DNA of 56,960 nt, the filler included, from Sphacelaria rigidula (lineage: Eukaryota): the NCBI GenBank assembly GCA_964200075.2. It is 3 parts of 3 records of this genome, joined end to end, with 100 filler letters (N's around TTAATTAATTAA, not from the genome) between each part and the next. Parts side by side here need not be neighbours in the genome. Positions count along the whole stretch, not along the records: positions 1 to 18,928 come from CAXNAA020000763.1; 2 more parts are not named here. The stretch is one strand, 5' to 3'. Below are positions 1 to 56,960 of this stretch, piece by piece. The notes under the pieces were generated by a model. The model saw only the letters and a list, made by a program, of their open reading frames with translations. It was not told the origin of the DNA and ran no database searches. The first letter of the stretch is position 1; the number at the start of each line of letters is the position of its first letter. The position numbers and the translations under genes are program-made.

Positions 1-40
1 AGCACTGTTTTAGGCTTGAACCTCATCTCGGAGTTGAACC

Positions 41-697
41 TCAATTCGCATAATTTGTTGTTGTGTTGAGATTTGTACAAAACTCGTCACATCTGTCCTT
101 CTCTCCCACTGCGAATATATCATTTACATGTACTACAATGGTGATAATCACCCTGCTATCCTCAATCAACCGAAATACACATGAATCCGCCAAGCACTGA
201 TCAAATCCTAAAACAAATAAACACTCCGCCAGGTGATTATGCCACTGCCTACTTGCCTGTTTCAATCGGTACAAAATTTTGTTGAGTCTTACTATTTTAC
301 CAGATAAGCTTCAACAACCAAGTGGCAACCACATGAAAACGTCCTCGTCCAACTCAGACTGTACAAGAGCCTGTTCGATATAAAAATGACGCAACGCAAG
401 ATTTTACCCACAAGCCAGAGTCGCCAACAAACCTACGCTAGAAACTGCTACAGTGGGGGCATACAACTGTCCAAAACCTATGTTCTCCCTGTGCATATCT
501 CCTCTTGCTACTAGTGTCGACTTCATCTTCGTGGGCCATCCAAACTCGTCCGCCTTCCAGTCATTATATACCCACTTTGCATGGATGTAGTTGTCCACGA
601 GTTGTTTTTCCGCTGAGTCTATCGTCCCCGCATCCAGAATTCCCTGCCATTCCCGCCCCATCGAGTCCCCCCATAAATCACCGTAATCCGAGCGCAC
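41..697 (-). pseudogene. pol: Copia reverse transcriptase fragments
   Basis: ORFs 404-697 and 41-274 contain Copia RT motifs AKWVY, LVARG, YAPT, YRLKQASRQW, and VHVND at the YVDD position. Confidence 0.9.
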
Positions 698-1699
698 CGC
701 CTACGTGTATCCGTTGGGGACCTTGAGATCCTTTGCTAGACGTTGTGGGAGTTCCGGTGGGATGTGCGGCGGGCGCTGCTCGCGCAAAGCGGCATCTATA
801 TCTTCACGCGTCGCCAGCCTCGTCGCGAGTCACATCGATATCCCCCCGCGCCCCCCTTTCTCACCATCCTTGCTCTGTCGCCCGGCATCAACTACGCCGT
901 GCGTGAGGAAAGTAGACAACAAAGATCGCTTATCCAACTGCTGCATGCGTCCCCAGCTGTGGTGCAAGAGTACAGCCTTGTCTGTCTTGTATTGCGTCGA
1001 CCGTGACCGCGTCCGCCCTGGCTACCGGGGGTCTGTTTCCAGATCCAGCTCCTTCCTCACGTTCATTGAGAGCGGCGAGAAAGAATGGTCCATCACTTCA
1101 GAGGCGGATGACGCATCGCGCGACGCAGACGAGGAAGATGCTGATGGGATCGTGGATGGGATCGGGGCCGAAGAGCCGGAGAAGATCGGCGGGGATGTCG
1201 GCGGCGATCGATGCATCGGCGGAGTCGACGGGCGTGGCGGCGTGTGCTGCACCGGTGGAAATGTCGGTTGCGGCGGCGGCGGCAGTATCGGCTGAGTCAG
1301 CGGAGTCGGCGGGCGCGGCGACGGCAGCATCGGCGGAGTCGGCGGAGTCCGCTGGCGCGGCGGCGGCGGCTCGAACTCCACGGTGTGATATGTCGGCGGG
1401 AGCAGCGGTGTGGCGACGGCGGCGGCGGTGCTGCCACGAACCTCCTTCCCCCCGACAAGCAGCGTCTGGACCTCTTCCCCCCCGACGAGCGGCGTCTCGT
1501 GGTGCTGCCCTGCTGACGGCGCGGCGGCGGCGGCGACGGTACTGGAATGAGCCTCCTCCCCCCGACAATCGGCGTTGTCGAAGATCGCAGTGGCACACGT
1601 GGTACCGCCCGGACAACGCTGTTCGTGTAGCAGACTGCACCGGTAGCAGCCTTCAGGACCTTGACCGTCGATGAAGAATAGATACTGGCATTATTGAGG

Positions 1700-2480
1700 T
1701 AATGGCAGGCGACGGACTGAACATCTATCTTTCCTCGGCGGTTGACCCGCATCATGCCGGGTTGCAGAAACGGCACAATCTGTAGCGGCGGACGCTTGCC
1801 GGTGAATACTTCATACGGCGACAGTCTTCCCGGGTTCGCCGTAGTGGCGGAACGATTGAACCCGTCCGCTGCCCACACCGCGGCGTCCAGCCACAGGCGG
1901 TCCATGTTCTCCCCCAGGTATGTCGTCGAAGCGGCACTCCGGGAACAGACGTCGCGCTCCGAGACGGGCGGCGTGGCCCCCCTTCCTGACCTTCCAAATT
2001 TCATTTTCCACCACAGCGTTGTGCTTCGGAGTGTCGGGGGCAGTGCACTCACGTCGAATCGTTCCATCGTCGCAGAAGGCGCCGAAATCGTTGGAGGTGA
2101 ACTCGCTCCCGTTGTCCATGCGAAAACAACCGGGGGTACCGATGGCGCTGAAGTCGGCGATGAAATGTTTCACCTTCGCCAGGGTGTCAGACTTGCGTGC
2201 GAGGACATAAAACATCATGAAGCGCAACTTGCTGTCGACGCAGCCCAGCATATGAGTTGATGCACCCAGAGTACGGTGGTGTGGGCCGGTGAGGTCGAGA
2301 TGCACCCTGCCGAGTACAGTCGTTGCCCTCGTGCCCAGTCTTCGCGGAGTACCTGCCCTCTGTCCCTTCGCTTCCAAACATCCCGCACATGGCGCCAGTA
2401 CCCCCCGTCAATGTAATGCCCTGTTGTTTCGTAGTTTCTCGCAGTAATGTCTCATGAATGTGGGGAAGGGAAACGTGAAA
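1700..2480 (-). pseudogene. pol: Copia integrase (GAG-pre-integrase and rve core), frameshifted
   Basis: FHVSLPHIHETLLRET, VHLDLTGP, FRMDNGSEFTS, TAPDTPKHNAVVE, LWLDAAVWAADGFNRS, SPYEVFTGKRP. Confidence 0.9.
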
Positions 2481-2729
2481 AAGATTAATGTCGATTTCTT
2501 GTTTCGGTTTTCCAACTGAAAATGGGTGAGAGCTGGGGACAAAAACAGCAAGGGCCGTCCCGTTTTTAGCCACAAGTCCCATTCCTTCACTCAGAAAACG
2601 CGAAAACAAATCTTGGGGAGAGATCACGTCAAATCCAGCTATCAGGGCTTCATCCTTGAACACACTCAAGTCTGGGCAGTGGAGCCCTTGGACTGCACGG
2701 AGAGAACCAACACCATTCGTGGGGGCAGG

Positions 2730-3128
2730 TGCAACGTTTGCCTGTGAAACGGACTGTACGCGAACACTTGAATTCACCACGTTCGCCGGAGGAACGGACT
2801 GGAATCGAATGCTTGGGGGAGGGGAAGTAACAACGCTTGCAGATAAAGCGGACTGTACACCAACACTTGAATTCACAACGGTCACCGGAGGAACGGACTG
2901 GAATCGAATGCTTGGGGGAGGGGAAGTAACAACGCTTGCGGGTGAAGTGGACTAGACGCCAACACTTGAATTCACCACGTTCGCCAGAGGAACGGACTGG
3001 AATCGAACGCTTGGGGGAGGGGAAGTAACAACGCTTGCGGGTGAAGCGGACTGGACGCCAACACTTGAATTCACAACGGTCGCCGGAGGAACGGACTGGA
3101 ATCGAACGCTTGGGGGAGGGGAAGTAAA
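2730..3128. repeat. 99-bp (33-codon) tandem repeat, about 4 copies, inside Copia pol between protease and integrase
   Basis: GAGGAACGGACTGGAATCGAA recurs at about 2789, 2888, 2987 and 3086, i.e. every 99 bp. Confidence 0.95.
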
Positions 3129-4602
3129 CACCTACAGCTAACACGGCAAGGGGGGGATTTTGGTATGTTGACGGTAATCGAATGGCCCTCTGTGATGAAG
3201 ACCGCTCATTGCGATCGAAGCGAAGCCGACCGTCAAACATGTGTGCTCCTGTTTCAGTCAAAAGTACATCCTGCTTCTTCTGCACTTGGTGCAGAGGAAA
3301 AAGGTTGAAATGTATACCTTCAAGAACGTAAACATCAGCCAGCTGCACGTAAAATTCTGAGGACGCACCGACGGATTTCGGGGCGGTGGAATTTCCCATG
3401 TGAAATTTGAGCTTCAAACTCCCTACTGCTCTGATAGGGAGAATTTTTCCGTTCCCCACGATTACGTGTTCATTTCCTTTCGGGGGGGGGGGGTAAATCA
3501 AACATACCAACCATTGAACCAATGGTATGGCGTGAAGCACCATTATCAGCTATCTACTCCTCTGTACCATCATCCACATCAAACCCTGACCCACTCTGGT
3601 TAAGCAAAGTAACCCCCAAAGTAAAATCACCCAACTCAAAACGTGTGACTCGCCTTGTGACACAGTGTGTGCCATGCACAGGTGAAGCGGCGCAGAGGAT
3701 GAAGCTGAACCGGAGGNNNNNNGGATAATCAGGTTGGGCATGATGAGGTTGTTGCTGCTGGTGTAGTTGGTGAGGGTATTGCAGTCGAAGTTCACCTTGC
3801 TGCGGTGATGACTGGATCTGGTTGTTGGTGGCAGCTGCGGAGGATTGCGGGGGATTGCGGGGAAACTGGATACAGTGCGCGTAACATGCACCGCTGAAGC
3901 CGCTGTTTTCTTCCAACACCCACCCGTCTTCTTCCGTCCCGTTCCAGTGTTGTTCGATGTGACTACTCTCTTCGTAACCCCCTTGGTCACCGCAAAGTTG
4001 CACGGTGTTGACCGATCCGTGGGAATGGGTCCAGGGGGGGGGGGGTTGGTGTCCTCCGTGACGAGGTTGATTCTGGGTAGGATTCACATGACGCACCCCC
4101 GAATCGACTTGCGGCCCCACTACTCTACGCCATGGGCAAAACGTATGCATGTGGCCCAGTTCGTCGCATGTGATGCATCGCTTACGTGGGGTCGGCGTGG
4201 TGAATTGGGGGCTCGTTGCCTCCGGGGTGGTATAAACCATCAGGATAACGTGAGTAGTCATACCCACCTTGCGGCGGGTCATAATGCGGTAGCTGGCTGC
4301 CTGGGTGAGCATTGCCGCCGCCCCGCCCCGAAGCACCGTACCTGTGACCAAATCCACGCCCTGCGCCCCGTCCTCCACATCTCGCTTGCTGCTGCTGCTG
4401 CTGCTGGGGTTGCCAGCGTTGTTGCTGCTGTCATTGTTGCTGAGTGAGCAGCTGCGGTGATTGGGTGTGCATTCTACCGCGTCCGCTACTCCCATGACCT
4501 CCAAAAGTGTCTGCACTATGGTATTGCTGCTGGCGAACACCATTCCACGCACCCCCATCACCGCGACTTTCTTGTGCATGCATGTATCGTTGTCCGTTGC
4601 AT

Positions 4603-5682
4603 TCAGAGTCGTCTTGCTGGGTCATATTGTGAAAATGACAAAAAAAACTGCTGCCGACGTCTCTCACCGCCCTGCTGTCGTCCATTTCGCAGCACGCCCC
4701 CACCTCTACCACCCCCCGTGGCAGCGACGAGCGCGTGGCCCTGAACCCCATCCTTATTCCTGCCTGCCGTGCTCCTGGCCAGTTTCATCTCTCCATGCGC
4801 CGTCATCACCATGCGCTCCAGGGTATCTGATGTTACTTTATACATGGCAAGCAATACACCACGGGCGATTTCGAAGTCACTTGACAAGCGGCGTATGTCG
4901 TGCCGGTTGGCGTCTGCATGTGATATCACGACTCCAAGCCTAACACGGTTGTACCTTATCAATTTTGCTCTATCGAAAAATATGTGGGGGTCCTCTCCCA
5001 ATTTCATATCGAGGATCTGCCATTGATGATCCAACTGTGCCTTCTCAGTAGTTGGAGAAACGGTGTGGTAGTCTATAATGTACCTCCATCCCTCGCTGGG
5101 GTTTCCCAGTCTGACAAGTTGTTGAACAAGCGGAGCGAAGGTAATTTTTTCGACTAGTATACTCCATGCTTTACCGGCCTTCCCTACCAACTCGTTCCCG
5201 AACCTCTCGATCAAATCCCGCTCAGTATCAAAATGTATCCTAATGGTGAAAGTTGTGTAAAGAGCCTCTTCGCAGAGCTCCTGCTTAAAATACCCTGTCA
5301 TTTGTAGCTTGAAAACCATGAATTTATCTCTTACTTTCTCACCACTTTTTGCCGTACCACCCCACGCTGCTATACTGTTATGTGAAGGTACCCTTAATAT
5401 GCCGGACTGTACCATCTGGGCTTGATTCTGCGTGTGCAGGCGTCTGTCTTGATATGCTGACGTAGTCGTAGGATGAATGCGCTGCTGGGGGGGCGTAGCT
5501 CTTGTCGCTGACGCGCGCGCTCCCAGGCTTGGATCCTCTTCCTGTGCTTGACTTTGTTGTCGCAGGTCTTGTACCTGTTTCGCTTGCTCCTGTATGTATC
5601 CTGATAGTATCCCCCTCGCCGCGTCTGGGTCGGCGTCTTGCATCTTCACGATGATGTCGTCTACTTGATTTTCGAAGTCCAT
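4603..5682 (-). pseudogene. gag: Copia gag (capsid-like); frameshifts into the zinc-knuckle region
   Basis: 359-aa ORF with Copia gag-like helical segment (AWSILVEKI...SEGWRYII...LDMKLGEDPHIFFDRAK), upstream of the CCHC knuckle and protease. Confidence 0.8.
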
Positions 5683-5801
5683 TTTTTACGTCTGAATATA
5701 CCCTGAGGTCGCCTGCGCGAAGCATAGCCTAGTCGCTAGCGTAAAGGCTGAATTTCCTACTCGGCGCAAGGGTCTATGTTTGAGAAAGGTCGTGGGACCT
5801 C

Positions 5802-6340
5802 TGTTGTTGAATTGATTCCCTTGTTGATAAATGTATAATATACTCTCCACCCAAAACGTAAAAAAACAAAAAGTGCGCTACCAAAAAGGGGGCGGGGTTT
5901 AATCATGAAAAAACCCTCGTGCAAAAATAACACGTCAGAGCCTGATTCCTTGGCCACGCGATTGGCCGTGTGTCTCTCAGCAGATTTTTTCTGCAACCAA
6001 CACATCGGGTAAACCTTTAATGACAGAACTGTATCCCTTATTTGCCCTTCACTCATGTCATGATTCAATCAAAATATCCACTTCCCCCGTATCCAGGCCT
6101 GTTTACATGTATCTATCATTGAGTGTGAGTATATTCGATCAAAAGCCATATGGTAATCCGCAGATAATGCAAATAGAACTTATGTAGTTCAGCACCCTCA
6201 TGATGGAGGCATTGAGCCTTGGCCCAACCTCGTGTTTCTTCGAAGCAAGCCGCATCTGTTGTATCGGGAGTTATTTTTCAGAGGGGTCGAAGTCCGCCTG
6301 GCCGAGGTTTTGCACGAACACGTAGTCAAAAGGGTCAACA
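5802..6340 (-). repeat. Candidate 5' LTR of Copia-1
   Basis: TGTTG at 5802 (or 5805) and TCAACA ending at 6340, directly upstream of gag. The partner LTR is outside the window, so boundaries are unverified. Confidence 0.4.
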
Positions 6341-6469
6341 TAAATACACACTTTTGAGGTGAGAACTATTCTTTACCATGATGAGAGGTGGTTGAAGGAC
6401 TGACGTCAGTGCGCGTTGACGCAACAATCATGCAAAATATATATATATGTTCACATCAACGAGTGAGCA

Positions 6470-7105
6470 TCCCTTCAAGAACGTGTAAGTAATGTCGACT
6501 TGAGCACCATAACCTTCAGATCCAAGCTCTGAAGCGAAGGTTGGCCATCAAGTTGAAGGTTAGACCTTAAGTTTAGAGTCAAATGTTAAAGTTTCAACTC
6601 AATGACCGCCCACGTGAACATTCAAGTTGAACTATGGAAGTTCAAGTTGAACCTACACTTGAACGTCGAATTGTTGACTTGAACGCCATAGTTGAGGTTT
6701 GAAAGCGAAAGGTTCTTAATCGAAAGTTGAGGTTGAAAGCGAACCCAAACCCGAATCTTCACCTTGAACGCTCGACGTTCAACTCGAAGACTACCTCCGA
6801 CTCGATGCTCAAACGCTCAACTAGATGGTTCAAGTGATGTTTCAAGTTAAACCTAGACTTCTAAGTAGAACCGTTGCGATTTTCGGCTTGAAGGTTCGGG
6901 ATGAAGGTCTGACTTTAGGTTAAATAGTCACGTTGAACATTCACATGTTGATTTCCCGACCTCGACGTTAGAAGTCGAGCCTGAGATCAACCTATACGTA
7001 GAGCCCTTCACTTGAAACTTGAAATCGCATGTAACGTTCGAGTTGAAGCTTGAAGCCTCGAGTCGAGCAGCTGACTCTCAACGTGAAACTTCAACTTGAA
7101 GTTGC
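6470..7105. repeat. Degenerate TTGAA/TTCAA (GTTGAA, CTTCAA) short-motif array
   Basis: Many GTTGAA/TTCAAG/TCAAC/CTTGAA words on both strands, e.g. TTCAAGTTGAA twice at about 6621 and 6641, and ACTTCAACTTGAAGT at about 7088. Confidence 0.7.
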
Positions 7106-8485
7106 ATTATTGTTGGAGGATTGTGGTTACTGCTTGCCCGCCAGGCGTACACGGGCACTCGTATTGTTGCGCCTGCACAGGGAGAAGGAAACTTGCGAAA
7201 AGATCGCGACGCTACCGGCACTTTGAAATGGCTATGGCCGTTCAACACTCAGTCGTCTGCGCCTTTGTCCAACCGTATGTTTCAAGCGAAACTCTGTCCA
7301 AATACTGTAACGGTCAGTTTACACTTTCACCTGCCCGAAGCATGCTTCATACTTCAAACCTCCGTGTGGTGCTCATAAGCAATACTTCCAGGAAAAGGCA
7401 AAACAGCAATACTGTGAAGTTGAGGGGCTGCGGCCCTTAGTTATCAGAGTTGCGGAACTGTTGATCAAGCACCTCCGTGTCACCAGCACCACCCAACCCC
7501 TCCCCTCCCCAGCAACCGCCTATAGTCGACAAATACGACTCTATTCGGAAAATGACTACGAAGCCAAGGGTTCGACTCCCACGACTCAGCGCCGTAGTCT
7601 TGGACGATGATCACGAAAGCAAGCACCTCGCTCTTCGGGTTTGCAAACCACCCCAAGCACACTCTACTGTAGACGCTATTATTGTGGCTCAACAGCCTAC
7701 ATTAGCTTGTTTTGTTAAGATGTCACAGATTACACTGAGGTGAACAATAAACGCTAACTGCTCAGCTCGGTGGTATCTGTGAGATCTTAATTTGAATTAC
7801 TGTCCACGGTGCGTCTCACCCTTCCATCGTTCAAGGTGAAGGCGTGTGACGGTCATGTAACGGAACATATGGCTCGAGTATCATTGACTTCGTGCTTCAA
7901 CGGGAGAGTCGCCTCAACTGTTGCTCTTGATTATTCTGCCGAACGGATTGTGATGTCATTTCTATAGGGTGCTTTACCTACAACTATCAAATACGCGTTC
8001 GGATCAATCACAGCGAACATATAACAATCATTTCAAACTGGAAATCCGCACGTATATACGTGCTGCCTTGATGTGAACGCGGGTCAAACAATATAAAAAC
8101 ATATCAAGCACGCGTAAGTTTCCAGCTGGCTCTGGCACGAGATGTCATCAAAGTTCTTACATATCCCTCATTCAGGTTTCACAACTCTTCCCGTCTTCGC
8201 ATCATCTCGGGAGCCGATACTGTCGATGCATGCTTCTTCGGCTTTGCTAGATCTCCTGTGTTGCTGCATGCAGCCAGCGCGCCTCGGCGCTGGTTTAACT
8301 GCTTTAGTACCAGTAATGGCCAGTTGGGGCGGAAGGTTGCGTATTCGAATCCCCACAGTACAGTCCCGTTCGGCAGAATTTTGTTGCTGTCGAAAAAAAC
8401 GGGAGGACACGAGTGGCACAGAGCACTCGGTGAGAGTCGAGGCGTGAGGAAGTGCTAATAATCCGATACTCGTAACAAATTGTCA

Positions 8486-8590
8486 GCCAGGTACCGGGGG
8501 GGGGGGGCGTACTCATTTGTTGCTTGCCTTAGTCATTTGACCATTGACCACGCATCCCTTTCGAGACGGAGCATGCCAGGTACCGGGGGG
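8486..8590 (-). mobile_element. 66-bp 3'-terminal LINE-derived retrocopy with poly(C) tail and 16-bp TSD
   Basis: GCCAGGTACCGGGGGG at 8486-8501 and 8575-8590 flanks body 8508-8573, which is identical to the reverse complement of 37337-37402. Confidence 0.92.
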
Positions 8591-10507
8591 AGATGGATTG
8601 ATCACTTGAGCCTACAGACCTGTCCCGAAGGTGAGGGGGCCAACGGACGAAACCAAAGCCGTTGCGCGTCCCTACCCTCCGAAAAAACAACAGGGTGGTG
8701 CCCATAGCGCGCAAGCAAGAGGATCAAGCAATACACGCTTGGGGTATGGACAAACTGACATAGGCAGCGCATTTTTTCTCGAATCCGCGGGTTATCATCT
8801 CACTGGTTAACCCTTGGCCACAAAGTTGTCGCTCTGAGTCCAGGTAAATCAATGTATATGGCTCATGCCTTGAATATTGGATCTCCTTATCTCTGCATCT
8901 CACTGATCTTACAAAACCCCCTCATACTCTTCGTGGTCGAAGGAAGGAAGCGTCACGCCTCAAATTGCATAATGGAGCGCAGTACATGCACAGAACTGCG
9001 CGCGGACAATGGATTTGGCACCATGTTACAGTCAGAATGCAGTCCAATACTGGTATCTGCCCTGATACGCTGGCCGTCACCTCCACCCCAGGAATATTGT
9101 CGCACCATACCTACCTAGCACCACATTTCCAGCCGAAATCTCGGTTTCAGACGCTACCTGGGAAGTTAGCGGACCATCCCCGTCCGTGGGCGGGTGTCCT
9201 CATCATTAGGCAGCGGAACGTCAAGTCCCGGATTGCTCCTGAAAACTTTTGGTTTACTCCCAACGTAAATACTACACACCTTTGCTTTATTTGGTTGTTT
9301 TTTGAACACCTACGGCATGTGTCAGTTGGTGAAACGCTGTTTGTTTCACAGCATCGCCACTTGCCATCACCGAACCACATTGGTACCCAAAGGGTACTTT
9401 ACATGCCAACATCAAGCGACCACACTGGGGTTCTGCACACTGATGGAAAGAGAAGAATACTTACACGAACAAGGTCAAAATCATTACAAATTGACATTCT
9501 ACCCTGCTCGCTCGTGCTGAGACAGCGAAAAAAATACTCTTCAGTCTCCAATTTCTTCATCACCAAAAATAATGGATCCTCCTCGATCCATCGACTATAC
9601 ATCCTTTTCAACATTCAACGCAGACCATGTGTAACACTCTTCAAGAGTGTACACAGGTAACAGCAGTTGAGGCACGTTCCAGGGCACAAGTCAGAAACAC
9701 AACCACACCATGCTGGTCGGTGTTCCCAAGCTCGTTTCGATGGGGGGAGGGGACGGCGGTTGACTTGACCAAAAATGGAGTGAACAAATACAAGAAGATT
9801 ATGATGTAGGTACGTCTCGACACTGCTCGCTGGGCCCAGTCTAATCTTGAGCAACTCGACCTCTCGGATGCAAACTACACCCTCTGCAACAATTGGGTAG
9901 TTCAGCGAGTTGTGGCTAATCCATCTTGAAGGCAATCTTACTACCCGGCGGACATACCACCATCCAACATGCGGTTATCCACGTACATTAACACGACGGA
10001 GGTAAGTATCCCAAAACGCTTTCATCGGCAAAGATAACACACACACAAATGTCAGAGACTACGCGAAATTCGCAGATGGAGAAAACCACGAACAGTACGT
10101 GCACAACGAACGGCAATAAATGCAAGGACGATCGGTACGACAAACGAATGGCTGCCAACCACCTACCGAACACTACACGTAATATCGCACCGCGGAGTGT
10201 GCACCCACGAAATCCACAGAGAACGCGGTGCCAACAAACTTCCTCACGGCGTAACACACTATTTGCGCTCGGCATATAACAAACAACCGGCAATTTCTGA
10301 CGTACGGCCCACACAACTCCTGATGTGATCTAAGCCTCCCGATAACTCAGACTTGCAGAGCAGTCCGGTGAGAGTGTTAGTACCGTACCAAGGACCTCAT
10401 CTTACCCAACAGACTGAACTGAACGCTCTTCAAACTGTACGCTTGGAATCGGGCGTTGACGCTTTACGCAGACTCGCTACGTAACATAGCTTCACTGCTT
10501 CGCTGAA

Positions 10508-10509
<2 letters not shown>

Positions 10510-10539
<30 letters not shown>
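10510..10539. repeat. (TA)n microsatellite
   Basis: Direct reading. Confidence 0.95.
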
Positions 10540-10542
<3 letters not shown>

Positions 10543-10664
10543 GAAGGTACGTGACCCCTCTCCCTAGTCCTCTAAAGCAGAGCAAATGTGCCGGCAAGAA
10601 AGAAGTATCATTGTTGCCATGACTAGAACCTCGCAGAAAAACTGGAACAAATGTGTTGCACACA

Positions 10665-13600
10665 CTAAAACAAAGACTCCCCGCCTCCGAATGCCCGACG
10701 CTGGCCCCCCGCGCCGCCTCCGCCGGCACCTCGTATCATGCGTCTTGGGTTGGGCTTGCTTACGGGAATGTCTGCATCTGGTGCAAGTAGAGGGCTCTGC
10801 TTGCTGTCCGCATCTACCCCTGGGGAGCGGGACCTGGCAGCGTCGTGATCGACGGTCATGGTAGTGGCAGGCAAAGTGGGCGGTGGCGGCGTACTCTAAG
10901 AATGAAGGACAATGACTCGCGTTGGGGGAATCCTTTGCTAAGGAAAGCGTTTTGCGTCACAAAAGTTATCTGCATTTGCGGGAGCATGCGAACGGGCGAC
11001 AAGCTCGTTCTCCGGAAACAGGCACTCTTACTTGCAAGGACACCCTTGATCGGGTATAGCGTTAAGCATGGGGGCTTGGACACAGATCCTCTCTGCAAAA
11101 CATTCACCTGTTGGATAGAAAAGTCGACGTTTCAGAGAATACACGGCCACTCCCACGAAAGAACGCGGCCCCCTCTCCCTTGATACCCTGCTGCTTATAA
11201 AAATGCGCTCACTTCATTTTTTCTACATAGCCTCTCAAGATTCCTCACCTAGAGGGAGGGGCCAACCCCACGCTACCGGTGCTTGTGGCAACATCACCCG
11301 CGCCTCTTGCCCAATCAGGGACGTCATCAGCAGAGTCCACTTTGCTCACAGCCCACGAAGGGGTCGATTGCACGCCAGCACCGCCCTTTGGTGAGATACC
11401 CCTGCTTTCTCCTTCTATTCCTGAAGCAACTGCGCCTCTATTCGACGCACTCCCTTCCCCCACTCCGGCTCCGAAGGGATTGTCCGATCGCCCACCACCG
11501 GCAGGCGATGAAGATCCAGCACCTCCAAAACCTCCACCTGCAAACCTGCGCCTGCCGCCCCCCGAGGAAGATGAAGGCTTGGGTGCGGGGGCAAACGTCT
11601 CAGCGGCGTGTGCTGCGGTCGAAGCAACCATCGTTGGCTGTTGATCACCATCGGGTGTAGTATCTGCCACTGATGGACTTGTAGTCGTTGTTTCTCGAGA
11701 CCCAGAGTTTCTATTCCAGAGACCCCCGGCGAAGGCCCGTCTACCGCCGCGCGCACTCGAACTAGTAGACGGCGACGTATTTGAACCGACAGCGGGGATC
11801 GAAGAAGACACTGTGGCTGGTGCTGCGCCGCACTCGGAGCTGCCGATGGAATATTGGCTCCCGAGGTGCCTTGAAACCGGTGGCGACTGTGAGGGCAAGG
11901 ACTCCGTCTCAGCAGCCATACCTTCGTCAGCGAACGCGCGTGACGCGTGCGAGGAAGACGAACTGTTCTCATACAAACTAATATGGCCGTGCTGACCTGC
12001 TCCAGGGCCAGATTCCGGGGCAAAAACAGCGCGCGAAGATTGCTGCGAATCTGCGGCATTGCACACCTCTGCTGATATTCCTCCGCCCGGCTGCGGAGGA
12101 ACCGTTAATCGGTCGTCGGCTTCGGGCAATGTTTTGGGCGACCCCTTCGGCGGGTCATCAGCCGTATCATCAGCTGTATCCGGTGTGCGTACAGAAGGGC
12201 GCCTGAACGATTTTAATGATAAGGCAGTGCGGGACAATCTGGTCGCCAGCGCTGCGGTCGAGGTCATTCCGCTAGTAGTAGAGGAGTCTTGTTCGTCTTG
12301 CCCGGCGCCGTCATTTCCTGGAGAAGCGTTATCGCCCGGAGCAGCAGCAGCGGCGGAACTAGCCAAGAATGAACCGGCGGTCATCGCTTTAGCGGCTGAC
12401 ATTGCGCTGCTCACCTGCGGGATGGGGCGTGTTCCAATCACGAGGGTAACGACAAAATATTCTACGTGAACTACCAACAGATCACCGTATTGGTGTCCAC
12501 AGTGCACTAATCTTCGCGCCTGAGACCAAATCTTATGCAAAAATTCAGCGGAAAAACAAAACTGGCATTTTCTGGCGGAATAAGGATATAAGTATCCAAA
12601 TAATTGACCGAATAAGCAGCACATAAAGTAACCGTTTGCACAAAGCGGGCGGCAAATTGCAAGTTTCCGTGTTTCAGTGCAGGTAACACGGATGCAGAGA
12701 GCCAGTACAAGCAATGTCGTCGAGAGCACACAACAGACTGTGTACTGCACTACAACTGTCTCTAGAAAAAAAACTGAGAGCCTTACAACAACCGCGGTAT
12801 GAGTAAATGGACATGGGAGAAGGGGACTGAGTGCTTCGAGCAAACGTTATTCTCAGCCGCAACAGGGGGAACCAAGTCAGTGCTAGCGGCTCACGTCGGC
12901 AAACATCGTGGCCGTCAGCTCGACAACCATCGAACTTCTCTTGCTAAAGTAGAACCGGGCTATATATACATCAATATTGCGGCCATCGCTTGCTTCATAA
13001 CACCCATGGCCGCGCGGGTGGTGGTATTCTGCTGGTGAAGGTCAAACTAGTGGCACCTCGTTTCTTGGGCACTTCCACATCAAGTAGAGCGTGCCTCGGG
13101 CTGTTCCTTTTGTGGTCACACACAGATTATCCTACGGTTTAGTATTCTCGTGCACGTTGTGGTTCAAAGCGAAGATAGGCCTAAACTTTGTTCCCTGTCC
13201 TGAAAACGGAGGGACAAAAACGATGTTGTAACGGAGGAATATCTCCAAGATCGGTGCGACGACAAGAGAAGGTGAAGACCCCCAAATCGCCCCGAAAGTA
13301 TTTTTCTGCGACCATTCCGGGACCCATAAGAGCTGGACTGGTGCGCATCCGTACCTGTAGGAACATCTTGGAAGGGCGCCTCACTGCGGAAGAACTTTCT
13401 GTTGTATCCACTCCAGGAGGAGAAGGAGCTCGCTCGGAATCAACCGTTGAGGGTGCTTGCTGCACTGGCTCGGACCGCGGTGGAGGCGAAGGTGAACGAG
13501 CCGATTGAGACACAGCGTTTTGCAACCCTGACGAATCCAAGAACGCCCCGCGGATGTCCATAAGCCAACCTCTCTTGCCCATGACGGACAAGCGTTCGGC

Positions 13601-16600
13601 TGCGATGTACATCTAGAATAAGGTATGCGTACGAAACCCGATACCGGCGAGGGGGTACACACGATGCGAGTTTGGCGCGTGCACTGTCGAGTGATGATCG
13701 CTGACGACATGCCGTCGGTGATCAAACAAGCACTCCAGGTAGCTACACGGTGTACGACGTATCATCATGCCTCACGTGTTGTCCTCTGTTCACGACCAGC
13801 GCTGCTATCAAGGCAAGACTTTCTTGAAATGAGTAGTATTTGTTCACAAGGTGACACAAGTCTTCAGCATACACTCAACACATTTATATATACATATATA
13901 CAAGCCGCACGGGACCCGGGGCTGCGACCCGGTCCCGTCCATCTATTTCGAGGATCTCGGTATTCTTGTCTTGCCAAGCTCTCGTGAGAATGGATCCTCT
14001 CTCGAAATGTTCATGCTCGCCGGAAACATTGCAGGACCACCGCGATCGCGCGTCCGTTCCAACGGTCGCGAAGGTATGTATACCCCGGCACAAAGTAAAG
14101 TACGAGTCCGCTAAACGAACCCCTAGCATTGGCATTGGTCTGAACAGTCATCTCCCGGGGCGAGTGCGGAGAAACTTGCACCCTATAATCAGCATTACGC
14201 GTCGTGGACGCCTCGTTACAAACTATGCTTCACGCTCGTGAGCTCGAAATATTCTATATATGTATACTATATCGTCTTGATACTTTGAACCCCTCGTGCT
14301 CCTCAACCAGGACGAGTCCGTGGTCTCAAGGGATGAGCCCATCTCTACAACAGCACCTGCCTAGCAATATACTGTCGAACATTGGATCAGTGCTCCCGCC
14401 GCTCATCGGCTTCCGTCCGATTAAGCTTGCATACTGACGTACTCACGCTATCAGACAATGGATATCTCGGATACGGAACAAACGACACCCGCCCAAACTC
14501 CGGCGTCCATGCGCCAGTTTAACCAGCAGGGCGCGGCAGCACTAGTACTACTTGTAGCAAAGCACCCCGACCCACGCATGTAAAGGCAGCTTTACTGTTT
14601 CACGCGCGTAACAAGGTTTTCGTGAGATTGAGAGCTGGGTGCGGATTGAGAGTGGTTTTGATAATTCGCTTTAACTTGGCCAATTCTTCATTCCGTGTGT
14701 GCTTTTCGTCGTCTCATCACCGCCATGTGCTTACAGCTACACGTTGATATCCTACTCAGGGGTATCGAGGGCCTCAGTGGCAAGCTACTAGAGAGAATAT
14801 TGGGCCTGGTGGAGTTGCCTTTCGTACCTGAAACGGCTAATTCACTAATTGATCGCTCTTCACTCTCAATCGTACCTTCAACTCTCAATTTCACGAAAAT
14901 GTTGTTGTGTGCTGTGCCCCACCTCATCGATCTTTTGCCGGGTAGATACAAGTTCCTGCCGCGTCTCGTCGGTGGGCGCCGCGGATGTGCCCTCCACACA
15001 GGCGTCCATGAAAGGCATCAGCTCCAACATGAGCCTGCTAGCGACCAAGCGACCGCTTAGTGCAAGATGTTCTGCACAGAACTTACGTAACTTAGGTGCC
15101 GCTACGGTTGGGTCCAATCCTGCCGAAGAATCGGCTGGTCCTCGTTGTAGCTCGTCAATTCCACGCATCTGAAGTTGAGGAATTGGGTCAATACCATGGG
15201 TTCGATACAGGAGATGAGACGATAGACAGCTAGCTGTTCCTCGCTGGAGGGTACTTGACACCGCTGCGTCTGACATTAAGCGGAGGAAGAGATTCTCCTG
15301 GACCGCGGAGACATGCACTCGGCTGCGGTTGGTTCGGAAAATTCAGGCAGTTAGAAGCACGAAGTCCGTCAGTGACTCTTTCGCCAAGATACATACTTTT
15401 GGATCTATTAGTACCGTGAGCAAAAAATACGGTAGTGGGCATTTTGTGATTTTTTCGTAATTGGCGAGTTCCTTGGGCTTTTTTCGCTTGCCCCCCCTCA
15501 TGACATCGGGGATCTGAAGATATTGGTATCCGCTCCACATTCCAAGAAGAAAAAATCATCTGGACTCAATATTGAGTGACTTACGGCCTGACCGGTCATC
15601 GGGGGTCCTGCCACGTTTCACTCCAGGTTCTTACTCTTCTGTATTTTCGATCGATCGAGCCCGTCCCGATCATATTTTTGAAGAAATGTACAGTTTTATT
15701 TTTTGACAGTCTGCCCACTCAGTGCACTAGGGCCGGAAAAGTGTGTTTCACGGTCAGTAGCACTCTCCTGATAAACGGGATATTTTCTCCTTTCGCCCGA
15801 TAACACCAACTACCACTGACTTGGGCACTGTGTTTCGAAGATGATCTGTTTTTTTGTACCAAAACCTACCGATGCTAGCAGTTTCGAGCTCTATGAAAGA
15901 GTAGTACGCGAGGAAAAACTCAATACACCCCTACATAGTTAGACCGCCCACCACTGTAACATTCATCACCCCCGAGGCGCTTTGAGGTCCACCGTAATAT
16001 GCAAACTCGACGCCAAACAACGGACATGACGGGTTGGCTGATCCCTCGTCGTGAAAAATCAAAGTGACTTAGATTCCATGTATAGCTCATTGCATGTCCA
16101 ACGCGTGCTGCACCTCTTCCTTATAGTCTTCCATCAGAGCCAAAAGTTCATTGATTGCAGATCTGGCCCCCTCGCAGGCTCGCATTGCCCCGCCTGCAAC
16201 GCTTCCTAGCGACGTGCCTTGGTCCTGCTGGGGTAGAACCAGTAGTGAATACAGAGCGTCATGTTCACATGGGCAATGGCAGCTACACCCGGCGTACGCT
16301 TGACTGTCCCAGCAAAGCTTTCACTACGCAAAACACTCTCGAATCCCGGCAAGCTCAGGCGTGAGAGTTTTATCCTGTCAACGGGCAATGGCCTGCCAGA
16401 AGCAACACAACACCATGTGCATGCATCCCGCTTCTGTCCTGAAATACCAGTGCCTTGTATATAAACCCCCTCTGTTCCGGAATATAGGTCCGATTCGGAT
16501 TTTCCAGAAATAAGTCCGGTTTCGCACTTGGGAGCGTTGGAAAATGTATTTTTGCGCCATTTTTCTTCATCGAGCTCGGACAGGTAGTGCAGTTGAAGAA

Positions 16601-17248
16601 GTGACTAAAAACAGGGGACGATCAATTTTCATCCCTTTTCATGGCTTTTTTTTCCCCGAGACGGATCTTCCAAAAATCTGGTGAGTAAAGAAAACTAGCG
16701 TGTCGTTTTTTCTCCCGTACGGAGCGGGGAAAAGTGTTTTTTCTGACCTTTTTTTTGTGTGGAACGTGGCCATATGTGGCTGGCTGTAGACGGATTCTTT
16801 GAGGGAAAACAAAAACATCTTCCCTTTTGACCGGAGGAAAAATTACAGGGTGCCAAAAAATTGGGACCTTTCAAGCGAAAGAACAACGTGAAGGAAAATA
16901 AATGAAAAAAAATGTGTTTTTTTCGAAAAAGACAATGTGTTCGAGGTGGGAATCGAACTCGCGACTTCAAAGGAAGATCGCCACGTTGATGTTTTTTTGC
17001 GTTTTGTCCAAATCGGACTTATATTCCGGAACAGAGGGAGTATATACTACACATACGTCTCGGTGAAACACGACTGTGAAGAAAATCCTTCGCCCAACTG
17101 GAACTCACGTGTTGAAAGCTCTCATTGAGGTGGTCGTTGATGTACGACGCCCGGTTTTGCTCGTCCACCACGTAGGCGGCCAGGAAGCGATTTGTCGTTA
17201 AAAATGCGGCCTCCTCATACGCCTCGTCTACGACGTGGTTCGCGACAC
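10665..17248 (-). CDS. Multi-exon host gene of unknown function: helical N-terminal part and long Ser/Gly/Ala/Pro-rich disordered C-terminus. It probably extends further 5' (candidate exons near 17490-17660, 17890-18050, 20400-20480).
   Basis: Open exons bounded by AG/GT: 17109-17248 (cag|..FQH|gtgagt), 16114-16224 (cag|DQGTS..YKEE|gt), 14923-15168 (cag|MRGID..KIDE|gt), 13355-13612 (tag|MYIAA..MFLQ|gtacgg), about 11249-12414 (cag|VSSAM..; 3' donor uncertain), and last exon about 10665-10895 ending ...GGGESLF*. Small candidate exons near 15265-15298, 14447-14541 and 13686-13742 are less certain. Confidence 0.72.
11249..12414 (-). CDS. Large low-complexity exon of the host gene
   Basis: Open frame within ORF 11245-12843; acceptor cccgcag at 12415-12421; S/G/A-rich. 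The donor may lie at 11249 or about 20 nt earlier. Confidence 0.75.
16466..17040. mobile_element. Stowaway-like (Tc1/mariner) MITE in an intron
   Basis: TIR of about 33 bp: CCCCCTCTGTTCCGGAATATAGGTCCGATTCGGA versus TCCAAATCGGACTTATATTCCGGAACAGAGGGAG, followed by TA at the right end (AA on the left). Resembles the CTCCCTCYGTT Stowaway terminus. Confidence 0.8.
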
Positions 17249-18392
17249 CTGCGCACGAGAGGAACCCCCAGCAGGTGTGGCATCGGTGCAGCTTCTGTGT
17301 GTCAAACAATGTGCACCTCATCTGGTGCAAAGTCCTTTGTAGTGCCACCACTGCAGTCATCTTGGAACTATATCGATCACACCATCGTTGGATGTAAGAT
17401 TCGCCCCACAGGAAATGTGACGAAAATGAAACACAGATCATAAGAGTGAGGATCCTGACAAAAAAAAATAGAGCTGCGAGCACGCGCCGATGTTGACAGC
17501 AATAGAGTGCGTGCCAGGGACGGAAACAGGTGCGGCGCTGAGGCGACGCGCTGAAACGTATTTTTGGCGACCGGTGGCTTGCAGCCGAACCCAGCCTAAC
17601 GTCAGGCTTTGAGGCTTGAGGTTAGCGATTCGGCGCGGGTGTTGGGCTGCTTTCTGTCGTCCTAGAGGTCCATCAACCGAATTGGCCACACCTCATGGCG
17701 GGTCTGACCGCCATAAAAAGATATCAGAACTTCAAAAACGAAAAAAACATCAACGGTACGCTCATTGCTCTTGGCTACTACAACTATCGCTTTTTTTTCA
17801 ATGCGAGTTCTACATTCTGCATTTGAAGTAACATATAATCTACACATATATATATATTCATATCTTCAAGTATCGTATGTAATGTGACCAAGTGCATCAA
17901 GCTTCCGGTGTCCCTCGTGTGAAGCCCACGCTTTGGAAGGCCGTGAAGGAATCAAAGATGAAGTTCTAGTTACGCAAAATGGTGCATAACCCTCCAAACT
18001 CTTCGCCTTCTGGCGGTCTCTGTGGGGCCTCGTTGCCGCCTTGCAGGCCTATTCATGTCCTACGTGGGTACGGTAGGATGGGAAACTACGAGCAGTGGTA
18101 CGATCGGTATAAAAAGTGCACCACATCGAAGATCGTTGACGAAACAGAGACGCTTCCAACGACTATCGCCACTGTAAATCTCGAAAGTCCGTGGCTGAGG
18201 GTCGAGTGACAATAATCACCCGAGTATAGCCTCCACACCACCGCTCCACATTGCCCGTTCTCTGGCGTATACCCTGAGGCTGCTTCTTTCAGGGGAACAG
18301 AAAGTTTTGAAGTGAATACTCGAGTTTCAGGCATTGTTTTTTTACCCTAGAACAGGAGATGTCGCCACCACATGCCTTGGAAAATATCAGGG

Positions 18393-18660
18393 AGGGATGT
18401 GTGACACGTGAACGTGAACGTGACGTGAATCACGTTCGTAAAATTCAACGTAACGTGACACGTGACGCGTGTCACGTTTGGAACATTCAACGTTACGTGA
18501 ACGTGCCATCTAGAAATTTAACGTAACGTGAACGTGACGTTAATCACGTTGAAGAAATTTAACGTGACGTTCCGTTACATGTAATGTGTAACGTGACATT
18601 GTCACGTGTCACGTATTATGTAACGTGGCATTGACACGTGTCACGCTCGCATGTAACGTT
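18393..18660. repeat. ACGTGA/ACGTAA/CACGT-rich degenerate array, possibly the subterminal region of a DNA transposon
   Basis: Dense ACGT-core words in both orientations, starting at AGGGATG; (AATC)n follows at about 18735-18760. Confidence 0.65.
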
Positions 18661-18928
18661 TTAGTTTCGTTTTTCGTGGGTACGTCTATCATGAGACCAC
18701 GGCTGGACCCCTGGGGGGTCAGTTCAAGTGCGACAATCAATCAATCAATCAATCAAATCAAAGTAAGACGTCATAAACACGTTACATGAAGCGGTGAACA
18801 CTTCAACTCTGCAATGAAGTTTGAACCACGCTCCAAGGAGGGAAAAAAAAAAGGAAGTAACAGAAAAAAAAAAGGAGGGAACGAACAGGAAGACAAAGCA
18901 AAATAAGACAAGAAAAAAAAAAAAAAAA

Positions 18929-19028
18929 NNNNNNNNNNNNNNNNNNNNNNNNNNNNNNNNNNNNNNNNNNNNTTAATTAATTAANNNNNNNNNNNNNNNN
19001 NNNNNNNNNNNNNNNNNNNNNNNNNNNN
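18929..19028. other. Artificial scaffold linker (N44-TTAATTAATTAA-N44)
   Basis: 100-bp spacer with stops in all six frames; identical structure at 37950-38049. Confidence 0.97.
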
Positions 19029-21348
19029 GTGAGAACGTGAGTAAACGAAGTAGTCGACTGGATTTGTGTGACGTGAGTTGACGCGGTGCGGGAGTGGTGA
19101 CCCAATCCGCGAGACGAAAATGAAAGGCGCGTACCGGGGGAGCGATGGGTTGATCCCTTGAGGCCACGGACTCATCCTGAGGAAGGGAAGGGCTTCAAAG
19201 TGTGAGAAATTCAAAAAAGAGGATATCTTAGGATTTGTTGCGGATTATTTTGGATAAAAATAACTGGCCGGATTCTAGATCGCGTGAACATCCAGGCTTA
19301 TGGCTTTAATCTCGCGTGGGGATCGCGGTATTGCGCTTTGTACTGTATCAAATATTTTACCGTAGTCCGATTTGGGTTCGATTGTGGTGATTCAGTCTCG
19401 GTTTTATCATCACCGAGATCACGACGTGGTGAGAATTTTCCTCTCATCTGAGTATGGTTTTAGACATGAAATTCAAGTGTTTTCAATCATGTGTTGTGAC
19501 CACGAGAAAGGTCATGGGGTCGATCCATTTGACAACATCAACTTTTTGATGGCTCATGGGATATGACGGATTCTTTTTGGTTGATTTAATTTATTGAACT
19601 TGAATTTCTGGCCATACTTTTCTGGAATGGCTTTGGATAAACACGTCCCGGGATTCGATACCTTGTGCTACCGAAAATGGTGAGGTAATATGGGGTCGGA
19701 GGAGCATATAGTTTAGGAGGTGATTTTCCTTGATGATTTGTTTCTTTGCTGGGTCTTCCGTGTATCACGGCATTTGTACTGTGAGAATTTATCTGATTAG
19801 GATGGAACTAAGATTTTTTGTGATATGAGCAGGGTTAAGCCTTGACAAGGGGGGCTATTTGAATGTTGCCGAGCTAAACACTAGTGCATGTGTACGTGGA
19901 TTAATTCGGGTACATCCGGGGCAGATTGATGATATATCATGGGTACCGGATATTGTGTGCGTGCCGGATTGTTTCATGACTGAATGCATGACATTGGAGG
20001 GAACCCACCGCGCGGTTATGCCCTCCGACAGTATCCTTGTTGAGTGTGTGTGTTTGTACTGCATTTTGGGGAGAGAGAGCAGCTCGGGTGGAGTTTGCAC
20101 GGTTGATGTTTGGTAAGTGAAGGGTATAAGAGAATAATGAGAGAATAAGCTACTACACATTCCCCTGTCCAGAGCAAGCCCTCCAAGAGGCGCTCCCTTG
20201 TTTCATTAAGACGAGGTAGCAAACAAACCAGCACATACAGCCACCCTCCGTCATTTTCGTGCTTTTGTACCATGAATATATAGAGGAAAGTGCCCTGTTA
20301 GGCCCAGTGCCATATTAAGCACACTACGGAAAAAAACGGTTACAAAATGACGCTCACTACATGGAACTCCTCTCTTTTTCGTCCGCAACGGTGAGCCTAC
20401 ATCTCCAGCTTTCGTTTGCGCTCTTCAGCGTACCGATCGACCTCGTCACTCACGAGCTACGGCAGGCACAGTCACTGGGTCTGGCCGTGCAGGCTGATGT
20501 TGGCTTGGTGTCGATCGTGCTGCTAAGGACGAAGTAAAAGGTGACACGGCATGTAGACTTGAACGTGGCCCAGGCGGCCCGAAGCACTGACAGGAGCAAG
20601 CACATGACACCTACGGTGGCTGAAAAGGCTGTTTTAGCGCTTTACAGCACTCGCCACCTGAAGAGCGGATGTGAAAACGGTACAGCAGTCGGTCCTACAG
20701 CAGTTTTGACCCGACAAGAAATTTTTGTATTGCTTCTAAGTGTGGCGCGGGCCAGATCAGGAGCGTGTGCCTATGTTTGAACCCCCATAAAGTGAGCAAA
20801 CTGGCACCAAAACCTATGATTTATTTTAAGGAGCCTTCACATGTCCACACAGCAGTCAATCAATGCGTCAAACTATTGATTTTGCGTCGCCTGCCGTGCA
20901 CGGGGCACGCATGAAGTAAAAATACACGAGAAATTGCCCCGAAATCGACGGTCCTGAATCCCGGGGATGTATGTTTTTTGTCCCCGGATATGGGCATGAG
21001 TGTGCTTTTTTTTTCGATACTGACGTCAAGTACACACATGATGTGCATACCAAGTATTAGGTTCTGAGACGTTCCAGAACGCAGATAATCGCATAATACG
21101 CAAAAATGTGCTCGACAGGACAGCAGTCGTGCTTTCAGACTTTCCTGCGCGGAGGAACCATGAACCGCAGAGCCGCTACCGCCTCTCCATACCACTCTTG
21201 TTTTTTTTTTTTTGATGTTGGAGAGTAATCTAAGCTATCGTTGTCTTCCAAAATATCGGTTCAAGTCGAAACATTGCCGACAAACCAGCCATTGGCGTCA
21301 GGCGTGGCTTAAGGTGGGCCTAATCTGGCACTTTCCTCCATGCAGAAG

Positions 21349-22262
21349 ATGTGCGTTATAACTTACTTGCAGTATTGTAGAGCATTTCGTAGGAGGAGGT
21401 GTGCGAGAGAGACACGGCTGCATCTATTGAACACTATAGCAGGTTCCACCATGTAGGTGAGCCTGTTGCCTGGAAACGCTCCTGGTGCAATACAGCAGTA
21501 TGCTAACGGTCATCGTATATTTTTTCAGAGTATATCTATTCTCTCTGATACAAAGGGGCTCTGAACCAGCCAGGGAAAGCATTGGCTCGGTCTTTCTTAG
21601 ATATGACGAGAAAAAATTACACCGTTTGTGTCGCGCCCAGGGGAAGTCGTGAAGGGACGGATGGTTTTCGAGGGAACCAATCGTCCATTGTACGGGTATA
21701 AACCGTTCACATCCTGGACACTATATGGTCAATAGACGCAATAGACGAGAAGTGTACTGCGTAAAGTATGGGCCTATTGCAACTATTGCCAGCCGACAAT
21801 GGTCGCAATAGGCCCATACTTTGTGCAGTACGTTTCTTGTCTATTGCAACTATTGACCATATTATATTGTCCAAGGTGTGAAACCGTTCAAGCAAGGATA
21901 TTTCGATTCTGAACAGGGAAAGATGTACTGCAGTACCCCTGAATACTATTCTACATGTTTCATTTCCAGCCATATTCTTCAAAAGACGTTGTAATCGTTT
22001 CTCATCATATCTAAGGAAGAGCGAGGCAATGCTTTCCCTGGCTGGTCTAGAGCCCCTTTGTACGAGAGAGAATAAGTATACTTTGAAAAACGATACGACA
22101 GCCGTCAGCATACTGTTGTATTGCATCGGGAGCGTTTCCAGGCAACAGGCTCACCTACCTGGTGGAACCTGCTACAGTGTGCAATAGATGGAGCCGTGTC
22201 TCTCCCGCACACCTCCTCCTACGAAATGCTCAACACTTCTGCAAGTAAGCTATAATGTACAT
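21349..22262. repeat. Long inverted repeat / foldback (arms about 21349-21630 and 21985-22262, weaker similarity further inward)
   Basis: For example GAGCATTTCGTAGGAGGAGGTGTGCG (about 21380) is the reverse complement of CGCACACCTCCTCCTACGAAATGCTC (about 22206). The arms align without visible indels. Confidence 0.9.
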
Positions 22263-25200
22263 GGGGATTATACCGTGCGGGTCTAGAAGATTGGTGCCTG
22301 GTAGGGCACTCCTGATAATGAGATGTTGTAAAGGCTGACAGCGGAAACTGAGGCTAGTTAGACTGGGGAGTCCCTCAACAGCAATGATCCACCAGTTCTT
22401 CTTCTGGCTGGCGTTACAACATCGATATTAGTGTTCGTGCTAGAACTAGTACCTAGCAGAACCTGCTGGAAGGATTTCGGCGGAGGAGTCTAGCAGCTGA
22501 CAAGCTGGAGTATCACGGACGCGTGAAAGGGGTTCAAGCTGATGGTAGCTGCTGAAAGGCGCCTGATCTGTGATTGATCCAGACTGGAAACTTGCAAAAG
22601 CTGCGTGCAGCGGGAGTTCGGAGGCTCCCATGACTGTGTGGTGCGGCGACGAAGCAAGGAAGTGTGCAATTCGCGAAGGTCTGTTGGCCTGCGAAAGGTT
22701 CGCAGGTAGCCGACTGTAGCTATGGCAACCGGCTCGCGTAGTACGTCCAGCGTGAAACCCGTGGTTATGCGGGAAGAGTTGCGACCTCCCCAATACTGGA
22801 ATAGGTACTTCGAAAGTGCATCTCGCACCTTCTATACGAAGTACGCGGAGTACAGAAATCGTGTGGAGCACGCTAACGCAGGAGATGCAGTGCGACATCA
22901 GTTAGTGTCGATGACTCAACAGGTGCCGACGCATGTGCAAAGAGTGTTTGCGCGTGTGAAACATGATCAGAGCACAGTAATCCCGCCGCAATTGATTGAG
23001 GCGATCAAAAGCATGCCCGGCATGCGGCGGGCACTTGCCACTGTTGTGGCCAGGTCGGCCATTACGCGCGCGATTGCCCAACGTTTTCCGGTGGAGAGTC
23101 TGGGCAGCCTTATGCCGCGTGTCATCAGCATCGTCAGCATAAGGGCAAAGGAAGAGGTAATCAGGGTGGTGGCGGCGGCAGATCCTCCGGTGGTGGAGGG
23201 TCGCAGTGGAGCTCTCTGCAGCAGCAGCAGCAGCAGCAGCAGAATCAGCAGCAAGGTTAGCGACGTCAGCATGGGTCTGGCTCTGGGTCCGGCGCCGCCG
23301 TAGGTGCTGCTGCTCCGCAACGGGCGGTGCAGGTGGGACTGGCTTCTGTAGTGTCGAACACTGCGCCGGCGCCGCACCGGTGGCGACACCGGCAGCAGCG
23401 CCAGGCGCGACGCCTGCTGAAGCGCTGGTCGGAGTTCCGCCAAATTCGTGGTCTCCTGGCTGGGGGTCGTACCCGGCAGCGGTCAGTTTGAATCTGCCGG
23501 GACGTCTTCGCCCGCGCAGCTTGCGCAGCCGTAGTTTCAAGTGGGATTAGCGGCGAATCGGTCGGCGAATATAGCGCCCGTGGAGTTTGCCGACAAATAC
23601 TTTCCTGCGAAGCTCTGTCTTTCAAATCAACGGGAACGTGGAGTCATTGAGGTTCGGGCTGTGTGGAATTCTGGCGCCCACTTCACGGGTCATGTGAGTC
23701 TGTCGGTACAGATTATAGAGGTGTTGGAGCGTCTTCTCCCTGGTGTGCCGCTGTGCATTCCGTTTTCGCTCGGGGCGCGGCAGGCCGTCACCGCGTCGGG
23801 TCAGCATGTTTACGTCACAGAGCGTACTGTTTCGCTGCAGTTGACTTTCACGACTTCCTGGGGGCTGGCGCCGTTGCTTGCGATCTCGTTTGCGATCATG
23901 CCGGGATCGGATGGCGTCGATCTTCTGGGGGTTGTCGACGCTGTAGGATCTTGGAGTCGACCCGTATGCGCGGTTGTGGGTCTCCATGAAGACGCGGATG
24001 TCTCCGCCTGGTCCGCGCATGGAGAGGCCCGCCTTTTTGGGTAGGCGTCGCGTGAGCTTGTCGGTGAATGCTTTCCAGGAGGCTGGGAGGCAGGTGACCG
24101 AGGAGCGGGATGAGGCGGTGAAACGCTTAGTGGAGCGCGACCCGGGGATGTTCATGGATCCGGCGGAAGAGGAGTCCGCTCGGACTATCGCGCTTGAGGA
24201 GAACGTGACGGATGCTGTGGCGAAAGGTCTCAGCGTTTTCAAAGCGGAGCGCCTGAGCTGCATATTGCACCGCCGCGTCAACGCGTTTCGTCGTGCGCGG
24301 TGATCCCCCTGCGCGCGTGGGAGCCCATGCGTGCTCAGCTTAAACCTGGGGCGCCCTCGGTGGAGATGAAGCCGCGGCGGTATGATCCGGTGAAGTCGAG
24401 TTGGTTGGCGTCATGCATGGTGGCTCTATTGGCGCTCGGGTTGGTGTTACGGAACTTGAAGGCGGGGTGGTCCAGTCCGGATATGGCGGTTCCGAAGAAG
24501 GCTGCATCGTGGACGGAGGGCAGGCTGCCGGCGTGGGCAATAGCGAGGGATCTGGTGGCTCACACCGTGACGCTGTTTTATCCTCGTCCTGATTGTCAGG
24601 TGCTGAGGTTTCCGGACGCATCTGGATGTCATTGGGGTAGTCTTTTCACGCAGGTGCCTGCAGTTGAAATTCAAAGGCGCTTGCCGGTTGAGGATATGGC
24701 GCATGAACCGCTGGATTTCCTCAGTGGTAAGTTCAAGGGTCCGCAGTTGCGTCGGGTCACGATTAACAAGGAAAGTTTTGCTATCGTGAGCAATTTTCGT
24801 GCCGTTTGGATCATCGTTTGTCGGATGACGTGTAATTTTTCACGGATCACCGATATCTCATGTATATTTTCAACCCGAAAGCGTGCGTTACGTCTGTGTC
24901 GAAGGCACTGGCACAGCGTTAGGAGGGTTGGAAAGCTGTTCTTGGCCAGTTTCGTTACTCGATTTGCCATATTGTGGGTGACCGCGACGCGTGGGGTGAC
25001 TTGCTTTCGCGTTGGCTGAATATTCCGGCTATGCCTGTGCGCGCTGTGGCTGTGTATGGTCCGTGTGAACCTGAGGACTCGATGCCGTCCAAATCTGTTG
25101 TCCGCGAAGCGCAACGAAAAGACCTCGTGGCCGAAGATGCGGATGTGCAATCTTTCGAGTCGAACATTGGTACTGCTATCTTGGACAGTGAAGGCCTGTT

Positions 25201-25662
25201 TCTTGTGCATGTGCGTGGCCGGGATGTTTTGTGGATTCTGAGTTCTGACAAGCAGTTGCAGGTACGTCTGATGATTTGCGCGTACATGCGCGACGCCGGG
25301 CATCGTGGTGTGGCTGCGACGCACGTGCGCTTGCAAGAGGTTTGGGTCTGGCAGGAGATAGAAACTCATGTGCGCAAAATTGTCCGCCAGTGTCTTCACT
25401 GTGCTGACTCGAGGGCGAGGAATGTTGTTCCTCGCCCGCTCGGTGAAACGGTCCATGGGCCATGCCGAATGAAGTCGTTGATTTTTACTTCTTGTACGTG
25501 GGCGAGATTGGCCCGCTAGCTTCCCAAGGTTTGTCGAAGGATGCTGGGTTTCGATACATTTAGGTAATCATGGATAATTTGAGCAACTTCGTGTCTCTGG
25601 AACCAGTAGCAGTGTGTACTGCTAAACCGACTGCTGTATCTTTGCTAAATTAGTGCAAAACT

Positions 25663-26637
25663 TTGGGGGTGCCGCGTGTGTGGGTGAGTGATACCGCCAC
25701 GCATTTCAAGAATGCGATCTTGGTCCGATTGCGAGACAGTTCACACGTTGACCACCAGTTTGCGGTGGCGTATTTTCCGTGGTCTAACGGCACGTGCAAA
25801 CGCGTGGTGAAGGAAGTAGTTCGTGCTCTTCGCTCTATTCTTCTCGAGCAGCGTAGAGCGGTTTCCGAGTGGATGGATGTCTTGCCTGCGGTGCAATGGG
25901 CGCTCAGTACAAAGTATCGTCGTCGTTACGGTAGTACACCGTACCACGTGATGTTTGGTCGTACTCCACGGACGTCTTTCTCAGTGTCGGCGTCTTCTTC
26001 GGCGGGGAAATGGAATTGTGCTGTTCTGGACAATGGTCTAATTAAGCGTGCATTGCAAGAAATCTTGGAATTACAAGAACGTTTCCAAGTTCAAGTGCAG
26101 GAACGTGTTGCCGCTGAACGTGCACGAAGGCGTGAGGGGTTCTCGTCGGGGCCGGAACTGCCGAATTTTGAGGTAGGTGACTATGTCTTGTATAAACGCG
26201 TGCGTCGTCCGGGAGTCACGCCCAAGTTGATGGCGAAGTGGACTGGTCCATGGAGAGTGGTTGGTGCTCACCACCCGCACGTGTTTGAGATTCAGAATAT
26301 TGTTTCGTGTCGTGTTCAGACCGCCCATATAGCTCGTTTGCGTTTTTATGTAGACTCGCAGCTCAATATTACGGCTGACGTTAAGGACGTGTTCCAGCAT
26401 GCTTTCAATCAGGGGCAATTTTGGATGGCTGGTACTGTCCGAGTGGCAGAAGCAGACGATCGTTCGTTGATCGTGTTCGTCGGCTGGGTTGGTTTCGAAG
26501 TTGAGGAGCGTACGTGGGAGCCTTTCAAGGTTATTCTTGAGGCCGCTCCCGAATTTCGTACGAAGGAGTTGCATAAATTTCGCGTGACTCGTGCCGTTGC
26601 TGCTCGCATTTCGAGTGAGCTTGGTATCCAGTTGTGA
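25663..26637 (+). pseudogene. pol: Gypsy integrase core, GPY/F-like segment and C-terminal chromodomain
   Basis: GVPRVWVSDTATHF, YFPWSNGTCKR, FEVGDYVL, WTGPWRV, WVGFEVEERTWEP. Confidence 0.9.
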
Positions 26638-26711
26638 CTCACTCATACTTTTGATGTTTTCTATGTGCCAAGCTTATTGATCGGTTTTCGTCAAACGCGC
26701 TTTAGGGGTGC

Positions 26712-26980
26712 TGTGAAGAAAGTACGCCGTTACATCGAGTTGGTGGTGATGATATGTGTAATGACCGGGGGCATGGGGAGTCTGGGAGGACTCTTGGAGG
26801 ATTCTGGATAATGACCGTGGACACGAGGATGATACCCTGCGGGCCTAGAAGATTGGTGCCTGGTAGGGCACTCCTGATGATGAGATGTTGTAACGGCTGA
26901 CAACTGAAACTGAGGCCAGTAAGACTGGAGAGTCCCTCAACAGCAGTGATCCACCAGTTCTTCTTCTGGCTGGCGTCACA
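26712..26980 (+). repeat. 3' LTR (269 bp)
   Basis: TG...CA termini; the 3' half matches 22263-22418. Confidence 0.88.
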
Positions 26981-27689
26981 ATACATACTACAAAGGCACG
27001 AAAATGACGGGGGGTGGCTGTATAAGCTGGTTTGTTTGCTGCCTCGTCTGCGGATTGTAAATATAGAAAACGAGTCGTAAGCACGCTGCACGATGCAGCG
27101 ATACAGCCCACTCCGAAACCAGTTCCCAACACTGCCACGAAGGCGTGATAGCTGGTTCAGACTGGATGAAGCACCTCTCAAGGGCGCTTGTGGCGAAACA
27201 ACCCCAAGGGTGGGAGTTTCCACCGTCTCGTTGTGTGTGTGTCCAGCTTTGTTTTTGTCCGTTTCACCCAACTGACTGTATTTCCCCCCGGGGCTGCCAG
27301 GAGCTTAGTAGGCGTAGTACCCCGCTGCTACATTTTCCCTGCTCTTCACTTCGAAAATATGCATGTTCGTAAACGGTCAGCACCGTACTTGCGTCAGCGG
27401 CAGTTGCGCGACGGGGACATCGCCCTGTTACGCGTTCTGTAGCGCGTAAAGGCACGTCCTGTTCAAAACATATCGCACCCTGACGATGTTTTTTCTTTTG
27501 AACTGCTCGTCATACTTGGGCTGCCGTACATAAACTTCTGGGTTAGGGTTACATTGCCGAAACTGCTTGCGTATCTCGAGCCTTTTGGACGAAATAAATG
27601 AAATTTCGAGGACGAATTCAACCTCTTCCAAATGATGAACCTCAAATTCGACTCCACGCTGTTTACCGGTAGCTGTTAACAAGTACTCA

Positions 27690-27970
27690 TGCCACACAAA
27701 TTCGGAGTTCGATAAACGAAATGTTGGGGTCCTAGACGAGAAACCAATTCCGGGGAATTTCGGCGATCCGATCGGAACACCTTAATTCCACGAAATTTTT
27801 CCTCCATATAGGACCCCAACATTTCGGTTATCGAAATCCAAATTTGTATGGCGTGTATTACTTGATAATAGAATGCAATCATATTTCGAAGATTTTGTGT
27901 GGACTCGAAGATTTTAGTCCTCCGCGTTCTCACCCTCAATGAAAAGCTCCATCGTCAATTTAGATGATCG
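27690..27970. mobile_element. Partial diverged copy of the foldback MITE at 31751-32189
   Basis: Shares AGGACCCCAACATTTCGGTTATCGA and CATATTTCGAAGATTT; internal inverted repeat CGAAATGTTGGGGTCCTA / TAGGACCCCAACATTTCG. Confidence 0.8.
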
Positions 27971-28139
27971 GCTATTTATTGTATCATTGCGTAAACAAGT
28001 CACTCTGTCAGAAATTTGACGTATGTTTAGCGTCATTGGTGGGGATAACGAACAAGTAGCCTACCAAGGTATTTTAAATCATGGAGTAGTCAGATTGTAA
28101 TAGCCATTAGACCCCTCCATCAGCCAAAGCCAACGTCGG

Positions 28140-28630
28140 CGGGAGAAAAACACCTTCCCATAAGTACAATACGTTGAAGAAACAGACACGATACAGAAAA
28201 CTATCTTGTTGCGGAAAAGTCAATTTTCGGCACATGTTTGTGTAGAGTGTCACATGTTGACAAGTACGCCTGATTGACGGCCGTCGTAAAACAAAACGTT
28301 TCGCCTACCCAACGATCTACGGAATAGTCCGACCGTCCACGAGTGGTTGGATGTCGGTAGACGTTGAAAAAACACAATTTAACCACGCACAACCGTCGGA
28401 AATAAGTTCGAGACGGATAGCGACACGCTTTTGAACCACGGCAAGCACTGAGAGAAAAGGGACCAACGCAGTCCGCTCCCTTGGTAGTCGCCCGTTCGGA
28501 CGAAAGCGAGAGGGTGCGCAGACAAACTGGAGGATAAAGTCCAGTCGGATACCCCGTCACGTCACTTCGCTGCCAATAACCCCAACAAGTACACCACCGA
28601 CCTACTTTCAGAGGTGATTGGTCGTATGCA
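28140..28630 (+). repeat. Dispersed repeat, diverged copy of 41640-42160
   Basis: Colinear shared blocks TGAACCACG, GGACCAACGCAGTCC, AACTGGAG, CCGTCACGT, CCAATAA. Confidence 0.65.
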
Positions 28631-28707
28631 TCGACTGTTACGAAAATTGATCAGAACAAAGCGAATGGCGGCGGGCTGTGACCTTGTAGGCTTTAGTGGT
28701 CCAGATA

Positions 28708-28970
28708 CTCTCTACGATAGCCCCCCTTCCCCTAAATGTGTCTGGTTTGGGGAGGCAAACTCTATACATACGTGTATCGAAATGGGAAAAGCCGAGCACA
28801 ACGAACAGCTGGGAATTCCCACGCTTGGGTTCGTTCTCGTCAATGTCGCCCATATGAGGTGCTTCATGCAGCCTGGACGCATTCATGAGGTATGACCATT
28901 TTTCGTGACGATGACCATTTGTTTCGTGACACTTTTGAGCTGGTTGTTTTGGGGGGGCTATCGTAGAAAG
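28708..28970. mobile_element. Tc1/mariner-type MITE with TA TSD
   Basis: TIR CTCTCTACGATAGCCCCCC / GGGGGGCTATCGTAGAAAG (one mismatch), flanked by TA at 28706-28707 and 28971-28972. The reconstructed empty site is AGATATCT. Confidence 0.75.
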
Positions 28971-29302
28971 TATCTCCACCTGCTCGAAAAACTGGGCCCT
29001 TTTTTCCCCAGTGATTGAACTTCATGTATGTCGAGTATTTGTCATGAGGTAAAGAGGCGTTAATAGACAAATATTCGGGACCGTATGATGGCAAGTCTAA
29101 TCAGGCTTGATCAGATCGGATGTGAGTTCGATAAAAAAAGGAAATAGGCAGTGATTCCTGTAGCCATCCCAGCTACTTGCGACGTGAAGCTTGCTGCAAA
29201 GTTAGCTATAGTTGGGCGAGGGACGTGAAAAAGCATTGGTCAGAGCAATAACGAATAGTCTATGAGTGAACAACAGTCTCGCGATCAAGTGGATATCAAC
29301 CT

Positions 29303-29412
29303 CACGGGTGGCCACTGGGGCGCCTGCAACCTCAAATTTGGACGTCATAGACCTTGTGCAAGGTCCGTAACGTCCAAATTTGAGGTTGCAGGCGCCCCAG
29401 TGGCCACGAGTG
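29303..29412. repeat. 110-bp near-perfect palindrome (mini-MITE or hairpin RNA)
   Basis: 38-bp perfect stem GTGGCCACTGGGGCGCCTGCAACCTCAAATTTGGACGT with its reverse complement; inner GACCTTG/CAAGGTC; CAC...GTG ends flanked by CT on both sides. Confidence 0.9.
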
Positions 29413-29899
29413 CTACTATTGTGTGAAACTATCTTGTGGTGTAGCTCGATTCGGACACGACCCACAAATCTGCACGGATCGCTGATTGATCCATCTGCAT
29501 AGCTTGCTGTGTGTTTTATTGTTTCACGCTTACCAACCTCTTGGCAATTGACGTCCACTTGGATTGTCTGCTTGACTAGACGGCTTGCTTTCCCCTTTCA
29601 GAATAGAGGAGTTGTTTCCTTCTCAACGGTTTGTACTTCCTTCTTGTTGTGACAGCCCACGCTGTTTACCCCGTTACCGCAGCTTTGTTGTGCATTTTTC
29701 CTTTTTTGCGTAAGTCAGTTGGTTTTTTTTATGCGGCAGTTTTAATAGCACCCATATCGTGTAGATGCACATCAGTTGTCTCAGTAGCGCGCCTTTTGTT
29801 GTTGGTCCCTTCGCTGTTTTCTCCGCTGCCACACGCCCTTATCTGAATCGGGTTTCTCACGCGCATCCAGACGCGCTGCTCCTGCTTCTCCTTGTACTC

Positions 29900-32800
29900 G
29901 TCCCCTTTAACCCTCTTCCCGCTTGGTCGCGGACTACTTTCGATAATTCAAGCTCCTCGTTTCTAGAACTATGGGAGTAGGCCGCCAGACCGGCCCGTCA
30001 GACGCAATTTGTCAGTCAGACGCGAGGAATAGTGTTTCCGAGCAGTTTCCCACACTGATGCCGTCGCTGTTTCCAGGTGCTCCAGGACCGCGAAGTGTCT
30101 TATCCCTCTGTGGATGCGATGTGGAGTGCGTTCGTACATCGAGAGAATAACTTGATGCCAGCCCTTCGCGGCGAGAAGTATTTTCCTGTGCGTTCTCAGT
30201 CTGCTTCTGTGTTTCCCTCGACCCCTTCAGCGTCCCGTAGCCGGTCGAACGCTCCGCCTCTACCATCATAGGTGCCCGCCTCAGTCGCTGGCTCCGTCAT
30301 GAACGTTGCAAACATGAGAGACCCGTTTCGCGCCGGTTTTGATGGCTGGCCGTTCTATGCTGAGACTTGGGATGATGTTTATACCGTCTCCAACTCAGCA
30401 TTTACAACAGATGATCCACATTTGTGGAAACCACTTCCCTCGTCTTCTGCTAGACAAGATGCCTTCAGTCACCATGTGAATAGGTGCATCAACTGTAACA
30501 CCCAAGGCCATAGTATGCGCGATTGTACTTGCCCTTGTATCAACGCTTTCGACCTCATGAGCCCTGAACTGCAAGAGAATGAACCAGCGTGGCGCCGGTG
30601 GTAGCGACATATGGGTAATTACCGAACACCCAACGGTAATTCTCGCCATCCTTCCAACAACCGCGACAACACTCGCTGACATCGCGACCGTCGCAACAAT
30701 ACCTATGGCAACTCTTGTTCTCAGTGAAGGGATGGCCCTTCTCGCCGTCACCAGCGTTCCGCTGATGGACACCAGCGCATGGGGCTGAATCACGATAACT
30801 CGAACCCCAACACCAGAAACCCTGGCTCATTTATGACTGATCGTACTGATTCATGACGTACCAACGCCGACGTTTTTACGTCTTCGGCGCCACCGACAGC
30901 ACACACGAAGACTACTTCAACACCACCCGCGGCGCGAGTGAAAAAAAGTTCCCACTCAGTCTCCCCGGCACTATGCAGGAGCACTAATGACGGCCGTTCA
31001 TATCGATCCCCGCCTTCACCTCTCCACATACAGCGTAACAGTTGCGTTGACTCACAACTTAGCTCTACGCTCGACTCTGGACTTAGTTCTTCAGAACTGA
31101 GTGTAAATCTGGTGTGTGGGAATACCAACCGCCCGTCACTGAGGCAAGGGCTTCCCCCAGCGACCGCACGCACAGGAAGTAGTGTACTTCGTTCAACTAA
31201 TCCAAGTGTCGCTGGTCTGAAATTGACCATTTCGAGTCATGTAGCACCCACCCAGTTCGATCGAGTTCGTTCTTCGCCTTCATTGCACCACGCGAAGCTA
31301 CCCCTGACTGGTTCTCACAACAACCGCCGAAATTCACGTGCGGCAATGACTCCTCAGTTTCCAGCGGAGCGTCCACAATCTTCGCCCGAGTATGCCAGGA
31401 TGCTAACCTCTTCTACTGGATGCAGCTGTGGTTTCCTCAAACACCTTGGAAGTTCCCCGCCTATTGTCACGGCGAGAGAGGAAGCTCCGTCAATATGCCC
31501 CCACGGAAGCGCGTGCATTGACACGTACACCTCTCTCGAGCGGAAAACCTCGACCTCATTCTCTCCAAAATGCGACGACTCTGAGCTCGATGGTTCTATC
31601 AGGCATCACAAAACGATCCACATCGGATATTTCTAGTGCTTTTGCCCATTCAATGGACAAGCCTAGCAAGCGTCGAACAACATGGATCCAATCTACACGT
31701 TGATCGCTGTCTTCCCAAGAGTGTCATCTATAAAGTTGCTCATGACCAGTAACACGGGATGTTACAAATTTGATATGAATCTTTCATTGAGGATGAGAAA
31801 CCCGGAGAACTAAAATCTTCGTATCTATACCAAAACTTCGAAATATGGTTCCATTTTTCACCTACTGATAGCTTTTGACAACTGCTACACGCCATACACA
31901 TTTGGGTCTCGATTACCGAAATGTTGCGGTCCTACGTGAAAAATCAGTTTCGGAACCATTTTGGCATCCGTTCGGACATTCAAGATTCCCCAAAATTAGT
32001 TTTTCACCTAGGACCCCAACATTTCGGTTATCGAGATCCAGTTACGACGTGTAGCAGATGTCAAAAGCTATCAGTTGGTGAAACAATGGAACCATATTTC
32101 GAAGATTTGGTGTGGATACGAGGATTTTAATTCTCCGGGTTTCTCATCCACAATAAAAGACCCATCCCCAATTTGTAAAATCCCGTGTTCAGTCGAGCTG
32201 TGCTAACCCCAGGGATCACATCCCTTTCACCATATTTTCTAGTAAGAAACCTGACTCATCGGCGGATCACCCGCAGTCCGTTTTCGCTGTGAGCCCTTCC
32301 GACCCCCACCAACTTACCTTAGCTGAACATGGTCCAGATCTTGTCGGCGGTAAAGTGTCTGTCAACCCTGCCACTTTTACTACTCGCGTAGCGATCCACT
32401 GTGGCCCATACGCCACTACGTCTGCCAAGTGTGTCTCTTTGTTGGATAGTGGCAGTCCACAAACATTTATTCGTGGATCAATGTGGGGACACAGTATAAC
32501 GGATTGGCGCTGCTTCAGCAGCTTGTGAAATCACCACCAAGCCCAGTGTATGGGGCCGTTTGTGACTCCACCGCACTTTTGGCTATACAGAAAACGGTAC
32601 GTCTCAATGTGCAATTATTTCACAACACAAGCCGTTCTGCTAGCCTTGCAGTCTGGGCATATATTGTTTCCGACAGTACCATGACTCACGCCTTGTAACT
32701 GGGCAGAGATGGTGACATGCGGTGAGATTAAGGCACCTACCGCACGCTATCACCATTATCACCACACTCCGCGCCTTCTGGAGAACTCAACCTTGAACGC

Positions 32801-35800
32801 TTTGGTTCTCTTCACGGCGCCTTGGCCTATAAAAAATGAACAAGCTACCGGAACCGCTAACCACCTACGATACGACGATAGCACTGGTGTCACTCGCTCC
32901 AATGATCCTCACTGCTAGAGGTTGAACTTCTTCGCCGAAATGGTATGCCTGCCCTTACGGGACATTACCTTGCCGAAATGTTTCGTCGGATTGGTGCGCC
33001 TGCAGGCACCGAGCACTTTGTCTCAGCAGAAAAGCAACTCCTACCCCTCACAGGTAATGCTAACTTGGGACCCAGGGGTGCTTTAGGTATCGCTGCTGCT
33101 CCCCTAGTTCACATTTCGCTGGGAAAATGTGTCACTAAACCCACGACGCCCAACTCTCCTCCTCCGGCAGACTGTTCTGTCACTTGCGTCGATGAGCCTT
33201 ATTTCGATCTTAACTCCTTGTCTCCATCACAGGTACACACTGTGGACCCTGCTCGGTCAACTTTCTACCCTTCTGATGAAGTGCTTCAACGCTCCTCTTC
33301 TCCATGGACCCCGCCCCTCGTAGTCGTTCCCATCGAGGATGGAAACATATGCATCACCGTGAATTACTAACGGTTGAATCGCGTCATTGTCGTAGGAACA
33401 CTTCCGATCCCTCGGATCGATGGAGACTTCGACTCTCTAGGCGAAGGCAAAATATTCAGTACCTTCGATCCCGCTTGTGAATTTTTCCAGAAGGCCGTTC
33501 ACCCTGACATGGTTCCATTGACAGCGTTCTGTATATCTTCCGGACTCTACGAATGGCGCGGTATGCCACGAGGCGCCGCCATCGTACCGGGTTGTTTCAA
33601 ACATTCGATGAGAAGCGTCACAGAGAACCTCGACCACGTCATCATGTACTTGGGCGATGCTATTGCCTTCGATGCATCCCCTAATGCGCATGTGTGCACC
33701 TTGCGAGAGAATCTTTCTCGCCTGCGGACGCACGATTTGAAACTTTCCCCATCCGAAGCCCGCCTTGACACGACTGAATTGGATTTCCTGGGACTTTCAA
33801 TTTCACCGGTGGGCCCGCAACCGGATACCGACAAAGTCAGGGCAATCAATAACTGAAGTGCCGATGCCTACTAACATTTCCCAGCTCCGCTCATTGTTGA
33901 GTGGACTGTCCTACTATCGCGGATTTCTGTCTAATCTGTCCAGACTGATTCGTGCTATTATAGACTTGCTTCAAAATGGCGCCGCGTTTGTCTTCACCAA
34001 AGGTATGGAAGCTATTGTTCATAATTTGTTGAAAAGACTTACCGAAGAACCGGTTCTCTGTTTTCCAGACTAGGATGCGGTGCAAGATGGGTTTGGTCTC
34101 TTTCAACTGCACACAGACGCTAGCACCGACGGGTTCGGCGCGGTTCTGAATCAACCTCGACTTGATGACTGTGCTCGATCCATCTTTTATATCAGCCGCG
34201 CCACCCTGCCAAATGAGGCCAACTGGAATCCGTTGGAGTTGCAAGGCCGGGTCATCACTTGGGCTACGAGACGCCTCCGGTAATCTTTTTTCCACGTGCC
34301 TTTCTGCATGCGCGGATCACAGAGCACTCGAACAACGCCTTAAGGTGGGCAAACATAGTCCGTGTGTACAACGCTGGTTGGAGTTTCTGACAGCTCATCA
34401 ATATACTGTCAAACACCGCCCAGACAAAACCAACAGATATGCTGACCTTCTCTCCCGCCTGCCCCTTCCTCCGACGGCGGTAGACTTCAGCCCAGCTTGC
34501 CGATTAGCTGAACCTGATAAACCAGGCGTATACCCTATCCGGCGTTTTTCAACGCTGATTTATGCCCTTGACCTTCATTGCCCAGGAACGGGTATGCACA
34601 TTGGCGGCCCTCACCCCCTACCGTATGATTCAGTCTTGGGTGAGCTCAAGCGAACAACCGACGATTTCGTCAATTTCCGCACTTAAGGTCCTCGAGCGAA
34701 TATGTCTGCCCCGCCACTCCCAGTTACCCATCTCGTTTCCAACAGTACGCGCTCTCGGTCGACCGTCCGCGCCAACCCCCCCCGCGCTCCACCGCCACCG
34801 ACAACACCTACTGCTCCACCGGCTACGCGCAACAGCGCGCCGCGAGCCTTGTTAATACCCGCCACGCGCATTGCATGCAACAAGTGCCGATCAAGTTCTT
34901 TGGCGTGCACTACTTCGACAACGCCGCCCTTCGCTGCACCGTCAGTGCCCATCCCTCCTGACGGTAGAATGGATGTCTCGGAACCTGATCCTGATGTGGA
35001 TGTTGACGTTGGTACTCCTGCCCCGTCGCCTGTCCCACCACTTCCTGAGCCACCATGCTTGGTTGGTTCTCCGGCAGAAGGCCAACTGCGCGAGCCCCTC
35101 GCCAGTTACTCCCATCGTGATTGGGCTCGTGAACAACAAACATAACCATTATGCCGCGCTATCGCGCGGTACTTACTGCTTGGCTGTCCTATCCCTATAC
35201 CGGCCATGTATTGGCGTCGGTTAGTACACTTCTACCACCAAACGCCTCCAAGGTGTAGGAACTCGTTCGTAAAGGTACGATCTTTACCACTGATGACGGT
35301 ATCCAAGCGATTGTCCGCCGCCCCACGCCCCAGCCGGGTGCAACTTCAGCCACGATCACTGGACGTCATGCACGCCTACTCGATGACGAACCCACCCAGA
35401 TATATGTCCCATTTTTAATGCGACCGTGGGCAATGAAAGGCTGCGACATTGACCTGTCTTGCCACCTGGGTGTCACGTGCACATTGGCGCTACTTGAACG
35501 TTTTTACTGGTGGATAGGTATGGAAGTGTCCACCCGTTTTTGGATTCGGCGATGCTTCAAATATCAAGCTCGCAAAACCTCACGACAGACAATGCGTTAG
35601 CTCGTCAAGACTATGGAAGTTCCCAACGCCCCTGGTCACCTCGTGTCGTTTGACCATTTCGGTCCTTCACCGACCTCTGATCGCGGCAAAACCTACATCC
35701 TACTCTTTACCGACCGCTTCAGCCGTCATGCGTCCATGTACGCAGTCACCGCTGTAGACTTCACAGCCGAAGGCGCAGCTAACATCCTAGCTTACGACTA

Positions 35801-37314
35801 TATAAAGTACTACAGTTGCCGAAACGGCTTCTCTCCGACGATGGTCAGCAATTTTGCTACGACCTCTCGGACGACTTGTATATGCTCCTGGGCATCCGCA
35901 AGATAGCCACGAGCGCCTACCATCTCAATGGCAACGGGGGCATTGAAAGATTTTATCATACAATGGCCCGGATGATATCTATGGTTGTCAACGATCATCA
36001 AAACGATCGGGATCTCGATCTTTCACATGTCACGCTGTCTGATAACGGCTCGGTCAACGCCGCTATCGGTCCCTCTCCGAACGAGTTACATGTCGGCCGC
36101 TACCCCCGTTTGCCCATCACCGCATTTGAAAGACACACCTTGGAAGGTCTAAAAGGCTTGGATCAGGATCAGATATCTCACAATGGCCTAGCACGTGCAC
36201 GCCAGCGCAAAACTCTTACCCTCGTAGGTGAAGGACACGTTATCAACGCTTCGCGTCTTGAGAGATCCGTTACTGCTCTCTACAATCTGATGCTGGGCGG
36301 CGATTGGGTTTGGGTTTACACCAGTTTGTCGACCACCCGCCAGGACGCCGACAGAGCCGCCAGCGAGGCAGTATTGAAGACTAAGTTATCCCTTGACTGG
36401 ACAGGAGCATTGAAGATTCTGACAGCAGGACCCTCGCCACCGTCACCTGATGGCAAGCCTGTTGGCGATAAACTTCTTCATCTCGATCTCCCCCACGATC
36501 TCCAGGGACATGGCGCAAAATCTCGCGTCTTTGTGCGCCGATGCAAACCCTGCACGAAACCGCATGATACTAGTGACATACCCAAATATCTGCCTGCCGG
36601 TCTTACACAATAAGTACTTAACAGCTACTCGACCAAATCACCACCTTATCCGTGTCTCATAGCTCTGGTCACCAGATCACTCGCGGTCAAGGAGGTACGA
36701 TTGCTGTCATGTACCAAACGCACTGGTAAGGCCTTCGGAGAGCGTCCTGTAAACTTGAACCCGACCTTCAGCTGCGACGCCGAGCTTTTCTCCTGTACTG
36801 GACACAATCCCAGCAGCAACATCCCGCTAACAACGAGAAATATCGCAACATGCACCGCGCACAGCAGCCCGCGAACTCCACCGTGACAAGGGTTTGCGGT
36901 ATGTATCCGATAGTTCTGAATTCATACTTACCAAGCGTTGGGGAAAACAGATCAGCGCAAAACAGGAAGACCTCCCCAAATGCGCCTATTTGTAGTATAA
37001 AAGGCAGCGACAACCTCTGGTGGCTGGGCCAGACCCACTCCGCCGACCTGAACGCGACTGACACGTACATCGTGCGCTTCATTGATGACCCTGCACCCGT
37101 GCAGCTCAAGCTCCGCCCAGAGCAATATAGCACCAGTCCATCCGCACTACGAGGATCTTGGTGCCTGCAGCGGCTCAAGTCCAAAGGCCCCCGCCGCGGA
37201 ATCCAACACACTATCGATCACACAGATGATCTCAACGCACTGCTTTGTGCTTTCACCCAACCTCCTGCCTTTGATCCACGACAATTTTCTCTTGCTACTT
37301 TCCCTATCGTTTAG
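29900..37314 (+). mobile_element. Decayed Ty3/Gypsy retrotransposon (Gypsy-2); LTRs not resolved
   Basis: Knuckle CINCNTQGHSMRDC (about 30485-30526); protease LLDSGS (about 32440); RT (SSPW, LPIPRID, TAFC, YEW..MP.G, YLGD; 33290-33856); RNase H (LHTDAS, ADLLSRLP); integrase (HLGV, FDHFGP, FTDRFSR, LLSDDG, NGGIER); chromodomain-like and Tudor-like C-terminus. Confidence 0.92.
31751..32189. mobile_element. Foldback MITE nested in Gypsy-2, 4-bp TSD CAGT
   Basis: AACACGGGATGTTACAAATT ... AATTTGTAAAATCCCGTGTT; the two halves are largely complementary; CAGT on both flanks. Confidence 0.85.
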
Positions 37315-37319
37315 AAATT

Positions 37320-37425
37320 CCCCCCCTGTACCCATCTGCTCCGTCTCGAAAGGGATGCGTGGTCAATGGTCAAATGACTAAGGCAAGCAACAAATGAGTA
37401 CGCCCCCCCCCCCCTGTACCCATCT
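37320..37425 (+). mobile_element. 66-bp LINE-derived retrocopy with poly(C) tail and 17-18 bp TSD
   Basis: CCCCCCCTGTACCCATC(T) on both sides of body 37337-37402; C-run 37403-37414. Confidence 0.92.
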
Positions 37426-37749
37426 TGTTATGACGATGGCATGCAAGATCATGAGTACACCCCTGTCCCCATCAATTAGGACAAACCATTCCCACAACGC
37501 CGATTTATTCAACAGCCTACAACCGGAGCTTCTTCGGCGCACACGCAACGGACCACGAACGGAGCCTGCCTCGAGCACCTTCATCCTCGGCTACTGGAGC
37601 TTTTCGTATTCTCGCTCTTGATTTGTATGCCTGGCGCCGGACCCTTTTCAGTCTTTCAGTAGTTGCTGATTTCTTCGCCTTTTTTGGCCACTATGCGCTC
37701 GTCGCATGTGATTGAACTTTTGGCGGCTGGGTTTGGTATCACCTATGTA

Positions 37750-37893
37750 GACGTTGTACCCCTGCAAAAGAGAAATGCCACTTCAACCTCATTCTTGAGA
37801 TGAACCCCATTTTCTAGGATCCACTGTTAAATCCTTCGACGCGCTAGCGAAAGTGAAGAGGTAATAGGAAAGGCATCCCAGGGGTACAACGTC
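37750..37893. mobile_element. 144-bp mini-MITE
   Basis: 15-bp perfect TIR GACGTTGTACCCCTG / CAGGGGTACAACGTC; flanks TA and AA. Confidence 0.65.
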
Positions 37894-37949
37894 AAGCCGT
37901 GATGCTTTTATAATAGCTATAAAAGCAGTAACGTTCACTCTCGGAAACC

Positions 37950-38049
37950 NNNNNNNNNNNNNNNNNNNNNNNNNNNNNNNNNNNNNNNNNNNNTTAATTA
38001 ATTAANNNNNNNNNNNNNNNNNNNNNNNNNNNNNNNNNNNNNNNNNNNN
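37950..38049. other. Artificial scaffold linker (N44-TTAATTAATTAA-N44)
   Basis: Same 100-bp structure as 18929-19028. Confidence 0.97.
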
Positions 38050-41000
38050 AGAGTGGCAAAATCAAGCCTACTCGCCATGGAGGTCACCATCACAGAGTCC
38101 GGCAATCAGACCCGCAACTTCACCTCCAAATGTCCCTAAGAGTCATGCTAAGATAGAGGGGGGATGTTTTGGGCCGTTTTCTTGAACGAATTTTTACTTC
38201 AAATCGTCGTTAATAGTAGCAACGCTTGTTCAAACGCGCTTGCTTCCGATGAATACCGCTCATTCATACTGCTTGACACCGCTTTTATCCAACTACAAGC
38301 GCAGCACGAGTGTGTTAGGTCGTCTGGAGCATTTATGAGCCCATTTTTTCGTGGAATCAAACACCCCCCCCCTATCGTAGCATGACTCCTAACCTTAGTT
38401 AACAATAATGGCTGGAGTCTACAAACTTCGCGTTTCGCTCTTTGATTAGCCATGCCGGTGACATATAAGTGCACATTGAGGGGGCTAATTTCGCGTTGAT
38501 CAAAACACATGACTTCAATAACCCCTCAACTCGAACAATTAAGCACATTACCCATACGTTTCACCTGGAGTAGCGTTCCTTGGGGGACCCTACTGTTTCC
38601 GGTTTCGGGGAGCAGTCGGTTCTCGTTCCAATTTTGTACTTCTAAGACCTGCCTTGCTTGAGTTCTGTTCTGGTGCCGCCAGTGTGAGCAAGGCGTTCTG
38701 CTAGAGTAGTCAGAGACTTACGGGAGGAGACTGCTGTCCTGATGCCGAAAGACTTCCGAGGCTGGCGATGATTTCCTCTTGCATATGCAGGCAAGAAGTG
38801 AGATCAGACTAGAAGTGGTCGCCAGGGGCGACCAGGACCTTGTGGGATGTTGGACCGTCCTATATTAGGCTCTTCCTGGCATCTCCCCAAGTTGTCTAGT
38901 TACGTCGGCATTACAGGGTCCTTCGTAATCTGGTCCTTCTGAATCGTTCCCACCTTGTCCCTGCTTGCGCTGGGTCTTCATACCTGTGTGGCATGAGTCT
39001 CTGGTATGTCAATGCAATGAGGTATCCTCCACATAGAATCCTAATCAAGTACGAGCTGGGCCAGCCTAGAAGTGGATTTGAAGTTTGCGGGTCAATTCGC
39101 ATTTTTTTACCAATAGTTGGACACTGGAAATTGGTGTGGACGATCAGCAGGGCATAATTTGTTTCCACATGTGCATGGTCCCAAAGGTATATTTTCGGTG
39201 AGTTAACGACATATTGCCAAACCCTGAAGTTGATTATTGCCCTTAACTCATGGTAAAAATAGGTTTGGGACCATCCACAATGTTATTATACCCTGTTGAT
39301 TGTCCTCACCAAATTTCAGGGTTCAACTCCGATTTGAAAATTGCGAATTTGTCTGTTAAAAAGCCCGGGCCGGTGGAAATTCGGAAAAGTACTTTGCAGG
39401 CTGTTTACCGGCCCACGTTTGGTGTTTGTGTATTGAAGCTTTGTGCGCGCTAGGTCATGATGAACCAAGAAAAATAGATTAGGTTGGCTTTTATTCATTT
39501 GTTTCACTAGTTTAGGGTAGAAGTTAAGGGCATTTTAGTATGGTAACGACCAACTTTTTACGAGAACACCGAGAACTTGAAAATAAAGGACCATATTCGT
39601 TTTTATCCAGCATACCTCTGTGGTTCTCCATACTAAGTTTCAAATCGCAGTTCTGACAATTGATTCGAAAAATGAGATAATAGAGAATTTCGGAACAGAG
39701 GAAGGAGAAATAGCCGGTAACGGTGCACTTTCCGCGATGAATTATTGTTTAGAGCGCGTTTTTAGAGTGGGAATGCTGTTTGCACCACTTCACCCTGAAA
39801 GCCGTTGTTCCTCTTCATAACTCATAGCGGAATAAAGAAGAACGCCCACCTTCACCACCGTGATCACAGCCAGTTCGAAATCGATACACCCTAAGAAGCA
39901 AAGTTGGACATCCATCACAACTGTCATGCTCACAAGGGATCATTCACGACGTAGGAACGCTTTGCATCGCAATCAGAAAACCTCCCTGACGCTGCCAAGG
40001 TATCAGCATTCGCTTGGTTGCGCCGAGTGAAAATTCAAATGGTTGGCGAATATGCCAAATGATTAGATGGATTGTCACCCTAGCTGCTTGGCGTAGGGCG
40101 GTGGTGACGGATGTCCAAAGGATCAATGACTTTTCCATTGAGTTGCTGGTTACAGTTGGATGTATGCTCAGCTGCGGAGCAATAGACAGGTGTTTACAAA
40201 TAGAGAAAGTGAGCAGAATAAAATTTATATAGTACACCCAGGGAAGACTCCAGTATAGTCTCCTTCAATCCTGAGGCTCAGTCTCCGCAGAAAGGGGATA
40301 GCTGGAGTCAATCAGACGCTGCCGAAGTGTTGGTTTATCCTTTACTATACTGCTGGGGCCTTGGGGCGGTGAGAGAGTGGGACCATGCGGCTTGCCTGCG
40401 GGGAAGCCATCATGCCTAATCCCAAAACCTAACTTCGCTCAAGTCATACTCAGAAACGTAGCTACGCGAACTTCAAATAAGCTTACGTATATATCTACCG
40501 TAGGACTCCGATCATTCCACGTCATCCCATAAGCTAGCGACCGAGTACGCACGTATCAACCTACAGCTGGCTCGTGGGGCATCTGAAGGCCGCTGAAATA
40601 TTCGCCAAAGATATACAACTCTAGTACCCGCCGGTCTGTGTGTCTAGACGTACAACTCTACAGTAACTGCGAAGTACTCATCACATGACATATGCCTCTC
40701 ATGCTTGAAGCACTCGCAGACTATGGCAAGAGGCGAGAGTGCTTCATCCATACCTTCTTCCGCACCACAAAAAGTGTAGACCAACACAAAAAAAATGAAA
40801 GAAAAACAAGCACAAAACACAAAACACAGAAAACAAGGCAAAATAAAAAAACATCGAACCGATACAAGAATACAGTGCCCTCGAATTCCGTGAGTGTCTC
40901 AGGGGGGATCATGGGCAATAAAAAAACAAAAACATGACAAATCAAACCGATGTACCCTGAAATGCAGAGCTATTACGGCGGATATCGACTGTATGTGTAG

Positions 41001-41639
41001 TAGGCGTTTTGTAGTACGCGTGGTAAGTGCAGGAGGTCTTATTCTATTTGCATGTTGGTGTTGTATTCCAATTGGGCGTCCTTCACCGAAGCCCCTCGCC
41101 CCCACAACTCCCATCACCCAGCAACGTTTCCAGCTACCTAGCCAAGCCTAATAATAACAAAGCTATCAGCCATTACTTGGAGATATCTCGCTTGCAAGCA
41201 AGTCAAGAGCACTCTTCTGCATGTGAACGTGAGCCTGTGTTTTGCATGATGTATGCAGTGCTGGTTGAACCGAACTCTGGTGAGTCTCTGGTGCAACACC
41301 GTTGTGTGCTGCAGTAACGATTGTGCTGGCCGCTGGTGTTACACCACTCCCAGCCTATGCCCCACGAGCTTGATACGCCACCCTGAGACTCGACCACGAC
41401 AGAGCCTCAAAAAGTAGTGAGCATTTCCGGGATAGTCACAGGAAATCAGAGGCCCATTGTTGAAACGATCATCATACCCTGCCATAACTATATTATGAAT
41501 ATAATAGTTCACTGTTTCCGGATGTCCAATTTGTTTCAGTTCAACAAGCAAGCCCGCCAAGGCATTATATCACTCCGATAACCAATTCCATGCTAATCAC
41601 TTGTCCCAGTCACTCAGCAAAAGCCAACAACGTACAGCC

Positions 41640-42160
41640 GATTTCGTCGCGAAAAAGGTGGTTTCCCGCGAAAACCATACGTCGAAAAAAACAAAATACG
41701 CATGATACAGATAATCAACCCGGCCGACGTGAGTTAACTGTAGGTACATGTTTGTGAGAGCAATGTCTTGCTATGCACGTCTGGGTGATGATCCAGTCGC
41801 ACAGCACTTCTGTTTTTTCCTCACACGACGAGATACGAAAACAACCGGCCGATTTGTGCGGTCGGGTATCCGTACACGTCAAAAGAAACGTACTTGAGTC
41901 AATACAAACCCATCGGGGCTACTACGTAGTTTCGAGGCGGATCGCCCAACACATTTCTGAACCACGACAAAGACACCGGACAGGGAGGACCAACGCAGTC
42001 CACCCCGCACGGTATTTATCCGTTCAGACTACAACGAGACTGGCTCGAACACGAACTGGAGTAAAATCCCCAGCCGGTCGTACCGTCACGTACTTTGTCC
42101 AATAATCCCTGGAAAAACAAAACATCACCTACCGATTTCATCAGCGGATAATTGTACGCA
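41640..42160 (+). repeat. Dispersed repeat related to 28140-28630
   Basis: Colinear shared blocks as listed for 28140-28630. Confidence 0.65.
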
Positions 42161-43389
42161 AAAAACTGGTGTAAGCAGTGACAAGAAGATAGCGAGTGGC
42201 GGACTCTGAGCCTGCAGGCTGTACCAATGGTCGAATATCGACATGGCGGAACGGTCTGTTCCGGAAGAGCAATCTATCCTACAATGATACGTAATGGTCC
42301 TGTATGAGGAGATGTTTGCAACCAAATATGCCACTACTGCAATGACAGTTCCTCAACATCGTTACGTACGACGCGGCCAGTGGTGACCTCGTTGTGACTA
42401 ACCAATCACCGAAGTATAAACCATCCGTTGCGTCGCATCACACGTGACCCTTCATATAAACGAGATCGGTCGCGTGTGTGAAGGATTCACAGAAAATGTA
42501 GGCCAAGTGTTCCGAGACTTGAGGATCAGAAACGTTGGAACACTCATGGCGTTTCCGACATAGACGCGAAAACCAAAACCAAAATAAATACAAAACCAGG
42601 GGTACGCTTGGCAACAGCGAAAACGAAATATCAGAAACATGAAGCAGAAACATAACACGTGGCGACCGTTCTTGTAAACGGGAGCGGTTATCGTGAGTAC
42701 AAAGCAAGTAGGGTCAAGTGTTTCAGCCAAGAAGGTCGAAGCGTTTCGGACTCCGCTTCGGTTACTATGGCCCATGGTAACATAAAAGCCAACGTGAAAC
42801 ACACAAAAAAAACACGTCACGACCGATCCTCAAGAGGGAGGTGGGAGTCGTGTGCGTAGCGATTGGACAAGAGCGCAAATATTGCAGACGGGGGGTCAGG
42901 TATGTCTGGCGCTCGCCCCGAAAACTCTCGACCAACACAACAAAAAGAAAACAGCCTAATAATCCAACAAGACGAAGGTGCGTGCAACGAAGGAAGTAAA
43001 GAGAACAACTCGTGTTGACCGTTCCAGTACACGGATTGATCGTGAGTGCACGGCGCGGACGACGGCGGTTCAACGTGTTCCAGACTCGGGGTCAGGAATG
43101 TTTGTGGAACGGCCGTCACGGAATACGTTGATATTTGAACCGAGAAGTATATAGATCAAATACGAAACACACAAAAACAAGAGAAAGCAAAACAAAACAA
43201 AACGACAGAAAAACGAAAACAAAACACAAACAGAAGGCCCAAAGCCAAACATAAATACAAAATGCAAAATACAACCACTAGAGGAACGGGGGCTACAACC
43301 GTACGGAGGAAAAACAAAACACTGAAGGGGGGGGGGGGACACATGGTTGTCCAACGACGCTACGGCGCAAGACCAGCCATTCGAACATG

Positions 43390-46300
43390 GTACGCCACAC
43401 AAGGTAAGTGGGGAAGCAGACTCGGATGTGGCATCATGAGCCTCCTGTCTCCCAAACACTGTCCGTGTTGCGTAGGACGGCTGTGTCGAGATCGCCTTGG
43501 TCGTATCGTTGGAGGCACCAGGATCCTCTGCGAGCGGTCGGCATCTCGGTGTAGTAGGCATTATCCAAGCGAACCTTAAGGGGTCTCGGGTCATCGAGGA
43601 AACGAAATAGAGTAGGAGTTATCAGATGCAGGATCGACCAAATGGATCTTACCCAACCACCACAGTGAATCCAAAGCCTCATACCAAAAGTACGCCCCCT
43701 TCGGCAAAGGTTGTCCGTGAAAAGACAGCATGTATTGTGAACGCGAGAGAAGGCTATATCCTGTTACGACAAATCGCACCGAGTGCTCTCGTGCCAGTTC
43801 CCAAGCAGCAGCTCCCTTGCGCATCGACCTATATCTCTTATTCAACGGGCGGTGTTGGACGGCATCTCCTACCCATTACAGCAATATTTCCCGACGAAGG
43901 TGACGTAAGTCGAACTCACGCTCCCATGCAACACCCATGATACTCTTCCAATGAGTCTGGTACATAACCGCTAGTTTGCCTCGTCGACCTCGGACTAATT
44001 TATGGCCCGACATGCGATCTACCACTACTCGCTCAAGGGGGCCGTTGGCATCTTCAACCGTCATGTGATACGGGGGGGCTTTGGTCGCATAGTTGGTCAA
44101 CACGTACTGGCTGAGACCCATTGGCAATTGTTTGGGCATGTCGGATGCATCATGCGGGGGTAAACACGGCTTACACCTTAGCATCGATACTTGGTTTTTG
44201 GGTTTCATGTCAGGTTCATCAGTGGGAAAATCCAAGTACAAAGGCTTCTCGCCTACCGGATTTTTGTCGGGTGCGGCATCACAGGGCCCTACCGCCAAGA
44301 CTTTCCAGGGTCCAGTCCAATTCAAGGATAGTTTCGACTTCAACACCTTATCCAAGGACGACTTATTGGAGCTAGCCCCCTGAGTTACGGTCTTCACATC
44401 ATTGTACACCCATGCCCATTGATCTACCTTCCACACAGGACGGTTGTTGACCGCATCATCCGACACAGTGTTTGCCCTGGCTACTTTCGCTGCATTGATC
44501 TGGTTCTGCTCGCGCACCACTTCACACGCTAGACGAAAACGATTACTAACAGAAATACGGTACTCCGCTATATCCCTATCCAAACTTTGATGGTCCCTGT
44601 AAGGTTTCCGTTCGAACGCCGTCAGTGACAACCTGGGCATGCGACCAATATGAACTGCATTGGGAGCCAATCCCGTTGCGGCATTGTCTGAGTTGTTGTA
44701 GTTCATCTGGATAAGGGGCAAATGCATGTCCAAGTCCGTTCGTCATTCGTTGGTTACCGTTGCAAGCATTTTAGCCATCGTATGGTTCACTCGTTCGGTC
44801 CCACCGTTTGTGGACGGATGGTATGAGCTTGTAAAAATACGATGGGCACCCAGGCAGCAGAAAGTTTGCCGGCGAAATGCGGGTCGTTATCGGACAACAA
44901 TCGTTTGGGCACACCCCAATGCGGAAGATACGTGTATACAAGAATGTTGGCGGTACCTTCCGCATTATAGCTACTGGCAGCGATGGCGTACATCACCGCA
45001 TGTCGACTAAATTTATCTGTAAACAGCAAAATATACTTATGACCACTATCCGTCGGGGGCAAGGGGCCAAAATAGTCCCACGAAACTACTTCACCAGGAC
45101 CGTTTGGGAGTGGCATGGAAACGATAGACCAACGAACTGTCTGACGTGAAGTTTTTCGCGCTTGACACAAAAGACAACGCCTCACCCACCAACGTACACA
45201 CTGGTCCATATAAACCCACCAATAAAAACGCTCAAGCATCTGGGAGGTCCGAGCAACTCCCAGATGTGTCGATGCTTGCGAATGACACTCATGGAGAACC
45301 CATGGGCGCAGCAGCATCGGCGCATCAATTCATGTGGGGTCCTCACCTGACAAGCAGGCATGTTTACTGGTAGGTTTACCCACACGAAGGGGCGCTCTGG
45401 GCCGGCGAACTCAGAGGACGACACCACCATCATCCGTACAAAGCATACTTTTCCGCGATAGTTCAGTAACTTCATCCTGTGTTGGGGCTTTATGGCTTCC
45501 AACGGGCAAGAGGAATTCGGTTGCTGGGAGAGGAGACGGGCAGCCTTTGGATAGATCATGCATAGCCGTTCTACAAGCAGCTTCAGCTTGTTGTTTCCTG
45601 GCCCAATCGGCGTGGGAGGAAAGGGTCAAACATTCCTCAAAAACACTATTCGACGGGTTATCCAAAAAAAGAAGGGGTTCGTGTCACGGCGGTGTTGACT
45701 CGAATCAGGGATATTTGGATCATGCGCGAGGGAATCAGTTAGTGTACTTTTAAGCGGAACATTGTCTTCGAATCCTACGTCGACTAGCGCATCGGATGAT
45801 GAGAATTCAGTGGGTAGATCATCACCGGGGAAGGGGAGCAAAGCCGAGGCTTCAGATATGGTAGGAATGGGCGCAAGGAAAGTATCGGGCACAGGGATGG
45901 GGCTTGGGATGGGAAGGTCCGGGCCAGCGGCCGCCAGGGTGGCGGCCGCTTTGGCGGCCCGTAGTCCCCTGGTTCTACTCGAGATGAGATTTCGCACTTG
46001 AACCGGGAGGACAAAGTCAGCACAAGACGGTTCTAAATCTGCAGCACAAACCATACGATGACCAGTTGCACGGAGATGATCATACCCGCTCGGGTTTGTA
46101 CTAGCTCCACTCCAAACTGAACACAACGATCGAGGTGGCATACTGCCTAGTACAGAAGCGTGAGCTGCAGTCGTCAGCCCATCCATGCCAAGTGAAGAGT
46201 TGTTGTTCAGTGAGAAAGATGTGTAGATACCGCTATGACCGTTTCTGGTAATGAAATACACAACGTCTTCGGTGGGATCCGTGATACGTCCCGAGGCGGA

Positions 46301-49300
46301 GCTGTCGATGGGTTGGGCTGGGAGGGGCAAGCTAGACAGGAAATCAGCGTTTGCGTTTTGAGGTCCTGTTCGATACTTCAGCGTGAAGTTGTAAGAAGAC
46401 AGGATTTCAAATCAGCGTTGGACCCGGGCGATGTGTCCCGTCACTTTGGCGAGGTTTTCCAAGACTTACGATCTGTATAAATCACGAACGGAATGTTATA
46501 CAAGTACTGACGGAGACGTCGCACTCCCCAAACAATCGCACTGACCTCTTGCTCCATGACCGATCAGTTTTGTGCGTTTGGGTAGGTGGTTCGACTCAAA
46601 TATACGATGTGGCGAATAATAGCATCTGGTTGTTCCTGCTCCAACGTGCAGCCAAAGCCAATTTTGGAGGAATCCGTGTGAAGCCGGGAAGGACGTGAAC
46701 CATTTTCAGCGGCCGACCAGTCTGGGAAAACCAAGATTGGTGGTCGCGACAGGGTGCCAAGTAGTTGACGTACTGTTTTCTCCTTTTCTGAGGTAGACAC
46801 GAATTCCACTCCTTTTTTGAGGAGGAAGGTGAGAGGTTTGAGGGTTTGGGCTAGGTTCGGCAAATACTGTCGGTATTAGCTCAAACCGCCGAGCAAGGAG
46901 CGCAGATGAGATGTATCCCGTGGCATTGGCATATTAGTAAGTGCGGCAACCTTATTGAGGTGTGGACTACGACCTTCAGGAGTGATTCAGTGGCCCAGGA
47001 ATTCAATGCTAGTCGCTCCAATGCGGGATTTGGACGGGGCAAGTTTCAAGTTGTGTTGTCCGAAGCGAGCAATGAAAGAGGCCAAGTTCTCGACGTGTTC
47101 GGAAAGGGTGCTTCAATGTATGACCGCATCGTCGAGGTACATATGGCACTTGGACAATTCATCTGTCACACGAAACATCACACGTTGAAATGCCCCGGGG
47201 GCGCCGGCGGCACCTTGTGGTGTTACCAACCATTCATACAGGCCTGACCGTGTACAAAACGCCGTCAGTTCTATAAATTGCGGATCCATTGCAAGTAGGT
47301 GGTAGCCGGACTGCATGTCAAAGTTTGAAAATACTCTATCCTCGCCGAGAGAGGCAATGGTCTTATCCATCCGGGGAAGAGGCAAACGTGCGATTTTGGT
47401 GACTGCGTTCAATCGTTGGTAATTGACCGTCGGTCGGATCTTACCGTTCTTCTTCCGGATGACAATAAGCGGCGAGGCTCACGGGAACGTCGAGTGCCGT
47501 ATTAAACCGGCGGATGAGTATCCGTCGAGGATAAACTGAGTGTCATCCGCTAAGAGGGGGTTTGTACGATACGGACGCGTAGCGATAGGTGGCATTCCAT
47601 CAGGAATTTCGATTTTGAACGGTGTAGTGGTGCAGCGGCCTAGATCTAGGGGCGCTATAATAAACCATTGAGAACATCTTACCACAATGGCGTGGAGCCT
47701 ATCGATCACCTTGGGAGTCCAACCCTCACCATGGAGATCAAAAGTAATGTGTCGCAAATGTGGGGGGATATCGTCCCATGAACGTTGGAAACTAACACGT
47801 TGCTCGGGCGATAATTTATCTAGCAATGCATTTGAGGGGTATGGGTCAGGTGCGATAGACGCATCGTCCACTACCATCGGGTGAGGTTTGTCTAACGGCG
47901 GAGAGTCCGCGTTGATCGAGGTGTCTGGTGGCATCTTCCGTTCGGTTGCCAGACACAGGTTTGACAAGCCTGTCCGTAAGAGGGGCGCCTGAGCAAAACC
48001 TAACAACTGACCGGGGAGTATATCGAAACATGCAGAGGACGTGAGAGGGTTGGATTGTCTACCTTCGTGGACGAATGCTTCGGTCTAATCGAAGGTGCCT
48101 ACATTATCAGCCGATTGTTCGGAGTTGATGGGTTCGACCAAGTATTGCCCAGTGAGGGCAGGGGATTCGTTCCGTCTCACAAGGTTCACATGTATGAGTT
48201 GGGGTTCAAGGGATAAGGAGGTTACGTTTTCGCCAACATAGTACAGTCGGAAAGCATCACCTGTTTGTGTTGGATCATCGACATAGGCATGCGCCCCCGA
48301 AGCAGTGTCGTGATATCCCAATTTCAACCTGCCAGTCTTGGGATGGTGCGAAACAGATGTGTCTGACGTGTATGTATGAGTGGAGCCAACTATCACGCCC
48401 CAGTAAAACATCAACCGACATGGGACCATCGGGTACTATGAGAGCCCACACGGATAATCGCGCAGTCGGACCCGTGTCATCGAAAAAAATCACACTTAGT
48501 CTTTCTGATCGATCAACCGTAAGTGAAGTGGAAGCAGCAAGCCCTCCGAAAACACGAGGGGAAACCGTAGAATCACAATGCGTGTCCGCAGCCCCCGCGT
48601 TGATCATTTGTTGCCAGCAGCTGGCGGTGATGAACGTTTGAGGCGAGCCTGAATCGGGCAACGCAACAGCTAATAAAGGGCATGTTACGTGCATTCCACT
48701 ATGTACACCTATTTTTGTTGTGAAGGAGACATCACCCATGATTGCAGTACCGTTGACTAGATCCGGTCCAAATTCTAGCAAGAAATCTGCGGATAAACCG
48801 TGCTTGTGATTGTGAGCGGCTGTGCTGAAATACACACGCTGGTGATCCTTCGGAGCGAGATTTCTGTCCGAAGGTGGGTTGGGGCGCGGAGTGTCGGTCG
48901 TAGTTGGTGAAGGATCTGTCGAGTGTTGAATTTCGTATACTGTAAGGGATGGACGATGCCTGGGAACGGCAGTTGTCGTGGCTGGCTGCGACAACTGGTG
49001 AGGTTAGTTTGAAATACCTCGGCCGGCCGCGACAAGTAGCGAAGCGTCTGTTTGCAAAGCTGGCGAAGGTACAGCATGAAGTGGGGGCAAACAAGGGGAC
49101 ATTTCGTCAAAGGGTGGAGGTGAGTTCGCTACAGTAGTCAATTCGCTACCCGTCTTAGTTGGGGACGACGTTGGTAGAATAGGGGACGAGCGGTCAAGCG
49201 TGGACGGCTCGTCAGTCACTACACCACGTTTTCCTTGTGATGAAGAACTAGACGGGGAGTTTTCATGACAAGGAGGCGAACGCACAATTGGCAGCGAGGT

Positions 49301-50650
49301 ATCTGACCCAACAGATGACAACGCTATTTTAAAGGTGGGTTTCCACATAGTGTGTGAGGGGTCGAAAGGGAGCAGTGTTGATCCGTTCGAAATCTGGGGA
49401 ACACCGGCCTGATCGACAGAATCGTTTTCATCCAATGAAACTCACACCCGTTCACGATTTCGGTGGACGGGTGCAACTGTACCTTCAGGGATATCTACAG
49501 GGTCATCCGGAGGAGCCCGCCGAGGGTGACGCGTATAGGGCACCAAAGATTCGGCTGCTCCGGGGGCTATTGAGAACTGGTCAAGGACAGTCCGCCCTCG
49601 GTCACGCTCGTGGCGCTTCACCGGCGCTGTTACTTGGGGTTCCTTCCCAACCCGCTGAGCGACGGAAAGTCAGGGTTCGACACGGTTGCGCTCCGTGCTC
49701 GAGAAATTACGCTCACCAAATAAAAGGGGACCGGGCACCGACGTCATTTCGTTCGTGGGTGTAACAGGGGTTGGCTTGGCACCTAAGTATGTTTGGGGGC
49801 TGGTGTGTGGCCTTGATTTTATTGTTCCGCGATGAACGGTCGCAGGGGTAACAGCTACCGCGACAAAAGATGTACCTGCTTCGGAGGTGGGAGGTGTTAC
49901 ACTACATGACTGCCGATCCCGTGGGGAGAAAGGATCCAACTGGCTATGATTAATACCACTCGGAGGTACAACTAGTTGATCAGCTCTAGAGTTAAAATAA
50001 TGGGGTTGGTCATTACGCAATTGGGAGTCATGCAACGATGCACGGGATTCTGCTGCCATAAAACCCATCATGATAGTCTGATCGAGCCCAGTGTACCCGC
50101 ACCACAAACTTGAACCTGTGCCGTACGACATTATTTCAGATCTGTGATGTGCGTCTACTGGCCGAGCGAAAGAAAAGGGGGGGTACTGTCCATCGTTGGT
50201 TCCCTAATGTGGGCCTGTGGCAGACATTGACGAATGAACGCGAAGTGTATTCAAAATAGGCAGATGACGATGGTCTAATTTTGAGGCAGTGGTGCACTCT
50301 GAATCGTTCCACTGTATGCTTATTTGAAAACGCGGGGTTCGGTAATTTCCAAAACATCATCCAATGGCGCGTGTAGCAGTGAAGGGACAGAAATCAATCC
50401 GGCGGGGCTCAACCGTTGTACAAGTCCAATCACGAGGGGGTGGGTGCCGTCTTATGGTTGACCCTGTACATACGGGTGAAAAGCGCCAAAATGAGTTATG
50501 GGTAGGCTTGGCCCGACCGCTTTTGCGCCCGAGCCTAAAAATACGACTGATTACACTGTGGGTTGAGATTGCTGTGATCACCACGGTGGTTACAATATCA
50601 AATCGGGGGTGGTTGTTTGAACCGCGCGAATCGCAATGTTGAGGGCGACG
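43390..50650 (-). mobile_element. Decayed Ty3/Gypsy retrotransposon (Gypsy-3), same lineage as Gypsy-2; LTRs not resolved
   Basis: Protease ALPDSGSPQTFI (about 48630-48665); RT (ATRPYR, LPLPRMD, TAFCT..GLYEW, MYLDD; 46870-47620); RNase H (LHTDSS); integrase (HECH..HLGV..CLLC, WDYFGP, FTDKFSR, LLSDND); LSLNWTGPWKVL; chromodomain-like then Tudor-like C-terminus. Confidence 0.93.
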
Positions 50651-51149
50651 GTTTTAGCGCATACGCCCGTGCTGTGAGGGTTTGGTCGAAAGAAAATAAT
50701 CTGAGCACACCGAACGCGTTTGTGAAACGCTTCTCACAGGTGCGCATCAAATATAAGGGTGCGCAATCAGCCGCGGTATACCCAGTATCTTCATGAAACT
50801 AAATGCCACAACATTGACATGTATCCTTACAAGGGCGGACCTAGTCAGCTTGAAGGAGGGGTCGACGTAACGGTTCCACATCGGTGTTTCGATAAGGTCC
50901 GTGGACGTGCTGATTTGATGTGCTTAACGCCAATTCCATGGTGCGAACAGCCAAGGAGAGAATCGACTGGTTATCACGACGGTGGTTGGTACCGTCGCTG
51001 AAGATATGACCTAACCCTCTGACTTATTTCATATATATATATGATCCATGTCAGCCAGCGAGACAGAACAGTGGGAACCACCCGTGCTGCTGAAATTTGA
51101 ATCAAGAAGGGCAAGAAAGTAAGAAAACGTCACGATTCCGTCATGCTCG

Positions 51150-54097
51150 TAGAAGTTCGAATGTCAGAGGTTGACTGCAGTAGATGGATTTTCTTCGCTA
51201 TACAGCTGGCTTCGAGGGGTGCCAGACAATAGATTGGTGCAGAACCACCGATCCGTTGGTGAGGTCTCGCACCCGGTATGTCAGCGATGGGCGATCCATT
51301 GTAGTGCTCAGCAGGATGCACTTATTTTGCGCGCGGGGCCAGCTTGTGTGGCGGATTGTGCCGGCGTAAGTAGCCGACGGTGCCGAACGAAAGAATCCCG
51401 GCGAAGGAAGGTTTCTGGTCACACCAGAGCTCGTAGGGCGTGAGTCCGGGGCCCAGTGACAATGTCACGCTCTTGTTCAATATGCTGGAGGCGTATTGCA
51501 TGGCTTGGGCCCAGAGGCGATCGGATTTTACTTCGTTGAGGCTGCAAAACAGGGCGACAGTTTTTTTGCGCAAAATTCCGAGAGCTCGCTCGGCGACCCC
51601 GTTGTACTGAGGGGTGTGAGGTGGCGTACGCTCGCACTTGATGCCCAGCTTGTTGACGAAATCTTGGAACTTCCCCTCAAATTCACCTCCACCGTCAGTA
51701 CGGATGATGCCGATCTAGATGCCAGCAGGGGCGATGTGCGTGGCGAGGATGTCCTCAAGTGCTGCAGTGATGTCGTTCTTATTCATAAAGCGTATGATGT
51801 TGAAATGGCTGTAGTCGTCGACACAGCATTGCGTAGCGACTACCGGAAAACGATGTGTTCGCGAAGGGTCCGGCAAGATCGATGAAGAATCGCCCAGCGC
51901 GCGTATCAGCGCGCGTGTCTGGGATCTTTGGCACAGCAAAGCGTCAAACTCATGATTCGGAGCAGGGCGTACATGGTCGCCACTCGCTTGTCAGCTGTAT
52001 TCCGGACATCTTGGCAGTCGCGTGCGTGATCTCCTCGCCAGGGTGTCCGAGTATCTCGTGGAAAACCATGATGTATTGGGCGTCGGGCTTCGGGCCGGGC
52101 TTCTTGCCAAGCATCGCTTGGTCATTTGGCGGTGACGCGTTGTTGGGCTTTGGCGTGGCAAGGCGGTGTCGAACTTTGATCCCGTGCAGGTCGCTCTCGG
52201 GGTGGAGCCTTCGAAACCTGAGCGACCTTGGTCCCTGCAGTGGTTTGATAGTGCTGGCTGCAGGGTACATTCGGAGGGACGCGTGGAGTGACTTGGAATG
52301 TTTTGTCACCGAAAGCAGGTTGTGGTTTCCCAGTTGAGGTACATGCACCAGGCGCCGTAGCTCGAAGTCCTCCGTGGTTCCAGTGAAATCGCCGGAATCT
52401 AAGTCAACTCCGAGGTGTAGTCGGTCGTATCCGGCGATGGGGAGGAATTTTCCGTCGGCGGTCTCCACGCGGTCGTTCGTTTAGGCCGTGTGATAGACGT
52501 GTAGATGAGCGGCGCTTGACGTCATGTGCTCCGTTGCTCCACTGTCGGCTACTCAGAACTCGTCGTCTCGACTCTTTTTGGCGATGAGTCCGCCGGTGGT
52601 GGATGTCTTGCCTAGCAGTCCGTCGCTGAGGGCACCTATCGAGTCCGCAGTCGTCATCATGCCTTGCTGACTGTCTTTCACACCTGCATTCTTGGGGCGA
52701 TTCGGACATTCGGAAGTCTTGTGTGGCCTTTCGCAATAGAAACACTCCGAGTTGGGTGTCTTGCGGTCTTCAGGTTTGTTCTGTCTTGTGGTATTGCCCG
52801 ACGGTTGGAGCTTCGTTTTCGGCCTCGGGTGCGGACGACCGCCTGAAATTCGCGGCAAGATGTTGCGTCGTGCCCGGGCTTGGAGCAGAGGACGCAGAAG
52901 GAAACAGATCTGTCGCTACCCGTGTTCGTAGTTATGAGTGCGTGTGGGCCTGCAGCAGTCTTTCCTCGCCCGAGATGCTCGTACTGGTTGAGGATCGTGC
53001 GTTTGATCCAGTCACTTCGGGCCAGTTGACTGAACTTCCGAGCATTCGAGCCTCCGCGTCGTACTGGCTTGTCAGCCCCGATATGATTACAACGTCGATA
53101 TTGTTTTCGTCGACGGGCCTTCCGACGCTCTCAATATCTCGAATGAGGCGATCGACTCTAAGTAGCTACTCCCGAGGGTCTACCCCGAGCTCCATTTTCG
53201 AACCGTAAAAATTCAAAATGATCTTTCGTTCTTTACTCCCACTTGCGTGGTAGTGTTTCACCAGCCTTCGCCAGGCTTGGCTGGAAGAAACAGAGGACTG
53301 TACAATCTCAAGGGCGGTTCCCTCACATCTGTGATCAGGGAAACCCACACCTGATTGGCCTTCATTAGAGAATCTGGGTCGATGCCGGTGCTGTCGAACT
53401 CCTTCTGTCTCACTATCATTTCTTCGTCGCTGGTGGCACTAAGCACATCGATGCATCCCAGCGCCATCAAGTGGGTCCGGTGTGCTTGGGACCAATCGTT
53501 CCAGTCGTCAGGTTCCCCGTCGAAATTCTGGAACTCAATGTAGGCGTTGGCCTGTCGTAAGGGGCGCTGCTGCTGCTGCTGGATTCTGTCCATCAGCGCT
53601 CGTTGCTGCTGTTGCCCCTGAACCTGGACTTGCTGCAACACTTGTTGTTGAAACTGATGTTGCTGTTGCATCATCGCTTGCATAGCAGCCATGGAGTTTG
53701 ACAGGTTGCCTTCTCCGATTGCGCGGTACTTGACGAGTGCCTCTCCATCTCTCTCTATTTCCGTAAAACCCCAAAGAGCTGGTGACCACCTCCGTTGGTA
53801 GTGAACCAAGTCACTCTCGATACCCAACTTGGGCAAGGAGATTTACTCGGCGTTCTATGCCCTACTGAGGAGAAGACTTGCCCAGCAGTAAGTTAGCTGT
53901 CAGAAGGAAGTCGGAAGGAAGTGAGCAAGGGAGGGGGGGGGCTGGTTTGCCTGCCTCGCTCTTCCTATCGCTCGACGTCTAGAAATTTCCTAGGGAAATC
54001 ACCCGTGCTAATCACCCGCTTGCCAGGGAAATCTGTGCGAAATCACCCGCTATTCTCGAAGTTTCTTTTTCTCGAATAACCCTTATCATTTCTGAAA
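51150..54097 (-). mobile_element. Decayed, 3'-truncated Ty1/Copia retrotransposon (Copia-2); RT/RNase H and 3' LTR not found
   Basis: Gag 52850-53836 (FDGEPDDWNDWS, AWRRLVKHY); knuckle CFYCERPHKTSEC; protease EF*VADSGATEHMT; FHEILGH...CTPC; integrase (CVDDYS, LWAQAMQYA..ILN, TPYELW). Confidence 0.9.
53898..54097 (-). repeat. 5' LTR of Copia-2 (about 200 bp)
   Basis: TGTCAGAA ... TTCTGAAA terminal inverted repeat (one mismatch), directly upstream of gag; internal repeated AATCACCCG. Confidence 0.65.
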
Positions 54098-54631
54098 CGT
54101 ACTTCACAAATCGTGCCTACCGGTGAATCTACCTAATTGGCAGAGTACACGGTATTCCTTAATACAGCGACCGTTTGATCCCAAAATGAGGGGATCGCAA
54201 GATACTAAGCATCCGCTCCACATTCCAGAAAAAATTATCTCTGCACTCATTATTGAACAACGTGCGGGCTAACCGGTTTTCGGGGGCCCTGCAACTCGGG
54301 TTCTGACCCCTGGGTGTTTAGTTCGATTTAAGCAATCCCCATCATTCTCGTGAACAAACGACTTTTTTTTACATTTACCCATTCGTTGCGCTAGAGCCGA
54401 AAAACTGTCCTTTTTTTGCTAGTGACGGTCGGTAACACCCCGTAATAAATGAGGTACTTACTCCGTATCACCTCGACAACAACAGTTGAGGGTTGTGTCC
54501 TGAACACGACTTGCTTCCTTTTCCAATATTTCCAATATCTCTCGACGCTAGGACTTTCGAGTACTAAGGGAAAATACGACGCGAGAAAAAAAACGAAAAT
54601 TGCCCAACCGAGCTCTGCACAGCACAAGGTT

Positions 54632-54980
54632 GGGGGAGGGGGGGGGGGGCGTAATCATTTGTCACTTGCCTTCGCCATTTGACCATTAACCACGTATCCC
54701 TTTTGAGACGGAGCACGGTTCCTAATCCTAATAGAGACACCTCTAACACCCAGGTGTTTGTTACGTTTCTTGCATACATTACACATGCATATTTCTCATA
54801 TCTTATCCCCCGTCTTGTTTCGCCGTCTGTGGCCACCGTTTATCTCCTAGTATAGCCATCGTTTGCTTCCTACTGTCTAGTGCATCAAAGAATTCCATAC
54901 CACCTTCGTTCCCGTTACCTAATCCCCCCTCTAGCACGTCCCGTTCCTCCTTGTATAGTTGACATTCCGCCACTGTTATG
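54632..54980 (-). mobile_element. 3' fragment of a non-LTR retrotransposon (LINE) ending in poly(C)
   Basis: Minus-strand translation ..VAECQLYKEERDVLE..AILGDKRWPQTAKQDG then (frameshift) ..GVSIRIRNRAPSQKGYVVNGQMAKASDK*. It resembles the region at and after a LINE ORF2 C-terminal zinc finger. The last 66 bp (54650-54715) differ from the short copies at 8 positions and are followed by a C-run. Confidence 0.75.
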
Positions 54981-56960
54981 GGCGCGCCTGACCCTCCAGA
55001 ATGGGCAAAACAAATGTCACCGACCAAAAGCACGAACAGACGCGAACAGACCGGCTTCTGGGGCTTATCCATGCTCGTGGAGTAAAAAGCACCCTACGTC
55101 ATTGGAAGAGAACGACATGGATCCAAAGTTCATATCGAAAAAAAGTGGACTGCCGTCTGAAACCAGAACCCTACCGTTATTTCCGTTGTTCCTCATGTAT
55201 TATATGCCACTGCGTCACCTTTCGTCCATGCTTGCGATACCCTGGCATGCAAGGAGGCTGATTGGGTTGAACCAACCCAACGCACACCGGGAACCCTCGG
55301 GCAAGGGCGGTACATACATTTCCTGAAGAAAGTGAGGCCTTAGTAGACCCCAAATCGGCTTCTGTGGCGCAGATTTCAACGAAAACGTATTATGCGCAGC
55401 CGAGGAATACACGGGACCGTCAGCCCTCCTGAAATTCCGGTTCTCGTTGTACGCACTCAAATCAAGTGATATCAACCATGGACATTTGTAGCCCAACGTG
55501 GGTAAGTGAAACCAGGAAGCTGAACCATTTTGGGGTGGATCAAAGTTGTCAACATGATGTGCTCAACATGCGACAGAGCCATATGTACTGAGGAACTTCA
55601 GCGAGGTCGGCCCTATCACAGACAAGTGGAGTGCAAATAGTCGCCGGGTGTGTAATGTGGGCTGGGCGGGTTTGGTCCACCACCTCGTCATGGCTTGAGG
55701 AGCTTGATTTATCGGCTGCCATGATTCTACAACTTTTGTCGGACGAATGACTCGCGTTCCAAAGTGTATTTGTTGTTCCATGGGCATCGCTTTTCATTTG
55801 ATGAATATGATATTAATTAGCTCTTTGACCCGACGGTTTGGTCACAGGCTGAATCGGCATCATGTTCCACTTGAAAAAAGTATGCATGGTCCAGATGGAC
55901 TACCCTTGCGGTCTAGGGGCTCATCGGGTTCCCAAGATGTTGTTTTGCAAGAGGGAATGAAAACAAACGGTCGTCCGTCACCCACCACTGCCGATACAAC
56001 AGATGCGTGTCTTAGGATGGGTGGGTTCACTAAAAGACATGATTGGGGCTTCGGTGCCATGTGGCTTCAGCGAAAGTGGGCCAACGACTTTGTGTCGTCT
56101 TGGCACAGTATACTTTCCCATTCGGGAGCGTGAGTCGGTCAATCTTGATCCTGGTGTGAAAACCGAAATCCGGATCTTTCATGGGAGCTGTTCTCCTAGC
56201 ATTGTACTAGCGTCCCTGAACGCGTTCTTGTCTAAGTCGGCGCCGGATGCGTCGATTCGAGGCCTGGCAACGCACCCTTCGCCTACGAAACACGTTGCAC
56301 CCGCCTTGCATGATGGCTCTCGGTATGCCTTCGTTAGGGCCAGTGTTGTAATTTGTTCTCTCCGCTGCTGCGAGGTCGCGAAGATAATTCTTGCTTCTGG
56401 GGGATCGATCAAAGGTTCAAATTCTGCAACATTCCATGTATCCGATGTATCAACCACCTGCACTATCACGAGTGTCATCTATTCCGAGGCCGTTACACAG
56501 GGGTGAGGTTTTCGCGTTTTGTCGAGACCGGCGAGGGCTGGGGGTGCGTGTTTGCGATCACAGCCCAGTCTGTTCCAGAGAATACTCATCGCCACGGCCA
56601 TCAATTGGGATGCGACGTTTTGCATCATTTACGCCAAGACGACAGCTGCAATTAAACTGGTTGATTTTTTTTTTCATCAGGATGCGAATTTTATAACGAA
56701 TTAAGTGAAAAAAAACATTTGTTTTTTCTCGATTTTCTCGCTCGCCGTAACGTCTTAGGTAAAACCAACCCGTAAAATTGCAGCTAGGACAAATACACGC
56801 CGGTGAGTAGCCGAGGCACGCCGTGGTTCGTCCTCCGGAACAAGAAAACTTAAAAAGCGTGAAATGAAAACCCTACTCAAATCACAAGTACTTCGAGGGA
56901 TTTTGCGGCGTGCATAGTCAGAGGATGAACCCCATCTCCGGTCTGTTCGTGCTTTTGGTC

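Follow-up and report, generated by a model that had tools for sequence, protein, structure and literature searches.

How does a body of only 66 nucleotides that ends in a run of cytosines come to lie between two direct repeats, with a second run of cytosines standing directly outside one of them? This question is raised by positions 8486-8590 of a 56,960-nt stretch of Sphacelaria rigidula DNA, which was analysed as a whole and which we call the window. The preliminary description interpreted the locus as a retroposon with a poly(C) tail that had been inserted at a C-run, making it a G/C counterpart of L1 target-primed reverse transcription (TPRT). On the minus strand the layout reads as it had been given, with C6, a target-site duplication (TSD), a single A, the 66-nt body, C12 and the second TSD copy following one another. 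The same layout with another TSD is present on the plus strand at 37320-37424, where it reads C7, TGTACCCATC, 66 nt, C12 and TGTACCCATC. We propose, at a probability of roughly 0.8, that both loci are recent copies of an autonomous APE-type LINE with an oligo(C) tail, truncated at the 5' end to an extreme degree, and that they were inserted by a mechanism primed through this C tail. Coordinates of the copies and of their parts are collected in Table 1.

Table 1. Positions of the LINE copies, their parts and related features (window coordinates unless a contig is named).
Feature	Position	Strand	Remarks
C6 run of the target, copy 1	8585-8590	-	Adjoins the 5' side of the upstream TSD copy; also present in the empty allele
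Upstream TSD copy GGTACCTGGC, copy 1	8575-8584	-	10 bp
Single extra A at the 5' junction, copy 1	8574	-	L003 reads G there
66-nt body, copy 1	8508-8573	-	100% identical to L003 and L006
C12 tail, copy 1	8496-8507	-	Spanned gap-free by X3 record 18
Downstream TSD copy GGTACCTGGC, copy 1	8486-8495	-	Missing along with the insert in X4 record 25
C7 run, target of copy 2	37320-37326	+	
Upstream TSD copy TGTACCCATC, copy 2	37327-37336	+	10 bp
66-nt body, copy 2	37337-37402	+	Same as copy 1
C12 tail, copy 2	37403-37414	+	
Downstream TSD copy TGTACCCATC, copy 2	37415-37424	+	
Copy 3, older 5'-truncated copy of the same LINE	54632-54974	-	~337 nt; 78% identity to L003; reading frame disrupted
Tail of copy 3, C12	54638-54649	-	
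Tail of copy 3, T + C5	54632-54637	-	Follows the C12
C/G runs of 12	3482-3493, 4034-4045, 8496-8507, 37403-37414, 43327-43338, 54638-54649		
3' box/hairpin region, L003	108-178	-	
3' box/hairpin region, L008	8164-8228		
3' box/hairpin region, L009	3066-3136		

A 26-mer taken from the body matches the window three times at up to 3 mismatches (0 matches expected from 100 shuffles), and searches of the window with the full element by tblastn and blastn returned three copies and no others. For the third and older copy a TSD was looked for and none was found. There are 39 runs of six or more C or G in the window, and simple arithmetic from this number gives a chance of ~3e-4 that a run adjoins a given oriented site and of ~1e-7 that runs adjoin both sites. 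The C-run that had been proposed as the target is present at both copies with a recognisable TSD (2/2) as well as in one empty site described below, and both target runs are preceded by a T. The two TSDs have GTACC in common at their positions 2-6 (8576-8580 and 37328-37332) and are otherwise unrelated, which may reflect a target preference beyond the C-run (n=2). The TSD of copy 1 may extend over the C6 at 8585-8590 and so measure 16 bp. Six C/G runs in the window are at least 10 nt long and every one of them is exactly 12 long; three of these six stand without a LINE end, and this we count against our explanation. The uniform length could be due to an assembly length limit, to tail-only insertions or to chance.

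Contigs from four public runs were aligned to window positions 8000-9200. These runs are designated X1, X3, X4 (labelled 'algae metagenome') and X10 (a different organism label). Both junctions of copy 1 are bridged in two samples that have the same organism label, by records 1 and 8 of X1 and by records 18 and 24 of X3. In X4 record 25, a contig of 4500 nt, position 8485 joins 8575 directly, and the contig is without exactly 89 nt that correspond to the A, the body, C12 and one TSD copy. The C6 run, GGTACCTGGC and the downstream flank are all gap-free in this record, with 0 listed differences within 8575-8590. X4 record 25 is the empty site of copy 1, C-run included, and copy 1 is a true and recent insertion. 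An empty orthologous site had been named in advance as a check, and here it consists of C6 followed by a single copy of the TSD. Set against our explanation is the small number of such cases, as the TSD is readable in two copies and the empty site in one.

A pattern scan of public genome contigs located the 66-nt unit in L003, a contig of 5259 nt that is binned in a bacterial MAG and ends in this unit. L003 has an open frame of 1382 aa with its TGA 5 nt ahead of a C13 run; its last 66 nt plus C13 are the window unit, and the 66-mer corresponds to the last 20 codons, the TGA and GTACG of this LINE ORF. Residues 763-1012 match the reverse transcriptase family RVT_1 (PF00078, 6.7e-32), with a FADD motif in the translation, and N-terminal to the RT residues 193-415 match Exo_endo_phos (PF03372, 8.1e-11). 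The ORF also matches Exo_endo_phos_2 (PF14529, 1.4e-07), and a C-terminal CCHC motif of the form C-x-C-x8-H-x4-C can be read from the translation. No second frame of at least 80 aa was found on the ORF strand of L003. The full-length element whose reconstruction and endonuclease type had been set as a further check is thus provided by the L003 ORF, which is of the APE type by its match to PF03372. The retroposon interpretation stands insofar as the unit is the 3' end of an intact LINE ORF with APE and RT domains, but the 66 nt are an end-fragment of this LINE and not a whole element. As for the window itself, none of its ten largest ORFs (0/10) has a Pfam family, and the longest is of low complexity.

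The metagenome contig L006, which encodes a protein 95% identical to that of L003, has the same 66 nt at its end followed by C8. A C tail, as originally described, is therefore found at 5/5 3' ends of the family, namely C12, C12, C12(+TC5), C13 and C8 in copies 1-3, L003 and L006, a count that leaves out L007 and L016 where the 3' end is missing. Copy lengths of 66, 66, ~337 and >4100 nt represent variable 5' truncation. The C-terminal peptide is kept in LINE relatives at 89% and 74% identity and 'VVNG' near the C-terminus is kept in relatives at 33-37% identity, which indicates that the 66-mer is native LINE sequence and no captured satellite. The named proteins nearest to the L003 ORF come from Ectocarpus sp., where they are entered as unnamed products (55%, 48% and, over part of the protein, 71%); together with the 'algae metagenome' label of X4 they suggest a brown alga or a relative as the probable host. 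The MAG that contains L003 has one copy of the LINE end, and the pattern scan of public genome contigs and of viral contigs added no further 3' ends. Likewise, no LINE relatives were found in viral contigs by a protein-profile scan, and the 78-mer unit is absent from four other genomes that carry LINE relatives. Two candidates in bacterial or viral contigs, L001 and L002, were rejected as chance matches to the 20-mer pattern, their likeness being limited to 20 nt. A search for the TSD of L003 gave only a 7-nt match, compatible with chance, and the 5' end of L003 is undefined.

Ahead of the endonuclease, L003 encodes a conserved domain of ~100 aa (3812-4186, minus strand; ORF residues ~25-150) with the consensus LVFGV...EFK...GL...REG.H.R..L...GWRCV. 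No Pfam family was found for this N-terminal domain; inspection by eye suggests a likeness to an RRM, as though the protein had acquired an ORF1-type RNA-binding module by fusion. At ~4190 of L003 (minus strand) a Val codon (GTG) stands where the relative at 89% identity, P0001, has its first Met, and no ATG lies further upstream in this frame as far back as the stop before it, leaving the true ORF start uncertain.

Being short, flanked by 10-bp direct repeats and fixed at its 5' end, the unit might also be taken for a DNA transposon or MITE that targets C-runs. We consider the probability of this to be close to nil. The unit consists of the 3'-terminal coding part of a LINE ORF, one of its ends is a homopolymer of variable length, and longer 5'-extended copies exist (copy 3, L003 and loose contig ends). 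Furthermore, the ends TGCTCCG... and ...GTACG-Cn are not complementary, and no inverted-repeat pair was reported within the unit.

A profile scan of public genome contigs yielded 62 loci, many of them in a 'Nitrospirales' MAG whose contigs reach megabase length. The LINEs of this MAG form a sister family whose protein has 35-48% aa identity to that of the C-tailed LINE. The contigs concerned, CBDBCZ01... (L008-L059), reach 2.7 Mb, hold many LINE copies and are labelled Nitrospirales bacterium; megabase contigs with many LINE copies imply that this MAG is mislabelled or contaminated by a eukaryote. Intact eukaryotic LINEs occur in public MAGs labelled Nitrospirales bacterium, 'uncultured bacterium' (L003 included) and others.

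The C-tailed LINE and its sister family have a 13-nt box, GCGTGGTCAATGG, that is identical between them at the DNA level and that encodes C-V-V-N-G at the very C-terminus. Just after this box is a 4-bp hairpin, GGNN[4 nt]NNCU, which covaries between the families (UC:GA, CG:CG, CA:UG). Of all cells in the alignment 90.9% are paired, compared with 27-54% when the partners are slid, and 0/500 shuffles gave a value as high. Five cells are compensatory, and the covariation set of 11 sequences, 4 pairs and three families gives modest support. The box and hairpin together are probably the RT-binding site, located inside coding sequence, and with a conserved 3' box and hairpin in the coding end recognition is probably sequence-specific. 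Neither the unit nor the last 231 nt folded better than shuffles (z -0.08 and -0.39, respectively). Rfam gave 0 matches at gathering score in the window and nothing other than noise at E>4 for the L003 3' end; as there is no Rfam family, no ribozyme explains the fixed 5' end.

What separates the two families is the tail. In the sister family 1-4 ATT units follow GAGTAT in 14/17 ends (three being duplicates of one locus), and in L008 the (ATT)n tail runs directly into another truncated 3' end. Four sister TSDs of 12-18 bp start with ATT, ATA, AAT and ATA. Of these, which are all at least 12 nt long, the TSDs of L010, L014 and L043 were obtained by script and that of L034 by eye, as the script's chain had broken at an internal gap. 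The other 13 of the 17 chained sister copies have TSD matches of at most 6 nt, and no chain was obtained for six more candidate matches (one per strand scanned). That tail and TSD start change together between the families supports, at the level of sequence comparison, tail-to-target pairing in TPRT. The pairing of a nicked G-rich primer with the C tail, which had been inferred for copy 1 from its layout, gains support from the sister tails and TSDs.

We propose that insertion takes place as follows. The LINE protein would bind the 3' box and hairpin of its own RNA in a stringent-type recognition and would nick the bottom strand opposite the 5' boundary of the C-run in the top strand. With T|C6-7 at both targets, the nick would fall at 5'-G6-7^A-3' of the bottom strand. 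The G-run 3' end exposed by it could then pair with the C tail and prime cDNA synthesis, and a cut in the top strand 10 bp past the run would give a TSD made up of the C-run plus 10 bp. The C-run is part of the DNA of full-length L003 and L006, so any read-through transcript contains the run.

The length of the right-hand run, C12 as compared with targets of C6 and C7, fits a pairing that is flush with the RNA 3' end. It fits equally well a nick on the 3' side of the run, a plain 10-bp TSD and a tail in which all 12 C come from the RNA. Under such a scheme the element would be the same LINE, with the endonuclease alone picking the C/G run and no pairing taking place. Right-hand runs of exactly 12 whether the target has 6 or 7 C, TSDs of exactly 10 bp each when the run is excluded and the GTACC common to the TSDs at positions 2-6 all agree with targeting by the endonuclease. 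We nevertheless consider this unlikely, because the sister TSD starts shift with the tail, being ATT-like for (ATT)n, and pairing accounts for this more simply than parallel changes of the endonuclease would; the arrays formed at tails, described below, also fit pairing.

It could further be supposed that the C-run is made at integration, with the RT adding untemplated G to the nicked bottom strand before it copies ...GAGUACG. Some LINE RTs add untemplated nucleotides at initiation, and the range of tail lengths from 8 to 13 would agree with such a process. However, untemplated addition offers no reason for a C-run at the target, as observed at 2/2 sites and in the empty site. The full-length L003 and L006 have the run in their own DNA, and the (ATT)n found in the corresponding position of the sister family looks templated. 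This origin of the tail is in our view very improbable, and we favour a C tail that would be carried by the RNA and pair with the target.

Almost all of the contigs aligned from the four runs fall on the unit. X1 has 67,517 aligned contigs with a summed word depth of 15-19 million on the unit and a flank depth of 67.8, X3 has 24,081 contigs (2.5-3.5 million; flank ~14.6), X4 has 49,871 contigs (7.7-10.5 million; flank 28.1) and X10 has 9,288 contigs (0.6-1.1 million; no flank). The resulting unit/flank depth ratios of 1.7-3.7e5 express summed depth and not copy number. In X10, the second organism label, the unit alone is covered, with depth in 4/30 bins. Most contigs that aligned to the unit are 90-95% alike. 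Many copies directly follow the C tail of another copy, and the 2/2 copies that bear a TSD adjoin a C6-7 run. Exact head-to-tail joints from 8573 to 8496 (back 78) are present in 62, 13, 41 and 3 contigs of X1, X3, X4 and X10, respectively, and additional contigs have joints with shorter C-runs (periods of 72 and 71). At some array joints there are spacers of 1-36 nt or 5 additional nt of LINE sequence.

Some of the loose ends upstream of the unit continue into LINE sequence. The consensus of the upstream loose ends is G-rich on the plus strand from about letter 12 in X1 and X4, the place expected for a C-run 10 nt upstream. This population-level signal is a low-agreement consensus (0.42-0.44), which we count against our explanation. 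At position 8535 (plus strand) the majority base is G in the source organism and A in the window copies, L003 and L006, corresponding to CG versus TG on the element strand; the second organism label has an A majority. The difference so points to subfamilies, or to CpG decay of the LINE-linked lineage.

Under our mechanism an inserted C tail would itself be a new target, so that tandem arrays could arise; by an alternative route, the RT could switch from one template to the C tail of a second. The arrays may stem from nested insertion at earlier tails, from such template jumping or from unequal crossing-over. Two features of the arrays weigh against our explanation. The spacer is absent at most array joints, which a 10-bp offset does not explain, and T8573 is the start of most units, which is not predicted by random 5' truncation. 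A different account would make most of the ~1e5 units a satellite that arose by unequal crossing-over or rolling-circle amplification from one truncated founder, with retroposition responsible only for the dispersed copies. The many exact 78-, 72- and 71-nt head-to-tail joints without spacer and the uniform 5' end are what such a satellite would show. In addition, the majority variant of the source organism differs from the LINE end (e.g. at 8535) and most contigs are only 90-95% alike. On the other hand, dispersed solo copies with TSDs are identical to the LINE end and polymorphic, and the joints that have spacers of 1-36 nt or 5 extra LINE nt are as in nested insertion. We find a satellite origin for most units doubtful; it complements insertion by C-tail priming and does not exclude it. 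Tentatively, and at somewhat under even odds, the body plus C-run can be viewed as a minimal, head-less, LINE-dependent retroposon that has reached ~1e5 depth-equivalents in at least two organism labels, each tail of which would be a new G-tract priming site in self-built, satellite-like arrays.

Among known elements the parent belongs with the APE-type LINEs, as it has a LINE-type RT, an N-terminal APE-type endonuclease, 5' truncation, a 3' tail and variable TSDs. An L1-type poly(A) tail is not among its features, since 5/5 ends have oligo(C) and no A-run follows the body. When the RT was compared with PDB entries by phmmer, human L1 ORF2p scored 2.1e-21 to 8.3e-21 and an R2 protein scored alike at 8.3e-21, so the comparison carries no clade signal. 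The zf-RVT domain appeared below cut-off and in relatives only. There is also no SINE head, as ARAGORN found 0 genes in the window, Rfam found 0 matches there at gathering score and the 66 nt are LINE coding sequence.

As in L1 and Alu insertions, an APE-type endonuclease lies ahead of the RT, the TSD opens with the same homopolymer as the tail, copies are often truncated at the 5' end and the 5' junction has an extra base. Unlike those insertions, the tail is C where theirs is A and begins 5 nt after the stop, with no poly(A) signal noticed by eye. The conserved 3' box and hairpin inside the coding end, and the single ORF of the LINE, are further differences from L1/Alu. The comparison with L1 made in the preliminary description is thus correct as to the start of the TSD, which matches the tail, but a stringent-type LINE, having a 3' box, a hairpin and a short-repeat tail, is the closer analogue.

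In the accessible portions of two papers, stringent-type LINEs are represented by UnaL2 with (TGTAA)n, ZfL2, the I factor with (TAA)n and the green-algal RandI with (ATT)n and RTEX with (CA)n (PMC3747384; PMC4176376). These elements end in a conserved 3' stem-loop and, after it, a tail of short tandem repeats; the same end is found on non-autonomous copies, and the tail repeats are thought to act in priming or slippage, according to the same portions (PMC3747384; PMC4176376). The C-tailed LINE resembles them in its 3' stem-loop and short-repeat tail, and the (ATT)n of the sister family is as in RandI. It differs in having a one-letter repeat unit, C, and a recognition element located within the coding sequence; furthermore, in place of a tRNA-headed SINE as in stringent-type LINE/SINE pairs, the partner here is a head-less 66-nt piece. 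Within the accessible part of Table 3 of PMC3747384 the tails are (A)n, (TTG)n, (CATA)n, (CA)n, (CAA)n, (TAA)n, (ATT)n, (CCAT)n and others, with no (C)n among them.

A second point of comparison is provided by APE LINEs that target microsatellites, which in the accessible text of PMC3812793 include Waldo (ACAY)n, Mino (AC)n, Kibi (TC)n, Koshi (TTC)n and Dong (TAA)n. The targets given there do not include (C)n (PMC3812793, same portion). The likeness to Waldo, Mino, Kibi, Koshi and Dong is that these elements, too, insert at a simple repeat corresponding to the one at their own 3' end. The target here, in contrast to theirs, is a short C6-7 run and no long microsatellite, and 10 further unique bp are duplicated. 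Zepp of Chlorella, a LINE of the L1 clade, inserts into copies of itself, head to tail at earlier tails. The available part of PMC3747384 places Zepp among the (A)n-tailed green-algal L1 families. Accumulation of copies head to tail at earlier tails is common to Zepp and the arrays described here; the Zepp tail is poly(A), whereas the units here are 66-78 nt long and present at ~1e5 depth-equivalents.

As for clade, the accessible sections of PMC4438587 and PMC4455052 describe the Ambal clade as confined to protists, and Ambal is a candidate by host range alone. No C-tailed LINE was found in the accessible literature on poly-C in combination with retrotransposons or TPRT, and an entry in a TE library is possible. 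Internal poly-C tracts have been reported in L1 3'UTRs in the accessible part of this literature, and those L1s still end in poly(A). A brown-algal genome preprint had no whole-word match to the TE terms searched for, and a sex-chromosome paper contained nothing relevant. A stringent-type APE LINE with a single-C tail repeat and insertions that start at C-runs would be an unusual form of a well-known mechanism.

To our knowledge, work on tail-to-target pairing in TPRT has dealt almost exclusively with poly(A) and T-rich primers, or else with repeats of telomeric or microsatellite type. Two sister LINE families that have one 3' box in common, (C)n versus (ATT)n tails and TSD starts in step with these tails amount to a natural experiment on tail-set landing, and the C-tail/ATT-tail pair would be easily assayed by swaps of tail and target. 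If the self-built arrays are true, they would constitute a direct route from TPRT to satellite DNA with G:C instead of T:A priming. G12/C12 tracts every 78 bp at ~1e5 times the single-copy summed depth would make up a substantial part of these algal genomes that has so far gone unnoticed, with potential effects on replication, on G-quadruplex or i-motif formation and on the quality of assemblies. Standard SINE/LINE callers are not suited to a unit this short, of which the tail takes up so much.

The window has several other repeats. A 99-nt tandem repeat of about four units lies at 2722-3117 (three overlapping 198-nt windows spaced 99 nt apart, 86-89% alike), and the long frames in which it lies code for a peptide that is likewise repeated. 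At 18411-18570, near the N runs at 18929-19028, repeats of ~46 nt that are rich in ACGT and in part palindromic form a cluster. N runs of 44 nt are found at 18929-72, 18985-19028, 37950-93 and 38006-49, in two pairs whose members are 12 nt apart; these are filler between the parts from which the window was joined. Finally, inverted arms of 277 nt that are 88% complementary lie at 21349-21625 and 21986-22262, and direct repeats of 164 nt lie 4.5 kb apart at 22256-22419 and 26818-26981. The inverted arms and direct repeats suggest that the window may hold further mobile elements.
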